In this document: positions 1-64,000 of the stretch, piece by piece
Layout of the letters: each line of letters begins with the position of its first letter
Numbering within the stretch: position 1 is the first letter of the stretch
From: a virus
Virus record (IMG/VR): IMGVR_UViG_3300021602_000003
Coordinates: 64,001-128,000 of that record
Length of the DNA: 64,000 bases
Direction: 5' to 3' (one strand)
Notes under the pieces: model-generated
Seen by the model: the letters and a program-made list of their open reading frames with translations, nothing else
What the model was told of the DNA's origin: nothing
Database searches by the model: none
Program-made: the position numbers and the translations under genes

Positions 1-225
1 AATTCGCGTGGACTATTATCAGAACTTAAAGTATTTGTTTCTAGAGGTAATACATATGAGGCCAGAATAGGTCAGACAGACGACTTAATTATGGCAATGA
101 TTCTTGCAATAAGAATGACAGATTATATTTCTACATGGGACGATAAATCTCAGGCAGCGATTAATAGCAATGTAGGCTCCAGTGAAGAATCAGATTCTTC
201 GGCACCAATGCCTATGTGTATTTGA
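1..225 (+). CDS. Terminase large subunit, C-terminal end (partial, runs off window start)
   Basis: Frame 1 reads ...ELKVFVSRGNTYEARIGQTDDLIMAM..., matching the T4 gp17-type nuclease C-terminal motif (E-x-x-G-x-x-D-D-L-x-M-A); TGA at 223-225. Confidence 0.8.
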   Translation, partial: NSRGLLSELKVFVSRGNTYEARIGQTDDLIMAMILAIRMTDYISTWDDKSQAAINSNVGSSEESDSSAPMPMCI

Positions 226-235
226 CCCTTACATA

Positions 236-243
236 GATAAATA
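236..243 (+). promoter_or_regulatory. T4-late-like promoter GATAAATA
   Basis: Motif recurs upstream of many structural genes; followed by AAGGAAG SD and ATG 263. Confidence 0.6.
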
Positions 244-262
244 AGAGAACAAGGAAGTTATC

Positions 263-1777
263 ATGGAAGAAATGAATGATTTAGCAGGCAAAATATTTTC
301 TCTGCTAAAAGGGAATGGTTTAAAGATAAAAATTTTCGATGTTGAAGGAGCGGATACAACTGATCCAGAAACTGGACGCCGATTCTTCGTACTTAATCCT
401 AATGTAATGATTACTATCAATGAGCCTTCTGATAAAAATAATGGTAACGTAGAATTTAGCAAAGGTGCTACAGTGGGCGATTCAACGAAGTCTATAGAAG
501 GACTAGTAAGAGATCTAGCAGATACCAATGTACCTCCTTTGAATTTTAGATTAACCGTATTTGGCAAGACAATTCAGCCAAGAGATTATGCATATCAGGC
601 AAAAATAAAAAAAGGCGAGGCAATGATGGAAAATAACTTAGTTCAACCATACAATCATCAATTAATGGGCAAGGTATCCCATAGAGTTAAATATTTTGGC
701 ACCGCTGCTGCACATACATTAGCTGACGACCTAGGAATAGACCTTAGTGAAATTCAGCCTATATTGAACAGATTAGTTCAGAATGGTAAAATAACAGCAC
801 AGCCTGATGACCATGGAGATATTATGTATTCGATGACAGTCGACGAAGCAATAGTAGAAAGTTTCAGTAAGATGTTCGGCTCGATGAAAACATCGCAGCA
901 GACTTTAGAGAATGTCAGAATTTTGGTAAGACATAAAACCCCTGTCGACGAAAATGTTCGCGGATCTCGTTCACGCCACATTAGCGCAATTTTCTTAGAA
1001 TGCAATGGTGAAAGAGTTCGTTTTCAATCTAATTATCTCCCCGGTGCCCGCGCTATGGCCCAACATATGTCACACGGTGGAACAATGCACGATAAAGTCG
1101 GGCAATATATTAGCGAAAGCACAACTAATTTATTAAAATTGCAGTCTTTTAACAGATATGTAACGACAAATAAGTTAATAAATGAGGATAGTTCCGGTAT
1201 TATTGAAACAGTTAAGGAAAACATCGAAACTATCCGTACTGAATTGAAGAAACTGACAGGTTCTAAGACATATGAAACAGTAAAAGCTCGTTTAGAAACA
1301 TTTGAAAGAGAACCTTTAGCAGAAGATGATACTACTCAGTTGAAAGATTTGTTCACCATTCGAAGATTCGACGAAAAGTTCGAAGAAGTTTTGCCTATCG
1401 TTAAACAACTGGTGCAAGAAAAGGACACTTTCCATAAAAGAATCGAGGAAGCAGCAGCAACAACAATTATTTTACGCAGAGAATCGCTGAGTACCACACC
1501 TATATTCGAGTTTGCAAGCGAAAATGCTCGTTTAGGATTTAAATTAAACGAGTTTGCATTGCGTATCATGGAAAACGACGAATTATCTTCTTTTGTTAAT
1601 AAAATTGGCACAAAATTATGTAAAGAAGGTACAGTAAACGACTTCGAGCGTGCTGTACTCAAACAAGTTTTAGAAAACGCTAAGGTAGAAGAAAAAGTTG
1701 CTAAAGATAAGCAAGAAATTAAAGAATCTTCCGATTTCGAACTGTATTATGAAAGATTCAACAATATATTCTTTTGA
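263..1777 (+). CDS. Hypothetical late (probably virion/head-associated) protein with an internal winged-helix-like segment
   Basis: 504 aa ORF after terminase, late promoter and SD; aa ~135-190 look like a wHTH. Confidence 0.6.
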   Translation: MEEMNDLAGKIFSLLKGNGLKIKIFDVEGADTTDPETGRRFFVLNPNVMITINEPSDKNNGNVEFSKGATVGDSTKSIEGLVRDLADTNVPPLNFRLTVFGKTIQPRDYAYQAKIKKGEAMMENNLVQPYNHQLMGKVSHRVKYFGTAAAHTLADDLGIDLSEIQPILNRLVQNGKITAQPDDHGDIMYSMTVDEAIVESFSKMFGSMKTSQQTLENVRILVRHKTPVDENVRGSRSRHISAIFLECNGERVRFQSNYLPGARAMAQHMSHGGTMHDKVGQYISESTTNLLKLQSFNRYVTTNKLINEDSSGIIETVKENIETIRTELKKLTGSKTYETVKARLETFEREPLAEDDTTQLKDLFTIRRFDEKFEEVLPIVKQLVQEKDTFHKRIEEAAATTIILRRESLSTTPIFEFASENARLGFKLNEFALRIMENDELSSFVNKIGTKLCKEGTVNDFERAVLKQVLENAKVEEKVAKDKQEIKESSDFELYYERFNNIFF

Positions 1778-1820
1778 TTTAGAAACAGATAAATAACATA
1801 CAAGAACTTCATAGGAGTTC

Positions 1821-1849
1821 TTGACAAACACACAAGAATTTCGTATACT
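1821..1849 (+). promoter_or_regulatory. Sigma70-type promoter for the ssb gene
   Basis: TTGACA (1821-1826), 17 nt spacer, TATACT (1844-1849); late motif GATAAATA also at 1788-1795. Confidence 0.7.
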
Positions 1850-1963
1850 AACTGCATACGAAGACATTCACAGAAGACGCGAAAAGGCATAACGCTGCCT
1901 TAGTAGGTTGCAGTTCAATTAATAAGCGTTCAATTTAACTTTAAAGCATAGGAAATAAAAATC

Positions 1964-2986
1964 ATGTCAAAGACACTCGAAGAAATCCGTAAGAAATTAC
2001 AAGCATTAGATAACCGCAAGGGCGGTACAGGAGATAAGGCAACTTATCCACACTGGAATATTCCAGAAGGCACTTCAACAACACTCCGCTTTTTACCAGA
2101 CGCAAACGAAGATAACACTTTCTTTTGGGTAGAACGTCAACTTATTAAACTCCCATTCGCAGGTATCAAAGGACAAGACGAGCGTAAGCCAGTTGTTGTT
2201 CAAGTACCTTGTATCGAAATGTGGGACGGTAAGATGACTTGCCCTATCTTAAACGAAGTTCGCCCATGGTGGAAGGATAAGTCGTTGGAAGATAGAGCAC
2301 GTAAATATTGGGCAAAGCGCACATATTACATGCAAGGTTTTGTTAAGCAAGATCCGATGAATGAAAGCGAACCGCCTGAAAATCCGATTCGTAAGTTTAT
2401 TATCGGTCCGCAACTTTTTGCAATCATTAAGGCTGCATTAATGGATCCCGATATGGCATATAGTCCAGTTGACTTTGTCAACGGTACAGACTTTATTGTA
2501 TCTAAGACAAGCAAGGGCGGATATGCAGATTATGGCACATCTAAATGGGCTAGAAAAGAATCTAGTTTGACGGAAGACATGCAAGACGCAATTGCACAAT
2601 TCAGTCCGGTTGATTTGTCAACATATTTGCCTAAGCGTCCAACGCCCGAACAATTGTCAATCATCTTTGAAATGTTCCAGGAATCGTTAGACGGTGAACT
2701 GTATGATCCAGCTCGTTGGGGTCAGCATTACAAGCCGTTTGGCTTTGATGCAGGCCCGGATGATGCAGATGGCGGTGAAGGTAAGTCAGTAACACGTACT
2801 ACTTTCACTCAACGCCCAACAGCACCGGTTGTGACACCAAAGGCAGCGCCCATCGTTGTGCCCGAAGACAACGAAGAAGACTTTGAAGCAGATCCTCCAA
2901 AGGCCGAAGTCAAAGAAACCGTTTCTGCTACAGCAGGCAAGTCTCCCCAAGAGATTCTAGCCATGCTCAGAAACAGAAATAAATGA
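1964..2986 (+). CDS. Single-stranded DNA-binding protein, T4 gp32-like
   Basis: LRFLPD..N..FFW motif, CPIL Zn site, DFIVSKTSKGGYADYGTSKW, acidic C-terminal tail. Confidence 0.9.
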   Translation: MSKTLEEIRKKLQALDNRKGGTGDKATYPHWNIPEGTSTTLRFLPDANEDNTFFWVERQLIKLPFAGIKGQDERKPVVVQVPCIEMWDGKMTCPILNEVRPWWKDKSLEDRARKYWAKRTYYMQGFVKQDPMNESEPPENPIRKFIIGPQLFAIIKAALMDPDMAYSPVDFVNGTDFIVSKTSKGGYADYGTSKWARKESSLTEDMQDAIAQFSPVDLSTYLPKRPTPEQLSIIFEMFQESLDGELYDPARWGQHYKPFGFDAGPDDADGGEGKSVTRTTFTQRPTAPVVTPKAAPIVVPEDNEEDFEADPPKAEVKETVSATAGKSPQEILAMLRNRNK

Positions 2987-2988
2987 GA

Positions 2989-3012
2989 TAAGTGGGGAGA
3001 AATCCCCACTTA
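2989..3012 (+). terminator. Stable hairpin after ssb (terminator or processing site)
   Basis: TAAGTGGGGA-GAAA-TCCCCACTTA perfect 10-bp stem; U-tract is weak. Confidence 0.45.
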
Positions 3013-3018
3013 CGATTT

Positions 3019-3519
3019 ATGAAGAAGATTACACCAAGGCAATTTGCATTGCAAAATAATCTGCCTACCTACGTCTCTGATAAACCATGTAAAAACGGAC
3101 ATTTTTCTGAGAGGAGTATAAAAGATTCTGCGTGCAAGGTGTGTGAAAAAGAACGAAGGGCATCTAGTTATTATGATACATACAAAACAGACGAAGCAGC
3201 GTTTCGAAAACAATTCACAGATCTTCGTGGACGAGCAAGGAAGAATAAAATTCCGTTTGAGATTAGGCTCGAGGATATAGAGCAGCCGGAGTTTTGTCCA
3301 GTGCTAGGAGTTAGACTTCAATACGGTATAAATCATAACACGGAAGAAACAAAATGGAAAAAGCATCCCGATAGAGCAAGTTTTGATAAGCTTGTTCCTA
3401 AATTGGGATATATTCCGGGGAATGTTTTTATAATCAGTCTTGAGGCAAACAGGTTAAAGAGTAACGCAACTGTTGAACAGATAGAATCGTTACTCAAATA
3501 TATGAAGAGGGAAAAATAA
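3019..3519 (+). CDS. HNH-type endonuclease (free-standing, homing-like)
   Basis: CKNGH..CKVC Zn finger, CPVLG...ASFDKLVPKLGYIPGNVFIISLEANRLKS nuclease core; start moved to ATG 3019. Confidence 0.75.
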   Translation: MKKITPRQFALQNNLPTYVSDKPCKNGHFSERSIKDSACKVCEKERRASSYYDTYKTDEAAFRKQFTDLRGRARKNKIPFEIRLEDIEQPEFCPVLGVRLQYGINHNTEETKWKKHPDRASFDKLVPKLGYIPGNVFIISLEANRLKSNATVEQIESLLKYMKREK

Positions 3520-3521
3520 AT

Positions 3522-4616
3522 ATGGCTAAGCCATTCGATATATCAAAGTTTCGTAAAAACTTAACAAAAAACATTACAGGTATTTCAACAGGATTCAATG
3601 ATCCGGACACATGGATCAGCACAGGATCTTATGGGTTAAACTATCTTATTAGTGGAGACTTCTATAAAGGAGTACCTATGGGTAAGGTGACAGTATTTGC
3701 AGGCGAATCCGGTGCCGGTAAATCTTATATTGTTTCCGGGAATATTGCGAAAGCAGCACAAGAACAAAACATTTTTGTGGTTATGATTGACACGGAAAAT
3801 GCTTTAGATGAAAAATGGCTAAAGAATTTAAGTGTAGAAACATCTGAAGATAAGATGCTTCGCATTAGCGCATCTATGATAGATGAAGTAGCAAAGATTG
3901 TACATGACTTTGTTACAGAGTATAAAACAAACTATCTAGATATTCCAAAAGACCAACGTCCTAAAATTCTATTCATTGTAGACTCTTTAGGTATGTTATT
4001 AACACCTACCGAAGTAAATCAATTCCAGGCAGGAGATATGAAGGGCGATATGGGTCGTAAAGCTAAACAGCTTAAGGCGTTCGTATCAAACTGCGTTAAT
4101 ATGTTTGGCGATTTGAATATAGGTATGGTTGTAACTAATCACACATATGCAAGTCAGGATATGTTTGATCCAGATGATAAAATTTCTGGAGGATCTGGAT
4201 TTATGTTTGCTTCTAGCATTATTGTTGCTATGAAGAAATATAAGTTAAAGGAAGATGAGGACGGTAACAAGGTTACAGATGTAAAAGGTATTCGTGCAAC
4301 TTGTAAAGTTGTTAAAACACGATATTCTAAGCCGTTCGAGTCTATCAAATTAGATATACCGTGGGAATCAGGTATGAATCCAATTTCCGGATTGTTTGAC
4401 TTATTTGAAAAGTCTGGTGTGTTAATAAAAGAGGGTAATAGATATAAATATGTTTCCAAGAAAACTAAAGAAGAGATGAAATACTTCAGAAAAGACTGGA
4501 ATGATATTAATAAAATGAAAGTAATCATGGATGAATTCACACAGGATGATCTGCGTGTTGTTATTCCTGATAGCGAAGAAGAGAAAATTGCAATTGTTGT
4601 ACAAACAGGAGAATAA
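3522..4616 (+). CDS. uvsX: RecA-like recombinase UvsX
   Basis: Walker A GESGAGKS, IDTENALD, IVDSLGML, NHTY and ISGGSG motifs. Confidence 0.92.
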   Translation: MAKPFDISKFRKNLTKNITGISTGFNDPDTWISTGSYGLNYLISGDFYKGVPMGKVTVFAGESGAGKSYIVSGNIAKAAQEQNIFVVMIDTENALDEKWLKNLSVETSEDKMLRISASMIDEVAKIVHDFVTEYKTNYLDIPKDQRPKILFIVDSLGMLLTPTEVNQFQAGDMKGDMGRKAKQLKAFVSNCVNMFGDLNIGMVVTNHTYASQDMFDPDDKISGGSGFMFASSIIVAMKKYKLKEDEDGNKVTDVKGIRATCKVVKTRYSKPFESIKLDIPWESGMNPISGLFDLFEKSGVLIKEGNRYKYVSKKTKEEMKYFRKDWNDINKMKVIMDEFTQDDLRVVIPDSEEEKIAIVVQTGE

Positions 4617-4618
4617 TT

Positions 4619-4858
4619 ATGGTTAATGAAAATCATGAATTGATTATGGAATTATGGGCCCGTATCAAATCCCATATTCAGCCTAAAGAAAGATTGGAAG
4701 TAGCAGACATTCTGATGGTAGTATTTGACGAATTCAGTTTAGTTGATGAAGAACTATTAGACGAAGACCTTGATAAAGAACTCAGGGCCGCTGCAAGAAG
4801 TCACTTATCGGAATATACAGAAGACGAAGATGACGAAGATGACTACTCCAGCGATTGA
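4619..4858 (+). CDS. Hypothetical acidic protein
   Basis: 79 aa ORF with AGGAG SD, tightly coupled to uvsX. Confidence 0.7.
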   Translation: MVNENHELIMELWARIKSHIQPKERLEVADILMVVFDEFSLVDEELLDEDLDKELRAAARSHLSEYTEDEDDEDDYSSD

Positions 4859-5147
4859 GTTCGGCGAGGCCATGCTCTCGACCATTAATAGTAAGGATGT
4901 TCTGAAATCCGTAACGCAGATCCAACAGTTTAGAGAAAGTATGAAAGATCCTGCTGTAGGTGCGGATTACGTTGTGTGGATTTCAGAACCAGTGAATTTG
5001 ACTAGGGTACATAAGGCCCTAGCAGAAGACTTGAATGTCCCTCCCAGAGCTATGATGATAAAAAGAGTATTGATGTCAAGAACGCAAAAAGCTGTATTAT
5101 TAGTGCAGGCAATGGAAATAGCTGTGAAAAGGGTACATGGATTATGA
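4839..5147 (+). CDS. Hypothetical protein
   Basis: ORF fills operon gap; start uncertain (ATG 4830 or 4839). Confidence 0.6.
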   Translation: MTTPAIEFGEAMLSTINSKDVLKSVTQIQQFRESMKDPAVGADYVVWISEPVNLTRVHKALAEDLNVPPRAMMIKRVLMSRTQKAVLLVQAMEIAVKRVHGL

Positions 5148-5323
5148 GCAAAGAAATACTTTTAGAAATTGAAGCACGCAGAGACGAGATAAATGCATCT
5201 ATTAAAGAAATTTTTAAATTAGGTCCGTCAGCCGATAATCAACTCCTTATTTCTGGTTTAATGAAACAAGTAGTTATATTAAATGCAGAATGGGCATCTA
5301 CATTCAAGCAAATGACACAATGA
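5144..5323 (+). CDS. Small hypothetical protein (59 aa, below ORF-track cutoff)
   Basis: MSKEILLEIEARRDEINAS...; ATGA overlaps with both neighbours. Confidence 0.6.
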   Translation: MSKEILLEIEARRDEINASIKEIFKLGPSADNQLLISGLMKQVVILNAEWASTFKQMTQ

Positions 5324-5781
5324 GCCTCTGGTACCACAAAGTAACAAAAGATCTTAGCGTAATACCCGACTTTATTGATCACTTCGAAAAAGAATTAGAA
5401 GATGCACGTACAGAATTATCTTTAAAGGGTAAATCGTTGGAAAAACATGCAGCCGAGTTACCCGGGCTTGTTGAACAACGGTTTACCCAATTACAAGAGA
5501 TAGAAGCAGTACTGGAGTATCTCAACATTCAATTGCGTAAAGATAGGTCGGCAGAATTTAAGAAGTTTCTAGAAGCATATCAGAAAAGTCTTAGTTCTCG
5601 AGATGCAGAAAAATATGTAGATGGTGTGGCAAGTATAGTGGATACCACATTACTAATAAACGAAGTAGCATTATTAAGAAACAAGTATTTGTCTATTAGT
5701 AAAGGTTTTGAAGCTAAAAACTTCATGACAGGGCATATTATTAAATTACGGGTTGCAGGACTCGACGATGCGAGTATTTAA
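5320..5781 (+). CDS. uvsY: Recombination mediator UvsY-like
   Basis: Helical protein with LSSRDAEKYVDG motif directly upstream of UvsW; start at ATGA overlap 5320. Confidence 0.7.
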   Translation: MSLWYHKVTKDLSVIPDFIDHFEKELEDARTELSLKGKSLEKHAAELPGLVEQRFTQLQEIEAVLEYLNIQLRKDRSAEFKKFLEAYQKSLSSRDAEKYVDGVASIVDTTLLINEVALLRNKYLSISKGFEAKNFMTGHIIKLRVAGLDDASI

Positions 5782-7241
5782 TGGCAACAACAACATTACA
5801 AATATTAGATGAAGTAAACATAAAGTTTACGGACTTATCTCCCGAATGTCGCCGTAAGATGACATCGTCTCTCGAATTTTATGTACCGGGCGCCCAATAT
5901 ACTCCCGCAGTCAGATTGGGCAGATGGAATGGTAAGATGAGTTACTGTGATATAGGCGCACGATCATATCTGAATTTATTAGATAAACTGCTACCTATCG
6001 TTCAGCACTTTGGATATGATGTAGAAATCGACGATCAACGTCAGGTAAATGAGAATTTTGAATTTGAATTAGTTAAAGAAGATAGTTATAGTCATTTATG
6101 CTGGCCGCACGGGCATACATATGCAGGCGACCCTATCTTAATTAAGGAACATCAGTTAGAAGTAATCAATTCCTATCTAACTAACATAACCGGGATTAAT
6201 ATCGCCCCAACAGGCTCGGGAAAAACCCTAATAACGGCGATTCTTAGCCACAAAGTGCAGCCATATGGTCGCAGCATAGTAATTGTGCCAACTAAGGATT
6301 TAGTAACACAAACTGAAGAAGATTATATTAATATGGGATTAGATGTGGGTGTATTCTTCGGTGATAGGAAAGAGTATTTAAAGACCCACACAATATGCAC
6401 ATGGCAAAGCTTAGAAAGCCTGGCAAAGAAATCAAAAGAACACAATTTAGAGATAGATATAAACGCTTTCTTCAAAGGAGTAGTCTGCGTTATCGTAGAC
6501 GAAGTACACAAAGCAAAAGCCGATGTATTGAGACGTTTATTATCGACCTATTTAAATAATGCACCTATTAGGTGGGGATTAACTGGCACAATGCCCGAAG
6601 AAGAGGGCGATAAAGTTGGTGTGGTTGCATGTATTGGGCCACTACTAGGCAAGATCAACACCAAAGATCTGCAGGATAAAGGAATACTGGCTCAGTTACA
6701 CGTAAATGTGTTACAAATGCAAGATGTCGGAGCCGCTGCATCAGGTAACTACCAAACAGAACTTAAATGGCTGACAACAAATGAGCCAAGATTAAAATTT
6801 GTGGCTGGTAAAGTACAAGAGATATCAGAAACCGGCAATACTCTTATATTGGTTGATCGCATAGAGACGGGAGAGATGTTACAATCACTTATACCGGATT
6901 CAATATTTGTTTCTGGCAGAATGAAGTCGAAAGATCGAAAAGCAGAGTATAAAGAAGTTCAAGAAGTTGACGGAAAAGTTATTATAGCAACATATGGCGT
7001 AGCATCGACCGGTATTAATATTGTTAGAATATATAATTTAATACTATTTGAAGCAGGAAAGAGTTTTGTTCGTGTTATTCAGAGTATTGGACGCGGCATC
7101 CGTGTAGCACCCGACAAAGATTTTGTTAATGTGTATGATATATGTTCTAATTGTAAGTTTTCTAAGAGACATTTGACAAAAAGAAAGAAGTTTTACACAG
7201 AACAGGAGTATCCGTTCTCTGTTGCAAAGATAATATATTAA
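5781..7241 (+). CDS. uvsW: SF2 DNA helicase UvsW
   Basis: APTGSGKT, DEVH, GLTGT, STGINI, QSIGRG motifs. Confidence 0.9.
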   Translation: MATTTLQILDEVNIKFTDLSPECRRKMTSSLEFYVPGAQYTPAVRLGRWNGKMSYCDIGARSYLNLLDKLLPIVQHFGYDVEIDDQRQVNENFEFELVKEDSYSHLCWPHGHTYAGDPILIKEHQLEVINSYLTNITGINIAPTGSGKTLITAILSHKVQPYGRSIVIVPTKDLVTQTEEDYINMGLDVGVFFGDRKEYLKTHTICTWQSLESLAKKSKEHNLEIDINAFFKGVVCVIVDEVHKAKADVLRRLLSTYLNNAPIRWGLTGTMPEEEGDKVGVVACIGPLLGKINTKDLQDKGILAQLHVNVLQMQDVGAAASGNYQTELKWLTTNEPRLKFVAGKVQEISETGNTLILVDRIETGEMLQSLIPDSIFVSGRMKSKDRKAEYKEVQEVDGKVIIATYGVASTGINIVRIYNLILFEAGKSFVRVIQSIGRGIRVAPDKDFVNVYDICSNCKFSKRHLTKRKKFYTEQEYPFSVAKIIY

Positions 7242-7251
7242 AAGGTGTCTA

Positions 7252-7614
7252 ATGAAAACATTATTAGTGGATATATCCGAAGGATATATGTCTTTAATTA
7301 AGACATTCTGTGAAGCCAATGAATTAGATATAGAATTAGGATCTGTAAAGACAGATAAATTTTCAAATCCCTCTATACCTAAGATAACACTATCATATGA
7401 CGAGACTACAGACACAGCATCTGCCTTAGCATTTTTGGCAATACGACATAGTGGTATCGATAATATGTTATCTGACTACTTAATGAGATGCGGGATAAAT
7501 CCCGATGCTATTACTATCGGTAAGACGCCGACAAGGTCTGCCACCGATGCAGATTACGAAGAATATAAAAAGTTGAAGAGAGCTGAAAAAGGCTGGACAG
7601 GAATATTGAATTAA
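7252..7614 (+). CDS. Hypothetical protein
   Basis: 120 aa ORF with AAGGT SD. Confidence 0.65.
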   Translation: MKTLLVDISEGYMSLIKTFCEANELDIELGSVKTDKFSNPSIPKITLSYDETTDTASALAFLAIRHSGIDNMLSDYLMRCGINPDAITIGKTPTRSATDADYEEYKKLKRAEKGWTGILN

Positions 7615-8459
7615 TTGTGCATTAATTTGCAATTATTTCCGTGCCATCTTTTATAATTCGATGGAGAACATTCTTTCCCGCATTTGCATTTTAATTTAGT
7701 TCTATTTTTTGCAGACATGGACATTTTTATTCTGGTTTCGTCTTCATTCTTATAATAGCCATTTTCTTTTCTAGAAGATATTCTTTTAGAAATATGTTCT
7801 TGTGACTGGGTTGTGCCGATAAATTGCGCCGATATTTGTAATTTTCTCCCTTCAGTCATCGATGGTTTCTTTATGCCCATATTACTTTCTGAAATTTTTA
7901 ATTTTGTTTCTTCGGAGTGCGTTTTATTTTGCATACCGCCGATTCGACCAATTTGTCCTTTAGAGATCTTTTCTTTTGTTTCGGCAGATAGGATTCTACC
8001 GACCGGATTTATTCTTGCTTTATGTTCTTCGGATAATTTTTTACCTGTGTGAGCGAAGGATAGTTTATCTTTTGTTTCTTGTGATAATATTTTTCCTTTA
8101 TGCAGTATCGACATCTCCGTAGAAAAGTTTTCTTTAGCAAGTTCATAGAACCGAGAATTTACAACAAAATCATAGGCATCCGGGTTGTTTGTATGTTTCA
8201 TTTTATTAGATAGAGCCCAGAATGCAAAATGCATATTTCTCTTATATTTTCCATATGTCATTTTTGTAAGTAGTAAATGGCAAACAAAATGCTCTCGGGC
8301 AGTTAATTTAGCTAAATTATTTTTATCGTTATTTCCGCCCATTGATTTAGGAACAATATGATGAATTTCTATATAATCTTCGCCCGTCGAAGCTCTTGAC
8401 TTAGCATTAGCAATTATCTTATAATAGCATTTAGTATATTTGTTATCAATAAATACCAT
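7611..8459 (-). CDS. HNH homing endonuclease with NUMOD3 repeats
   Basis: EIHHIVPKSMGGNNDKNNLAKLTAREHFVCH; repeated (H/L)SxETKxKIS; own GATAAATA on minus strand near 8482-8489. Confidence 0.88.
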   Translation of the reverse strand: MVFIDNKYTKCYYKIIANAKSRASTGEDYIEIHHIVPKSMGGNNDKNNLAKLTAREHFVCHLLLTKMTYGKYKRNMHFAFWALSNKMKHTNNPDAYDFVVNSRFYELAKENFSTEMSILHKGKILSQETKDKLSFAHTGKKLSEEHKARINPVGRILSAETKEKISKGQIGRIGGMQNKTHSEETKLKISESNMGIKKPSMTEGRKLQISAQFIGTTQSQEHISKRISSRKENGYYKNEDETRIKMSMSAKNRTKLKCKCGKECSPSNYKRWHGNNCKLMHN

Positions 8460-8517
8460 ATAGATCCTTAGACATTATGTTTATTTATCTAATTCGTAAG
8501 TAAACTGGAGAAATAAT

Positions 8518-9021
8518 CTGAACATCCTAACCAACGACAATGTAGCATACAATTTAGACAGAATCCCACCAGAGGATCAAGATATCAGATACTGTGTATT
8601 AGACTATTCGGATCCTAAAAATCCTGATTACTTTTTTATACCACTTATCTTTTTAGAAAGTTTCTATGCACCTGCTGTAGTTCTTAATATAGGAAAATTT
8701 ACAGTACAAATGCCTTTGGATTGGTCTATACTTGTTTGTGACTCAGACTATAGTGACTTAGAGATTATGCCATTAACGAGTTTAAATGATAGAGGTTTTC
8801 ATACCATGGCATTTAATCCTTTGCGTCATATGGTGCCCAGACCGCAGGAAGTCGTCATTACAAATGTGTATGCAGAATTAAAATGGTTCTTTCCTAAATT
8901 AAAAAACGGAAATATCCTTGTTGTACCCGTAGAAGATAAACCATTTCCAAACTGTGTACTATTTGTTAAAGAAGTAAGTAAATTACCGGATGTTATAGAT
9001 ATTGGAGCACTCTTTGAGTAA
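8518..9021 (+). CDS. Conserved-type hypothetical phage protein, probably CTG start (167 aa)
   Basis: Frame open 64 codons upstream of the tracked ATG 8710 (NILTNDN...PDYFFIPLIFLESF); GGAG at 8507-8510 precedes CTG 8518. Confidence 0.7.
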   Translation: MNILTNDNVAYNLDRIPPEDQDIRYCVLDYSDPKNPDYFFIPLIFLESFYAPAVVLNIGKFTVQMPLDWSILVCDSDYSDLEIMPLTSLNDRGFHTMAFNPLRHMVPRPQEVVITNVYAELKWFFPKLKNGNILVVPVEDKPFPNCVLFVKEVSKLPDVIDIGALFE

Positions 9022-9610
9022 CGAAATAGGAGATTGGTTATCGGGATTTCATGAATTAAATCCCGATGCTGCACCAATCGAGGAAGAAGTTACAATAAAA
9101 GAATACAAGAACGATTTATTCGCGGATGTATTGCCTGCGCTCGACAGAAATAATAAGAACTATTATTCGACCTTAACAGATGTCCAAAAGAAAGAAATAT
9201 CTATTTGGCAATTGACGAGATGGATGAGTTCTGTATCGAGTTGCTATGCAGACCAAATATATACGGTAAATGAGACTGTGAATAAACGTTCCAGTCTGTT
9301 TAGTTCTAAGAAAACAGAGAATTCTTTAGAGACAGGCAAACATAAAGAACTGGAATGGATGCTTCTTGCTATTACAGGTACAGGTAGAAAAGAACGACAT
9401 GAATGGCCTGGCGCACCAAAGGGTGTAAAGAAAAGTCCGTTAATAGCAGCTCTTATTTCTCATTTCCCTTTAATGAAAGATGACGATATAGAACTCTTGT
9501 TACACTTGAATACTCAAGTCGACCTTAAGATGTTTTTTAAGGATCACGGGTACGACGATAAGACTATAAAAGAAATGTTTAAAGGTGAGACTAAGAGTAA
9601 AGCGAAATGA
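9014..9610 (+). CDS. Clamp-loader small subunit-like protein (T4 gp62-like)
   Basis: DLFADVLPALD...YY..LT...KKEIS.W.L.RWMS pattern; TTG start behind GGAG; replication context. Confidence 0.55.
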   Translation: MSNEIGDWLSGFHELNPDAAPIEEEVTIKEYKNDLFADVLPALDRNNKNYYSTLTDVQKKEISIWQLTRWMSSVSSCYADQIYTVNETVNKRSSLFSSKKTENSLETGKHKELEWMLLAITGTGRKERHEWPGAPKGVKKSPLIAALISHFPLMKDDDIELLLHLNTQVDLKMFFKDHGYDDKTIKEMFKGETKSKAK

Positions 9611-10278
9611 ATATTTGTAAATATTGCAGCAAATCATTCCTTCATATGAAGACTTTGTCGACACATGTCTGCGTGAAAAAACAAAGATTTATGGATATAG
9701 AGACCGCAGGTTCTCGTTTTGGTCTAAGAGCATTTCAACGATTCTACGAATTAACAACACAATGCAAAAAAGTAAAATCTGTAGAAGATTTTATCAACAG
9801 TCCATATTATATAGATTTTGCTAAGTTTGGAAACCATTTGGCATTATTAAAACCTATCTATATTGAAAAATATATAGATTTTGTTATCTCAAATGGTATA
9901 AAGCTGAAAGACTGGTCTAAAGATTTTGTATATGAAACGTATGTAATAGATCTTATAAAGAAAGAGCCTGCTGTAAGTGCTACAGAGAGAACAATCATCG
10001 AAATAATGGATTGGAGTAGTAAGAATAATGTGCAGTTTGAAGATTTCTTCCGAGATGTACCTGCAAACGAGGCGGCTTATCTTATAAAGACTGGTAGAAT
10101 TAGCCCGTGGGTACTATACCTTGCCAATAAAGGTGACGATCTGTTATCCCGTTTCAATGAAGATCATTCAAAAATAATAGGTGACATAATCGATCCAGGC
10201 GGTTGGATGAAGAAATTTAAGAAGTCCGGAGACGATGTCGAATATATCAGAGAATTATTAGAGCAGGCAAGGTTATGA
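9607..10278 (+). CDS. Hypothetical protein with N-terminal C2H/C zinc finger
   Basis: CKYCSKSF....TLSTHVC. Confidence 0.7.
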   Translation: MNICKYCSKSFLHMKTLSTHVCVKKQRFMDIETAGSRFGLRAFQRFYELTTQCKKVKSVEDFINSPYYIDFAKFGNHLALLKPIYIEKYIDFVISNGIKLKDWSKDFVYETYVIDLIKKEPAVSATERTIIEIMDWSSKNNVQFEDFFRDVPANEAAYLIKTGRISPWVLYLANKGDDLLSRFNEDHSKIIGDIIDPGGWMKKFKKSGDDVEYIRELLEQARL

Positions 10279-10865
10279 AGTCAGTTTCGACAGACGTAGA
10301 CATCGATGTATTTGGACGCGAAGATATATTACGCGGCTTAGAATGTATATACGGCTCTATCAGTCGTGCAGACAATAAGGTGGAAAAACATCCTACCGGT
10401 GTATATTTCCAAAATATACCGAGAGATCCGACAACAAATATGTCGACTGTGGATCACAGGGTAGCCAACGAGTACGGATACTTTAAGGTAGACTTTCTCA
10501 ATGTCAATATGTATGAGTCTGTGCGTGATGAAGACCACTTATTAGAACTTATTGATAAAGAGCCGCCGTGGGACTTCTTCGAATATGAAGAAATAACTGA
10601 GCAGTTATTCCATTTAAAAGGACATAGTGACTTATTACAGAAATATAAACCTAAGTCTATAGAAGATTTAGCAACGATACTTGCTATCATCAGACCAGCC
10701 AAGGCTTATTTACAGCATAGTTCCTGGGATAAGATTAAAGCAGAGGTGTGGATTAAGGTACCGGGTGATGAAACCTATCAATTCAAACGCTGTCACTCTC
10801 TTAGCTATGCGTTAGCTATTATAGTAAATTTAAATTTATTGATTGAGAAAATATCGAAAGATTAA
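10275..10865 (+). CDS. DNA polymerase III alpha (DnaE)-like catalytic fragment
   Basis: TDVDID (cf. PDxDxD), KHPTGVY (cf. HAAGVV), KVDFLN (cf. KxDFLG), AIIRP, FKRCHSLSYA (cf. FNKSHxxxYA). Confidence 0.8.
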   Translation: MKSVSTDVDIDVFGREDILRGLECIYGSISRADNKVEKHPTGVYFQNIPRDPTTNMSTVDHRVANEYGYFKVDFLNVNMYESVRDEDHLLELIDKEPPWDFFEYEEITEQLFHLKGHSDLLQKYKPKSIEDLATILAIIRPAKAYLQHSSWDKIKAEVWIKVPGDETYQFKRCHSLSYALAIIVNLNLLIEKISKD

Positions 10866-11233
10866 TCAGCATTTCTGATTAACTGTATCTGACGCTTCTT
10901 AATGCGTTTCTTCATTATATTATTTAGACTAGTCAATGTGCCAAACATAACTTCTATGTCTTTATTAACTACAGTCTTCATACAATAACGAAACGGGTTC
11001 ATTTGGCCTTGTAAGAATATATTAATAGGTAGCAACCTATTACTTTCCCACCACCATATTTCGCCTAACTCTAAGAAAAGTATCTTTTCTTGCGGAGTAT
11101 GTATGGCTTCATAATCATAGAAGCTTATTATTCTGTCATCGGAGTTTTGAATAATACCTATATATTCATAGGTAGGCGATTTTAGTCCACTTAAGAACGG
11201 AAATTTATCTTTTATCTCTAGAATATTTGTCAT
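10862..11233 (-). CDS. Hypothetical protein
   Basis: 123 aa, WWWESNRLLPINIFL; TATAAATA just upstream on minus strand. Confidence 0.75.
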   Translation of the reverse strand: MTNILEIKDKFPFLSGLKSPTYEYIGIIQNSDDRIISFYDYEAIHTPQEKILFLELGEIWWWESNRLLPINIFLQGQMNPFRYCMKTVVNKDIEVMFGTLTSLNNIMKKRIKKRQIQLIRNAD

Positions 11234-11301
11234 ACCAGTTATTTATACGTTTTAGAATCAGCTGAAACTTTTTTCGATGTTCTTACTGATAAATATATAA
11301 T

Positions 11302-11970
11302 ATGTTCTACGTTTACGCTTATTTAAGAAAATCCGATAATACACCTTATTATATCGGTAAGGGCAAGGATGGCAGAGTATATGAAAAACATAAAGTTAAT
11401 GTGCCGAAGAATCGGTCAAGAATAGTTTTTTTAGAGACTAACTTGTCTGATGTGGGTGCATTGGCGTTGGAGAGAAGAATGATCCGGTGGTACGGTAGAA
11501 AAGACCTTGGTACAGGTATTCTACGAAACAGGACAGATGGTGGAGAAGGTTCGGCAGGTCGTGTTGTTTCTGAAGAATCTAAGAAGAAGCAAGTAGCTAC
11601 TCGCCGTGCCAATGGTAATTATATTATGTCAGACGAACAAAAATTAAAGATTTCCGAAGGATTAAAGGGTCTTAATAAAGGCAAACCATTATCGGATAAG
11701 CAAAAGCATGATTTGAGTGTCGGCAGGATGGGCGACAAGAATCCTATGTTTGGTAGACCGGCATGGAACAAAGGATTAAGATATGAGATGCCTTCACGAA
11801 GAAAAGAAAAAATTATTCCAGAGAAGAAGCCACACGCAGGTTTAGGTAAAGAATCTCACTTCAAAGGTAAGCGAAAAGAGGTAATGATTTGTCCACACTG
11901 TGATAAATCTGGTGGAAAAGGTGCTATGCAACGATGGCACTTTAACAATTGTAAATTAAAGGAAGCCTAA
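11302..11970 (+). CDS. GIY-YIG-family homing endonuclease with NUMOD3-like repeats
   Basis: FYVYAYLR...[18 protein letters not shown]-terminal CPHC...RWHFNNC. Confidence 0.85.
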
Positions 11971-12849
11971 ATGGATATAAGTTATCACAAAGTGTATCTA
12001 TATTCGCATATCCGTCAATTATTGGCGGTTGATGGTAATTCTTGTTTTAGTAAAGGGGACAATGGTCCAATGTCAAAAAATACAATTTTAGCACACAGGG
12101 GGATAGATAATCGGATTATCTTTAGAGCATTAGGGCCCGATAGAATACCTGCCGATGTTTCCTGTAATCAGCAAGTATATGCAAGAATAATTAACACTGA
12201 TAATAATACGATTGTGTTAGAAAAATTATGCCGATTAGGTCCGGCAAAAGGATTAATCACGTTAGAATTGGATAGCGGCGACATATCCGATGTGGCACCT
12301 GCAATATATAACATGGTTCTGATAAGGACGGAAAATTTTGTGGAAAATTTTCCCGGATATTACGTAGAGAAACCTTTGTATAGCGATATGTACGATAACA
12401 TTTCTATGCAGATAGAAATTACAAATCAGGCATTTAAGTCGCCACAACCAGGCATAACATTAAATACTGAAGATTGGACACCTGATATATTGGTTTCAGT
12501 AAATGGGGGTGGTGCGCCGCGCCCTTGTTTCTATAGTAGCAGAATACCGGGTGGAAGAGTATTAAATCATAAAGACTCTGTTCAATCATTCTCGACCTAT
12601 ACAGAAAACTTCACAGGTATTCTCGAAATATGGGGAACACTAGAAGAAACGCCCGATCCATACCTGCAAGATACAAGATGGTTCAAGATTTATCCGTCAA
12701 CTATGTCGGTCGATATAGAATATATGCAATATACAGGAACGCAGGCCTGGACATTTCAGGCTAACGTACTATTTCTGAAGTTTAGATACTTTCCGAGCAC
12801 ACAAGTATTAGATCCGGGTATCTTTAAGAAGCTGATTGTAAGAACATAA
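11971..12849 (+). CDS. Hypothetical, probably virion structural protein
   Basis: 292 aa beta-rich ORF under a late promoter. Confidence 0.6.
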   Translation: MDISYHKVYLYSHIRQLLAVDGNSCFSKGDNGPMSKNTILAHRGIDNRIIFRALGPDRIPADVSCNQQVYARIINTDNNTIVLEKLCRLGPAKGLITLELDSGDISDVAPAIYNMVLIRTENFVENFPGYYVEKPLYSDMYDNISMQIEITNQAFKSPQPGITLNTEDWTPDILVSVNGGGAPRPCFYSSRIPGGRVLNHKDSVQSFSTYTENFTGILEIWGTLEETPDPYLQDTRWFKIYPSTMSVDIEYMQYTGTQAWTFQANVLFLKFRYFPSTQVLDPGIFKKLIVRT

Positions 12850-12862
12850 CTACATAACCTAA

Positions 12863-12891
12863 TTGACTTTCGTTAGGTTATCTGTTATACT
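12863..12891 (+). promoter_or_regulatory. Sigma70-type promoter (extended -10), probably leaderless primase mRNA
   Basis: TTGACT-17-TATACT with TG; ATG follows 6 nt after -10, no SD. Confidence 0.65.
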
Positions 12892-12897
12892 TACTGA

Positions 12898-13959
12898 ATG
12901 ATTATAGATGTCTTAAAAGACGCAATACTTTCGAATATAGGCCCGCTCAAACAAGCACCTAAGGGCTGGAATAAGCGCAATTGCCCACTCTGTCACACAC
13001 AGGGCCACGGTAGAGATACTCGTTTCCGTTTCGGAATACAATTTAATCCTAATTCCATTGCTATGAATTGCTTTAACTGTGGATTCTCGTCGGGATATAC
13101 GGAAGGTAAGGAGTTATCTAAGTCTTTTAAGTTTTTCTTGAATCAACTACATATAGATGAAAAATTTATCGAGCAAATGGAGTTTGAAATATTCAAGCAA
13201 AAGAATCAAATCCATTCCGTTAGAGAAGGTGCAGTAGTAGAAGATCCTGAGAGTAAATTTAAAGCATTATTCCAGAAATGGAAGCCCATGGAGTTACCCG
13301 AAGATGCTTGCACTGTATCTACCTGGTTAGAAAACGGATTAACAGACAGAAATTTCTTAAGAGTAGTCAATTATGCGATAGATAGGAAGATATTTGATTT
13401 ACAGAATTTTTATTGGTCACCTTCTAAGATGCATAATATGCATCAACGACTTATCATACCATATTTCTATAAGGATAACATAGTAGGATATACGGGCAGG
13501 TTATGTTACGATGTACCCGATAAATCAATACCTAAATACTTTCAACAGTCTCCTACGGACTTTGTCTATAACTTGGATCATCAGCAAGGGTGGTCACGTA
13601 AATACACTATAGCCACTGAGGGTGTACTGGATGCCTGGGTAACAGATGGCATAAGTATATTAGGCGAGATAGGACAATCTAAAGTTGATATAATCAACAG
13701 ATTACAGAAGAATATTATAGTATGCCCCGACAGAGATAAGAAAGGTGGCGATCTAGTCGACGCCGCTATCGAAAATAATTGGGCAGTATCCTTCCCTAAG
13801 TGGGAGGTAGATATAAAAGATGCCGCAGCCGCAGCGGCAAGATATGGTAGATTATTAACTACACATTCCATAATTTCTTCAGCAGTATCCGGTAAAGTCA
13901 AGATTAAAGTGGCATGGGAATTAGAACAAAACGAGAGACAACGAAAATATGAGCGATGA
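12898..13959 (+). CDS. DNA primase (T4 gp61-like)
   Basis: CPLC...CFNC Zn ribbon; TOPRIM motifs EGVLDA, PDRDKKG, KDA. Confidence 0.88.
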   Translation: MIIDVLKDAILSNIGPLKQAPKGWNKRNCPLCHTQGHGRDTRFRFGIQFNPNSIAMNCFNCGFSSGYTEGKELSKSFKFFLNQLHIDEKFIEQMEFEIFKQKNQIHSVREGAVVEDPESKFKALFQKWKPMELPEDACTVSTWLENGLTDRNFLRVVNYAIDRKIFDLQNFYWSPSKMHNMHQRLIIPYFYKDNIVGYTGRLCYDVPDKSIPKYFQQSPTDFVYNLDHQQGWSRKYTIATEGVLDAWVTDGISILGEIGQSKVDIINRLQKNIIVCPDRDKKGGDLVDAAIENNWAVSFPKWEVDIKDAAAAAARYGRLLTTHSIISSAVSGKVKIKVAWELEQNERQRKYER

Positions 13960-15388
13960 TGCCAGCGAAATTAATGACTATAGTAAAGATATAGAGGATA
14001 TATTCATCAGTTTTATGATGAGTAATAAAGATCTGTTTGTTAGATGTAAGGGAATTATAAAATCTGCTTATTTTGACGATAGGCAGAACCGTGACACAGT
14101 TGCATTCATAGAAGGATATAGCAGTTCCTTCTCTATTATACCGTCCTTAGATGAAATCCGGGCAGTAACAAAAAAAGAAATCAAAATAATGGAAGAAGAA
14201 GCAGCCGTACACGATGGCTGGTTCTTAAGAGAGTTTGAAAAGTTCTGCCAACACAAAGCATTGCGTGATGCAATTCTGGCATCACCGGAAAGATTAGATG
14301 AGGGCAGATATGGTGAGGTATTGGCCGATATTAAAGCTGCGGTGGAAATTGCATTGGTTAAGGACCTCGGACTCGATTATTATGCTGACCCGAGGGCACG
14401 ATTAGAAGCTTTAAGAGAAAATAAGGGACAAGTATCTACCGGATGGAAAACAGTCGATGATAAATTGTTCGGCGGACTGAACAAGGGTGAATTAACTATT
14501 TTTGCAGGACAATCCGGTGCAGGTAAGTCTTTATTCTTACAGAATTTAGCAGTTAATTGGGCACAAGCGGGATTTAACGTAGTATATCTATCTTTAGAGT
14601 TAAGTGAAAAGCTTAGTGCTATGCGTATCGATGCAATGCACACGAATTATGAAACAAGAGAAGTTATGCGTAATATTGATGATGTACATATGCGTATTCG
14701 TGCATCTCAACAGAAAAGTCAAGGCTCGTTACGTATTAAACAAATGCCGAATGGTTGTACGACCAATGATATTAGAGCATATATTAAAGAATATGAAATT
14801 AGTTGTGGTAAAAAAGTAGATGCAATCTTAGTTGACTACTTAGATCTTATGTCTCCTATGAGCAAGAAGATTTCTGCAGAGAATTTATTCGTTAAAGACA
14901 AGTATGTTACAGAAGAATTACGAAATTTAGCGGTAGAACTTGATATAGTGACAGTATCTGCATCGCAATTGAATCGCGGTTCGTATGAAGAGATAGAATA
15001 TGACCCTAGTCATATTGCAGGAGGTATTTCTAAGGTGAACACAGCTGATAATGTTATAGGCATTTTTACAAGTGCTGCTATGAAGGAAAGCGGCCGTTAT
15101 CAGATTCAATTTATTAAGACACGATCGAGTTCGGGTGTTGGATCTAAGATAGATTTAGCATTCAATAATAAGAGTTTGCGTATATCAGACTTAGAAGAGG
15201 GTGATGAAGGTGCAGTTGCAGCAACTTCTAAGAGTGTGATGGAGCAATTGAAGCGGAACAGTGTTGTCAGATCGAGTGAAAAAGTTGATGCAAAAACGGG
15301 CGAGATTACTAGTTTCACACAAAATAAATCTACAGTAGACCCATTAGAAGGTGCAGCTGGTGTTCGAGCATTTCTTAAGAAAAGATAA
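13949..15388 (+). CDS. Replicative helicase (T4 gp41 / DnaB-like)
   Basis: GQSGAGKS, LSLELSE, LVDYLDLM, ASQLNR, KTR motifs. Confidence 0.92.
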   Translation: MSDDASEINDYSKDIEDIFISFMMSNKDLFVRCKGIIKSAYFDDRQNRDTVAFIEGYSSSFSIIPSLDEIRAVTKKEIKIMEEEAAVHDGWFLREFEKFCQHKALRDAILASPERLDEGRYGEVLADIKAAVEIALVKDLGLDYYADPRARLEALRENKGQVSTGWKTVDDKLFGGLNKGELTIFAGQSGAGKSLFLQNLAVNWAQAGFNVVYLSLELSEKLSAMRIDAMHTNYETREVMRNIDDVHMRIRASQQKSQGSLRIKQMPNGCTTNDIRAYIKEYEISCGKKVDAILVDYLDLMSPMSKKISAENLFVKDKYVTEELRNLAVELDIVTVSASQLNRGSYEEIEYDPSHIAGGISKVNTADNVIGIFTSAAMKESGRYQIQFIKTRSSSGVGSKIDLAFNNKSLRISDLEEGDEGAVAATSKSVMEQLKRNSVVRSSEKVDAKTGEITSFTQNKSTVDPLEGAAGVRAFLKKR

Positions 15389-15426
15389 AAGACGATAAAT
15401 AATTAAAAGTTATTGGAGACTATAAA

Positions 15427-15696
15427 TTGTCTATTAATCGCAGAAGCAGATCTATTTTAGAAGAAATTAGCGCCTATGTACCTCAGAAGAGTAAAGAAGA
15501 TCTGATTGAGGCACGAGCGCAACATATTATAGTATCAGCAATAAATTTACTTGAATCGATAGATGATTCATTCTCGCCCGCCGCGGCTGAAGCATTAAAG
15601 AAACGCTTTGTCTCGAGTATCAGAGGATCAGATCCAGCCAGATTTACTCGAATGGTAAATCGAATAAAAGATGGTGATGAGATCGACAGAGATTAG
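15427..15696 (+). CDS. Hypothetical late protein
   Basis: TTG start with GGAG SD; GATAAATA at 15394-15401. Confidence 0.7.
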   Translation: MSINRRSRSILEEISAYVPQKSKEDLIEARAQHIIVSAINLLESIDDSFSPAAAEALKKRFVSSIRGSDPARFTRMVNRIKDGDEIDRD

Positions 15697-15704
15697 TTAA
15701 TAAT

Positions 15705-17309
15705 ATGAACTTAACTGAATTATCCCGTTCACCTAAACGTCCATCGGGCGGTGCTAACGCATTTGGACAGATGAGTAACACACTAAGTGGCGAAAATAAG
15801 TCTAAATCTAGTACGGGCGGTACAATTACGAAGACTCCGACTGGATTAGTACATACAGCCAAGCCAAAAGCAGCAAAGCCAAAAGCAGCCAATCCGGCAG
15901 CACCTGCTCCAAAAGCAGCCAATCCGGCAGCACCTGCTCCAAAAGCATCGAACCCGGCAGCACCTGCCGCAGGTGCGCCATCTAAAGAATTAACAAAAGC
16001 ATGGATTCAGTTCTTAAAAAATAATCAAGTAGTTGCTACTCAATCTGACCCAAAGACTGGTAAACTTTCGTATAAGAAGAAAGTAACTACTGATATGCTC
16101 ACAAAATTCTTAAAGACTAATACTCATTTAGATGATGAAACTATTAATAGTGCAATAGAGTCCGTTATTTCTAAAAAATCGGGTAACGTACCCGATGCAC
16201 AAAAAGCGCACGGCGGAAAGAAGCCTGGAGAAATTAGTCAGACACCCAACGCTATAAGAAAACGTAATGCAAGAGCAAAACCAGGCGATCAGATGCAACT
16301 GGTCGAGGAATTTATAGATAAACCGACAGAAATAGATGAAAAAGGTGTCGAAAAAGTCTTTACTTTATTACAATCAAAGATATCTGACGCAGAGATTAAT
16401 ACGGGAACAGATGTGGCACCTACGGCAGAAGTAGAACCGGAAGAACAGTTAGATAAGATAAAGAATATAATTAAACGTATGTCACCCGAACAAAGAAAGT
16501 CGTTGTGGCAAGCATTAAATGATACCACTTTAACGGAACAGGCATTAGATAAGGATGATATAAGAGACGTATTTATACAGGCATCTAAGCCGGGATTTTC
16601 TAGGAAAAGAGTAGATATAAAAGATCTTCAACAGGCTTGGAAAGATACGGGTTATACAGATGATTCGGAAAAGATAGTTAGAATTCTGAAAAGCTTCGGG
16701 TATGATAGCGATGCCCGTGATAAAGTCTTTTCTACCGTCTTTGGTAGTGGCGAAAATGATAGAGATTCCGGTGAATCAAATTCGGGGTCTGCGAGTAAAG
16801 CTATCGATATTATAATGGATCATGTTAATAAGAGCGGTCTAAAGAAAGATTTAATTGCATTTATGCAAAAAGAATATGGGGAAGAATTAAGTAAAGAAGA
16901 AGAACCGGAAGACCGGGGCTGGCTAGGCAAAGCAGCCGATTTAGGTAAGAAGATATTTGGTAGGAAAGTTACTACTGAAGAAGTAAGACAAATCTTCTCA
17001 GCTATAGTTTTAGAAAAGAGAACTATGCAGAATGAGGTTATTAGAGAGCACGAATATAACTCTTTGGGTCGTAACAAGAAAGTCAACGATGCCATTATAG
17101 ATGAAAGTGTAACATTAAGCGATGTACTAAAATCAGATCAATACATTAAAATATTACGTCACATGAAAACAAAAACTGGTACTGATATAAATGTAACTCG
17201 TATAAAGAACCAGATTATACAGTCGTGGAAGAGCGGTAAAAAGCATAGTAAACATTATGCAGGACTATTATCTCAAATTCATTTAAATATACACGATTTA
17301 ATTAAATAA
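15705..17309 (+). CDS. Hypothetical late protein, modular, with Pro/Ala/Lys linker repeat
   Basis: 534 aa ORF; PKAANPAAPA repeats. Confidence 0.7.
   Translation: MNLTELSRSPKRPSGGANAFGQMSNTLSGENKSKSSTGGTITKTPTGLVHTAKPKAAKPKAANPAAPAPKAANPAAPAPKASNPAAPAAGAPSKELTKAWIQFLKNNQVVATQSDPKTGKLSYKKKVTTDMLTKFLKTNTHLDDETINSAIESVISKKSGNVPDAQKAHGGKKPGEISQTPNAIRKRNARAKPGDQMQLVEEFIDKPTEIDEKGVEKVFTLLQSKISDAEINTGTDVAPTAEVEPEEQLDKIKNIIKRMSPEQRKSLWQALNDTTLTEQALDKDDIRDVFIQASKPGFSRKRVDIKDLQQAWKDTGYTDDSEKIVRILKSFGYDSDARDKVFSTVFGSGENDRDSGESNSGSASKAIDIIMDHVNKSGLKKDLIAFMQKEYGEELSKEEEPEDRGWLGKAADLGKKIFGRKVTTEEVRQIFSAIVLEKRTMQNEVIREHEYNSLGRNKKVNDAIIDESVTLSDVLKSDQYIKILRHMKTKTGTDINVTRIKNQIIQSWKSGKKHSKHYAGLLSQIHLNIHDLIK
15879..15968 (+). 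repeat. 30-bp coding tandem repeat x3 (PKAANPAAPA)
   Basis: CCAAAAGCAGCCAATCCGGCAGCACCTGCT at 15879 and 15909, degenerate third copy at 15939. Confidence 0.9.
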
Positions 17310-17385
17310 GGAAACTATTTTATCTCAAAATGATAAATAAGTTTATGTATAGGACTATCCTATCAAAAAATAAGGAGATTTTATT

Positions 17386-17979
17386 ATGACACAAAAAATT
17401 AATGGCGCAGCCTATCCAGGTATCTGGGTTGAAAAACAAGTAGCTTTCATCAAGCTTACATTTAATCACAGTCTTCTGGCTATTCCTGCAGCAAGCATGT
17501 TTTTAACTGGAACAAATACAGCAACAACAACAACTTCCGAAGGTGATACTTCTTTTGGTGTGGTTGAGTCTGCAGTTGTTCAGGCTTTGAAGAACTTAGA
17601 GTTGAAGGCAACAGTATTAGGTATTTCTGCTTTGAGCGCAGCAGGTACAGTAGTTGACGTGATGGTTGGATGTTCGGAAGGTTACTTCTCAGATAACGTC
17701 GGCGCTATTTCTACTGGCAATACAGTGGTTGGTGCTAAAGCAGTTATTACAACAGCAGGCGGAAACACTGTGCTTGGACAATTAGTTGATGTTAGCGATT
17801 CGTATTTGACATACACTATGTATTTCGCAGCGTTCGACGGCACAATGCCAGTTGCTACAGTGGCTAACGGTGATTTGGAAACTGGCGTGGGTTCAACACC
17901 TGGTTCTACAACATATCCAAACGGAGCCCCAATTGGCTCTGCAAACAGCTACCAACCAGTAGCTTTAATTACAACTTAA
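17386..17979 (+). CDS. Putative virion structural protein
   Basis: Thr/Gly/Ala-rich, strong TAAGGAG SD, late promoter 17332, own terminator; N-terminus MTQKINGAA paralogous to 18362 ORF. Confidence 0.65.
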   Translation: MTQKINGAAYPGIWVEKQVAFIKLTFNHSLLAIPAASMFLTGTNTATTTTSEGDTSFGVVESAVVQALKNLELKATVLGISALSAAGTVVDVMVGCSEGYFSDNVGAISTGNTVVGAKAVITTAGGNTVLGQLVDVSDSYLTYTMYFAAFDGTMPVATVANGDLETGVGSTPGSTTYPNGAPIGSANSYQPVALITT

Positions 17980-17996
17980 TTGTTGTTTTTAAAATG

Positions 17997-18020
17997 AAAA
18001 GGCTCTTCGGAGCCTTTTTT
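17997..18020 (+). terminator. Rho-independent terminator
   Basis: AAAAGGCTC-TTCG-GAGCCTTTTTT (cUUCGg loop, U-tract). Confidence 0.9.
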
Positions 18021-18101
18021 AACGAATAAAATTTCTTTATATCAAAATTTCTACATATAACACAATACTAGATAAATAATGTAAAATGATAAGGAATAGA
18101 A

Positions 18102-18341
18102 ATGTCTACACCGCCACCAGTACCGCCGGGATATACAAGTTGGAATGATTATATAGATTATCAAGGCAGTATATCGCCCGACCCAGCCTTGACTAAGAGA
18201 AATATTAAGTTGGGTATGATAGCACAAGTGGAACGTCAAGCCGGCGGTGATACTTCGAGTCCTAGTTATCGTCCATATAATGTATATACGTCACCGGGTA
18301 CAGTTAGCCCCGCTGAAGGCCATCCCTGGACTTTAACATAA
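18102..18341 (+). CDS. Small Pro-rich late protein
   Basis: GATAAATA 18071, TAAGGA SD. Confidence 0.65.
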   Translation: MSTPPPVPPGYTSWNDYIDYQGSISPDPALTKRNIKLGMIAQVERQAGGDTSSPSYRPYNVYTSPGTVSPAEGHPWTLT

Positions 18342-18361
18342 ATAACGGATAAGGATAAGAA

Positions 18362-18862
18362 ATGGTACAAAAAATACATGGCGCGGCCACAGCAATGCAA
18401 AATCTGACAGCAGATTTGGCATTCTATGTTTGCTATGCGTCTTCTCCAGGTGCCTTTACTGATCCTAATCCCAATCCGCCTCCATCTGAAGAATTAGCAC
18501 GTTTAATAAACATTCAAGTTACAGGTAGTCCTTTAGATCAGAGTCAAAAGAATTTCGAAGTATTTTTGATGAGCATTGGACTAAGAGCCATGCCTGTTGT
18601 TCTATCAGATCCTGCAGCAGTCTTACAATTAGCCGATTATACTCCGGAATTATCTGGAGAAGGTTTTGTATGGAAATTTGCTGTAGAACGAGGTGTTCAA
18701 TTTTATAATTTTACTCCCTATGGTACACCCGGCCCGGTCGGTTTACTGGTAGACGATTTAAATGGTGTCATTATTCCGAGTGGTGTCAGAATTACTACAG
18801 TAACAGGAAGCCCGTCGGGTTGGTTAAAGAATATAGCATTTTCAAGGATGGCTACGATATGA
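18362..18862 (+). CDS. Putative virion structural protein
   Basis: MVQKIHGAA N-terminus similar to 17386 ORF; ATAAATA upstream. Confidence 0.65.
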   Translation: MVQKIHGAATAMQNLTADLAFYVCYASSPGAFTDPNPNPPPSEELARLINIQVTGSPLDQSQKNFEVFLMSIGLRAMPVVLSDPAAVLQLADYTPELSGEGFVWKFAVERGVQFYNFTPYGTPGPVGLLVDDLNGVIIPSGVRITTVTGSPSGWLKNIAFSRMATI

Positions 18863-19461
18863 TTAAACATGATAAAATTATTAATTCGCTTATGCATGGT
18901 GAACCAAGAGAAATGATTTCGAGTATGTCATTTAAAGACTACTATGCGTTAGATGAAGCAAGTGCCGATATTGTGCCACCATCGGGGAAACCAATATCAC
19001 CTACAGCACCAGCCGCGACACAGCCAGCGGCAGGCCAACAAAGTCGACCTGCCGCTACAGCACCTGCACCATTGAAACCGGAAGCTGACCCGCGTGGTGT
19101 TCAAGTTAAAAATCCGCAGACAGGTAAAATGGAATGGATGAAACCGTCTGTTGATCAATCTGGAAAACCTGTGGTCGAAGATAAGGCCCTTGCTAGAATG
19201 AAACAATTGGCCGGTATTGTAGAAGATGGTAGCTGTGGTGGCATAAGCGCCAGCGGTATCGCTGTAGCACCTAAGTCGATGGGCTCTATGAATCGTCGTC
19301 AACCAACTGACGAAAAAATAAAGAAAGAATATACTCCGAAAGTAGCAAAAACTGTTGTGGGTGACACTAAACCAGCACAAGCATCGGGCGAATTGTCCGC
19401 TACCCTCGCAGCAAACAATAAAAAGACGGCAAGTAGAACAAATAATGGGTTTAAAAGGTGA
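18859..19461 (+). CDS. Hypothetical late protein
   Basis: ATGA-coupled start; LARMKQLAGI motif typical of low-complexity head-associated proteins. Confidence 0.65.
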   Translation: MIKHDKIINSLMHGEPREMISSMSFKDYYALDEASADIVPPSGKPISPTAPAATQPAAGQQSRPAATAPAPLKPEADPRGVQVKNPQTGKMEWMKPSVDQSGKPVVEDKALARMKQLAGIVEDGSCGGISASGIAVAPKSMGSMNRRQPTDEKIKKEYTPKVAKTVVGDTKPAQASGELSATLAANNKKTASRTNNGFKR

Positions 19462-19913
19462 AAACTAGTAGATCTGCTTTAATAGATAAGCTAGATAAGG
19501 CTACAACTCGTGGTGCTCGTCTGGCCTTTACTAAAGGGTACCCTATGAAAATGTCTAATAGTATTACTCTTGTCGGTAATACATTAGTAGAAAAGAATTC
19601 ATCGGGATTATACAATGTTGTAACCACCGATAAAGAGATAATTTATGAAAATATATCTATATTTGATATCGCGGTAATAATTGCTCAGAGATATAATTCG
19701 GGTGAATCCGGTATTATAAAGAAAGTATTATCTTTAGAGGAAAAATTCTCAAAATACCATACAGATATGATTCATTATTTAAATTGTCTTAAAGGTGCCA
19801 AGCAAAAGCATGATATAGAGCGAATGGCCATATTAGAAGACAAATTTCAAGTTGCAGAGACTTACGCTAAAGGAACTAAGGACAGTATCTTTATTTTCAA
19901 GAGAGTAAAATAG
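19458..19913 (+). CDS. Hypothetical protein
   Basis: GTGA-coupled 151 aa ORF. Confidence 0.7.
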   Translation: MKTSRSALIDKLDKATTRGARLAFTKGYPMKMSNSITLVGNTLVEKNSSGLYNVVTTDKEIIYENISIFDIAVIIAQRYNSGESGIIKKVLSLEEKFSKYHTDMIHYLNCLKGAKQKHDIERMAILEDKFQVAETYAKGTKDSIFIFKRVK

Positions 19914-19962
19914 TAAGTAGAATGATAAATAATACAAATAAAACTTAACAGGAACGGTTTAT

Positions 19963-21222
19963 ATGCTTTTAAACGATATTGGTAAATCACCAGACACCAC
20001 ATTCAGAAGGATAAATCAGTACCTCGAAACTAACTACGGTTTTAAGATTTCTGAGAATATTAGCGATAAAGATTTAGTCTTTATAACAGAACAGATAGAA
20101 GAAGAAATTGCCGACTTAAAGGTTAAGGGTGATGATGCAAGAAGCTCTTCAGAAGTATCTAAGAGATTATTAGTTTTGGAAGGTATAAGAAGTCTTAAAG
20201 AATATGGAATGATTCAGAAGCAATTTCAGTCGAGTCAGTTAAAACCTCTTATCGACGGCATGGTATCTGCGGTGGTTGATCATTTCGAAGGCGCCGGAGT
20301 GAGTATGTCCGACTTCGAGAAGGCTATCGAACACACTATGAGAGAATATCGTAAAAGTGATAAAGATTTTCCTAACGACCTCATCGAGGAAAAAGTTCGG
20401 GCTGGTGCAATGTCTGCACTTATAGCATTATCTCAACTTAATGCAGATTCTGCACATGTAGAATCGCAAATTTCTGTAATGGAAGAGACAGACGGCGAAG
20501 CAGCCCAAGAAGACAGCGAAGCAACTGTAGGAATTGAAGAAGAGGAAGAACAGACGCCAATGATTCGCGATAAGAGCGGTCGTATGGTACCAGACCCATT
20601 TGCTGCACAAGCAGACGCAAGAAGTAAAGGAATAGCAATGAAAGAACACGCAAATTTAGTAAAAAACCTAAGACGTCTTTTGGAAACAGAAGTTAGTCAA
20701 GCAGAGGTTATGATGGCAGCTAAAGGCTTCTCAGGCGAGCTGCAAGAAATGGTAGAAAAGATCGGTCGCTTACAAAACGAAGATCTGCCTCCTGTTACTG
20801 ATCAGATGAGAGAAACATATGGTATGGAATCAGCTTCGGCCTTCCAAACACAAATATATGGTGCACTACAAAGTGTTATGGATGCTCTTTATACAGCCAA
20901 AGGACAAGTCGATGATGCAGTCGGTAACATGGCCGCAACTGGACAAGTGGGTGCCGAGACTGATATGGATAAAGATATTGGCATGGATACTGGGATGGAC
21001 GGCATGGACGGCATGGACGGCGTACCTCCGGAAGATGACGGCATGGGGGACGATGCCGATTTAGATAATATTGGTGCTGAACTTGGCGAACCCGAAGACG
21101 ATTTCGGCAGTGAAGAAGCATTGGGTCGTTCTAAGAAAATGGAATCAGTATTACAGCATAAAGTTATGGAAATGAAGAAGCTTATTGCTAAAGCTAAGAA
21201 GCTTAAAGAAGCAAAGAAGTAA
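19963..21222 (+). CDS. Acidic coiled-coil late protein (possible prohead core/scaffold-type)
   Basis: Late promoter 19924, Glu-rich helical sequence, GMD repeats. Confidence 0.55.
   Translation: MLLNDIGKSPDTTFRRINQYLETNYGFKISENISDKDLVFITEQIEEEIADLKVKGDDARSSSEVSKRLLVLEGIRSLKEYGMIQKQFQSSQLKPLIDGMVSAVVDHFEGAGVSMSDFEKAIEHTMREYRKSDKDFPNDLIEEKVRAGAMSALIALSQLNADSAHVESQISVMEETDGEAAQEDSEATVGIEEEEEQTPMIRDKSGRMVPDPFAAQADARSKGIAMKEHANLVKNLRRLLETEVSQAEVMMAAKGFSGELQEMVEKIGRLQNEDLPPVTDQMRETYGMESASAFQTQIYGALQSVMDALYTAKGQVDDAVGNMAATGQVGAETDMDKDIGMDTGMDGMDGMDGVPPEDDGMGDDADLDNIGAELGEPEDDFGSEEALGRSKKMESVLQHKVMEMKKLIAKAKKLKEAKK
20980..21021 (+). repeat. 9-bp coding repeat GGCATGGAC (GMD)n
   Basis: ggcatggatactgggatggacggcatggacggcatggacggc. 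Confidence 0.75.
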
Positions 21223-21226
21223 TTTA

Positions 21227-21550
21227 ATGAGAGCAAGAGAAATACTTGAAGAAGATTATAATGAGAACTTAGAATCGGATCTCAGTAATCTCCTTATCGG
21301 GGCTAAAGGTTCCGGATCTTTGGAAATCAATACTCAGGATCTTGTTTCACAATTACAGGGTATGGGTTATTCAGTAGACGAGAATAGTTTAATGTTATTG
21401 TTAAGTCGAAATCCTGCAGTGCTTAATGCAACACCCACACTTGTTCGCATGACAGATGCAGAAGGTTCGGCACAGGGCGGTAGTGACCCTGGAGAGGACG
21501 CAGCAGCCAGAGTTGGCGATATGGCACAAAAAGCCACAAAAATAAAATAG
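21227..21550 (+). CDS. Hypothetical late protein
   Basis: MRAREILEE N-terminus; start moved to ATG 21227. Confidence 0.7.
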   Translation: MRAREILEEDYNENLESDLSNLLIGAKGSGSLEINTQDLVSQLQGMGYSVDENSLMLLLSRNPAVLNATPTLVRMTDAEGSAQGGSDPGEDAAARVGDMAQKATKIK

Positions 21551-21560
21551 GATAATAGAG

Positions 21561-22727
21561 ATGTCTTGTGATACAACTACTGGTTTCCCGAATGCCGCCC
21601 AAATGGAAGGCCTTGCAACAAATCTACCAGTAGTCTGGGAAGAAATATGTGCAATTCAACAAGCTGTTCTTGCAGCATCTAGTCAGTGCCAACCCGGCGG
21701 CGGCCAAATGTGCACCACAGTGGTAGGAAATACTCCTATGACATTTGTTACTGGTATAACATCAATAACAGTGGTAGATGGTGGCGCCGATTATTATGAG
21801 GATAGCCCAGCAGTTGTTTTTATACCACCTGTTGGGTCCACACCTTCGTCGACAGCATCGGCAACAGTTACAACAAATGGTGGAAGTATCTTATCTATCA
21901 ATATGGTATCGGGTGGATTAGATTATCAACCCGTACCAGCAACTATGGACGTAAGTTCTTTAGCTGGCATAAACGCAAATTTAACACCTCTTGTTAACGC
22001 AACAGGTAATATAGTAGGTATCAGTATTGTTTCAGGAGGTAGTGGCTACACAACACTCGATTCAGTTGTTGCTACCCGCGCAGTGTTACCAAATGCCGGG
22101 TATGTTGATGCAAGATTTGCGATTACAGCAGTCAGTATAACAGGTGAAATTCTATCGATTGCTATTTTAAATCCAGGATCAGGTTATCAGCCTAGCCTTG
22201 CGGAAGTACAGATTGTTTCCTCTATAAATCCTTTATTGCCTTACCCATTAGGCGCAGGTTTCTCAGCATATGTGAATACTAATATACTAGGAACAATTAC
22301 ACAAGTAATCATAGAAAATATAGGAGCAGGATACGCTGTATTTCCGCCTTATGTAATTATAACAGACCCTGGTACCGGCGCTACCACATCTGTTGTATTA
22401 ACTGCTGACGCCGTTTCGGCAATTAATGTACTTACACCCGGATCACAATACACCAGTTCTGCCACAGGTGCTGTATTAAATCCTGTCACAGCACCTTTGC
22501 CTAATCCACCCGCATCGCCGGCTGTAATTACCATAAATTCGGCGAATAATACGTTCGGAACGGACCCTCACTTATATTGGGAAGTCTGGGCCGGCACAAC
22601 TACTAATAAACCGATTCAAATGCAATTAAATGCCGTATTGTCTTATTTTGCTGGGTTAGGATATACTATTTTAATACAAGTAAATCCTCAAACCGGCAGT
22701 ACGATACAGTGGAAAATCTGCTGGTAA
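21561..22727 (+). CDS. Virion structural protein with repeated beta modules (tail/baseplate-associated type)
   Basis: Recurrent I-x-(I/V)-x-x-(G/P)-G-x-G-Y units; Thr/Val/Gly-rich. Confidence 0.65.
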   Translation: MSCDTTTGFPNAAQMEGLATNLPVVWEEICAIQQAVLAASSQCQPGGGQMCTTVVGNTPMTFVTGITSITVVDGGADYYEDSPAVVFIPPVGSTPSSTASATVTTNGGSILSINMVSGGLDYQPVPATMDVSSLAGINANLTPLVNATGNIVGISIVSGGSGYTTLDSVVATRAVLPNAGYVDARFAITAVSITGEILSIAILNPGSGYQPSLAEVQIVSSINPLLPYPLGAGFSAYVNTNILGTITQVIIENIGAGYAVFPPYVIITDPGTGATTSVVLTADAVSAINVLTPGSQYTSSATGAVLNPVTAPLPNPPASPAVITINSANNTFGTDPHLYWEVWAGTTTNKPIQMQLNAVLSYFAGLGYTILIQVNPQTGSTIQWKICW

Positions 22728-22767
22728 AACATTGACTTAGTGATACTCTTTGTGTTACACTTTATCA

Positions 22768-23433
22768 ATGATAATAACAAATAAATTCGACTATAAACCC
22801 TTAAAACGAGTAGATACAGGAAACGGTAGACGATATATAGTCGGTGAAGGCAGACCACTCCCGTCTGTAACAGCAATCCTTAGCAAAACGCAAGATATGA
22901 CACACCTATTAGAGTGGCGTGCTAACGTGGGCGAAAAGGAAGCCACAAGAATTACCACAGAAGCCAGCGGTCTTGGTACAGGCATGCATAATAATATAGA
23001 AAATTACATATTAGACAAGCCTATGACCGGATCTTTCATGGCAAAATCTTTAGCAAATTTGATAATTAAAAAAGGTATCTCTAAAGTAAGTGAAGTCTGG
23101 GGTACAGAAGTATCTTTATATTCGACGGGTCTTTATGCAGGAACAACAGACTTGGTAGGCTTGCACGACGGTATACCATCTATTATGGATTATAAGAATA
23201 GCTTGAAGGAAAAGAAGAGGGAATGGATTGAGGGGTATTTTATGCAATTATGTGCTTATGCCCTTTCCCATAATGAGATGTTTGGCACAGATATTCATCG
23301 TGGTGTCATAATGATTGCCACACGGGACGCTAAATACCAGGAATTTGTGATAGAAGGTGACGAATTTACCCACTACGAAACTAAGTGGGCGAACACCGTG
23401 TGTGATTATTATGATCGGTTCGGTATCTGCTAA
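22768..23433 (+). CDS. PD-(D/E)XK exonuclease (Cas4/lambda-exo-like)
   Basis: PSVTAIL, GTGMH, YAGTTDLV, IMDYKN, YFMQLCAYA; sigma70 promoter 22732-22761 supports start at 22768. Confidence 0.85.
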   Translation: MIITNKFDYKPLKRVDTGNGRRYIVGEGRPLPSVTAILSKTQDMTHLLEWRANVGEKEATRITTEASGLGTGMHNNIENYILDKPMTGSFMAKSLANLIIKKGISKVSEVWGTEVSLYSTGLYAGTTDLVGLHDGIPSIMDYKNSLKEKKREWIEGYFMQLCAYALSHNEMFGTDIHRGVIMIATRDAKYQEFVIEGDEFTHYETKWANTVCDYYDRFGIC

Positions 23434-23460
23434 ATACATCACACAAAGGAATTTATAAAA

Positions 23461-24180
23461 ATGGCAACACCTGTAATAGTTTCAAGAATACAAAATAGAC
23501 GTGGTACGCAAGACCAGTTCGATGGTTATGTCTATAATCCCGCTGGGCCGAATAGTGTATACCCTTTTGGGTATACTGGTACAGGAGGATATGGTAGCTA
23601 CCCTGACTTTAATTCGATAAATTATCCTAATGTACTTTTAGCTGGAGAATTAGCACTATGTACTGATTCCGGTAATGTCTATATGGGGAACTCGAACGGC
23701 GAATACATAATAGTTGACACTGGTGCAAATGGTGCGACAGTACTTGATAGATTAGAACCCTATATGTGGGTTTTACCACCATCGGGTACTTATGTCAATA
23801 TAACAAGAGTAGGACCTGGACCTAACACATTAGAGTATCCATCGACACCGTTCATTAATATATTGTATGGAGTCACTAATTCATCATTAGAAGAGAGTAA
23901 TGTGGTAGGTACCACGTTTTCTAGAAATGGCCAGTTACAGATTACTGCCGTAGAGTATTTTTCTCCCGATATTCCTAATCCTCCATATCCAGATACTACT
24001 CCTGCATCACTAAGTGATGTACATACAGAAATTAATTTATCACCCACAGATGTATGCAATTTGAGTCTTATTGCACAATATGATACCGTTACCAATACAA
24101 TGATACAGATATTATATAAACACGATTTTCCTACTGATTTGATGTTTAGCACAAGCACAATCAAGTGGGTTTCTCTTTAA
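23461..24180 (+). CDS. Putative tail/fibre-associated structural protein
   Basis: SRIQNRRG...LLAGELALCTDSGNVYMGN, the N-terminal motif of phage fibre/tropism-determinant-like proteins. Confidence 0.6.
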   Translation: MATPVIVSRIQNRRGTQDQFDGYVYNPAGPNSVYPFGYTGTGGYGSYPDFNSINYPNVLLAGELALCTDSGNVYMGNSNGEYIIVDTGANGATVLDRLEPYMWVLPPSGTYVNITRVGPGPNTLEYPSTPFINILYGVTNSSLEESNVVGTTFSRNGQLQITAVEYFSPDIPNPPYPDTTPASLSDVHTEINLSPTDVCNLSLIAQYDTVTNTMIQILYKHDFPTDLMFSTSTIKWVSL

Positions 24181-24190
24181 ATAATTAATC

Positions 24191-24628
24191 ATGATTTGGC
24201 ACACAATCTCTAATGACGAGCGACTCCGTCTTTGGAAAAATTTAAGAGTAGAAATACAAGAGAAATCTTTAGAGGAACAATTAGAACAAATTGCAAAATT
24301 TTGTTCTACAATCCCTTTTGGAGCCAGGACACTGGACTATTATAGTCCTATGGAATGGCCGACGCCATGGGAAATATTATTTCATGGTTCTTTCTGCACA
24401 AGTTCCATTAGTTTACTAATGTTTTATACATTAGATCTCTTAAATATACAAAATACAGTAGAATTATATCTTGTAGAAGATAACGAAGGCATTTATTTGT
24501 TGCCTGTGATCGATAATCAATTTGTTTTAAATTTTGAACTTTCTGCGGTAAATAATTACTCAGAAATTGAAGAAAAATTTAAGATATTAGACAAATATCG
24601 AAAAGAACAAATCAAAAAAATAAAATAA
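24191..24628 (+). CDS. Hypothetical protein
   Basis: 145 aa, WPTPWEIL motif. Confidence 0.7.
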   Translation: MIWHTISNDERLRLWKNLRVEIQEKSLEEQLEQIAKFCSTIPFGARTLDYYSPMEWPTPWEILFHGSFCTSSISLLMFYTLDLLNIQNTVELYLVEDNEGIYLLPVIDNQFVLNFELSAVNNYSEIEEKFKILDKYRKEQIKKIK

Positions 24629-24687
24629 TACAACAACTAAAAAGATAATCGCCACAGATTAATCATTATACAATCACCGGAGAAAAC

Positions 24688-26580
24688 ATGATATACGAAA
24701 CCTATATTGCAAAAAGTCGCTACGCCAGATACATCGATTCTAAGAAACGTCGAGAGAATTGGGATGAAACTGTAGTACGATATTTTGACTTTATGACAGA
24801 CCATTTGAAAGAACAATGTAACTATACTCTAACAAAAGAATTAAGATCGGAATTACAGAGTGCAGTTACTAATTTCGAAGTCATGCCTTCTATGCGAGCC
24901 TTAATGACAGCAGGTAAAGCATTAGGTAGAGATAATACTTCCGGTTATAACTGTTCTTACTTGCCTATCGACGATCCAAAAGCATTCGATGAAGCGATGT
25001 TTATTTTATTATGTGGCACCGGTGTGGGATTTAGTGTAGAAAGACAATATATAGCAAAATTACCAGAAGTACCAGAAAGAATTTTTGATAGTGAATCTGT
25101 TATCGTTGTATCAGATAGTAAAGAAGGTTGGGCAAAGTCTTTGCGTCAGGTCATTGCAATGTTATATTCGGGTGAAGCACCTAGATGGGACACAAGTAAG
25201 GTTCGCCCAGCAGGCGCTAGATTAAAAACTTTTGGCGGTCGAGCATCTGGCCCGGAACCATTGGTAGAATTATTCAAGTTTGTTGTTAAGATTTTTAAGA
25301 ATGCTCAAGGACGTAAATTAAATAGTATCGAATGTCACGATATTATGTGTAAGGTAGGTGAAGTGGTTGTTGTAGGCGGTGTACGTAGATCGGCAATGAT
25401 TTCTTTATCGAATCTTTCTGATGACCGTATGCGTAATGCTAAGACAGGTTCTTGGTGGGAGACACAAGGCCAGCGTGCCTTAGCTAATAATAGTGCTTGC
25501 CATACAGAACGACCTGATGTGGGTATTTTTATGCAAGAGTGGTTATCACTATATGAATCTAAATCGGGCGAGCGTGGGATATTTAATAGAGAAGCAGCAA
25601 AGAATATTGTTAAGATGAACGGTCGTCGTAACCCGGACTTCGAGTTTGGTACAAATCCATGTGCAGAGATCATTTTACGTCCATACCAATTCTGTAATTT
25701 GACCGAAATTATTGTTCGATCTACAGATACATTAGATGATTTATTGAGAAAAGCCCGTATTGCAACAATAATGGGTACATTCCAGTCGACAATGACTCAT
25801 TTTCCTTACCTTCGTAAGATTTGGCGCGACAATACCGAACAAGAACGCTTATTAGGTGTGTCTATGACCGGTATATTAGATAATCATCTGTTAAATGACC
25901 CGTCCGATAAAGAATTACCTGCACGTCTTGAAGCAATTAAGGCATTAACGGTAGATGTAAATACTAAATTAGCATCATCGTTGGGAATACAGGCAGCAGC
26001 AGCCATTACCGCAGTTAAGCCTTCCGGTACAGTATCTCAATTAACAAATACTGCAAGTGGTATTCATCCACGTCATGCTGCTTATTACTATAGACGTATC
26101 CGTGGTGATATTAAAGATCCTCTTACGAAGGCTATGATGGCAGCAGGAGTACCTTGCGAGCCTGATGTAATGAAACCAGGTAGTACGATGGTATTTACTT
26201 TCCCGAAGAAAGCACCTGACGGGGCAGTATTACGTTGCCAATTAGATGCTATAAAGCATTTGAATCTGTGGCTTGTTTATCAGCGACACTATTGCGAGCA
26301 TAAACCGTCAGTAACTATCTCCGTTAGTGAAAAAGAATGGCCGGCAGTGGGTGCATTTGTCTGGGATCATTTTGATGAGATGTCAGGTGTCTCTTTCTTG
26401 CCATATGACGGTGGCAATTATAAACAAGCACCATACGAAGATTGTACTAAAGAAGAATTCGAAGCATTATCGGCTAAGATGCCTAAGGATATTGATTGGG
26501 ATAATATTGTAGAATTAGATGATAATGTGGAAGGTGCACAAATGTTGGCTTGCACTGCAGGAGGCGGGTGCGAGATCTAA
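24688..26580 (+). CDS. nrdJ: Class II (adenosylcobalamin-dependent) ribonucleotide reductase, monomeric type
   Basis: PSMRALMTAG, YNCSY, GTGVGFSV, GGVRRSA, GTNPCAEI, KPSGTVS, C-terminal ACTAGGGCEI; no small subunit adjacent. Confidence 0.88.
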   Translation: MIYETYIAKSRYARYIDSKKRRENWDETVVRYFDFMTDHLKEQCNYTLTKELRSELQSAVTNFEVMPSMRALMTAGKALGRDNTSGYNCSYLPIDDPKAFDEAMFILLCGTGVGFSVERQYIAKLPEVPERIFDSESVIVVSDSKEGWAKSLRQVIAMLYSGEAPRWDTSKVRPAGARLKTFGGRASGPEPLVELFKFVVKIFKNAQGRKLNSIECHDIMCKVGEVVVVGGVRRSAMISLSNLSDDRMRNAKTGSWWETQGQRALANNSACHTERPDVGIFMQEWLSLYESKSGERGIFNREAAKNIVKMNGRRNPDFEFGTNPCAEIILRPYQFCNLTEIIVRSTDTLDDLLRKARIATIMGTFQSTMTHFPYLRKIWRDNTEQERLLGVSMTGILDNHLLNDPSDKELPARLEAIKALTVDVNTKLASSLGIQAAAAITAVKPSGTVSQLTNTASGIHPRHAAYYYRRIRGDIKDPLTKAMMAAGVPCEPDVMKPGSTMVFTFPKKAPDGAVLRCQLDAIKHLNLWLVYQRHYCEHKPSVTISVSEKEWPAVGAFVWDHFDEMSGVSFLPYDGGNYKQAPYEDCTKEEFEALSAKMPKDIDWDNIVELDDNVEGAQMLACTAGGGCEI

Positions 26581-26581
26581 T

Positions 26582-27268
26582 ATGAATTATTATCTTTATA
26601 AGATAATTAACACGATTTCCGGCAAGATATACATAGGTGTACGCAAAAGTGTCGTTCTGCCGGAAATCGATTCATACATGGGTTCGGGTATAGCCATAAA
26701 ATCTGCCATAAAGAAACACGGATTAAAAAATTTTACAAAAAATATATTAGAAGTATTTGAAACAGAATTACAGATGTATGGCAGGGAGGCAGATATAGTA
26801 AATACAGATTTTATACTCAGGGAAGATACATATAATATAGCATTAGGCGGCCAAGGCGGTGACCGATGGACAAACGACCCTAACAGAGATATTAGGAGTA
26901 AGAATTTATCCAAATCGTTATTGGCTAGATATGAATCTATGACCGCCGAAGATCGTAAATTAATATATGGTTTAAAAGGTACAAAAAATCCGTTTAGTGC
27001 ATATAATAAGACTCTTACCAGAGAAGATAGGCAGGCCAAAACTGCAAAATATAATTATACATTAATATCCCCAAACAGAGAGTTATTTAATACAAATAGT
27101 CTTAAGGATTTCTGTTTAACACACGGATTAAATAGAGACACATTTATATATTTTATGGATAAGGGATTGATACCGGAGTACAGCAGAACTGGGAAGAAAG
27201 ATTCGGGAAATATATCAAGGATACGGACAACCGGATGGTCTGTAACACGGTTACTCATATTAAGATAG
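26582..27268 (+). CDS. GIY-YIG homing endonuclease (Seg-like)
   Basis: YLYKIINTISGKIYIG, YMGSG, KHGLKNF.K.ILE, YNIALGG. Confidence 0.88.
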   Translation: MNYYLYKIINTISGKIYIGVRKSVVLPEIDSYMGSGIAIKSAIKKHGLKNFTKNILEVFETELQMYGREADIVNTDFILREDTYNIALGGQGGDRWTNDPNRDIRSKNLSKSLLARYESMTAEDRKLIYGLKGTKNPFSAYNKTLTREDRQAKTAKYNYTLISPNRELFNTNSLKDFCLTHGLNRDTFIYFMDKGLIPEYSRTGKKDSGNISRIRTTGWSVTRLLILR

Positions 27269-27338
27269 AAATATTAACCGAATGTTTGCTTTTTAAACAC
27301 ATAACATATACAATAACACAATAATATTAAGGGATAAT

Positions 27339-27638
27339 ATGCTAAAAGACACATCATACATAAAAGTATTTAAATTATCGACAGGGGAAGAAATTATAGC
27401 AAGTGTTGCTGAAGAAACAACGACTGCTATTATGATTAAGAATCCTTTGCAAATGGTAATGGGTCAACGTGGTCCACAATTTGGCCCATTTATGGTGATG
27501 GCAGATCCGGGAAAAACAATTTCGTTGAACAGATCGCTAATTGTTGCTACGACTACACCTTTGGTAGAGTTGGAAGGTCAATATGAAAGTATTACAACAG
27601 GAATTGCATTGCCACAAAAAAGCTCTATCATCACCTAA
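27339..27638 (+). CDS. Hypothetical protein (Sm-like fold candidate)
   Basis: VFKLSTGEEIIA..KNPL pattern common in T4-like phages. Confidence 0.65.
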   Translation: MLKDTSYIKVFKLSTGEEIIASVAEETTTAIMIKNPLQMVMGQRGPQFGPFMVMADPGKTISLNRSLIVATTTPLVELEGQYESITTGIALPQKSSIIT

Positions 27639-27647
27639 AGGATAATC

Positions 27648-27860
27648 ATGAACATGAGAACTACACCCAAGACACCGTATGAAATTAGATTAGAGCTATT
27701 GCAACTCGCCCAGATAATTCTCAACGGGAAACATGCAGCAGATGCTGCCGCAGCAAATTCGACCAGACCTGCAGCTACAACAGCACCTACCACAGAAGAA
27801 ATTATTACAGAAGCCGAAAAAATGAATGCATTTATTTCTAAAGCTAATCTATCGCATTAA
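27648..27860 (+). CDS. Hypothetical protein
   Basis: KTPYEIRLELL...PTTEEIITEAEKMNAFIS; SD present. Confidence 0.7.
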   Translation: MNMRTTPKTPYEIRLELLQLAQIILNGKHAADAAAANSTRPAATTAPTTEEIITEAEKMNAFISKANLSH

Positions 27861-27898
27861 ATTTGACAACATGGGGAAAATACTGTATTATATTCTCT

Positions 27899-28678
27899 AT
27901 GTACAAAAATATTAAATTAGCTATAAGGAAATTTAAACATTGGTTTAAATTTCAACCTCCTGGGTCAATGACTTCGAAAGGGTGGCGTCTTTTTGAAAAA
28001 GAATTTAGCGAAAAGGCGCCAATCCGATATTGGTTTAAAACAAAGTTTAGAAGAAATATCGTACTACCAATAATATGGAAGTATGAAGCTATCGATCAAT
28101 GGATCCGACATCGTACATATGACAAATATCATGTCGTTAAAACAGGACTGAAGCCTGGATATTACGATATAGATACACTAATGTTACATTCTAACTTCAA
28201 CATGTTGAAAGACTTTGTTGAAGTCGAGCAAGCAATACACACATATTGGTGGTCGGATGAGTGTAAGAATGCAAGTTGGTTTGAAAAGCATATGCCATTT
28301 TATCGAACATTTTATCCTTTCCGACGACCCGAGTTAGGTATCAAACATCTAGAATGGGCGGCTACACTCGACGATCCATCTTTACCAGTGCATGAAAGGT
28401 GTGACAGCCAGGCCGTTTTTGCTAGAGAAACTCTATTATTGTATAGATGGTGGGTGAATGAACGACCAGCAAGAGAAAAAGAAAAATATGTCGAATATAA
28501 TGATCAAGGTCTGGGTTCATTGGGTTGTTTTGATGATGATTTCGACAGAGAAGCCGATGACTATAAAGATCATATAAAATCTATGACATCACGTCAGAAT
28601 AAAGAAGAAGAGTGGCAACAAGAAGACGACGACATGCTTGTTCGCCTTGTTAAGGTGCGCCGCGGATTATGGACTTAA
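27899..28678 (+). CDS. Hypothetical Trp-rich protein
   Basis: Sigma70 promoter 27863-27891 supports ATG 27899. Confidence 0.7.
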   Translation: MYKNIKLAIRKFKHWFKFQPPGSMTSKGWRLFEKEFSEKAPIRYWFKTKFRRNIVLPIIWKYEAIDQWIRHRTYDKYHVVKTGLKPGYYDIDTLMLHSNFNMLKDFVEVEQAIHTYWWSDECKNASWFEKHMPFYRTFYPFRRPELGIKHLEWAATLDDPSLPVHERCDSQAVFARETLLLYRWWVNERPAREKEKYVEYNDQGLGSLGCFDDDFDREADDYKDHIKSMTSRQNKEEEWQQEDDDMLVRLVKVRRGLWT

Positions 28679-29040
28679 TGCCTGATTTAGAGCGTGATAT
28701 GATTGCCGACCCAATCATAATTACACATTTGGAAAATAAAGAACTTGCGAGAGAATTCTATGCCGCAATGTGTAATATGAGATGGGAAAAGATAGATGAG
28801 CGCGATCGCGATCAACAAATTATCGATAAGCTAAAGGGCATAAATCCCAATATATGGTCGATTTCGTGGAGAGGCTCCGGCGGAGTTATTGCGGGCCTAC
28901 GTAATATGTTTTATAATACAACAGAAGATTACATAGACTTTTATTGCGGTGGTAATGAAGGTTTAGTAAGTCCCTTAGTAGAAGAATGTTTTAATAGATT
29001 AGGATGGAAACAGTGTCCTTGGGAAGAAGAAATTGTATAA
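28669..29040 (+). CDS. Hypothetical protein
   Basis: 123 aa overlapping ORF; SWRGSGGVIA..R....DYIDFYC. Confidence 0.7.
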   Translation: MDLMPDLERDMIADPIIITHLENKELAREFYAAMCNMRWEKIDERDRDQQIIDKLKGINPNIWSISWRGSGGVIAGLRNMFYNTTEDYIDFYCGGNEGLVSPLVEECFNRLGWKQCPWEEEIV

Positions 29041-29800
29041 TAGTTTAGAAAATTATGTGAAGAATAGTTTTGATGGAATGTTAGTATTCGGAGATACCCA
29101 CGGAGATTACAATTTATTCGAAAAAGCATATAATTTTGCTAAGAGTGAAAACTTTTTCTTTATGTCTATGGGAGACTTAGTAGACCGTGGCCATCAACCG
29201 TTTGAAGTAGTAAAAGCAATGTACGAAGCAATGTACGAAGGTCGTGCAGGTTTGGTGATAGGAAATCACGATGATAAATTTCGTAGATATGCTGATGGTG
29301 CAAAAGTAAGCTTTTCTACAGATGCCAAGCGTACATTAGACGATGTCGGCCCAGATAAAATGGAAGATTTCTTAAAAATGTATGTCTCTATGATAGATGA
29401 CAAGATGTTTTCTGGATTCTTTCATAAATTCGACGAGTTTACCTTAGTACATGCAGGATGCCACAAGCGTATGTGGGAATCCGGTTTCGTTATGAGTAAG
29501 ACAGAGAAGGCTAGGTTCTTAGTAGGCGAAACAAACGGTCAAAAATATGATGATGGATATCCTGTTAGGCTATATAACTGGATAGAGGATGTTCCTATGG
29601 GGAAGACGGTTATGGTAGGGCATGATAAAATGCCTATTCATAATGTTAATATAACTGAGCCGATGACCGTTTCTAATAAGAATGGTGGCAAGGTGATATT
29701 TTTAGATACTGGTTGCGGTAAAGGCGGATTCTTATCTGGTGCAGTAATGTTATCGGGTAAGAAGGGCTTTGTAGTTGACAGATTTGTCGAGTTTAAATGA
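29033..29800 (+). CDS. Calcineurin-like metallophosphoesterase
   Basis: GDTHG, GDLVDRG, GNHD, VHAG, GH, LDTG motifs. Confidence 0.88.
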   Translation: MYNSLENYVKNSFDGMLVFGDTHGDYNLFEKAYNFAKSENFFFMSMGDLVDRGHQPFEVVKAMYEAMYEGRAGLVIGNHDDKFRRYADGAKVSFSTDAKRTLDDVGPDKMEDFLKMYVSMIDDKMFSGFFHKFDEFTLVHAGCHKRMWESGFVMSKTEKARFLVGETNGQKYDDGYPVRLYNWIEDVPMGKTVMVGHDKMPIHNVNITEPMTVSNKNGGKVIFLDTGCGKGGFLSGAVMLSGKKGFVVDRFVEFK

Positions 29801-29885
29801 AAAATTTGACAAAAGCGCCGCAGACTAGTAATATTACAACTGTTGCAGCCATACTGGCTTAACAAAATTTTAACTTGGAGAATTT

Positions 29886-30140
29886 ATGACAAACACAAAC
29901 GCAAAGAAATTGGTAAAGATTGATAAAGCTGCAAAATTTGTTCCCGTTGAAGGAAGTTCGCTTGTTGCTTCTTATGCACGTACAGGTAATGATCTTGCAT
30001 TGAAGTTTAATAACGGCGGTACTTATTTGTATAAGGCTGTTGACGAAAAGACAATGGAGAGCTTTGTTGCAGCGGCTTCTAAAGGCAAGTTCTTTGCTTC
30101 GAGCATCAGAAATAAGTTTATTGCTGAACAAGCAGAATAA
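29886..30140 (+). CDS. KTSC-domain protein
   Basis: SS.....Y......L.LKFNNGGTYLY..V.......FVAAASKGKFF...IR; sigma70 promoter 29806-29834. Confidence 0.85.
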   Translation: MTNTNAKKLVKIDKAAKFVPVEGSSLVASYARTGNDLALKFNNGGTYLYKAVDEKTMESFVAAASKGKFFASSIRNKFIAEQAE

Positions 30141-30158
30141 TTTATAAATAGGTCCACA

Positions 30159-30419
30159 ATGGCAGAATTATTAAAATGGAATATAAGTGTCGAATGCGGA
30201 CCTACTGCATCAGATGTACATCATATCATAATTAATGCAACTTCTTCGGAAGATGCATTGGTTAAAGCTAAACAGTGGGCGGAAGACAATAATGTAAAAA
30301 ACCCTACGTTTAGCGAACCGTATGAAGACATATACGATGAGTTTTTAGAATGGACACCCGAAGAAGAGGAAGAGTTCCTGCACATAGTTAATAACTCGGG
30401 TAATATTGGCGAAGATTGA
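30159..30419 (+). CDS. Hypothetical protein
   Basis: 86 aa ORF behind TATAAATA. Confidence 0.6.
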   Translation: MAELLKWNISVECGPTASDVHHIIINATSSEDALVKAKQWAEDNNVKNPTFSEPYEDIYDEFLEWTPEEEEEFLHIVNNSGNIGED

Positions 30420-30483
30420 CCAAGATTATGCCGTTATTGTATAATAAAGGCTAAATAACAATAGTAGAGATAGACTTTACTAT
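30416..30483 (+). promoter_or_regulatory. Sigma70 promoter plus leader hairpin (GATAGA apex) of nadM-nudix
   Basis: TTGACC-18-TATAAT; ATAGTAGAG-ATAGA-CTTTACTAT stem at 30461-30483. Confidence 0.6.
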
Positions 30484-30510
30484 ATCATTAAACAACATAG
30501 GATTTATGTT

Positions 30511-31542
30511 ATGACAAAACAGTATCATACACTCGTATTCATCGGTCGGTTTCAACCGGTGCACAATGCTCACACAGAAATCATCCGTAGAGCAAGTAAA
30601 CTTTCCAAACAAATTATTATCATTGTCGGCAGTGCTAATCAACCACGGACCTATAAGAATCCGTGGACAAGCAAAGACCGCCAAAACATGCTCGAAAATA
30701 TTCTGAACTATATAGTTCCAGAGACAGAGTGTGCGGTTCGTATCGAGCACAATACAGACACAATCTATAATGATACAGCATGGGCCGGCCGTGTCCAGTC
30801 TATTGTAGCAAAACATACACAACCGGGTGATAAGATTGGTGTAATCGGGCATAAGAAAGATAGCACCTGCTTTTATCTTGATATGTTTCCGCAATGGGAA
30901 CAAGTTGAAGTTCCACTACTGGAACCTCTCAACGCTACGAATATTCGTGATCTTTATTTTCGCCGAGATGCTAATATGCACTTTATTCATGGTGTTGTTC
31001 CACAACCTGTATTTAGATTGCTAGAAGGTTGGAAAGATACACCAGAATACGAACAAATTATTCGTGAACGAGAATTTGTTGAAATGTATAAAAAACAATA
31101 TTCGAGTTTACCATATGAACCAGTATTTGTAACAACCGATGCTGTAGTAATATGCTCTGGACATGTGGCAATGATCAAACGCCGCAGCGAACCAGGTAAA
31201 GGTCTGTGGGCATTACCCGGCGGATTCTTAAATGCTGCTACAGATAAGAGTGTTGTAGATGCAATGATTCGCGAATTACGTGAAGAGACAGGTATTAAGG
31301 TACCTGCCCCTGTACTTTTAGGTAGCATTAAGGATTCGCGTGTTTTTGACGCAATAAACCGTAGTGCCAGAGGCAGAACAATAACGCACGCCTTTAAGAT
31401 TCTATTGCCAGATGGTCCACTACCGAAAATTAAAGGTATGGATGATGCAGTTAAGGCAGAATGGATCCCGATTAGCGAAATAGACAGTAATGTATGTTTT
31501 GAAGATCATTTCGAAATTATTAATCACTTTTTGGGGAACTAA
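30511..31542 (+). CDS. nadM: Bifunctional NMN adenylyltransferase / ADP-ribose pyrophosphatase (NadM-Nudix)
   Basis: FIGRFQPVHNAH, GSA..KNPW, NATNIR; Nudix box WALPGGF...RELREETG. Confidence 0.92.
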   Translation: MTKQYHTLVFIGRFQPVHNAHTEIIRRASKLSKQIIIIVGSANQPRTYKNPWTSKDRQNMLENILNYIVPETECAVRIEHNTDTIYNDTAWAGRVQSIVAKHTQPGDKIGVIGHKKDSTCFYLDMFPQWEQVEVPLLEPLNATNIRDLYFRRDANMHFIHGVVPQPVFRLLEGWKDTPEYEQIIREREFVEMYKKQYSSLPYEPVFVTTDAVVICSGHVAMIKRRSEPGKGLWALPGGFLNAATDKSVVDAMIRELREETGIKVPAPVLLGSIKDSRVFDAINRSARGRTITHAFKILLPDGPLPKIKGMDDAVKAEWIPISEIDSNVCFEDHFEIINHFLGN

Positions 31543-31543
31543 A

Positions 31544-32527
31544 ATGAGAAATAAGATACCAACTGGCTACCTCTTTACAGTCGATGGATTACGTGGCGAA
31601 CTCGAAACATTATCTATCGGAGACTACGGAAAATCACGAAACATAAAAGCTGATTTTCTCGGATTTCCAAATGAAATCAACGGAGTTGCAAATGGCAATT
31701 GTTTGCCCTTATCTGAAAAATGGGTGATCACACTCTCAACGCAATATGGTTGTATCCAAAACTGCCGATTTTGCGATGTGCCAAAGATTCCATTTAAGGG
31801 TAATGCATCCTTCGACGATCTTAAGTTACAGTTTTATGAGGCAGTAAAATGTTTTCCCGAAGTTCATTATACTGACCGGTTGAATATTCATTTTGCTCGG
31901 ATGGGCGAACCTATTGTTAATGATCATGTTTTCAACTTCGCAAGATGGTTATTTACTAACAAACATATTATTCAGCAAGAGTTAAATCTCCGTACCGAAG
32001 TTATTCATCCTGTTCTAACTACTTCGTTACCGAATAAGTTTAAGCACAATGAAGCGAGATTAAATGAATGGTGCCAGATTAAAAATGAGCTATATAATGG
32101 CCAGGCAGGATTACAGTTGAGCATAAATTCAACTAGTGAGGAACAACGAAATGATATGTTCGCGTGTGGGCAGCTAACCCTTAAAGAAATATCCGATATT
32201 GGAAATCGACTGCCTGATCCTATCGGCAGAAAATATTGTTTGAATTTTGCTTATAGCACTAACTACGAAATAGATGCTAATAAGCTATTGGGTCTTTTTG
32301 ATCCGAATAAATTTATGGTGAAGATTACTCCGATCCACAATAATGACGCATGTAGGAAAAACAACATTAAAACTGTTGGCGGATATGACTCCTATCTACC
32401 GTATAAGACGGTAGAGGAATCACTTAAACTGGCAGGCTACGATGTGTTAGTTTTTGTTCCTTCGATGGACGAGGAACAAGGATTAGTTACGTGCGGGAAT
32501 TTGGTATTGTCCAAAAAATTGACCTAA
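31544..32527 (+). CDS. Radical SAM protein, RlmN/Cfr-like
   Basis: STQYGCIQNCRFC (CxxxCxxC), RMGEP, LQLSINS, C-terminal TCGNL. Confidence 0.8.
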   Translation: MRNKIPTGYLFTVDGLRGELETLSIGDYGKSRNIKADFLGFPNEINGVANGNCLPLSEKWVITLSTQYGCIQNCRFCDVPKIPFKGNASFDDLKLQFYEAVKCFPEVHYTDRLNIHFARMGEPIVNDHVFNFARWLFTNKHIIQQELNLRTEVIHPVLTTSLPNKFKHNEARLNEWCQIKNELYNGQAGLQLSINSTSEEQRNDMFACGQLTLKEISDIGNRLPDPIGRKYCLNFAYSTNYEIDANKLLGLFDPNKFMVKITPIHNNDACRKNNIKTVGGYDSYLPYKTVEESLKLAGYDVLVFVPSMDEEQGLVTCGNLVLSKKLT

Positions 32528-32585
32528 TATAGTAATAGTGCTATAATAAGTCATGGTAAGAAAAGTCCCGACGATAGAGTTGGGC
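32519..32585 (+). promoter_or_regulatory. Sigma70 promoter plus leader hairpin (GATAGA loop) of nadV
   Basis: TTGACC-17-TATAAT with TG; CCCGAC-GATAGA-GTTGGG at 32567-32584. Confidence 0.65.
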
Positions 32586-32607
32586 ATTTAAATAAAGGAA
32601 CTTTATT

Positions 32608-34032
32608 ATGAAACTCTCAAAAAATATTATTTTAAATTCTGACTCGTATAAATATAGTCAGTTCAATCAGTACCCTAAAAATACCGAATATGTGTATTCT
32701 TACATTGAATCGCGTGGCGGTCAGTGGAACAAAACAGTCTTTTTCGGATTGCAGGCATTCATCAAGGAGTATTTGACTACTCCGATCACCAAGGAAGATA
32801 TCGATGTTGCTGAAGCCATTATCACTGCTCACGGTGAACCGTTTTATCGGGAAGGGTGGGAATATATTCTTACGGCGCACGAAGGTCGTCTTCCAGTCGT
32901 CATTAAAGCGGCCCCAGAAGGTTGTCTCATACCAACTAAGAACGTATTAGCCACAATTGAAAACACTGACCCGAAGTGCGGGTGGCTAACATCGTTTCTT
33001 GAGACTGCAATTCTTCGCGCAATTTGGTATCCGACTACTGTAGCAACAAATAGTTACGAATCGAAGAAAATTATACTCAACGCATTGGAGAAAACAGGTG
33101 ACCCCACTCTTATTGATTTTAAGCTACATGATTTTGGTGCTCGTGGTGTATCGAGCATGGAAAGTGCTGGTCTCGGGGCAGCAGCTCACCTCATTAATTT
33201 TATGGGCACTGATACTATTACTGGTCTACTCTACGCTCGGGAGTATTATGGTGCTGACATGGCAGGATTCAGTATCCCCGCAATGGAACACTCCACTGTT
33301 ACAAGTTGGGGACGCGAAGGTGAAGTAGATTCATATCGCAACATGTTGAAAACACATGGTAAGAAAGGTTCACCAATTGCGTTTGTTTCAGACTCGTACG
33401 ATATTTTTAATGCCTGCAAGCTGTGGGGCACTGAGTTGAAACAAGATGTAATTGATTCCGGTGCAGTAGTTGTAGTTCGCCCAGATTCGGGTGACCCGAG
33501 TGATGTGGTTGTCAAGTGCCTCTACATTTTAGAAAAATATTATGGTTCTGTGAAGAACGACAAGGGATTCCGTGTATTAAACAATGTCCGTGTTATCCAA
33601 GGTGATGGTATTGATCATGCTACAATTCGCAGCATTTTGTTCTGTATGGAAATTGCTGGATTCAGTGCAGACAATGTGGCATTCGGCCAAGGTGGTGCTC
33701 TGCTACAGCAAGTCAACCGTGACACCCTGAAGTTCGCCATGAAGTGTTCCGCAATCGGTATCAAAGAATGGTCGGAAAAATACGAACAAAATATTACAGT
33801 TTGGCGCGATGTGTTCAAGGATCCGATCACCGATCACGGCAAGGTCTCTAAGAAGGGTCGCGTGACTCTTTGGGAAAGTGGGGGCGAGTATGCTTCTGCC
33901 ATTGATGAACCACGCGGTTGGACTGACAGAGGGGTTGGCCCGTGGGTCGAAGCTCTTTCTGAAGTCTATCGTGACGGTGCCTTAATAAAAGAAATTACTT
34001 TTGACGAAGTTCGCGCTAACGCCAGGAGATAA
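32608..34032 (+). CDS. nadV: Nicotinamide phosphoribosyltransferase (NAMPT)
   Basis: SDSYKYS, FFGLQ, LHDFGARG, SIPAMEHS, VSDSYD, VRPDSGDP, IQGDG, SKKGR. Confidence 0.95.
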   Translation: MKLSKNIILNSDSYKYSQFNQYPKNTEYVYSYIESRGGQWNKTVFFGLQAFIKEYLTTPITKEDIDVAEAIITAHGEPFYREGWEYILTAHEGRLPVVIKAAPEGCLIPTKNVLATIENTDPKCGWLTSFLETAILRAIWYPTTVATNSYESKKIILNALEKTGDPTLIDFKLHDFGARGVSSMESAGLGAAAHLINFMGTDTITGLLYAREYYGADMAGFSIPAMEHSTVTSWGREGEVDSYRNMLKTHGKKGSPIAFVSDSYDIFNACKLWGTELKQDVIDSGAVVVVRPDSGDPSDVVVKCLYILEKYYGSVKNDKGFRVLNNVRVIQGDGIDHATIRSILFCMEIAGFSADNVAFGQGGALLQQVNRDTLKFAMKCSAIGIKEWSEKYEQNITVWRDVFKDPITDHGKVSKKGRVTLWESGGEYASAIDEPRGWTDRGVGPWVEALSEVYRDGALIKEITFDEVRANARR

Positions 34033-34033
34033 T

Positions 34034-34219
34034 ATGAAAACATCACATCACCAGTTTGATCTTACACCGCAACTTAAGGAAGAGATGGAATTCTGGAAAA
34101 TGTGGCAGGAGAAGTTTGGTAAAGACTCAGCTATCGAACTTTCTTCTGGTTTGATTAGATATCTATGCGACCGCTGTAAAGAATATCGCAAGAAGATTGC
34201 TGAACTGGAGTCAGTATGA
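34034..34219 (+). CDS. Small hypothetical protein
   Basis: AGGAG SD then ATG 34034. Confidence 0.6.
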   Translation: MKTSHHQFDLTPQLKEEMEFWKMWQEKFGKDSAIELSSGLIRYLCDRCKEYRKKIAELESV

Positions 34220-34309
34220 AGTATTCTGGATGAGTTGCACGGAATGTTCTCTTACAAGACTTCATCAACCCTGTGAAGCCTGTCCAAATTGGTCAGCGCA
34301 AAAACGAAG

Positions 34310-36109
34310 TTAACTTAGTTCGTCGTCCTCTAAGAATTTACTTAATTTACTTTCATATGTATCGACTAGATTCGATGCCTCGGCCTGTTGTCTTAATTGG
34401 GCTATCTTTTTAGCTAGTTCTTTCTTCATTAGAGGACTTCTGGAAGTCTCGGGATCCATTTGTATCCGTTGTAATTCTTTTTGGCGCGAGCGTAATGCCT
34501 CTCTGGTTAGCGGTTGTGCAACATCTTCTACCTTTACAGTATCCCCTCTCCACTCGTCTGTGGAGTCATCTAACACATCTTGATAACTCACATCGTTGGA
34601 AGGTGCTGAACGGTTTATGCCACCCATACCACCTTCGTTTACATCACCTATCATAGTTGCATAGTCGTCCATAGTAAGTGTTCTGCCTTCCTGGCTTAAC
34701 TCGATTAACTTCTCGGCCGCATTGTGCAGATCTAGGTCGGTTTTTGCGTCTTCTTTGGCATATTCCATGATCCGAATCAATAAAGGCACATCTACTGTTA
34801 CTGTGTCAGCGGGATTATTAATTTCATCGCCTTCCGCCACACCTTGCTCCGAGGGTAACACTTGTATGTCGCCACCTGGGAATACACAAACCATTTCACT
34901 GTCAGTCACCGTTTGTAGAGCCTTGTACCCTTTTGATTGCAGTAACCTGACATATTTGGCCAGTTTACGATAATCTCTGTCAAACAATGCGTCAATAATA
35001 TCTTCGTCTATATCCTCATCGTAGTCAACGAGGTATACGGGACTGGCATTAACTTTAGCGCGTGTTATCGCATCGCCGTATACCTCGGCGTGTTCTTTAT
35101 GAGGACTGAAAAATACACCGAATGGTGGTATTTTGAATTTGCTAATTAAATGTTCGCCACCGTGATACAGAACATCGGGTAGACTTGATGATGAGTCCTC
35201 AGTTAATCCATCTGCTTCCGCCACGCCTTGCTCGCCGAATCGTTGACGATAGTCATTAGACTTCATCGAAGATCTTGTACCTATAACCGAATTACCTTCG
35301 CCACTTAATAATAGGTCGTACATTAATTTAATAACTTTTGTCGGGCTATTCATTCTTTCTAACGAATTTTTGAACCATTCGATCTTCTCCGGCTTCATCG
35401 GCTTAATGCTAGGTTTACTAATTAAGTTCATCGCTTGAACTTTTAATGTATGAAGATCTCTAATTTGTTCGAGGCGTTTTAAGTCTTCTATGCTAAAATT
35501 ATAATCTACCTTCCCTTCCTCAACATCTTGCTGTGCTGCCACATTCTGCGCTGACCTTCTTTCGAAGTTATCACCCATATGTTTTGTAGATTTTATAATC
35601 TTACCATAAACTCGATCTTCCTCCCCTGTGTCGCCTCTTGCTTTTGCAGCATCCATCTGCGGTCCAAGTTTTTCCTTCTGCCATTTATTGATAACTGTAT
35701 CTGATATCTCGTTTAACTCGTCTTCCATAATTTCGTCATCCTCGTCGGCAAGTTTTTCTATCACTATAACATTTCCAATAGATGTCTTCATCATTCTACC
35801 ATCGACCAATTGAAATAAGACTATATCACCACTAACTTTCTTAACCTTACCTTCCATCTTTGTTTTTCTAGTTCGAATATTATCGCCCGGCTCAGGCATA
35901 TCAGGAGATTCTTCTATAGATGATAGTTCGTCCCTTCGTCTTTGCTCTGACCGATCCTGCTCTCTGTGCCACTCGTCGTTACCGGGATTCTTTCTTGGTG
36001 CAGGCGGCGCAGCCTTTAGATGTTTCTTCGATTGTAAGTACTTAGTGACTCTTTCGGCAGCTTCATCTCCCGTTGGAATACTATTTTCTGTGACATGTGA
36101 TAACTTCAT
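34310..36109 (-). CDS. Modular late polyprotein containing an ADP-ribosyltransferase domain
   Basis: GATAAATA at 36140-36133 and AAAGGG SD support start MKLSHVTE; ART motifs LYHG, GVFFS, AEVYG, GYKAL, SEMVCVF; domains separated by EQGVAE/QQDVEE. Confidence 0.75.
   Translation of the reverse strand: MKLSHVTENSIPTGDEAAERVTKYLQSKKHLKAAPPAPRKNPGNDEWHREQDRSEQRRRDELSSIEESPDMPEPGDNIRTRKTKMEGKVKKVSGDIVLFQLVDGRMMKTSIGNVIVIEKLADEDDEIMEDELNEISDTVINKWQKEKLGPQMDAAKARGDTGEEDRVYGKIIKSTKHMGDNFERRSAQNVAAQQDVEEGKVDYNFSIEDLKRLEQIRDLHTLKVQAMNLISKPSIKPMKPEKIEWFKNSLERMNSPTKVIKLMYDLLLSGEGNSVIGTRSSMKSNDYRQRFGEQGVAEADGLTEDSSSSLPDVLYHGGEHLISKFKIPPFGVFFSPHKEHAEVYGDAITRAKVNASPVYLVDYDEDIDEDIIDALFDRDYRKLAKYVRLLQSKGYKALQTVTDSEMVCVFPGGDIQVLPSEQGVAEGDEINNPADTVTVDVPLLIRIMEYAKEDAKTDLDLHNAAEKLIELSQEGRTLTMDDYATMIGDVNEGGMGGINRSAPSNDVSYQDVLDDSTDEWRGDTVKVEDVAQPLTREALRSRQKELQRIQMDPETSRSPLMKKELAKKIAQLRQQAEASNLVDTYESKLSKFLEDDELS
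34831..35533 (-). repeat. Three dispersed 19-bp direct repeats (GAGCAAGGYGTGGCGGAAG on coding strand) at domain borders
   Basis: Copies at 34831-34849 and 35215-35233 (18/19 identical) and 35515-35533 (15/19). Confidence 0.85.
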
Positions 36110-36238
36110 AAGAAACCCTTTTTCATTTACATTATTTATCCGTAATTTTTGATTTGACTTCACAATGTACTTTATGCTATAATATTATTGCTAAATAACT
36201 ATCCCTTGTGAGTTTAGAGGGAGCATTAGGAGAGAAGA

Positions 36239-36778
36239 ATGATAACAGCAAAGTTACTTCTCGCTTATCTCATTAGTACAGCTAACATCGTCGGTATAGA
36301 CGTTGACACATCTAAGGTAGACCCCGAACAAGCGTATTGCTTGGCAGAGAATATCTATTATGAAGCAAGAAATGAAGATATCCGAGGTCAATTTGCAGTT
36401 GCTTCTGTTACCTTAAATCGCGCCAATGATGGGCGATTTCCGGATACTGTTTGTGCAGTGGTTAAACAAACCGCTGTATCAAGAATCAGTAAACGACTTG
36501 TCTGTGCGTTTTCCTGGTATTGCGAAAATGACAAGAAAGGTAGAGAAATACCTGTGAGAAATAAAGATGGAACAGTTAATCAACGAGTAGTAGATCAATT
36601 CCAAGTTGCCAGTATTGTAGCGATTACTGTGCTTGGAGGTAATGTGGATGATAATACAAATGGGGCAACTCATTTCCATAATCCACATACAAGTAATCCT
36701 GCTTGGAAACACGAGTTGATTAAAACAATGTCAGTTGGAAATCACGATTTTTATAAATTATATCCAGCAAAAGAATAG
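36239..36778 (+). CDS. SleB-like cell wall hydrolase (Hydrolase_2)
   Basis: CLAENIYYEARNE...GQFAVASVTLNR....FPDTVCAVV, FSW, GATHFH, GNHDFY; N-terminal hydrophobic signal; promoter 36154-36183. Confidence 0.9.
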   Translation: MITAKLLLAYLISTANIVGIDVDTSKVDPEQAYCLAENIYYEARNEDIRGQFAVASVTLNRANDGRFPDTVCAVVKQTAVSRISKRLVCAFSWYCENDKKGREIPVRNKDGTVNQRVVDQFQVASIVAITVLGGNVDDNTNGATHFHNPHTSNPAWKHELIKTMSVGNHDFYKLYPAKE

Positions 36779-36802
36779 GAAAGGGGCTTCCCCTTATTTA
36801 AC

Positions 36803-37048
36803 ATGTCGTTTAGTAGTAATTGGCGTCTTGAACCGGGATTAAAAGCTTATATAGCATATAAGAAGAGATTTGCATTCTTGCCAACTAAATGTGTGGAAGG
36901 CGAACATGTGTGGTTCAAGAATTATTATAAAAAATATGAAATATGGGGTTCCGACGGCCCGGCCGAATTAGGTATGGGTCACATCGATTTCATAGAGAAC
37001 ATAACCGAAGCAGATTATATTGTTAGAAGATTAACCGAAGGCTTTTGA
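36803..37048 (+). CDS. Hypothetical protein
   Basis: 81 aa, KRFAFLPTKC..G..VWFK.YY. Confidence 0.65.
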   Translation: MSFSSNWRLEPGLKAYIAYKKRFAFLPTKCVEGEHVWFKNYYKKYEIWGSDGPAELGMGHIDFIENITEADYIVRRLTEGF

Positions 37049-37092
37049 CTTTCGATAGATTTTCGTATACAATTTGCATATCAGGAGAAGAT

Positions 37093-37779
37093 ATGCAAGA
37101 TAATATTATTAAAGTTTTAGATCATGGCCATGTACGATTGGTCGAAAGCATGGGTAGCGACTTATCCATTGTGCGTAATGCTAGAGTATCCTACGATGCA
37201 GAATGGCGAGCAGGTGATGACGATGGCAAAGATGCCAAATTGCTCCATTACTTGTTAAAAAATAAACATACTAGCCCGTTTGAATCTTGTGTTTTTACAT
37301 TTGACGTAAAAGCACCCATCTTTGTATTTAGACAATGGCATAGACATCGTACTTGGAGTTTTAATGAAATTTCTGCTCGTTATGCAGAGCTGCCAGAAGA
37401 ATTCTACGTTCCGGAACTGGCTCAAATTACCACTCAGTCATCATCTAATAAGCAGATGCGTACAGAAGAACAACACCGGGATGCAGAAGGCGTGGCTGAA
37501 ATCATTAGATCATCTAGCGAGGCTTCTTTCAGTCATTATCACAAGCTAATATTAAATGGTTGCCCTCGTGAGTTAGCACGTTCGGTACTACCGGTAGGAA
37601 CATATAGTCATATGTTTGCTACTTGCGATTTACATAACTTATTTCACTTCCTTAAACTTAGATTACATTCACACGCACAATACGAAATTCGTGTTTATGC
37701 TGAAGCAATGTTAAAATTAATCGAACCTGTCGTTCCAATTTCTACTGCCGCTTTTAGAGAACACATCTTAGGTGTTTAG
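37093..37779 (+). CDS. thyX: Flavin-dependent thymidylate synthase
   Basis: HTSPFE, RQWHRHRTWSFNEISARY, RELARSVLP, AQYEIR; AGGAG SD before ATG 37093. Confidence 0.95.
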   Translation: MQDNIIKVLDHGHVRLVESMGSDLSIVRNARVSYDAEWRAGDDDGKDAKLLHYLLKNKHTSPFESCVFTFDVKAPIFVFRQWHRHRTWSFNEISARYAELPEEFYVPELAQITTQSSSNKQMRTEEQHRDAEGVAEIIRSSSEASFSHYHKLILNGCPRELARSVLPVGTYSHMFATCDLHNLFHFLKLRLHSHAQYEIRVYAEAMLKLIEPVVPISTAAFREHILGV

Positions 37780-37845
37780 ATAAATAACTATGCTACACAA
37801 TGGTAGCACAAATCAAAAACAAACCATCACAAAGGAAGGTTATCA

Positions 37846-38529
37846 ATGTCATATAATAAAACAAAATGCGACCCGGGATTGGGTCAGGAAGTACACGAGC
37901 ATCTAGTTAGAATGGGTGTCGAAACACCCTGCGAATCTGATTTTATGGATCGTAAAGAAAAAATAGAAAAGATCGAACATCATTTCGCTGCTATCATGGA
38001 AACGCTAGGGCTAGACCTGAGCGATGATAGTTTAGAAGAAACACCTAAGCGTGTCGCTAAAATGTATGTAAACGAAATCTTCTGGGGTCTTGACTACGAA
38101 GCATTTCCTAAATGCACCACTGTAGATAATAAAATGAAATACGACGAAATGGTCGTTGAAAGGAATATCAATGTACAATCTAACTGCGAACATCACTTTG
38201 TTGTTATTGATGGTGTTGCAACGGTCGGTTATATTCCTAAGCAAAAGGTACTGGGCCTTAGTAAGATTAATCGGATCGTTGAGTACTTTAGTAAGAGGCC
38301 GCAAATCCAAGAGCGACTAACTGAGCAGATTTATCATGCACTACAATATATTCTTGAAACAGATAATATCGGAGTAGTTATTCATGCTCAACATTTTTGT
38401 GTTAAGAGTCGTGGCGTGGAAGATGTGGGATCGAGTACTGTAACAAGTAAATTGGGCGGGTGTTTTAAAGATGAATCGCACGTTCGTTCTGAATTTATGA
38501 GATTAGTGCCGGTAGATTCACGGAGATAA
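37846..38529 (+). CDS. folE: GTP cyclohydrolase I
   Basis: TPKRVAKM, CEHH, GLSKINR, RPQIQERLT, HFCVKSRG. Confidence 0.95.
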   Translation: MSYNKTKCDPGLGQEVHEHLVRMGVETPCESDFMDRKEKIEKIEHHFAAIMETLGLDLSDDSLEETPKRVAKMYVNEIFWGLDYEAFPKCTTVDNKMKYDEMVVERNINVQSNCEHHFVVIDGVATVGYIPKQKVLGLSKINRIVEYFSKRPQIQERLTEQIYHALQYILETDNIGVVIHAQHFCVKSRGVEDVGSSTVTSKLGGCFKDESHVRSEFMRLVPVDSRR

Positions 38530-38540
38530 GGATATCTTAT

Positions 38541-39008
38541 ATGATCTTTAATAAAAGTAAAGAACTAAAAGGTATGAAGGTAGGGATTGTTTTCTCTACC
38601 TTCGATTTACTACATGCTGGACATATAGCAATGTTGAGCGAAGCTAAAAATCATTGCGACTATTTAATAGCAGGATTGCAGACAGATCCGACAATCGACA
38701 GGCCAGGAATTAAGAACAAGCCTGTCCAGAGTATTGTAGAAAGACAAATACAACTTGCCACAAATAGAAATGTAGACGAAGTAGTTGTATATGAAACTGA
38801 AAAAGATCTAGAAGACTTATTGTTAATTTTACCAGTTAATGTAAGAATACTAGGTGTAGAGTATAAAGATATATCCTTTACTGGAAAAGATATATGTCGT
38901 AACCGAAATATTGAAATAGTATATAACGGACGCGATCATAGTTTTAGTTCCAGTAATCTACGAAAGCGTGTGGCAGATTCTGAAAATTGTAAGGAGAAAC
39001 TACTATGA
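38541..39008 (+). CDS. HIGH-family cytidylyltransferase (TagD/RfaE-like)
   Basis: FDLLHAGH, RDHSFSSSNLR. Confidence 0.85.
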   Translation: MIFNKSKELKGMKVGIVFSTFDLLHAGHIAMLSEAKNHCDYLIAGLQTDPTIDRPGIKNKPVQSIVERQIQLATNRNVDEVVVYETEKDLEDLLLILPVNVRILGVEYKDISFTGKDICRNRNIEIVYNGRDHSFSSSNLRKRVADSENCKEKLL

Positions 39009-39163
39009 TTGCATTACTCTTAATAATACTCGCATTAAATCTGTGCATTGTTCTCAGATTAGCAATAGTATATGGAAGAATCATTGAATCGAATTGTACA
39101 CACGATTGTGATCAAGGCAGGAATTGTACCTGCTGTAATAAAGACGAAAAAGAGGCATTATGA
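39005..39163 (+). CDS. Small membrane protein with Cys-rich tail (52 aa)
   Basis: MIALLLIILALNLCIV... then CTHDCDQGRNCTCC; ATGA overlaps at both ends. Confidence 0.65.
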   Translation: MIALLLIILALNLCIVLRLAIVYGRIIESNCTHDCDQGRNCTCCNKDEKEAL

Positions 39164-39636
39164 CAAAATATATTTCAACTAAAACATATAAACAAATTGG
39201 GCCAGTAGCTTATAGACAATGGCGATCAGATTCCCATTGCAATCTTATTCATGGATATGCACTATCTTTTCATTTAGAATTTGAATCAGACACTCTAGAT
39301 GCTCGTAATTGGGTATTTGATTTCGGCGGATTAAAACCACTTAAGGGTGTATTGGAAGATTGGTTTGATCATACATTACTTGTAGCGCAGGATGACCCGA
39401 TGAAAGAAGAATTGCTTCATCTTGGTCAATTAAGATTGGCAAAGATTACTGTAGTAGAAAAAACAGGCTGCGAAGGTCTTGCCGATTTTATTTATGAGTA
39501 CATAAACACAATTTTTCTGCCCAATTGCGGTTCAGCAGAGGCAGAACGAGTTTGGTGCTGTAAGGTGGAAGTAAGAGAAACAGATGCTAATATGGCTATG
39601 AGAGTAGGACACAGGGAAGACAAGGAGTTCGAATAA
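39160..39636 (+). CDS. queD: 6-carboxy-5,6,7,8-tetrahydropterin synthase (QueD/PTPS family)
   Basis: HCNLIHGY, WVFDFGGLK, FDHTLL, GCEGLA, VRET. Confidence 0.88.
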   Translation: MTKYISTKTYKQIGPVAYRQWRSDSHCNLIHGYALSFHLEFESDTLDARNWVFDFGGLKPLKGVLEDWFDHTLLVAQDDPMKEELLHLGQLRLAKITVVEKTGCEGLADFIYEYINTIFLPNCGSAEAERVWCCKVEVRETDANMAMRVGHREDKEFE

Positions 39637-39669
39637 TAATATATGTGATTATTTAGTGATAAATATTAG

Positions 39670-40737
39670 ATGATATTTGCACTATTAACTTTATTCTCTG
39701 CTTTATCGCTTGCAGCGGTAGCTGGCTGGTTCTCTATAGTAGGTATTATGTCTATTTATGCAGGTGCGCCAATGCACGCCGCATTTGTAATGGGTGTAGT
39801 TTTAGAGTTCGCTAAATTAGTTACAGTAAGTTGGATATATAGGAATTGGCCCGAAGCTAAATGGAAATTGCGAGGCCCCCTTATATATTCCATCGCTGCA
39901 CTAATGCTAATAACAAGCATTTCCGTATTTGGCTTTTTAACGAAAAGCCATTTAGAACAAGGTGCTGCTACCATAGATAATTCTGCTAAGGTAGAAAGAT
40001 TAGACCAGCAGATAGCAAGAGAAAAATCTGTTATAGCGGATGATGAAAAAGTTATCACACAGTTAGATACAACAGTTAATTCTTATCTAGGTAAAGATAA
40101 TGCAGATAGGGCGGTAGTAATACGCCGTTCACAAGCTTCGCAGCGTAAACAATTGCGCGGAGATATAGAATCTGCTCACAAAAAGATAGATGGATATAGT
40201 GACGAGAAGTTTAAATTACAATCCGAAGTTAGAGCACTTAAATTAGAAGTTGGCCCCATTAGGTATATTGCCGAGTTATTTTATAGTAGCAGTGGCGATG
40301 AAACTAAAAATATTGAAGCGGCAGTAAAATTATTTACATTACTGATTGTATCGACATTAGATCCTTTAGCAGTTATACTATTAATTGCCGCTAACCATAC
40401 CTTACTGCGACTCCAAAATGAGAAAAGTAAAAAGAAAGAAACGGATCCGGTTGATGGGCCGCAAATTACTATCCCCGATGACAAAGAGCAAGTTGAAGAC
40501 TCTCCGCATATCGAAGAAAGCAGGAGCAGCGAACCCGACCAGCGTGTGGATTTTTCTGGAATACCTCTTCATGCAGTCGAAGAAGAAGCCAAGATACATG
40601 ATTCAGTACCTGAAGAAATTGTGGAATTATTAGATAATAGAATAGAAAAATCAGACGAAGTTAAACATACTCCAAAAAAGTATCCCACCGCGTTGAGTTG
40701 GTTGGCAGAATTTAGAAAGTCAAAAAATAATGGATAA
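39670..40737 (+). CDS. Membrane protein with coiled coil
   Basis: Three N-terminal TM segments, coiled coil, EVGPIRYIAE, C-terminal TM DPLAVILLIA. Confidence 0.7.
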   Translation: MIFALLTLFSALSLAAVAGWFSIVGIMSIYAGAPMHAAFVMGVVLEFAKLVTVSWIYRNWPEAKWKLRGPLIYSIAALMLITSISVFGFLTKSHLEQGAATIDNSAKVERLDQQIAREKSVIADDEKVITQLDTTVNSYLGKDNADRAVVIRRSQASQRKQLRGDIESAHKKIDGYSDEKFKLQSEVRALKLEVGPIRYIAELFYSSSGDETKNIEAAVKLFTLLIVSTLDPLAVILLIAANHTLLRLQNEKSKKKETDPVDGPQITIPDDKEQVEDSPHIEESRSSEPDQRVDFSGIPLHAVEEEAKIHDSVPEEIVELLDNRIEKSDEVKHTPKKYPTALSWLAEFRKSKNNG

Positions 40738-41965
40738 TATCGAAAATAAAATAATTAGGAAGATCGTCAATTGTTCTTATTGTGGAAAGGGGAGACACGA
40801 AGTAGAACAAATGGTAGAAGGACCGGAGTTCGGTGGAAAGATTATTTATATATGCAACGAATGCGTAGATGTTACATATAATACAATACATACCGAAGAA
40901 GTAGATGTTATAAAGAAGAAAAAAGAAAAAATATTAATTCCTGAAGAAATTAAAAAATTCTTGGATGAATATATTATAGGTCAAGATAATGCCAAGATTG
41001 CTATATCTGTGGCTGTCTATAATCATTATAAACGAATCAATAATAAATCTAAGACAGAATTAGAAAAATCCAATCTACTAATGATTGGTGAATCGGGATG
41101 CGGGAAGACACTTCTTGTAAAAACAGTAGCCAAATTATTCGACTTACCTTGCGTTATAGCAGATGCCACAACATTAACCGAAGCAGGATACGTAGGTGAG
41201 GATGTTCAAAATTTAATAAGCCTCCTTATACAAAACGCCGGGGATGATGTAGACAGGGCTCGTACAGGCATTATATTCATAGACGAAATAGATAAAAAGA
41301 GTCGTAAGAGCGAATCTGCTGTAACTGGACGAGATGTATCCGGCGAAGGCGTGCAACAGGCATTGTTAAAATTAATAGAAGGCTCAGTTATAAAGATAGA
41401 AGATGGGTATGACGAACCTATCGATTTCGATACGAAAGATATATTGTTTGTATGTAGCGGAGCATTTGTAGGGTTAGACGAAGTTGTTCGAAAGAATAGA
41501 TCCAAGACAGGAATAGGTATCGGTGCAAACATAAGTACAAGATCATCTTTTTCTGAAACAATTAAAGATATACGATCCGATGACCTAATTAAATATGGCC
41601 TTATTCCTGAATTTGTAGGCAGATGTCCTGTTACTGTTGTTTTTGATGATCTTACCGCAGATATATTGGTTAAGATATTGAAAGAGCCTAAGAACAGTAT
41701 AGTTGAACAATTTAAGGCGTTATTCAAATACGAAGGGGTTTCTTTAGACTTCGATGATAAATACCTACAGAATGTAGCTGATAATTCTTTGAAGCAAAAG
41801 ATAGGTGCACGTGGGTTACGAGCAATAATGGAGAAGGATCTTCAGGCTACACAATTTGTACTTCCGAAATTAGCAAAAAACGGCGTCAACAAAATATTTG
41901 TAGATGCGAATGGAACAATTAAACATGTATACAAGGCAGCAAAAAGAGCAAAAAATGAGCAGTAA
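40730..41965 (+). CDS. clpX: ATP-dependent Clp protease ATPase subunit
   Basis: C4 Zn domain, GESGCGKT, TEAGYVGEDV, IDEIDK, RDVSGEGVQQALLK, GARGLR. Confidence 0.95.
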   Translation: MDNIENKIIRKIVNCSYCGKGRHEVEQMVEGPEFGGKIIYICNECVDVTYNTIHTEEVDVIKKKKEKILIPEEIKKFLDEYIIGQDNAKIAISVAVYNHYKRINNKSKTELEKSNLLMIGESGCGKTLLVKTVAKLFDLPCVIADATTLTEAGYVGEDVQNLISLLIQNAGDDVDRARTGIIFIDEIDKKSRKSESAVTGRDVSGEGVQQALLKLIEGSVIKIEDGYDEPIDFDTKDILFVCSGAFVGLDEVVRKNRSKTGIGIGANISTRSSFSETIKDIRSDDLIKYGLIPEFVGRCPVTVVFDDLTADILVKILKEPKNSIVEQFKALFKYEGVSLDFDDKYLQNVADNSLKQKIGARGLRAIMEKDLQATQFVLPKLAKNGVNKIFVDANGTIKHVYKAAKRAKNEQ

Positions 41966-42215
41966 ATATAAAGACAGCAAGAGACACAGAGGTATGTTTG
42001 TAGAAGTTAGGAACGACGACTTTGGACGAGCATTAAGGACTTTCTCTAAGAAAGTTCAAGATTCGGGATTAATGCAAGTCCTTAAAGAAAATATGTCTTA
42101 TGAAAAACCTGCGGTCTTAAGACAGCGAATGAAAAAACAAGCTCGTAAGCGTTGGGAAAGAACTGTAGAAGAAATGATAACAAACGGTCATTGGCATAAA
42201 GACAAAAACTATTAA
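41955..42215 (+). CDS. rpsU: Ribosomal protein bS21 (phage-encoded)
   Basis: VEVRNDDFGRALRTFSKKV..SG....LKE..SYEKP...R. Confidence 0.85.
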   Translation: MSSKYKDSKRHRGMFVEVRNDDFGRALRTFSKKVQDSGLMQVLKENMSYEKPAVLRQRMKKQARKRWERTVEEMITNGHWHKDKNY

Positions 42216-42246
42216 TTAGTATATAATGTCAGTGAGGTAAATAATT

Positions 42247-42344
42247 TTGCAAGATGCCCATAATGGGGTTTTGTAAATTAGCAGTATGGTACTGCAACGT
42301 GTTTTGATATAGCACGATAAACTTGCTTTAAAGGAGTAATTATG
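42247..42344 (+). promoter_or_regulatory. ROSE-like RNA thermometer in hsp20 leader
   Basis: Four successive hairpins; last one pairs UUGCU (42323-42327) with AGGAG SD (42332-42336). Confidence 0.6.
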
Positions 42345-42752
42345 TCAAGAAATGATTTCACACGGCTATTCGATCAATTAGATTCTCTTACTGTTGGCTT
42401 TGGTCCAGTGTTTAGAGACTTCCAGGTTCCTACAAATAACTATCCTCCGCACAACATTGTTAAAATTTCTGACAATGAATTTTATCTTGAATTAGCAGTA
42501 GCTGGATTTAAGAAGGATGAAATGAAGATGGAAGAACACCAGGGTCTGTTAACAATTACTGGAGACAAGAATGTCGATCCAGATTCGGCCTACCAGTATA
42601 GAGGTATTGCAGGTCGTTCATTCTCGAAGAGCTTCCGTATCGCTGAATATTTTGAAGTAAATGCAGCATCTATGGAAGATGGCATCTTAACAGTTAACTT
42701 TGTTAAGAATGCACCAGAAGAAGCCAAACCTAAGTTGATTGCAATCAAATAA
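42342..42752 (+). CDS. Small heat-shock protein (Hsp20/IbpA-like)
   Basis: YPPHNI, LELAVAGF, YRGIAGRSF, MEDGIL. Confidence 0.92.
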   Translation: MSRNDFTRLFDQLDSLTVGFGPVFRDFQVPTNNYPPHNIVKISDNEFYLELAVAGFKKDEMKMEEHQGLLTITGDKNVDPDSAYQYRGIAGRSFSKSFRIAEYFEVNAASMEDGILTVNFVKNAPEEAKPKLIAIK

Positions 42753-42811
42753 GATTGATTGACTTATTTGCCCCGGATATGTAATAATATATTACATATT
42801 TGGGGTCACAT

Positions 42812-43117
42812 ATGACAGAAACAGACGTTATTGAAAAAATCGAGGAATCTACCGATATAAAGATTCCTAAGATGTACAAAGTGTTATTGCATAATGACAA
42901 TACCACTACGGCGGATTTTGTTGTTGCTGTCCTTCTACGTATCTTTCATAGAACGTTAGAAGATTCTATGCTTGTAACACAAGAAGTTCATGAGAATGGT
43001 ATAGGTATTGCCGGCTCGCCCTACACACACGAAGTGGCTAATGAGAAGGTTGTAGAAACTACTAGTTTCTCCAGATTAAATAATTTTCCTCTAGTAACCA
43101 CATTAGAAGAAATTTAA
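42812..43117 (+). CDS. clpS: Clp protease adaptor ClpS
   Basis: PKMYKVLLHNDNTT..DFVV.VL..IF, VHENG.GIAG, FPL. Confidence 0.88.
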   Translation: MTETDVIEKIEESTDIKIPKMYKVLLHNDNTTTADFVVAVLLRIFHRTLEDSMLVTQEVHENGIGIAGSPYTHEVANEKVVETTSFSRLNNFPLVTTLEEI

Positions 43118-43143
43118 AATAAATACAATATTAGAATACATGA

Positions 43144-44181
43144 ATGTTAGACAAATTAATTCCCGTTAAATCCTTTCTAGGTAAGTATCACCAGGAATTA
43201 TTATCTCTGTCAAAACAAGACAAATATAAAAATACTGACCTAGGTAGATTCTTCGAACAACGATTTCATATACAGAATAATAAAGTTCGAATGATCGTTG
43301 ATCCGTTAATTACAGATTTAACATTAGTAATTAGTGGTAATGAAATTTATATAAGTAAGAAATTGTACGATCATCCAAATGTTATTGTTAATAACTCTTT
43401 GGAGTCTAGTCAGCAGGTAGATATAAAAGAATTATATGATTCCGAAATATTTTCTACTATCGCCTATCTTCTATGTCAGAACCAAACTACTCTGCAGATT
43501 GTAGGAGAGATAGACGAGCCCATTTATATAACATATAAAGCCGATTACGAAACATTTTATAATTCCTTATTAGTCTTTGATATACTAGACGGTATCGAAG
43601 TAGAAGTTATTGAGGAAATAGAAAGTTTCGGTGCTCTTAATGCAGTAACGAATTATATTTTAAGTCCCGAATCTACTTTGAATTTAAGAAGTTTTTATAA
43701 GAATCATATATCATCACTGTCATTTTTTTATAGAAATATAATTGTGCGTGATGGCGCCGCCTTTAACCATATATTATTTGGAAAGGGATCGACCACAGTG
43801 ATAGACGAAAACAGAATTCAGATCTCTCCAAAAGCCATTGTAGAATTATTCGGTATAGTAAATTCTTTAGGTAAGAATTTTCATACTATATTGGGCGTTC
43901 AATCCGAAACAAATAATTATTCAGTTTCTGTAGATTATAAAGGCATACTATTTAAGAATTCTAATGTGTCTTTTTACCCAACTATATTGGGAGAATTACC
44001 TACAGAAGATTCAGCAACAATAGATATTTCAAATATTACAACAGATGATATTCCGTCGGACGAAGTATCGTCAAAGATATCTGAATTTATATCAGGTATA
44101 GTTAATGATGCTATTTTGGTAAGAATGAGTGGGGTTAAGAGATTCTATGATAATAAATCTAAGTATCTCTTTTCTTTATAA
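43144..44181 (+). CDS. Divergent SufB/SufD-like beta-helix protein
   Basis: Repeating beta-strand periodicity (VEVIEE...NAVTNYIL...STL) resembling the SufBD core. Confidence 0.4.
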   Translation: MLDKLIPVKSFLGKYHQELLSLSKQDKYKNTDLGRFFEQRFHIQNNKVRMIVDPLITDLTLVISGNEIYISKKLYDHPNVIVNNSLESSQQVDIKELYDSEIFSTIAYLLCQNQTTLQIVGEIDEPIYITYKADYETFYNSLLVFDILDGIEVEVIEEIESFGALNAVTNYILSPESTLNLRSFYKNHISSLSFFYRNIIVRDGAAFNHILFGKGSTTVIDENRIQISPKAIVELFGIVNSLGKNFHTILGVQSETNNYSVSVDYKGILFKNSNVSFYPTILGELPTEDSATIDISNITTDDIPSDEVSSKISEFISGIVNDAILVRMSGVKRFYDNKSKYLFSL

Positions 44182-44217
44182 ATAACAATAGTTCCTTAAT
44201 AATTTTCAGGAGAAAAC

Positions 44218-44556
44218 ATGTATAAAATAACAGACATTTTATCGTTAGGTACAGAATATACAGTAGCAGACCCAAAGGGAGATGTCATAGGTACAATACA
44301 AATTATACCTTATGATGATATCTTATCTGCTACACAAGGGTCCTATATATTCGAATCTGAAAGCTATCAAGCATATATTGACGAATCGATTTCTATCTTA
44401 TCGGGATTTGAAGAAATAGATCCTACAAAAGTATTATGGTATGCTACAACAGAAGATGAAGTAGTAATAACAGAAATTATAGAGTATGCTTTACTGAATG
44501 GATACGACAAAATTATATTAGAACATTTAGAAGAAAAGATAGATGACAAAGTCTAA
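44218..44556 (+). CDS. Hypothetical acidic protein
   Basis: AGGAG SD, TATAAATA upstream. Confidence 0.7.
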   Translation: MYKITDILSLGTEYTVADPKGDVIGTIQIIPYDDILSATQGSYIFESESYQAYIDESISILSGFEEIDPTKVLWYATTEDEVVITEIIEYALLNGYDKIILEHLEEKIDDKV

Positions 44557-44734
44557 TAAAGTGGAACGCAATGTTTGTTCTTGGGTAGGAGAAGGTGAAG
44601 GATGCCGCCAACCAACAATATATGGTAAGGCATATTGTGAAACACACCTCGATAGGATGTATACAACACTTTCTCCGGAAATAGCGGATTATATTATAGA
44701 GAAAGAATTAAAAAATGATACAAAAATCAAATAG
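44543..44734 (+). CDS. Small Cys/His protein resembling the GcrA C-terminal motif
   Basis: CSWVG....C......G.AYCETH. Confidence 0.5.
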   Translation: MTKSNKVERNVCSWVGEGEGCRQPTIYGKAYCETHLDRMYTTLSPEIADYIIEKELKNDTKIK

Positions 44735-44912
44735 AACTATGTCTACGGGGCATTGGTTAATGTTAGATGAGAATAAGACACCATCGCTCTCTGTACAAAT
44801 TTTGAGTATGGTAGTTGTATGCACAGTAACCATACCCTTACTATTATTAGTTACGTTAGGTGCAGGAGCCACACAAGCCTATACTAAAATAAAACAATCA
44901 ATTGACTTGTAA
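44715..44912 (+). CDS. Small membrane protein
   Basis: One hydrophobic segment. Confidence 0.5.
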   Translation: MIQKSNRTMSTGHWLMLDENKTPSLSVQILSMVVVCTVTIPLLLLVTLGAGATQAYTKIKQSIDL

Positions 44913-44982
44913 TTAAATAGAAAGATACTTAGGTATCTTTTTTAATCGCCGGAAACTCTACCATACATGATAAATAAGTATA

Positions 44983-47850
44983 TTGAGTATAAAGGGGCCA
45001 GCAATGGATCAACGAAACGAATTTTCAAAATGGATATCGGCTGTAGAGGAAGCATTAGCTGACGAAGGTAAGCCACTTGCAGAAGATAAACCTGCTTTAG
45101 ATGAATGCGGTTGCGGAGAATGGTCCTGTAAGACATGTTTTCCAGATGACACCGAAGAAAAACCCAAGGCAACACAGGCACTAGGTGCAGGTAAGGGCGT
45201 TAAGATTGGAAATATTGTAACAAAAACAGAATTCGAACCAACTGGTGGGGAAGATTCCCCAATGACACACGCTGAAGATAATTTGGATGAAAATCCACTT
45301 AATTTTGATGATGAAGATGATTTCGAAGAGTATGACGATAGAGAATATCAAGATGACGACGATCGTTCAATGTTTGCAGATCCGGGTGGCAATAGCGCAT
45401 TAAGAGCAGCAACAGATGATAACCCACGTATATATCCTTGCCCATCCTGCGGAGCAGAAGATGCCCTAACATTGCAAGACAAGCGTCGTGGTTATCAATG
45501 TGACCGTTGTGCCGATGCAGCCGAGGGTGGTTATGATATTGATGAACAGCCACAAAATACATTAGATGTAGAGCAACCACTTTTTGGTGAAGAGCAAAGT
45601 CAATTAGGCGCAAGATCCGGCAATCATAATTATTATGCCGATTTTACAAATATGATGTTTAATACAGATCAAGATGATGCAATGGATTTGAAAAAATCAA
45701 TCGAATATATGCAATCCATGGGATTGAGTAATTCCGATAAAGCATATAATGAAGACGAATTAAATAGAATGACTCCGGAGCAATTAGAGAAGCACCATTC
45801 CGAAGTTATGGGTAATACAACAGGCGGCTCTCCAGACATGGACGAAGCAACGGGCCCGATGCCTTCGCCAAAGCCCAATAAGCCTAAGACAGATACTAAA
45901 CAAGAAGATGATCCATTTTGGAATGACATGAACGATTTGTTTAATCCTAAGCCCGATCAACCATTAGCTAATATACCCGACGAGCAAGGAAATGAACCTG
46001 TAGGTAATGAACCGACAGCATCACTCCCTGTTGCATCTAGACAATCCACACAAGATAGATTAAGTAATATGAATCCGTCCGACGGCATGAGACGTTCGAT
46101 GGACCTTATTAATCGTGCTGCAATAACACCGGATACAGAAGAGCCTGTTATTCCGCAAAATGAATTAGTTGTTAGAACAGCAAGAGATGTTCCCGCAGTG
46201 GTTAGTACAGCAATGCGCGCCGCAGGTGTCCAATCACCCGAATGGCATCATGTACGAGACTTACCGGGGATGAGTGATGCTCATATAAGAGGCATGGGTA
46301 AAGATATATTTGGTATGTTTACATCCACCCCTGTTGGACAAATACAAACAATTGCCAACGTAGAAGGACAAGGTCCAAATACAGATGCAGAACTAAGAGC
46401 AGTCGCCGGATGGTTACGAGACAATGCAGACGATTTAGGTCGAGTAGAAGTAAGTCACGGTATAGTAGTGCCCGGATATGAAGTTGATGTAAAAGAATAT
46501 AAAGCAAATGGTATTAGATTCCATGTGGTAAGAGATGATCACGGACAATACATATATGCTTACCCCGATAATACAGCAAGAATACAAGGACCAGCAGCCA
46601 GAGACCCAGGCACAAGATTAGGTGGCGGAAATACGCCAAGATTACGTGAATCTAACAAAGGAAAAGACATGTCGTTATCACTATTTGAAGAATTAGAATT
46701 AGATCAGGCAATTAAGTCTGCGTTGAAACAGCTAATAATTACAGAATCTGAAGAGATCGAGGAAAGTACACTAAGCAAGGAGATTGCGTGGAAACCGGGA
46801 TCTCCAGGAAAGCAAGAAAAGAACCAGGGCGGTTGGAATTTATTGCAATTATTACATAGAAATCATAAATTAAGTAATGAAGCAGATATGGAACCATTGC
46901 CATTTAATAGAGACGTTCTATACGGTTATTTCAAGAATCATCCGGATCACTTTATTATTGTTAAAGGTACACACGGAGTAGCAGCTATTCGTCCGTCCGA
47001 AGAATATTTTGCACATGAAAGAAATAAACCGTCGACAAGAAAACGTCCTAATCCAAAAGGATTTGCATCGGATCCAAATCAGGATTTGAATGCACCATAT
47101 CTACAATATCAAGTTATTGCTTTCCAAAATGACGGTAAGCAATTAGATTCATCTTTATTCAAGGATGTTGAAGCAAAAGATAAAGAAGACGACGATGAGG
47201 ATAAGTTTACAACGACGGATCCTACAGTGCAAAGACTTAGAATGGGATTATTTCATGGTAAAGATACCCAGTCACAGTATAATGTATTTAAATTATTGTC
47301 TGATGAAATCGGTAGATTAACAACCATGTATATGAGTGGATTCCATGCGCTCAGAAAAGGCCAGTTAGGTGACCAGAAGGGTGCAGAAGCAGAAATACAG
47401 CCACATAAGGGATCGGTTGAGAGAGAAAAGATAAAAGCCAGATCGGATCTTAAGAATCCTGCACCAGCATTAAGTGTATCGGAAGCTAAGACAAGAATAT
47501 TTGATAGAATTCGGCCTATCCTGCAGCCAATAATTTCTAAAGCATATAGTAAAGTATCTTTAGCATTGCAAGATGCTGTACGTGATGATCACCAGGGCGA
47601 TTTAGAAAGACTGACATCTGTACGTAAAGCGATAAATGAAATTAAGGTCGCAGTTGATACAAAGGGTCCGGTTGCTCTATCAGGTACATTGAATAATATC
47701 CTGACAAAGGCAATTGAGAAGGCAACAGGCGCTAATTCCTATGATAAGAATTATCAAACAGCCGTATCGAATTTAGCAAAAGGTCCAGCAATGAAATTAG
47801 AACCGCTTATTCAATCTCTAAGAAAGATATTAATCGGGGCTATAAGATGA
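44983..47850 (+). CDS. Large modular late protein (probable internal head/virion protein)
   Basis: GATAAATA 44969; acidic linkers, Zn-ribbon insert; start may be ATG 45004. Confidence 0.7.
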   Translation: MSIKGPAMDQRNEFSKWISAVEEALADEGKPLAEDKPALDECGCGEWSCKTCFPDDTEEKPKATQALGAGKGVKIGNIVTKTEFEPTGGEDSPMTHAEDNLDENPLNFDDEDDFEEYDDREYQDDDDRSMFADPGGNSALRAATDDNPRIYPCPSCGAEDALTLQDKRRGYQCDRCADAAEGGYDIDEQPQNTLDVEQPLFGEEQSQLGARSGNHNYYADFTNMMFNTDQDDAMDLKKSIEYMQSMGLSNSDKAYNEDELNRMTPEQLEKHHSEVMGNTTGGSPDMDEATGPMPSPKPNKPKTDTKQEDDPFWNDMNDLFNPKPDQPLANIPDEQGNEPVGNEPTASLPVASRQSTQDRLSNMNPSDGMRRSMDLINRAAITPDTEEPVIPQNELVVRTARDVPAVVSTAMRAAGVQSPEWHHVRDLPGMSDAHIRGMGKDIFGMFTSTPVGQIQTIANVEGQGPNTDAELRAVAGWLRDNADDLGRVEVSHGIVVPGYEVDVKEYKANGIRFHVVRDDHGQYIYAYPDNTARIQGPAARDPGTRLGGGNTPRLRESNKGKDMSLSLFEELELDQAIKSALKQLIITESEEIEESTLSKEIAWKPGSPGKQEKNQGGWNLLQLLHRNHKLSNEADMEPLPFNRDVLYGYFKNHPDHFIIVKGTHGVAAIRPSEEYFAHERNKPSTRKRPNPKGFASDPNQDLNAPYLQYQVIAFQNDGKQLDSSLFKDVEAKDKEDDDEDKFTTTDPTVQRLRMGLFHGKDTQSQYNVFKLLSDEIGRLTTMYMSGFHALRKGQLGDQKGAEAEIQPHKGSVEREKIKARSDLKNPAPALSVSEAKTRIFDRIRPILQPIISKAYSKVSLALQDAVRDDHQGDLERLTSVRKAINEIKVAVDTKGPVALSGTLNNILTKAIEKATGANSYDKNYQTAVSNLAKGPAMKLEPLIQSLRKILIGAIR

Positions 47851-49625
47851 CATTTGCAAATTATTTGCCAGAAGCATTTCTATTAGAGGACGTTGCACTG
47901 ACTAAAGGTAGTCAGCGTGTTATGAGCGATAAGACTTTAGTAAGCGGCCTGGCAGCAAGAGTGAGAAGAGATGCGGATTTTAATCCGTCTGTCTTTCCAC
48001 CTAATGCAGATAGGAAATTTGAAAAGGCATCCGACGAAGATGTTGCAAAGTGGTTTCTTGAAAATATCGATAAGATAGAAAAAGAAGGGTATGAAGGTAC
48101 TATATATTCTAGAGACGGAATGTATAGCGACTGGATTGTTAGACGATATATTGCAGGTAGTCACAACTGGGAAGATTTGAAGGGTGTGATGAATATGAAT
48201 CTTAGGGATTGGACAATTCTTAAGAATCGTAACGAATTAGACCCCGCTCACAAAGAAGTTTCCAAATTTAAGAGTGTGCGCGAAATCGGTGCATACATGG
48301 TTCATCACTATCAAGATAAGTTAGAGGATGTTCGCAATGCTGCAAAATTTGCCGCCAGGGATAAAATGGCTCGGGCTATTCCGCTTATTAATAATGCAGA
48401 TTATAAAATTACAGTTGCTTTAAACAGAGCAGCAGCATGTAAATTAGGATCCGGAACACAGTGGTGTACTGCAAATTCTACATATGGAGATATGTTTAAG
48501 AGATATGCTGGTGAGGCAATGTTATATCAGATGTATCCTGCTGTGCCGGAAACAATCAGTAAGAAAAGTAGTATGACAGGTAAAGAAATAACAGGTAAAG
48601 AAAAATATCAGTTTGGTCCGGATTCAGGATTATCTTTTAAAGATATAGCAGACGAAAATGTTAAGCCTGAGGATATAAGAACAAAATTTCCTTACTTGTA
48701 TACAGATCTTGTTGCTGCATTAAAACAGAATAAGGCCAAAATTGTAGAATTAGAAAAGACATTTTCAGAAGACCCCGCATTGCAAGATCCCGATATGAGT
48801 AAGATTAGGACATATAATGTAGATGAAGAAATTACAAAATTAAAGAAGTTTATAACTGCCGGATATATGACAGACGAAGTTCGTCCTAAAGAGCACGTAG
48901 AGAAGGATGATGCCGGGCAAGAACAACCGCAACTATCACCGCCGGTTGAGACGCTGCCACAAGCTGCACCTATGGAAAGTATCACAGAATTTGCTCGAAG
49001 AATGTTAGAAGGTAAAACTAATAAAGACGAGTTAGACGAAGAAGATTTAGAAGACACAGATTCAGATTTAGGATCAATGGGCGCCGGCGCTGGCCCAACG
49101 GGAGGCGGAAAATTTCCGCCAGGTACAGCACCAACAATGCCGGAATCATTTAATAATAAAGGAACAGAGATCATGGAAAATGTAGATAAAGATGTAGCAG
49201 CAATGCTTAAGAATTTAAAGAAATATGACAGGTTGGTAGAATCGTGTGCACCAGTGTTAATGGCTCGTCCAAAACCATATATAGCAGAGAAGGAAGAGGT
49301 TGAGGAAGAAGATATCGAAGAAGGGTGGGACGAAGATCAGGCTAAGAAAGAAAAGCTTAAGGCTCCTCCAGAAGAAGTAAATCTCGAAGAAGGCAAGCCG
49401 TGGGAAGCAGACAAGGAAGAAGATAAGAAAGAAGCCAAGACAGGCGATAAGACTAAGACACATAAGGGTGGCGAAGTTACTAAGACAAAAGATGGCCTGA
49501 CCCATAAAGGAACTTATGGTTCTGATAAGGCTAAGGACAAAGTCGACGAAGGCGCTGATCCAGAGGTGCTAGAATGGATGAGTCGTTTCTCTAAACTCGG
49601 TAACATGAAAGGCTACGGTCGTTAA
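47847..49625 (+). CDS. Large modular late protein with a TxWCT-motif domain
   Basis: AACKLGSGTQWCTA; acidic C-terminal region. Confidence 0.7.
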   Translation: MTFANYLPEAFLLEDVALTKGSQRVMSDKTLVSGLAARVRRDADFNPSVFPPNADRKFEKASDEDVAKWFLENIDKIEKEGYEGTIYSRDGMYSDWIVRRYIAGSHNWEDLKGVMNMNLRDWTILKNRNELDPAHKEVSKFKSVREIGAYMVHHYQDKLEDVRNAAKFAARDKMARAIPLINNADYKITVALNRAAACKLGSGTQWCTANSTYGDMFKRYAGEAMLYQMYPAVPETISKKSSMTGKEITGKEKYQFGPDSGLSFKDIADENVKPEDIRTKFPYLYTDLVAALKQNKAKIVELEKTFSEDPALQDPDMSKIRTYNVDEEITKLKKFITAGYMTDEVRPKEHVEKDDAGQEQPQLSPPVETLPQAAPMESITEFARRMLEGKTNKDELDEEDLEDTDSDLGSMGAGAGPTGGGKFPPGTAPTMPESFNNKGTEIMENVDKDVAAMLKNLKKYDRLVESCAPVLMARPKPYIAEKEEVEEEDIEEGWDEDQAKKEKLKAPPEEVNLEEGKPWEADKEEDKKEAKTGDKTKTHKGGEVTKTKDGLTHKGTYGSDKAKDKVDEGADPEVLEWMSRFSKLGNMKGYGR

Positions 49626-49626
49626 T

Positions 49627-49890
49627 ATGAACTTAGATGAATTCTCGAGCGGTAAGAAAAAACCGATACCAGAAGCAACGGGCGATGCCAAGTTTGACAG
49701 TATGCTTGGAAAAATTGCCGGCAATACGGAACCGCAAGGATTCGATAGTGCCAGAGCAGAAAGAGTTAAGGCTGGATCGGAAAATCCTACAGCCGAAACA
49801 ATTGATGCGTTAAATGAAATGATGTTCAATATGCATAAATCTATGCAGACTGCTAACGCACTATTACAAAAATTGACTCAAGGTAAATAA
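49627..49890 (+). CDS. Hypothetical late protein
   Basis: 87 aa; EATGDAKFDSMLGKI. Confidence 0.65.
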   Translation: MNLDEFSSGKKKPIPEATGDAKFDSMLGKIAGNTEPQGFDSARAERVKAGSENPTAETIDALNEMMFNMHKSMQTANALLQKLTQGK

Positions 49891-49988
49891 TATCTCCCCT
49901 TAATGGCACTTCTGTGCCATTATTCTTGGGTGAGTTATTGACTTTCGAGTAAGTAAGTATTATACTTATGTTTACTGGAGAGAACTGA

Positions 49989-50765
49989 ATGTCGCAAAAA
50001 GAAGATTTTTTACAATCCTGCCTAATCGTAGATACTGAAACCACGAGTAATAATTTCAATACAGCACAGATTATTGAGCTAGGATTTGTTATTAGGGAAG
50101 ATGATAGTTGGACTATTTTCCAAGACTTACATAAGCCCGTTACCGGAATTATACCGCCAAAGATTGAATCCATCTGTTATATAACTAACAAGATGGTTGA
50201 AGATAAAACTACATTTGCAGAATCTTCCGAAGTATTCCAGTCAGTAGTAGACGGATATGTAAATGGGTATATGGTTGCACATAATCATTTATATGATATG
50301 CGTGTTTTAAACAAACACGGTATTGATACATCTAAACATAATTGGCTATGCACCTTTAAATTATCTAAAAAGATATTTAATGAGATGCCAGAGATTGAAG
50401 AAATGAATCTACCCTACTTAAGATTTGCACTCGAGTTAGATGTGCCCATCGAAATGCATTGCCATCGTGCAGGCAATGATTGTTTTATGACAGGCAGATT
50501 GTTAGAAGCACTTGTCGATTTTATGGAATCTATGAACGTATTAGATTTAGATAAACCTTACGGTCCACAGATTCTTAAATGGATGGCCGAACCAACACTT
50601 TATAAATTTATGCCTTTTGGAAAACATAAAGGCGTACCAATGAACGAAATTCCTTCCAGCTACTGGAAGTGGGCGATAGAAAAAACAGACTGGTTCGACG
50701 ATACGGCAGATAACTATGATGCAGACCTTGCAGCAAGTATTAATGCTGTATTAGAAAGAGAATAA
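49989..50765 (+). CDS. DEDDh 3'-5' exonuclease (ExoX/DnaQ-like)
   Basis: VDTETT, VAHN..YD, HRAGND, C-terminal MPFGKHKG; promoter 49938-49966. Confidence 0.88.
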   Translation: MSQKEDFLQSCLIVDTETTSNNFNTAQIIELGFVIREDDSWTIFQDLHKPVTGIIPPKIESICYITNKMVEDKTTFAESSEVFQSVVDGYVNGYMVAHNHLYDMRVLNKHGIDTSKHNWLCTFKLSKKIFNEMPEIEEMNLPYLRFALELDVPIEMHCHRAGNDCFMTGRLLEALVDFMESMNVLDLDKPYGPQILKWMAEPTLYKFMPFGKHKGVPMNEIPSSYWKWAIEKTDWFDDTADNYDADLAASINAVLERE

Positions 50766-50826
50766 GACTTACAATTTAGTCGGTGTATAAGACACTAAAA
50801 ATTGAAACACATAATAAGGAAATTGT

Positions 50827-51012
50827 ATGACAACATTGGATCAAATTAGAGAGGCTATGGTAGCCTTGGAAAAAGAAGATGCTAAATTTGTGGGTGGAAA
50901 TGCTTCTGCAGGAACTCGCGCACGTAAGGCATTGGGCGATCTGGCTAAGTTAGCTAAGACACGCCGCGCTGAAATTACAGACGAAAAGAACGCTCGTAAA
51001 GAAGCTAAGTAA
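50827..51012 (+). CDS. Small basic nucleoid-type protein (Hc1-like)
   Basis: KF..GNASAGTRARKAL..LAKLAK.RRAEI. Confidence 0.7.
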   Translation: MTTLDQIREAMVALEKEDAKFVGGNASAGTRARKALGDLAKLAKTRRAEITDEKNARKEAK

Positions 51013-51013
51013 T

Positions 51014-51403
51014 TTATTGCCCGTTATTGTTACGGGCAGCATCCATCGTTTGTGCTGTAAGCATCTTAGATGGATTAGGTTCATATCTTTGAACCTTATG
51101 ATTATAAGGCAAACCTGCAGCAGCAAGAGCATATTGCAATCCGCGGTAACCCGGGGATTGTAGTTTGCTTTCTTTAGGCACGTTTGTATATTCGGGCTGT
51201 GATTTAGTTACAGGTTTCATGAATACAGGAACAACACCTTCGCTGAACCATTCTTTGAAGTACTCGTCGTAATATTTGGCATTCTTTTTCTGATATTTGA
51301 CTACTTCGGGATTGTAGAATTTTTCGTAATCTTTACCAGCTTCTTTATAAAAACGGGCAACAACATCGGTAGGTGATTCTAAGAGTAAGTCTTTAAATTT
51401 CAT
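51014..51403 (-). CDS. Hypothetical late protein
   Basis: GATAAATA on minus strand 51416-51409 then MKFKDLLLE. Confidence 0.7.
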   Translation of the reverse strand: MKFKDLLLESPTDVVARFYKEAGKDYEKFYNPEVVKYQKKNAKYYDEYFKEWFSEGVVPVFMKPVTKSQPEYTNVPKESKLQSPGYRGLQYALAAAGLPYNHKVQRYEPNPSKMLTAQTMDAARNNNGQ

Positions 51404-51423
51404 ATTACTATTTATCAAATAAG

Positions 51424-51642
51424 ATGACACTATACGATGTGCCCATCAATTATACAGGGATAGTAGACCAACTTGTAGAAACTGGCTACCATCATATCAT
51501 TCATCGTCTTGGCGAGTTAGGATTCATTACAGGCGAGCCCGTAATGGTTGTCGCTCGAAATAAAGGCGCTATAGCAGTTCGCATAGGAGATTCTATGTTT
51601 GCATTGAATAAAATAGAAGCAAGTTGCATTCGAGTATCTTGA
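51424..51642 (+). CDS. feoA: FeoA-domain protein
   Basis: RLGELGF..G..V.VV......AIAVRIGDSMFAL...EA..I.V. Confidence 0.8.
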   Translation: MTLYDVPINYTGIVDQLVETGYHHIIHRLGELGFITGEPVMVVARNKGAIAVRIGDSMFALNKIEASCIRVS

Positions 51643-51707
51643 CTTATATAGTTAAGTTTTATATACTACTATACAGATTTATCTAATTACATAAAGGAAA
51701 ACAAATT

Positions 51708-52298
51708 ATGGCACATTTTTGGCCGACAGTCGTTGAAACATCATCTAAGGGTGAAAGAGCATATGATCTAGCAAGCAGATTAATGCGAGAACGAGTTATT
51801 TTCCTTAACGGAGAAGTGACAGATCAAATGTCTGAGATAGCAGTAGCGCAATTGTTATTCTTGGAGGCAGAAAACCCGGAGCAAGATATTCATGTATATA
51901 TCAATAGCCCCGGAGGAAGTGTTACAGCAGGTTTAGCAATTACGGACCTATTTGAATATGTAAAACCTGATATTTGTACCTATGTGACAGGTCAGGCAGC
52001 AAGCATGGGTTCTTTGTTTCTTGCAGCCGGCGCCAAAGGTAAACGATACTCATTACCTAATGCTACTATTATGATTCATCAAGTATTATCGGGATATAGT
52101 GGTCAAGCTTCAGATATCGAACTTCATACAAACGAAACACTGTATCTAAAGCGCAAACTCAACAAGATGTTATCAGATTTTACTTACGGTAAAACGGATT
52201 ATGATACAATGGTTACGTTGACAGATCGAGATAATTTCTTAAGGCCGGAGAAGGCATTAGAAATCGGTCTTATCGATCATATTATTTCCAAAAGGTAA
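51708..52298 (+). CDS. clpP: ATP-dependent Clp protease proteolytic subunit
   Basis: [16 protein letters not shown] (Ser), IMIHQ (His), DRDNF (Asp). Confidence 0.95.
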
Positions 52299-52306
52299 AT
52301 ATAGTA

Positions 52307-52624
52307 ATGAAAATTACAGACGCAGCAAGATTAAAAATGATTGATGTTTTACGTGGCGAAACTACACCACTATTACGATTCGGACTTCAGGGTGGAGGAT
52401 GTGCTGGCATGAACTACTATTTTGCGGTAGAAACCACTAAAGAAGAAGATGACCTCGAATATATCTTGCAGGATGAATATAAACTTTTGGTAGACGCAGC
52501 CAGCAGCATGTATTTAGAAGAAGCAGAGATAGATTACAAAAAGGACCTTATGGGAGAATCCTTCGTGTTCAACAACCCCACGGTAAAATCCAGTTGTGGA
52601 TGTGGTCAAAGTGTCTTATTTTGA
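52307..52624 (+). CDS. A-type Fe-S carrier (IscA/ErpA/HesB family)
   Basis: GGGCAG, F.FNNP..KSSCGCG.S. Confidence 0.9.
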   Translation: MKITDAARLKMIDVLRGETTPLLRFGLQGGGCAGMNYYFAVETTKEEDDLEYILQDEYKLLVDAASSMYLEEAEIDYKKDLMGESFVFNNPTVKSSCGCGQSVLF

Positions 52625-52627
52625 TAG

Positions 52628-52891
52628 GGATCAAAAAATCTAAATAATTCAGGTTGGATTAGACAGCATATTTTTGTAATACAAGAAGAATTAGGACATA
52701 TTATACCTGATGGTTATGTAGTTCATCATATAGATGGTGATAAAAGAAACAATAAGCGGGAAAATTTAGCTCTTCTTACAGTACAAGAACACAATAATGC
52801 ACATGCTAAATCAGAATTATTAATTTTTGAATTAGTAAAGAAGGGTATTATTAAATTTGATACCTTGACAAAACTATATGATTTCCTATAA
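52628..52891 (+). pseudogene. 5'-truncated HNH endonuclease remnant
   Basis: Open frame ...RQHIFVIQEELGHIIPDGYVVHHIDGDKRNNKRENLALLT...H with no ATG/GTG start, behind TGA TAG. Confidence 0.7.
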
Positions 52892-52914
52892 ATACGTTAT
52901 TATAAAGGTAACGT

Positions 52915-53637
52915 ATGGCACCATCTAAGGCATTATTGAGTGTAGAGGTATTGAGGGCAATTTACGAATATGGGTTGGGGTGGTTATTAAATGTACCCCT
53001 CCAATTTATTTCGCCCAAAGGTGATAATCACCCTGTAATAATTATACCCGGTCTTGGCACATCAGATGGTTCGACACACTTTATCAGACATTTTTTAACA
53101 AGTTTAGGTTACGACACTCATCCTTGGGGACTAGGTAGAAATCTGGGACCTAAGGATGGTATGGATGTACTTCTAGACAAACTAGTTGAAAGAACCGAGT
53201 ATGTATCAAAGGCATCCGATGGGCAACAAGTCAGTATAATAGGATGGAGTTTGGGTGGTATATACGCACGAGAGATAGCGAAAGTAATTCCCGATACAGT
53301 AAGACAAGTGATCACGCTAGGGACACCGTTCAAAGGTACCGACAGTACAAATGCTACCTTGCTATATGAATTGCTGAGCAAAGACACGAGCCACAAAGAT
53401 CCCGATATATTAAGGAAAATAGCAGAACCGCCACCTGTGCCGTTTACCTCTATATATAGCAGAACAGACGGTGTAGTTCATTGGGAATCTTCTATCGAAA
53501 TATCCGGCGCACAGTACGAAAATATCGAAGTGCCCGGTGCATGCCATCTAGGATTAGGTCATAATCCCATATCTATGTTTATTATTGCAAATAGATTATC
53601 ACAGACAAAAGATAACTGGGCGCCATATAAAATCTAG
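52915..53637 (+). CDS. Alpha/beta hydrolase (lipase/esterase-like)
   Basis: IIPGLG, GWSLGG nucleophile elbow, DGVV, HLGL. Confidence 0.9.
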   Translation: MAPSKALLSVEVLRAIYEYGLGWLLNVPLQFISPKGDNHPVIIIPGLGTSDGSTHFIRHFLTSLGYDTHPWGLGRNLGPKDGMDVLLDKLVERTEYVSKASDGQQVSIIGWSLGGIYAREIAKVIPDTVRQVITLGTPFKGTDSTNATLLYELLSKDTSHKDPDILRKIAEPPPVPFTSIYSRTDGVVHWESSIEISGAQYENIEVPGACHLGLGHNPISMFIIANRLSQTKDNWAPYKI

Positions 53638-53705
53638 TCCTGTGTCATTAGATTGACAAAACTTACAACTGTTGCTATAATACTACATTAACTAGATAGG
53701 ATAGC

Positions 53706-53936
53706 ATGGAAAAAGATATGTATGTACCCATGAATGAGATGAACCTACATAAAGATATTGTTTGGACTTGTACACATCTGAATATTCCTTATTATGAAAT
53801 TGCCAGAAGAGGCATTGTTATGTGGTGCGTTGATAATTTAGAAGCACACTGGACTATGTTGGGTGGTAATAAATTTGGATTTGAAGATAGTACAGATGCA
53901 TTAATGTTTAAGATACAATTCGGTTTAGGAAGTTAA
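53706..53936 (+). CDS. Hypothetical protein
   Basis: 76 aa, WC...W.....F.FED..DA..FK; sigma70 promoter upstream. Confidence 0.7.
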   Translation: MEKDMYVPMNEMNLHKDIVWTCTHLNIPYYEIARRGIVMWCVDNLEAHWTMLGGNKFGFEDSTDALMFKIQFGLGS

Positions 53937-53942
53937 TTCATA

Positions 53943-55109
53943 ATGATAAATGTTGCAAAGACTATTTATTTCGGATGTGATCCGACAAGTCAGTCACACG
54001 AGCTACCAGAAGCAGAAGTAATTCCGTACGGCGATTCTAACGCTGAAAGAAAGAAACTCGAAGTAATCAGTAATCGATATTCAGATATCAAAGAATATGA
54101 AAATATACCTCTGCCGGGTTTTACACTACATAAAACTAAAAATAAGAATTATTCGACTAGTACAAAATGGTTAGTTATTGATCCACGTGGAATATTAGTT
54201 AGCATAACTACTCAGAACCTAGAAGAGATATTACATGTAACAGGTATCATCGAAGGACTAATACAGCAAAAGTGTGTATGGGCAAGAGAAGATTCTGATA
54301 CAAAGATGAAATTGGTACCTATAAATTCCGATACATATCTTGAAGCAATTAAAAATACAGAACTACTAGATAGTAAAGTAAATATACAAGACGTATCTAT
54401 CGGCGATACTGTTCTTTTACAGAATGGTTTACAAGGCAGATATATGGGTGTAGCATCGTTATATGGCACACTGAATAATTACACAACACCTGCCGACTAT
54501 AAAACACAAACATATTTACGTAGGCAGATCCTAGAAGTAGGGCCGGATAAATTTTATTATAATGCAGATCTGAAAATACTGAAAATTATTGAAAAAGATA
54601 CGACAGGAATGACAAGAGCTCAAGCTATAAAACAATTGAACGAATCTATTCAAAGAAAGAATTCGTATTTTGGTAGCTCATATCAAATGACACTGAATCA
54701 TGCACATTATTTTTCTGGAGACGGCTTAATTAAATATGTATCTGATATTTCTGTGCCTAAGGTAGATATAACTCTAGAAGAAATAGATATCGTTGAAGCA
54801 GCAGAATTGTTTGCTAGTGCAAGAACATGCGAAGATATAGGTGTGCTAATATTGGAGAAAACAAATAAAACTAGATATATAATAGATCTGCCATATATCT
54901 GGGGATCTGCTGTTCTTCCTTCGGGAAAATTTAAAATATGTAATATAGTAGCTAATAAAAATGCAGAAGATATTCATAAGATTACATTAGGGAAGCCTAG
55001 ACGATCTATATTTGCATCCGCCAAACAAACAAATGATGAATACAGTTTGGCAGATTTCAAGAAGTTCTATAAAATGATTAAGTACGTAAGAAAAGAAACA
55101 TACATTTAA
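53943..55109 (+). CDS. Hypothetical protein
   Basis: 388 aa; N.P..GF, IDPRG, CVWAR motifs. Confidence 0.7.
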   Translation: MINVAKTIYFGCDPTSQSHELPEAEVIPYGDSNAERKKLEVISNRYSDIKEYENIPLPGFTLHKTKNKNYSTSTKWLVIDPRGILVSITTQNLEEILHVTGIIEGLIQQKCVWAREDSDTKMKLVPINSDTYLEAIKNTELLDSKVNIQDVSIGDTVLLQNGLQGRYMGVASLYGTLNNYTTPADYKTQTYLRRQILEVGPDKFYYNADLKILKIIEKDTTGMTRAQAIKQLNESIQRKNSYFGSSYQMTLNHAHYFSGDGLIKYVSDISVPKVDITLEEIDIVEAAELFASARTCEDIGVLILEKTNKTRYIIDLPYIWGSAVLPSGKFKICNIVANKNAEDIHKITLGKPRRSIFASAKQTNDEYSLADFKKFYKMIKYVRKETYI

Positions 55110-55117
55110 GGAAAATA

Positions 55118-55582
55118 ATGACAAAGAAAATTACAAATACAGTAGATTTGAATCTATATACCAACTTCGTGGAAGCAATAACTAGTAAGGAGAGTGAAGA
55201 TCTAACAACTTTTATGAATAGTTTGGATAGACTGGATGCTAACTTCGAAGTGTTTGAAGGTGGCGCCACTGCTAAACACGGGCCCGATGTAAATGTTTCG
55301 TTATTGATTACTGGAGCTATGGGTATGTGCGGTGAATCGGGGGAATTTAGCGAGATTGTAAAAAAACTTATATTTCATTCCAAACCGCTAACACCTGAAG
55401 TTCACCAACATTTACAGAAAGAATTGGGTGATATTATTTTTTATTGGACGAATACTTGCCGCAGTCTGGGTGTAGACCCAAATACTATTATCCAGATGAA
55501 TGTTGATAAATTGTCTTCGAGATACCCCGGCGGAGTATTTTCGGTAGAAAGATCGGAAAACCGCGAAGCGGGAGATATCTAA
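55118..55582 (+). CDS. MazG-like nucleotide pyrophosphohydrolase
   Basis: GESGEFSEIVKK, KELGDIIFY, NVDKLSSRYP. Confidence 0.88.
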   Translation: MTKKITNTVDLNLYTNFVEAITSKESEDLTTFMNSLDRLDANFEVFEGGATAKHGPDVNVSLLITGAMGMCGESGEFSEIVKKLIFHSKPLTPEVHQHLQKELGDIIFYWTNTCRSLGVDPNTIIQMNVDKLSSRYPGGVFSVERSENREAGDI

Positions 55583-55635
55583 CATATAATATCACCTATT
55601 TCTTTTATTTATGATAAATAAGTAGGAGGCATATT

Positions 55636-56544
55636 ATGAACAAGACATCTAAATTTTTAGAAATGATAGCAAGAGTTAGGTTGGACAGGGCAACCGTATA
55701 TAATTATGACAATGTGAATTATGTAAATAATTCTACTAAAATTAAAATCGGGTGTCCTGTGCACGGTGAATTCGAACAGCGACCAGCAGATCACAGATCT
55801 AATTCCGGTTGTCCCGAGTGTGGAAGACTTAAGGCTATAGAAACTAATTTAATAAAATATGGAACAACAAATCCAGCATCATCTAAAATCATTAAAGATA
55901 AGATCCGGGCAATATTTATAAAGAAATATGATGGAATAGATAATCCTTCTAAAGTAGCGTCAGTTAAATTACAGAAAGAAGATACTTGTTTAAAGAACTA
56001 CGGTGTTAAACACCCGTGGCAGTCATCGGAGATACAGGATCGTAAGAAATTAACAAATATCAACAGATATGGGTTTGAAAGCCCGATGAAGAATAAAGAT
56101 ATTTCTGCCAAGGCTGTTGCGACTAAAATTGCCAATGGCGGATTTGACCGATCGAATTCGAGTAAAGAAGCAACCGAATATATCAGAAATTATATACGGG
56201 AGAAATCTTATATTATAGATCAGTGCGCGTATGCTGATTTCGAAGCCGGTCTATATGAATGGGGGATTTATAAGAATGGTAGATGGATATTATACGACCT
56301 TGTTGTATTCGAACCAGGATACAGGGGCGATAAGACAAAAATTGTCGAAATACTTGAATATCACGGCCCATTCCATTATAATACAGAGGAAGTCGAGGTC
56401 CGAGGGGAAGATAATGCTTATCCTTGGAAAACAAACAGGACGACAATTAAAGAGAGTTATGATAGAGATGTCGAAAAAGAAACAATAGGCAGAACAATGA
56501 CATCAAATTATAATATAGTATGGTCTAAAGAAGGAGATATTTAA
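55636..56544 (+). CDS. Putative homing endonuclease (Zn-ribbon, KYG-x-x-NP repeats, C-terminal PD-(D/E)XK-type nuclease)
   Basis: KIKIGCPVHGEFEQ...H....GCPEC; KYG repeats; YDL...ILEYHG..H; GATAAATA 55613. Confidence 0.75.
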   Translation: MNKTSKFLEMIARVRLDRATVYNYDNVNYVNNSTKIKIGCPVHGEFEQRPADHRSNSGCPECGRLKAIETNLIKYGTTNPASSKIIKDKIRAIFIKKYDGIDNPSKVASVKLQKEDTCLKNYGVKHPWQSSEIQDRKKLTNINRYGFESPMKNKDISAKAVATKIANGGFDRSNSSKEATEYIRNYIREKSYIIDQCAYADFEAGLYEWGIYKNGRWILYDLVVFEPGYRGDKTKIVEILEYHGPFHYNTEEVEVRGEDNAYPWKTNRTTIKESYDRDVEKETIGRTMTSNYNIVWSKEGDI

Positions 56545-56849
56545 TGAGTTTTAAAAAACTGTGTAGGAAATTGCTTAACTGGATACACTCCGATGAGGCA
56601 AATTTGATAGGATCGGACCCGCGGCCATTAAGAAAACACAACGCAATGCTTTCAAACGGTGAATTCGAAGATTCATCTGGTTTGTCGTTTGTTGTATATT
56701 CGGCAAAGGGCGGCGGCAAGATAATTCAAACAGTAAGTTATGATCGATTAATGGATACAAGAAAGACAGGCCTGTACATTATTGCTAACGATGATGATTT
56801 CGGGGAAGAACTTTCGCAAATTATCACAAGAGAGATGTTGTCAAGATAA
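56544..56849 (+). CDS. Hypothetical protein
   Basis: 101 aa coupled ORF. Confidence 0.7.
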   Translation: MSFKKLCRKLLNWIHSDEANLIGSDPRPLRKHNAMLSNGEFEDSSGLSFVVYSAKGGGKIIQTVSYDRLMDTRKTGLYIIANDDDFGEELSQIITREMLSR

Positions 56850-57310
56850 TGGATGTACTAAACCCAAAATGGGCCAGCCGCCTATTAGGAATGGCTAAAG
56901 ATGTGTCGACTTGGTCCAAAGACGAATCGACCAAAGTAGGTGCAGTTATTACTACATTAGATGGTTCTCCAGTTTCTTGGGGGTTTAATGGTATGGCTAA
57001 AGGTATAGATGATACTGTAGAGGAACGTAAAGAAAGACCCCTTAAGTATAAATGGATGTGCCATGCCGAACGCAATGCTATGGATTTATCTCCACGTGCT
57101 GACTTAACTGACTGTGTTATGTTTGTTACATTCTCACCGTGTACTAATTGCGCCCAGTCTATTATTCAACGTGGCATTAAGACAGTTGTTATTGATGCAC
57201 AATTCACGGCCGAGAAGTCTCCCGAAAGATGGCAAGAAGATATGCTTGTTGCTTTGGAAATGATGAAAGAATCCGGAGTAAAAGTTTTTGCATATCCGTC
57301 CGAAGGTTGA
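56849..57310 (+). CDS. dCMP deaminase
   Basis: SKD.STKVGAVI, GFNG, HAERNA, PCTNC. Confidence 0.92.
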   Translation: MDVLNPKWASRLLGMAKDVSTWSKDESTKVGAVITTLDGSPVSWGFNGMAKGIDDTVEERKERPLKYKWMCHAERNAMDLSPRADLTDCVMFVTFSPCTNCAQSIIQRGIKTVVIDAQFTAEKSPERWQEDMLVALEMMKESGVKVFAYPSEG

Positions 57311-57361
57311 CCCATCAGTGTATATATAGTAAAATAAACACTTATTTATAGAAAGCGTAAT

Positions 57362-57628
57362 ATGATCAAGCAAATCACAAAGTTAGAAACAGCTAACCTT
57401 AAAGAAAAAAATGCAATTCATTCCTTCCGCGTAACCATCCGTGACCGCGAACATTTTTATAAAATCGTAAACTGGTTGAATACAAATGTTGGGAAAGGTT
57501 CGGATAAGTGGACTATGGAAGGCCGTGTATTGAAAACCATCTCTACAGGCAAGACTGTTAGTCCGAAAATTTATATTTTCCAAGAAGATTTTGACACAGG
57601 ATCGGCACTGTATCTTAGTTTAATCTGA
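57362..57628 (+). CDS. Hypothetical protein
   Basis: 88 aa ORF. Confidence 0.7.
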   Translation: MIKQITKLETANLKEKNAIHSFRVTIRDREHFYKIVNWLNTNVGKGSDKWTMEGRVLKTISTGKTVSPKIYIFQEDFDTGSALYLSLI

Positions 57629-57924
57629 TGGCATTATATACACCGGGTTTCGTCGTATCCGACGGCATCATTATAGGTATACCTTTTATCGAAAGTATTG
57701 ATCTTCGCATTGAAGAAGGCGAAGAAATAATTGATAAATTAAAAGGTGATGTCAAGTTTAATATAAGAACAACATCTGGAAAAGAATATACGTTGTCGAT
57801 GTCACAACATTTGGTCACATTGAAAGATTATTCTATTCCTGCCAATGAAAAAGTATTGGGTCAGTCTATTTTAGAAAAATGGTGTCATGTTATGGAGAAT
57901 AAATGTGGTAACCTTACCCGCTGA
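57628..57924 (+). CDS. Hypothetical protein
   Basis: 98 aa coupled ORF. Confidence 0.65.
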   Translation: MALYTPGFVVSDGIIIGIPFIESIDLRIEEGEEIIDKLKGDVKFNIRTTSGKEYTLSMSQHLVTLKDYSIPANEKVLGQSILEKWCHVMENKCGNLTR

Positions 57925-58153
57925 TTTTGTTGCAACCAAATATACGGGATATTTCTGGAATTTAAAAGAACAGAAGCTCTACTCTATTAAGGTAGATGGC
58001 ATTCTTAAGCCAATAAAGAAATATCCGCCCAATCAATGGAATCATTTTGTGGATGCATACAGGGTGTCTGTTAAAGGACATCGGCGTGCATTAATGATAG
58101 ATTATCTAAAGAAACTCGTACCATCGAATTCAGTTATACCATTGGAGAAGTAA
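57905..58153 (+). CDS. Hypothetical protein
   Basis: GGAG SD then GTG 57905 (MVTLPADF). Confidence 0.65.
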   Translation: MVTLPADFVATKYTGYFWNLKEQKLYSIKVDGILKPIKKYPPNQWNHFVDAYRVSVKGHRRALMIDYLKKLVPSNSVIPLEK

Positions 58154-58396
58154 ATGAAGCAAGAAGGCAAATGCATTGTCGGTGACCCAATATCTGTTGA
58201 TAGCTACACAGCAGATTGGATATCAGTAAAATTACATCCTACCATGTTTTACCGCCGGCTAAATGAAATCCAAAAAGGATTCAAATCGGTAAAGGGGCTT
58301 TATGCCGAACTCGACATGGGACAATATGTTGTCCTACGTTTTTCTGAAAAGGATGATGTTACAGCATTCTATAAGCGACATCATATGTATGTATAA
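58154..58396 (+). CDS. Hypothetical protein
   Basis: GGAG SD, 80 aa. Confidence 0.65.
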   Translation: MKQEGKCIVGDPISVDSYTADWISVKLHPTMFYRRLNEIQKGFKSVKGLYAELDMGQYVVLRFSEKDDVTAFYKRHHMYV

Positions 58397-59004
58397 TGGA
58401 CAAATCTCTATACACAGACGAATTTAGGACATTTAAATTCTTACAGTTTTCGCCTAGTGCTGTAGACTATTATAAGAAAACGACAAAAATATTAAATAGT
58501 ATGCGACCGGAAGATCAGGAAGATAATCCCGATTTTGTATGGAAGTGTCGTGTCGAGTTTGTAGAGCAATTAATGGATTTTAGAGATAGCTCGCTGCATA
58601 TAGTCGAGCAACCGAGTCCAAGTAGTAGTCAGGTAACATTTAAGAACGAACTTATACTACAATACGAGGATGCACGCATATACACGTTAGATAATCCCGT
58701 AATCTTCTATGGCCATCCTTTGATGCCTGCCACAAGAAGATTAGCAGAAGGCAGTGATATATCCGAGATAGAGGATGAAGACAGAATACCTAAATATTAT
58801 TTATGTTCCGAAGAATATATGATTTCTGTCAATTTATTAGATAGTAGGATCTTCCCAATTTATCACCCTGGGTTGATAAGATCGGCAACAATAGAAAATT
58901 CTTTATTTACTGCTATATTTTATGATAAGGAATGGGCTTCTAAGTTTCAGAGAGCCATAACGAAATATTTTAAAAAGGATTCTTCTACAAAATCAGCATT
59001 ATAG
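58396..59004 (+). CDS. Hypothetical protein
   Basis: 202 aa coupled ORF. Confidence 0.65.
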   Translation: MDKSLYTDEFRTFKFLQFSPSAVDYYKKTTKILNSMRPEDQEDNPDFVWKCRVEFVEQLMDFRDSSLHIVEQPSPSSSQVTFKNELILQYEDARIYTLDNPVIFYGHPLMPATRRLAEGSDISEIEDEDRIPKYYLCSEEYMISVNLLDSRIFPIYHPGLIRSATIENSLFTAIFYDKEWASKFQRAITKYFKKDSSTKSAL

Positions 59005-59047
59005 GGGTTGCAGTAATCTTAACATAAATACATCAATAAGGAGTATC

Positions 59048-59296
59048 ATGCACCCTTTTCTAGATGCAAGTAAATTAACGGACGAAGAAATAATTGAACG
59101 ATTAGGTCGAGCATATACATATATGAACGCTCAAGTAATGTTAGGACATAATCCTACTGTTCATAGTATCAAAGAAGTAATACAGACATTAGAGGATGCT
59201 CGTTTAGAGAGGCAACAAAAGAGTTCAGAAGATGAATTTAATAAGAAGTATCCTGATAAAAATAAGCCACTCGAATTAGGAAAATTAGATGATTAA
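59048..59296 (+). CDS. Hypothetical protein
   Basis: ATAAATA and AGGAG upstream; MHPF.D...LTDEEI. Confidence 0.7.
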   Translation: MHPFLDASKLTDEEIIERLGRAYTYMNAQVMLGHNPTVHSIKEVIQTLEDARLERQQKSSEDEFNKKYPDKNKPLELGKLDD

Positions 59297-60002
59297 AAAA
59301 GGACGCCATCTTATCAAAAGTCATATGACGTTGGAATATGACTTTACAGGTATTAGGATACGAGATAGTGATCTAATACCTGTAGACTGGAAATTAACTA
59401 TTGATCTTGTTGCTACCGGAAAAAAAGGTAAGGCAAAAGAACTCGTAGAATATGACGCAAGCATAACGTATCAAAAGATTTATTTTTGGTTAGATACGAA
59501 TTTACCAAATATTGTAGTAGTGAATGTAAATAATGAAGACGATCTGTATATTGCTAATTTATCGAGCAATATAATGATGTATTGCCCAGATATACCTAAC
59601 GACGATATGCTTATACAGTTGTTACATTCTAAGATATCGGCATTAGCATTTCCTAATTTAATGGTGGGAGAGATACATTTAAAAGCAAGTGATACAGCAC
59701 TCCAATATACATACGATTGCACAGACGGTAATTATATACTTCCTATGACAACATCTGAATACTATGCAGAAGGCACTACACGCGATAAGATGCCATGGTG
59801 GATAAGAGATGACGGGTTTTGTTTTGAATTCGTAAGACCGTTAGATAATAAATTAACAGACGAAGAACTATTCAAGGATATAGTTGATCCAATGAGCGAG
59901 TTTCATCGTATTGTGACAGAAGTAGCAGAAATACCTATGAGCATACTAAATGAGCCTGCTAGAATTGTACAGATAGAAAAATGGAAACCAAAGAAAGTTT
60001 AA
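59289..60002 (+). CDS. Hypothetical protein
   Basis: 237 aa ORF overlapping the DnaE-like fragment. Confidence 0.7.
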   Translation: MIKKGRHLIKSHMTLEYDFTGIRIRDSDLIPVDWKLTIDLVATGKKGKAKELVEYDASITYQKIYFWLDTNLPNIVVVNVNNEDDLYIANLSSNIMMYCPDIPNDDMLIQLLHSKISALAFPNLMVGEIHLKASDTALQYTYDCTDGNYILPMTTSEYYAEGTTRDKMPWWIRDDGFCFEFVRPLDNKLTDEELFKDIVDPMSEFHRIVTEVAEIPMSILNEPARIVQIEKWKPKKV

Positions 60003-60514
60003 GAACTAATCTATACGGACAAGCCATACTCTCTGATACTGACCTCAGAGAGTTGCTACTCCAGGGAAAGAATATAAGTCATTTAAATGTTATATTCAAT
60101 GAAGAGATAGATTTATTCAAACAGTATCAATCAATGTTACTGCCCGAAACTATTACATTTTTAGATGCCCCTGAGGAGAAGTTAACATTTGATGAGTTCC
60201 ATCACAAATGTGCAGACGAATGGATATTTCCAATTATCTATCAGCAAATAGATGTACGTGCGTGGTTATATGATAAATGTACGACACAAGAAGAAATAAA
60301 TAGAGTAGACGAAGAGTATCTACTTTACGAGGAACGAGAATTGATTATGCTATTAAGACTATTCATCTTTCTCATTGATTATATGAGAAAGAATAAATTT
60401 GTTTGGGGTGTTGGCAGAGGTAGTTCTACTAGTTCTTATATATTATATTTGATAGGTACACATCGTATTAATTCGATAAAATATAATTTAGATATAAGAG
60501 ATTTTTTAAAATAG
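59981..60514 (+). CDS. DNA polymerase III alpha (DnaE)-like N-terminal palm fragment
   Basis: R...E...Y....LID.M.....VWGVGRGSSTSSYILYLIG...I.SIKYNL....FL, matching the DnaE GxGRGS...FERFLN segment. Confidence 0.82.
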   Translation: METKESLRTNLYGQAILSDTDLRELLLQGKNISHLNVIFNEEIDLFKQYQSMLLPETITFLDAPEEKLTFDEFHHKCADEWIFPIIYQQIDVRAWLYDKCTTQEEINRVDEEYLLYEERELIMLLRLFIFLIDYMRKNKFVWGVGRGSSTSSYILYLIGTHRINSIKYNLDIRDFLK

Positions 60515-60532
60515 TTTTTATAAGGAAAAGAT

Positions 60533-60877
60533 ATGGCTCGACATGTATCATACAGAGGTGCGACAATAGATATGGAATCTCTAAGTCGCGAAAATGAGAA
60601 GATTCCTGCAATTGGTAATATGAAGGTCAATGCAAGAGGCGACCAAATTAACCGTGGTGTAATAACAAAAACAGCAGATCAAATAGCCAGAGATAATCAC
60701 CGGGTTCAAACTGTTATTACAAATACGGGGTTAAAAGGTAAGCAGCCTATTGTACCCGATATCCAAATGGAAGCACCTAAGGCGCCTAAAGCAGTTAAAG
60801 CACCCAAAGTAGTGCCTAAAGAAACCGAGTTACCTTCTGGTGATATTATTGTTGAAGGGGATAACGATGGAAAATAA
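60533..60877 (+). CDS. Hypothetical protein
   Basis: AIGNMKVNARGD motif; strong SD. Confidence 0.7.
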   Translation: MARHVSYRGATIDMESLSRENEKIPAIGNMKVNARGDQINRGVITKTADQIARDNHRVQTVITNTGLKGKQPIVPDIQMEAPKAPKAVKAPKVVPKETELPSGDIIVEGDNDGK

Positions 60878-61061
60878 TATCACAAAAGTGTGGGAAAAAG
60901 ACGGAAAACTATATGGCAGGACCGCACCAGGTAGGCCCTTTCAAATTTATAATCTTCAGTGTACACTTGAATCTATTTTAGAGTATGATTTCAGCAATGT
61001 GGTAGAAGGTCGTGAATTAGTTAAACAATATATCAAGTCAGAGGATACAAATGCGAATTAA
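60867..61061 (+). CDS. Small hypothetical protein
   Basis: GGGG SD then ATG 60867. Confidence 0.55.
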   Translation: MENNITKVWEKDGKLYGRTAPGRPFQIYNLQCTLESILEYDFSNVVEGRELVKQYIKSEDTNAN

Positions 61062-61395
61062 AGCATTAAAAGGTAAAGTACTGGTAACAGATTTAGAACG
61101 CGGTTCTAGACTTATAAATGGAATTATTATTCCTGATGATAATGGTAAGAGCGAAGGCATTCGCCCTCGCTGGGGCCGAGTATATTCGATTGGTGAAGGT
61201 ATCGATGAAATTTCTGTTGGACAATGGATATTGGTCGAGAATGGTCGCTGGACTCGCATGTTAAAGATAAGAGAAGACGATGGCACTTATATACAGGTAT
61301 GGGGTGTAGAATGGCCTAAATCTGTTATGCTTGTATCGGACGAAGATCCTGATATGAATATATTTTCTGAATTTACTACATCACACGCATTTTAG
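61051..61395 (+). CDS. groES: Co-chaperonin GroES-like
   Basis: IKALKGKVLV......GIIIPD.....RPRWGRVYSIG....VGQWILV. Confidence 0.82.
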   Translation: MRIKALKGKVLVTDLERGSRLINGIIIPDDNGKSEGIRPRWGRVYSIGEGIDEISVGQWILVENGRWTRMLKIREDDGTYIQVWGVEWPKSVMLVSDEDPDMNIFSEFTTSHAF

Positions 61396-61465
61396 GCCTG
61401 CATTAGCCGAAAGTCTTGCATAGCATGTCTTGCTATGCTATTATTTGTCAATTAAGAAAGAACAT

Positions 61466-62404
61466 ATGAAGAATCTGTGGACAGAAGTATATAGACCCAA
61501 GACGATAGGAGACTATGTCTTCAAAGATCAAAAACAAAAGAAGCAAATAGAGAAGTGGATAGAGAGTGGTGCACTTCCACATATCTTGTTGTCAGGGTCT
61601 CCGGGTACGGGTAAATCAACCTTAGTGAAAGTTCTGTTAAATGAACTAGGCGTAGATCCTTTTGATGTATTAGAAGTAAACGCATCTAGGGATAACGGTG
61701 TAGATTTTATTAGAGATACTATTACTCGATTTTCTGAAACAATGGGTGTGGGAGATATAAAGTATATATTTCTAGATGAAGCAGACGGTCTTTCGGCACC
61801 AGCACAGGGTATTTTGAGAGGCACATTAGAAAAGTATGCAGGGTCTGTAAGATTCTTACTTACATGTAATCATCCACACAAGATTATAGATGCGATTAAA
61901 TCCAGATGTGAAATTGGTCGTATGCATATAGAGAAATTAGATACAAGCGAATTTTATATGCGATTGGTTAATGTGCTGGATAAAGAAAACGTCGAAATTG
62001 ACCCAGATGCATTAGAAGCTATAGTACAGAAGACATATCCCGACCTACGCCGCGGGATTAGCATGATTCAGGCTAATTCCTTCAATGGAAAGCTAAATTC
62101 TCCCGACGCAGACTCTGAGGTTGTATCCGATTACAAGACTGATATGGTAGTGTTATTCAAGGCAGGTAGATATACAGATGCTCGTAAGCTGATATGCGAA
62201 AAAATCAGTAAAGACGAATATGATGATGTATATACATTCATGTATAAGAATTTAGAAATTTGGAGTGAAAATGATATAGAACAGAGTAGACTGATTATTG
62301 CAATTAGAAATGGATTAATCAATCATACTATGTGTTCTGATATTGAATTAAATCTTAGTGCAACTTTATGTGAACTTGAAATGATTTCGAAAGGTATTTT
62401 ATGA
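61466..62404 (+). CDS. Clamp loader AAA+ subunit (T4 gp44 / RFC-like)
   Basis: LWTEVYRP, GSPGTGKS, NAS, LDEADGL, IKSRC, PDLR. Confidence 0.92.
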   Translation: MKNLWTEVYRPKTIGDYVFKDQKQKKQIEKWIESGALPHILLSGSPGTGKSTLVKVLLNELGVDPFDVLEVNASRDNGVDFIRDTITRFSETMGVGDIKYIFLDEADGLSAPAQGILRGTLEKYAGSVRFLLTCNHPHKIIDAIKSRCEIGRMHIEKLDTSEFYMRLVNVLDKENVEIDPDALEAIVQKTYPDLRRGISMIQANSFNGKLNSPDADSEVVSDYKTDMVVLFKAGRYTDARKLICEKISKDEYDDVYTFMYKNLEIWSENDIEQSRLIIAIRNGLINHTMCSDIELNLSATLCELEMISKGIL

Positions 62405-62754
62405 GTAAAGAAAAAGTTTTTATTGTGTTGTCGCACAAGCACAGCCTGAAAAAGGGGTCCAAAACAGAATGGGAAGTCGCTGAATCAGCTGAATTTGTAA
62501 ATCAACTAAGAAACAGACACATTACTATGTCTAGTGCAATCGGCGATTATCTTAATAGGAAGATGATAAGCGGAGAAAGTAAAGGCATGGGCGAATACGC
62601 AAGGTTTGAAGAATACGTGTGGAAAAAATATCCAGAGCAAATGAAGTCGCTCGAAGAGGCATACTTTGATTTGCGTATATCTGCACCAGCGGAAATCCCG
62701 TTAGTTACAGATACTTTCGGAAATATACGGCCACGCACAGTGTTTGATGTATGA
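62401..62754 (+). CDS. Hypothetical protein
   Basis: 117 aa coupled ORF. Confidence 0.7.
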   Translation: MSKEKVFIVLSHKHSLKKGSKTEWEVAESAEFVNQLRNRHITMSSAIGDYLNRKMISGESKGMGEYARFEEYVWKKYPEQMKSLEEAYFDLRISAPAEIPLVTDTFGNIRPRTVFDV

Positions 62755-63477
62755 TTAGTTTAGTCTCCAACCGTGATAGCTCTTTTCCGAATATGCGGGA
62801 TCTATAATTTTTAATAACTCCGAAACTTTTAATTTTTGATCGGGAAAAGTATCTCTTAACTGTGATCTAGTTCCTTCGAAATACCCGAATATAGTATGAA
62901 TCCAAGAAAATATATCGATATCAGATTTTCTAAACTTATTTAGTCCGGCAATTGAGAGATTCTCTTTATGTATTTTAGATTTGGGTGCTGTACTAAATGA
63001 ACCGGGTCTATCGATTCTTCTCTGTTTTTGAGATTTAGACATTTTGGATTTAGATTCTTCAGTCCACACCCTTTCTGAATTAGATTTTATTATAGCAGCA
63101 CTTTGTTTGATTGTTGGTTTTCGTCCAAGCTTATTTGGATTATTATCTTTCATCCTGAGTGATACAGTAAGAGAATGATTTAACCTAATATATTCATAAA
63201 TTCTAGAGGATTTTATTTTTATTTTATCAGTATTTGTACATCGATGTAATGCATAAAACATTTTCTGCCTTGCATCGTTAGTTGTAAATTTTGTAAGTAA
63301 TAAATGGCAGATATAGTGTTCTCTAATTGTCAAATCTGCTAAATTGTTTCTATCATTATTGCCGCCGAGACATTTAGGGAGTATATGGTGAGTCTCGTGT
63401 GGTATGGGCGAAAGCCTTGACTTCGCTCTATCTATTATACTATAATAGATTTTGCTATATTTGTTTTCTATAAACAT
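62755..63477 (-). CDS. HNH homing endonuclease
   Basis: HETHHILPKCLGGNNDRNNLADLTIREHYICH; paralog of 7611-8459; start MFIENK behind AAAGGA and minus-strand GATAAATA. Confidence 0.88.
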   Translation of the reverse strand: MFIENKYSKIYYSIIDRAKSRLSPIPHETHHILPKCLGGNNDRNNLADLTIREHYICHLLLTKFTTNDARQKMFYALHRCTNTDKIKIKSSRIYEYIRLNHSLTVSLRMKDNNPNKLGRKPTIKQSAAIIKSNSERVWTEESKSKMSKSQKQRRIDRPGSFSTAPKSKIHKENLSIAGLNKFRKSDIDIFSWIHTIFGYFEGTRSQLRDTFPDQKLKVSELLKIIDPAYSEKSYHGWRLN

Positions 63478-63520
63478 TGTTATCCTTTTAATAATGTATT
63501 TATCATGGAGTGCTAGTAAA

Positions 63521-64000
63521 ATGGGGAAAGAAAGAATTATATTAACTGATGCAGATGGCGTCCTCGTTAATTGGAACGACGGTTTTAATAAGTTCATGGA
63601 TGGTAAGGGTATGCCACAATTACCCAATACTGATGATCAATATCTGTTATCGAAAAGGCACAATATTACTTCTACATATGCTACAGAACTCGTCAGGGAA
63701 TTTAATGAGGGCCCGAGTATTGCTGATTTGGAACCATTTGCTGATTCCGTAGAATATGTAGCCCGACTCTCAGATAAAGGTTTTAGATTTATTGTTGTCA
63801 CAAGTCTTAGTGATGCGCCACATGCCCATTATTATAGATCAAAGAATCTGCACGGTATTTTCGGTGGTCATGTATTTAAAGAAATCAATTGTATTGAAAT
63901 GGGTGCAAGCAAAGCGCATATTTTAAAAAATTGGCAAGATACGGGATATTTCTGGATTGAAGATCACATGCGACAGGCAGAGGCTGGATATGAAGCCGGT
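63521..64000 (+). CDS. HAD-family nucleotidase/phosphatase (T4 gp30.2-like), partial
   Basis: MGKERIILTDADGVLVNW..., VVTS, K, WIED motifs; runs off window end. Confidence 0.82.
   Translation, partial: MGKERIILTDADGVLVNWNDGFNKFMDGKGMPQLPNTDDQYLLSKRHNITSTYATELVREFNEGPSIADLEPFADSVEYVARLSDKGFRFIVVTSLSDAPHAHYYRSKNLHGIFGGHVFKEINCIEMGASKAHILKNWQDTGYFWIEDHMRQAEAGYEAG

Follow-up and report, generated by a model that had tools for sequence, protein, structure and literature searches.

We propose that the minus-strand gene at 34310-36109 of the window (the whole 64-kb stretch of viral DNA analysed here) belongs to a T4-related jumbo phage of lake water and specifies a cargo protein built from modules, and that the short linker between its domains would act at two levels, as a crossover patch in the DNA and as a prohead-protease site in the peptide. 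We put the probability of this explanation as a whole at about 0.6. At the DNA level, the core AAGGTGTGGCGGAAGG, which is nearly identical wherever it was found, would serve as a short stretch of microhomology where the usual homologous recombination machinery could insert, delete or exchange whole modules in frame, whether within a gene, between genes or between phages; no sign of a dedicated recombinase was seen beside the gene. The exchange pattern at the linker is established by the comparison of relatives, and homologous recombination is the presumed mechanism. At the peptide level, the linker carries hydrophobic-x-Glu, which is what T4-type (S77, gp21-like) prohead proteases recognise. 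An N-terminal leader of 8-9 residues with the same motif at its end would direct the polypeptide into the prohead, and the protease would cut it into separate small proteins that are then ejected into the host.

Counted from the ATG at 36109, the gene encodes 599 aa; the open frame runs on upstream to a GTG at 36163, and the syntenic orthologues begin at the same MKLS... codon. An GATAAATA element at 36133-36140 (minus strand), 31 nt upstream of the ATG, resembles the T4 late promoter and is invariant in five orthologues; since the motif also precedes many other genes of the record, it assigns no expression class to the mosaic gene. The product may presumptively be described as late, as a virion polyprotein and as an injected effector. 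The neighbouring genes encode NAMPT, a SleB-type cell-wall hydrolase, ThyX and a weak radical-SAM match (Pfam); the surroundings are genes of NAD and nucleotide metabolism, not head genes.

All features of the protein lie on the minus strand and are given here from the N-terminus onwards. The leader MKLSHVTE (36086-36109) has hydrophobic-x-Glu at its end and resembles the capsid-targeting sequence of T4. Residues 71-117 (35759-35899) are modelled as a KOW/Tudor/SH3-like beta-barrel with pLDDT >90, which Foldseek aligned with KOW and Tudor barrels at a probability of 1.0 and an rmsd of ~1.7 Å. A junction after DEDDEIME (35713-35725) is followed by a degenerate repeat copy encoding QQDVEE (35515-35533), which forms the upstream edge of module A and stands where relatives carry QGVAEGKAD. 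Module A itself (residues 199-293, 35234-35514) is a helical cassette of ~95 aa with pLDDT 80-94, widely shared and typically ~80% identical in protein sequence among its many carriers. A 19-mer repeat copy encoding EQGVAE (35215-35233) separates it from a cassette with a predicted small, AcrIF11-like ADP-ribosyltransferase (ART) fold (residues 299-426, 34850-35214), which a second EQGVAE copy (34831-34849) separates from the helical DVPLLIR module (34646-34830). The latter is common to many other mosaic proteins and to a 735-kb uncultured phage. A fourth junction, GDVNE/GGMGGINR (34634-34645), was recognized from the module order of relatives and from a low-pLDDT segment at residues 488-511, and the comparison with relatives together with the structure model places the GGMGGINR module and C-terminal helices, with a variable tail, at 34313-34633.

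One phage polypeptide hence combines at least two unrelated effector-type domains (the KOW-like barrel and the helical, ART and DVPLLIR modules), and its relatives add HD, GNAT, sigma-70 region 4, BLIP and ParB-like modules. The first-pass annotation of this DNA had described the gene as a string of SH3/KOW-like, helical, ART and DVPLLIR units, which the structure model and Foldseek broadly bear out; its three domain junctions hold, while the fourth junction at 34634-34645 and the insertion hot spot after DEDDEIME near 35713-35722 had escaped it. The mosaic protein had no match in PHROGs, and Pfam detected no peptidase domain in it or in its modules. The cultured-phage collection contained no relative of it except the DVPLLIR match in the 735-kb uncultured phage, and nothing there matched the 10 kb surrounding the gene at the DNA level.

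The repeat GAGCAAGGYGTGGCGGAAG matches the minus strand at 34831-34849 and 35215-35233, the two copies differing only at the silent base Y, where shuffles of the window gave an expectation of 0.01 matches. Allowing up to four mismatches on both strands of the 64-kb window returned only these two and the copy at 35515-35533 (15/19), against 0.1 in shuffles. In agreement with what had been annotated, the three junction copies lie 384 and 300 nt apart, both in frame, and encode EQGVAE, EQGVAE and QQDVEE, and the 19-mer is GC-rich in an AT-rich genome (68% vs 38% G+C). Scanning the genome and its relatives for the 19-mer and QGVAE, a check that the annotation had proposed, found the 19-mer confined to the mosaic gene within the 166-kb record. 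In G000, QGVAE occurs in the mosaic gene only and is not spread over the other proteins of the genome; G001 has five open frames with GVAE or GMAE, and its capsid protein is not among them, lacking GVAE. The linker consensus is (E/K/Q)-Q-G-V-A-E-(G/A). The 16-mer core was found in at least 120 IMG/VR stretches, and so was a collection-wide control made of synonymous codons (AAGGTGTTGCWGAAGG), which means that the usable contrast lies in multiple copies and in-frame spacing. Among the matches listed, 170 of 175 core copies lie in open frames and are read as GVAE, and the distance between copies is a multiple of 3 in 52 of 55 cases. A literature search for QGVAE gave only alpha-synuclein papers among the matches listed, and we found no paper that describes the present system.

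Cassette gain, loss and exchange, among close relatives and among different genes, break at the repeats. BLAST alignment ends cluster at the motifs, with 29 beginning at residue 193 and 28 finishing at residue 298. Among syntenic orthologues the ART module is swapped, module A is absent or extra modules are present, always at the motif. Two of them (P0002 and L003) carry an extra module at the DEDDEIME junction, consisting of hydrophobic plus repeats, and it is into this module that contigs of X2, X3 and X5 depart from the window sequence at 35713/35722. In three other relatives (P0008, P0025 and L103) the GGINR module directly follows a different upstream module. The ART block at 34830-35222 shares 96.2% DNA identity with L098:742-1133, which sits in a nucleotidyltransferase-ART-HD gene with unrelated flanks, and the similarity stops at the repeats, with the copies at 35215-35233 and 34831-34849 forming the left and right ends of the block, respectively.

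Contigs from other lake and sediment samples gave the same picture. One X2 contig lacks exactly the ART cassette, with 34830 joined to 35215, 384 nt skipped and 10 nt common to both sides. An X5 contig lacks both cassettes, with 34845 joined to 35544 and 17 other bases between them. In an X6 contig, 471 nt are inserted at 34825/34829, at the repeat. Each of these three net changes is a multiple of 3. In the variable tail, an X6 contig has 59 other bases in place of 34311-34530. These joints were read from Logan contigs and not from raw reads, and parts of the stretch that the contigs leave uncovered are not evidence of absence. Because exact runs within the repeat reach only 8 and 10 nt, the joints are not assembly collapses, provided that Logan was assembled with 31-letter words, as we assumed from its run index. 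The proposal of the first-pass annotation that each repeat is a recombination handle is thus upheld by breakpoints in orthologues, in L098 and in contigs; both the orthologue breakpoints and the cassette-deletion variants for which it had suggested looking were found.

These discrete cassettes, always in frame and bounded by tight sequence conservation over ~16 nt, could also suggest that the cassettes are moved actively, as in an integron or shufflon, by a dedicated enzyme such as a site-specific recombinase or homing-type endonuclease that recognises the core. We consider this improbable. No recombinase or endonuclease was found among the neighbours of the mosaic gene. By eye, the 19-mer has no inverted-repeat architecture, and the repeats are direct, without the inverted or palindromic arrangement of recombinase sites. 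In addition, the junction of the L003 orthologue, which is without module A, reads KQDVDE/EQ; on the basis of the protein sequence and L003's own DNA, such QDVDE-type variants look like hybrids of the two flanking copies, as crossover within homology would give. Against our own reading, however, a stretch of 16-19 nt is short for efficient homologous recombination.

The codons of the linker, which the first-pass annotation had already found largely conserved at synonymous positions, show the same fixed series, GGT GTR GCG GAA, in many phages. Within the record, 14% of Val codons are GTG and 8% of Ala codons are GCG, but GTG GCG is the choice in both linkers. Across 33 non-redundant GVAE sites drawn from 55 viral loci, Gly is encoded by GGT in 32 (13 expected), Val by GTG or GTA in all 33 and never by GTT (10.9 expected), and Ala by GCG in 28 (2.8 expected). 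The 70 G[VM]AE sites across all loci collected for that count gave a like picture. In the same sequences, the neighbouring module A has Gly, Val, Ala and Leu residues that never vary but are encoded by mixed codons, the commonest accounting for 0.3-0.6 of the sequences. Silent-position conservation of the linker therefore far exceeds codon bias. The Q/E/K variation before Gly (codons NAA) provides no clear evidence of selection on the DNA, because all three residues favour A-ending codons in any case. We also considered an internal start of translation at the linker GTG and dropped it, as there was neither a suitably spaced ribosome-binding site nor a consistent downstream start.

Two readings would explain this conservation without a crossover function. 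In the first, the linker matters only as a peptide: its copies would be alike in DNA owing to recent shared ancestry or gene conversion, with no role in shuffling. The copies do descend from one another, and linkers do travel with cassettes; but in the same sequences module A next to the linker has scrambled silent sites, the same rare codons recur where distant phages join unrelated modules, and the breakpoints fall inside the linker. We disfavour this reading as highly improbable. In the second, rare codons or a Shine-Dalgarno-like G-rich sequence would pause the ribosome so that the domains fold in turn, which suits the position of the site between domains and the rarity of GCG and, less so, of GTG in this record. 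However, GGT and GAA are the commonest codons, and the rarest Val codon, GTC, occurs at none of the 33 GVAE sites. Since a pause also leaves unexplained both the breakpoints at the motif and the 96%-identical cassette in another gene, we attach hardly any credence to it. Turning back to the two-level explanation, second-order selection for evolvability is weak, and the conservation of linker DNA may be a by-product in that only cassettes with intact linkers keep spreading.

For the ART cassette, the structure model reached a pLDDT of 87. Its top Foldseek match was 6kyf (E = 6e-5, probability 1.0), followed by RES toxins and PARPs. The Pfam family ART-PolyVal (PF18760) matched over profile positions 6-58 of 140 with E = 4e-4 and 21.5 bits, below the cut-off of 31.2. 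In the family alignment Y46 is invariant and H18 and E107 are nearly so, and we read the three as a putative catalytic triad of the H-Y-E type. The model thus points to an ADP-ribosyltransferase fold with a conserved His, aromatic residue and Glu. Stand-alone ART homologues carry the family's leader type directly, for example MRINEILTE.

At the peptide level, hydrophobic-x-Glu is present at every junction of the mosaic protein, and all four junctions lie in segments with pLDDT <50 between confidently modelled domains. All 36 distinct copies of module A have [VILM]-x-E within 16 residues upstream, even without the DNA motif, against a background of 23%. Among distinct family N-termini, 58 of 98 fit M-x(3-12)-[LIVMF]-x-E on unrelated first modules, this being a loose pattern with no background computed. 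A stricter leader pattern matched 7 ORFs in the record and none in 10 shuffles. In T4, gp21 cuts after L/I-X-E, and the capsid-targeting sequence (CTS), whose function has been described, together with gp21 processes the internal proteins and the ART Alt (PMC9026906); the CTS reads MKTYQEFIAE (PMC8442874). Val or Met at P3 of the lake linker would be an extrapolation from the published motif with Leu or Ile at this position.

An S77 protease is encoded in the related complete genomes G001 and G003 (E = 2e-24 and 2e-27, respectively), in G001 at 262671-263129. Neither an S77 protease nor a capsid gene was found in the 166-kb record, which is 43% complete, and a Peptidase_S78 search was negative in all five records. 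G000 shares 55 of 158 ORFs (>=150 aa) with G001, and the positions of the common ORFs suggest a conserved order. The conserved Q-G before V-A-E and G/A after it exceed the needs of a protease motif. As a candidate S77/gp21-like cut site, the linker fits all the tests run here.

All of the DNA-level evidence applies equally if the linker is only a recombination site and flexible spacer, the product being an intact 'polyvalent' protein that is unpackaged or packaged uncut. Among polyvalent proteins there are examples that enter the virion without processing, the N4 virion RNA polymerase being one (PMC5512222), and the mosaic gene is not near head genes. We nevertheless regard this as unlikely, since hydrophobic-x-Glu persists where the DNA motif has decayed (the 36/36 against 23%), the N-terminal leader ends in the same motif, and the ART cassette also occurs as stand-alone proteins that have a leader of their own.

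If the two-level explanation is true, large phages would diversify their injected proteins by swapping ready-made domains instead of gaining whole genes, with a universal in-frame joint from which each domain is later freed by head maturation. More tentatively, and with slightly less than even odds, we suggest that integrase-free domain shuffling of this kind is widespread in T4-related lake jumbo phages, with ~16 nt selected at once as crossover point and head-protease cut site and the capsid loaded with combinatorial ejected effectors on one targeting leader. Each cassette would then amount to a mobile in-frame unit, able to spread only as long as its linker DNA stays intact. The linker would offer a concrete example, open to testing, of one sequence constrained at the same time in its DNA and in its peptide. 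A leader followed by hydrophobic-x-Glu linkers with the core AAGGTGTGGCGGAAGG would also give a searchable metagenome signature for new ejected effectors, likely including anti-defence enzymes such as the AcrIF11-like ART, and the arrangement suggests a natural design for placing multiple cargo proteins in T4-type capsids.

Among known systems, the internal proteins IPI-III and Alt of T4 (PMC9026906, PMC12373910) likewise have a short N-terminal leader ending in hydrophobic-x-Glu. Relatives of the lake phage encode an S77 protease, the cargo appears to include a small ADP-ribosyltransferase, as Alt is, and the set of cargo proteins varies widely, is dispensable and probably counters host defences. 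T4 encodes every cargo protein in a gene of its own that supplies the leader, whereas here several are fused in one frame with internal candidate cut sites. The linker DNA is in addition conserved at silent positions, and the lake system is known from sequence comparison and models. Polyvalent proteins (Iyer et al. 2017, PMC5512222) similarly join 2-15 unrelated conflict-related domains per polypeptide with extensive mosaicism, and the lake protein weakly matches the ART-PolyVal family. Proteolytic release of the domains has been proposed for them, by autoprocessing through an embedded metallopeptidase, of which the lake protein has none; a term search of that paper did not find 'linker', and the passages it returned speak neither of a motif conserved between domains nor of conservation at the DNA level.

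AcrIF11, an anti-CRISPR ADP-ribosyltransferase (PDB 6kyf; bioRxiv 10.1101/2024.08.26.609590), is the best structural match of the ART cassette, is about equal in size (~130 aa) and is encoded by phages and plasmids. It shares only 16% sequence identity with the cassette and is a free-standing protein, whereas the ART here is a cassette inside a predicted polyprotein. Integron cassettes and shufflons are likewise arrays of discrete cassettes bounded by a short repeat, but no integrase or Rci-type recombinase lies beside the mosaic gene, the repeats here are direct and lie in frame within coding sequence, and each cassette is a protein domain, not a gene. In the PeSL cassettes and the glycine-rich motifs of the gp38 adhesin of T4-type phages (PMC2839356, PMC4122927, PMC3157838), short conserved flanks are crossover points for modular shuffling by homologous recombination, and indels between close relatives end in the motif, as indels and also replacements do here. 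PeSLs are intergenic promoter/terminator elements that shuffle whole genes, and the gp38 motifs belong to the structural core of a single domain, while the lake motif is an in-frame coding linker between independent domains that probably doubles as a protease site.

The source record is a 166-kb sequence from lake water with 38% G+C and a CheckV completeness of 43%, of which the window covers bases 64001-128000. The cargo gene (34310-36109, minus strand, 599 aa) is among the few genes carried by the minus strand of the window. By our own reading, one of its neighbours would be a nicotinamide phosphoribosyltransferase-like gene, and a SleB-type cell-wall hydrolase (36239-36778, plus strand; Pfam Hydrolase_2, E = 1e-21) adjoins it in divergent transcription. 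The first-pass annotation had placed a 19-bp repeat at three in-frame spots of this single gene, which was borne out by a pattern search of the 64 kb: with at most four mismatches allowed, just three matches were found, compared with 0.1 in shuffled controls. Copies 1 and 2 (34831-34849 and 35215-35233, both minus) are one silent base apart, the third (35515-35533, minus) agrees at 15 of 19 bases, and successive copies lie 384 and 300 nt apart, in frame in both cases.

A search of the genome and of related phages had been proposed, and it found the linker to be widespread. Among 120 metagenomic homologues, GVAE occurred 152 times against 2 expected, with the consensus (E/K/Q)-(Q/E/K)-G-V-A-E-(G/A/D), mostly in several copies per protein that join unrelated modules. 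BLAST alignments of the query to these homologues tended to end at the same places, 29 starting at residue 193 and 28 stopping at residue 298, which are the two motifs bordering the widely shared helical module A (35234-35514, minus). At the DNA level, the 12-mer GGTGTRGCGGAR is present in 4-7 copies per related complete genome (343-525 kb), in several different mosaic genes, and the reversed-pattern control gave no match in those genomes. The 16-mer core was found in at least 120 IMG/VR stretches; among the matches listed, 170 of 175 copies read in the GVAE frame, and neighbouring copies lie a multiple of three nucleotides apart in 52 of 55 cases.

The silent positions of the linker are fixed as well. 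GTG makes up 14% of the valine codons of the record and GCG 8% of its alanine codons, and both linkers nonetheless read GTG GCG. Across 33 non-redundant GVAE sites from 55 loci, glycine was GGT at 32 (13 expected), alanine GCG at 28 (2.8 expected) and glutamate GAA at 30, while valine was GTG at 24 and GTA at 9, with no GTT (10.9 expected); codon usage at 70 G[VM]AE sites from a larger locus set agreed with this count. Recent common descent does not explain the fixed linker, because in the same sequences codon choice is mixed at the invariant four-fold residues of module A. A chance AEGVAE in ThyX (37045-37779, plus), at 37483-37501 (plus), is encoded by GGC GTG GCT GAA, and its counterpart in the homologous locus L003 by GGC GTA GCC GAA, so that it serves as an internal control in which GVAE outside linkers lacks the linker codons.

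Exchange of modules was then followed in relatives. In the syntenic orthologue P0002, an unrelated module takes the place of the ART cassette (34850-35214, minus), with ...EQGV(A/D)E on one side and V(A/T)EG(D/E)EINNP on the other. The syntenic orthologue in L003 lacks module A, with the junction KQDVDE/EQ, and contains an additional module flanked by two GVAE sites. The syntenic orthologues in L100, L102 and L103 have three other cassettes, no cassette, and neither a cassette nor the DVPLLIR module, respectively. Positions 34830-35222 share 96.2% DNA identity with L098:742-1133 and 96.0% with L099, whereas no similarity was detectable between the remainder of the cargo gene and these two genes; the left end of the identity block with L098 falls within the left repeat, and its right end lies shortly past the right one. 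The L098 gene (L098:151-2268, contig Ga0007798_10003323) combines a cytidylyltransferase-like domain, the same ART cassette, an HD_4 domain (RelA/SpoT-type HD) and a hydrophobic tail. The left junction of its protein, GMGGAEGLTE, is a decayed linker copy.

Contigs from four other samples (lake, freshwater or sediment) were also aligned to the cargo gene. An X2 contig joins 34830 to 35215, a joint that skips precisely the ART cassette (384 nt) and has 10 nt shared by both sides, and an X5 contig joins 34845 to 35544, so that both cassettes are missing. One X6 contig carries a 471 nt insertion at 34825/34829 and a second has its C-terminal tail replaced, while contigs of X2, X3 and X5 diverge at 35713/35722 into a hydrophobic module known from P0002 and L003. 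All net length changes in these contigs are divisible by three. Collapse during assembly is not a likely cause of the joints, since the exact repeat runs are just 8 and 10 nt, an argument that assumes Logan assembly with 31-letter words, as in its run index. Taken over the orthologues, the contigs and the L098 block, domain content varies and the breakpoints lie at the linker. The earlier reading of the repeats as a recombination handle that adds or removes whole domains is thus well supported, and we put the probability that the linker acts as a recombination handle at roughly 85%, judged from sequence comparison.

A recurrent module consists of a hydrophobic Gly-rich stretch (GWK..AALAGAMALG) followed by one or two YS(T/K)EYLQKAADP.RFGR-type repeats (L003:6001-8862; P0002; L071, L073, L074, L075). 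It sits after DEDDEIME in relatives, is missing from the gene in the window, and may be membrane-active.

The cargo protein was modelled with AlphaFold from a 48-sequence alignment. Low-confidence segments (residues 120-135, 194-200, 271-365, 396-438 and 488-511) separate confident domains, and every junction motif falls inside one of them: DVEE at 195-198, GVAE at 295-298 and 423-426, and DVNE at 489-492, a fourth junction absent from the first-pass annotation. A beta-barrel at residues 71-117 matched KOW, Tudor and SH3 barrels in a fold search. The ART cassette, modelled alone with 23 relatives, reached a pLDDT of 87; its best structural match was 6kyf (AcrIF11, an ADP-ribosyltransferase; E = 6e-5), with RES toxins and PARP catalytic domains after it, and Pfam ART-PolyVal matched it below the family threshold. 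The second-best match in the fold search was the cyanophage A4 pre-ejectosome chain 9k3a_B (E = 0.02), and other phages may therefore have ART-like folds in their ejection apparatus.

It is plausible, and somewhat favoured though unproven, that the linker is also a head-protease site and that the cargo is packaged. [VILM]-x-E lies within 16 residues upstream of module A in 36/36 distinct copies (background 23%), and is kept even in distant phages that lack the DNA motif. N-terminal leaders of 8-9 residues (MKLSHVTE, MIIDELFE, MNLIDLYE, MKLNDVILE) occur in the family on unrelated first modules. ART homologues take two forms, internal cassettes bordered by hydrophobic-x-Glu and stand-alone proteins of 120-140 aa in which the leader directly precedes the domain. 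Seven leader-bearing ORFs were found in the record and none in shuffles, six of the seven with an upstream ATAAATA element. Besides the cargo gene, five ORFs that start with such a leader, each behind this element, lie at 51017-51403 (minus) in the window and at G000:C1 37541 (plus), 51223 (plus), 156630 (minus) and 158479 (minus) in the whole record; their leaders are MKFKDLLLE, MKLFELLLE, MKISEIITE, MKLQELIRE and MKIKEAILE. Each is a candidate for a capsid cargo protein of a single module, and the minority strand holds three of the five. Against the protease-site reading, the neighbourhood of the cargo gene does not consist of head genes; no protease or head gene was found in the partial record (166 kb, 43% complete).

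The T4 late promoter-like (G/T)ATAAATA precedes the starts of many ORFs across the record at a distance of 12-67 nt, for example at 236, 11288, 19924, 44969 and 55613 (plus) and at 36140, 51416 and 63504 (minus) of the window. GATAAATA has 43 plus-strand and 11 minus-strand copies in the record, tracking gene orientation, and (G/T)ATAAATA is probably the main promoter type in this part of the genome. Because the upstream GATAAATA also precedes many genes of varied function, it does not establish the label 'late' for the cargo gene, which also counts against the protease-site reading.

In keeping with the protease-site reading, a Peptidase_S77 protease is encoded by two related complete genomes, G001 and G003, where it reads as part of a T4-like head module of portal, protease, scaffold and capsid; labels other than the protease come from our own reading of ORF translations plus a capsid match. 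The G001 capsid protein shares 65% identity with its counterparts in Vibrio phage 2.275.O and Pseudomonas phage PA5oct. G001 shares 55 of the 158 ORFs of at least 150 aa in our record, in an order that appears conserved. The same 12-mer TAACGGTAAATA precedes its portal gene and its 1416-aa linker-bearing gene (G001:56222-60469; L092 = G001:260001-280000), a hint that the cargo gene and the head genes may be regulated together.

Among the papers that could be searched, none was found to describe a linker that is coding and in frame, connects independent domains, has fixed silent positions and is a candidate cut site; here the linker probably doubles as such a site. In favour of the protease-site reading, the family leader resembles the T4 capsid-targeting sequence (CTS), MKTYQEFIAE (PMC8442874), which gp21 removes by cleavage after L/I-X-E (PMC9026906). 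Val or Met at P3 here extends the published L/I and counts against that reading. Free ART homologues with a leader have the same arrangement as T4 Alt. The constituent parts are known, namely CTS-targeted internal proteins processed by gp21, polyvalent proteins (PMC5512222), and the motif-mediated modular shuffling of T4-type phages through PeSLs (PMC2839356) and gp38 glycine-rich motifs (PMC3157838).
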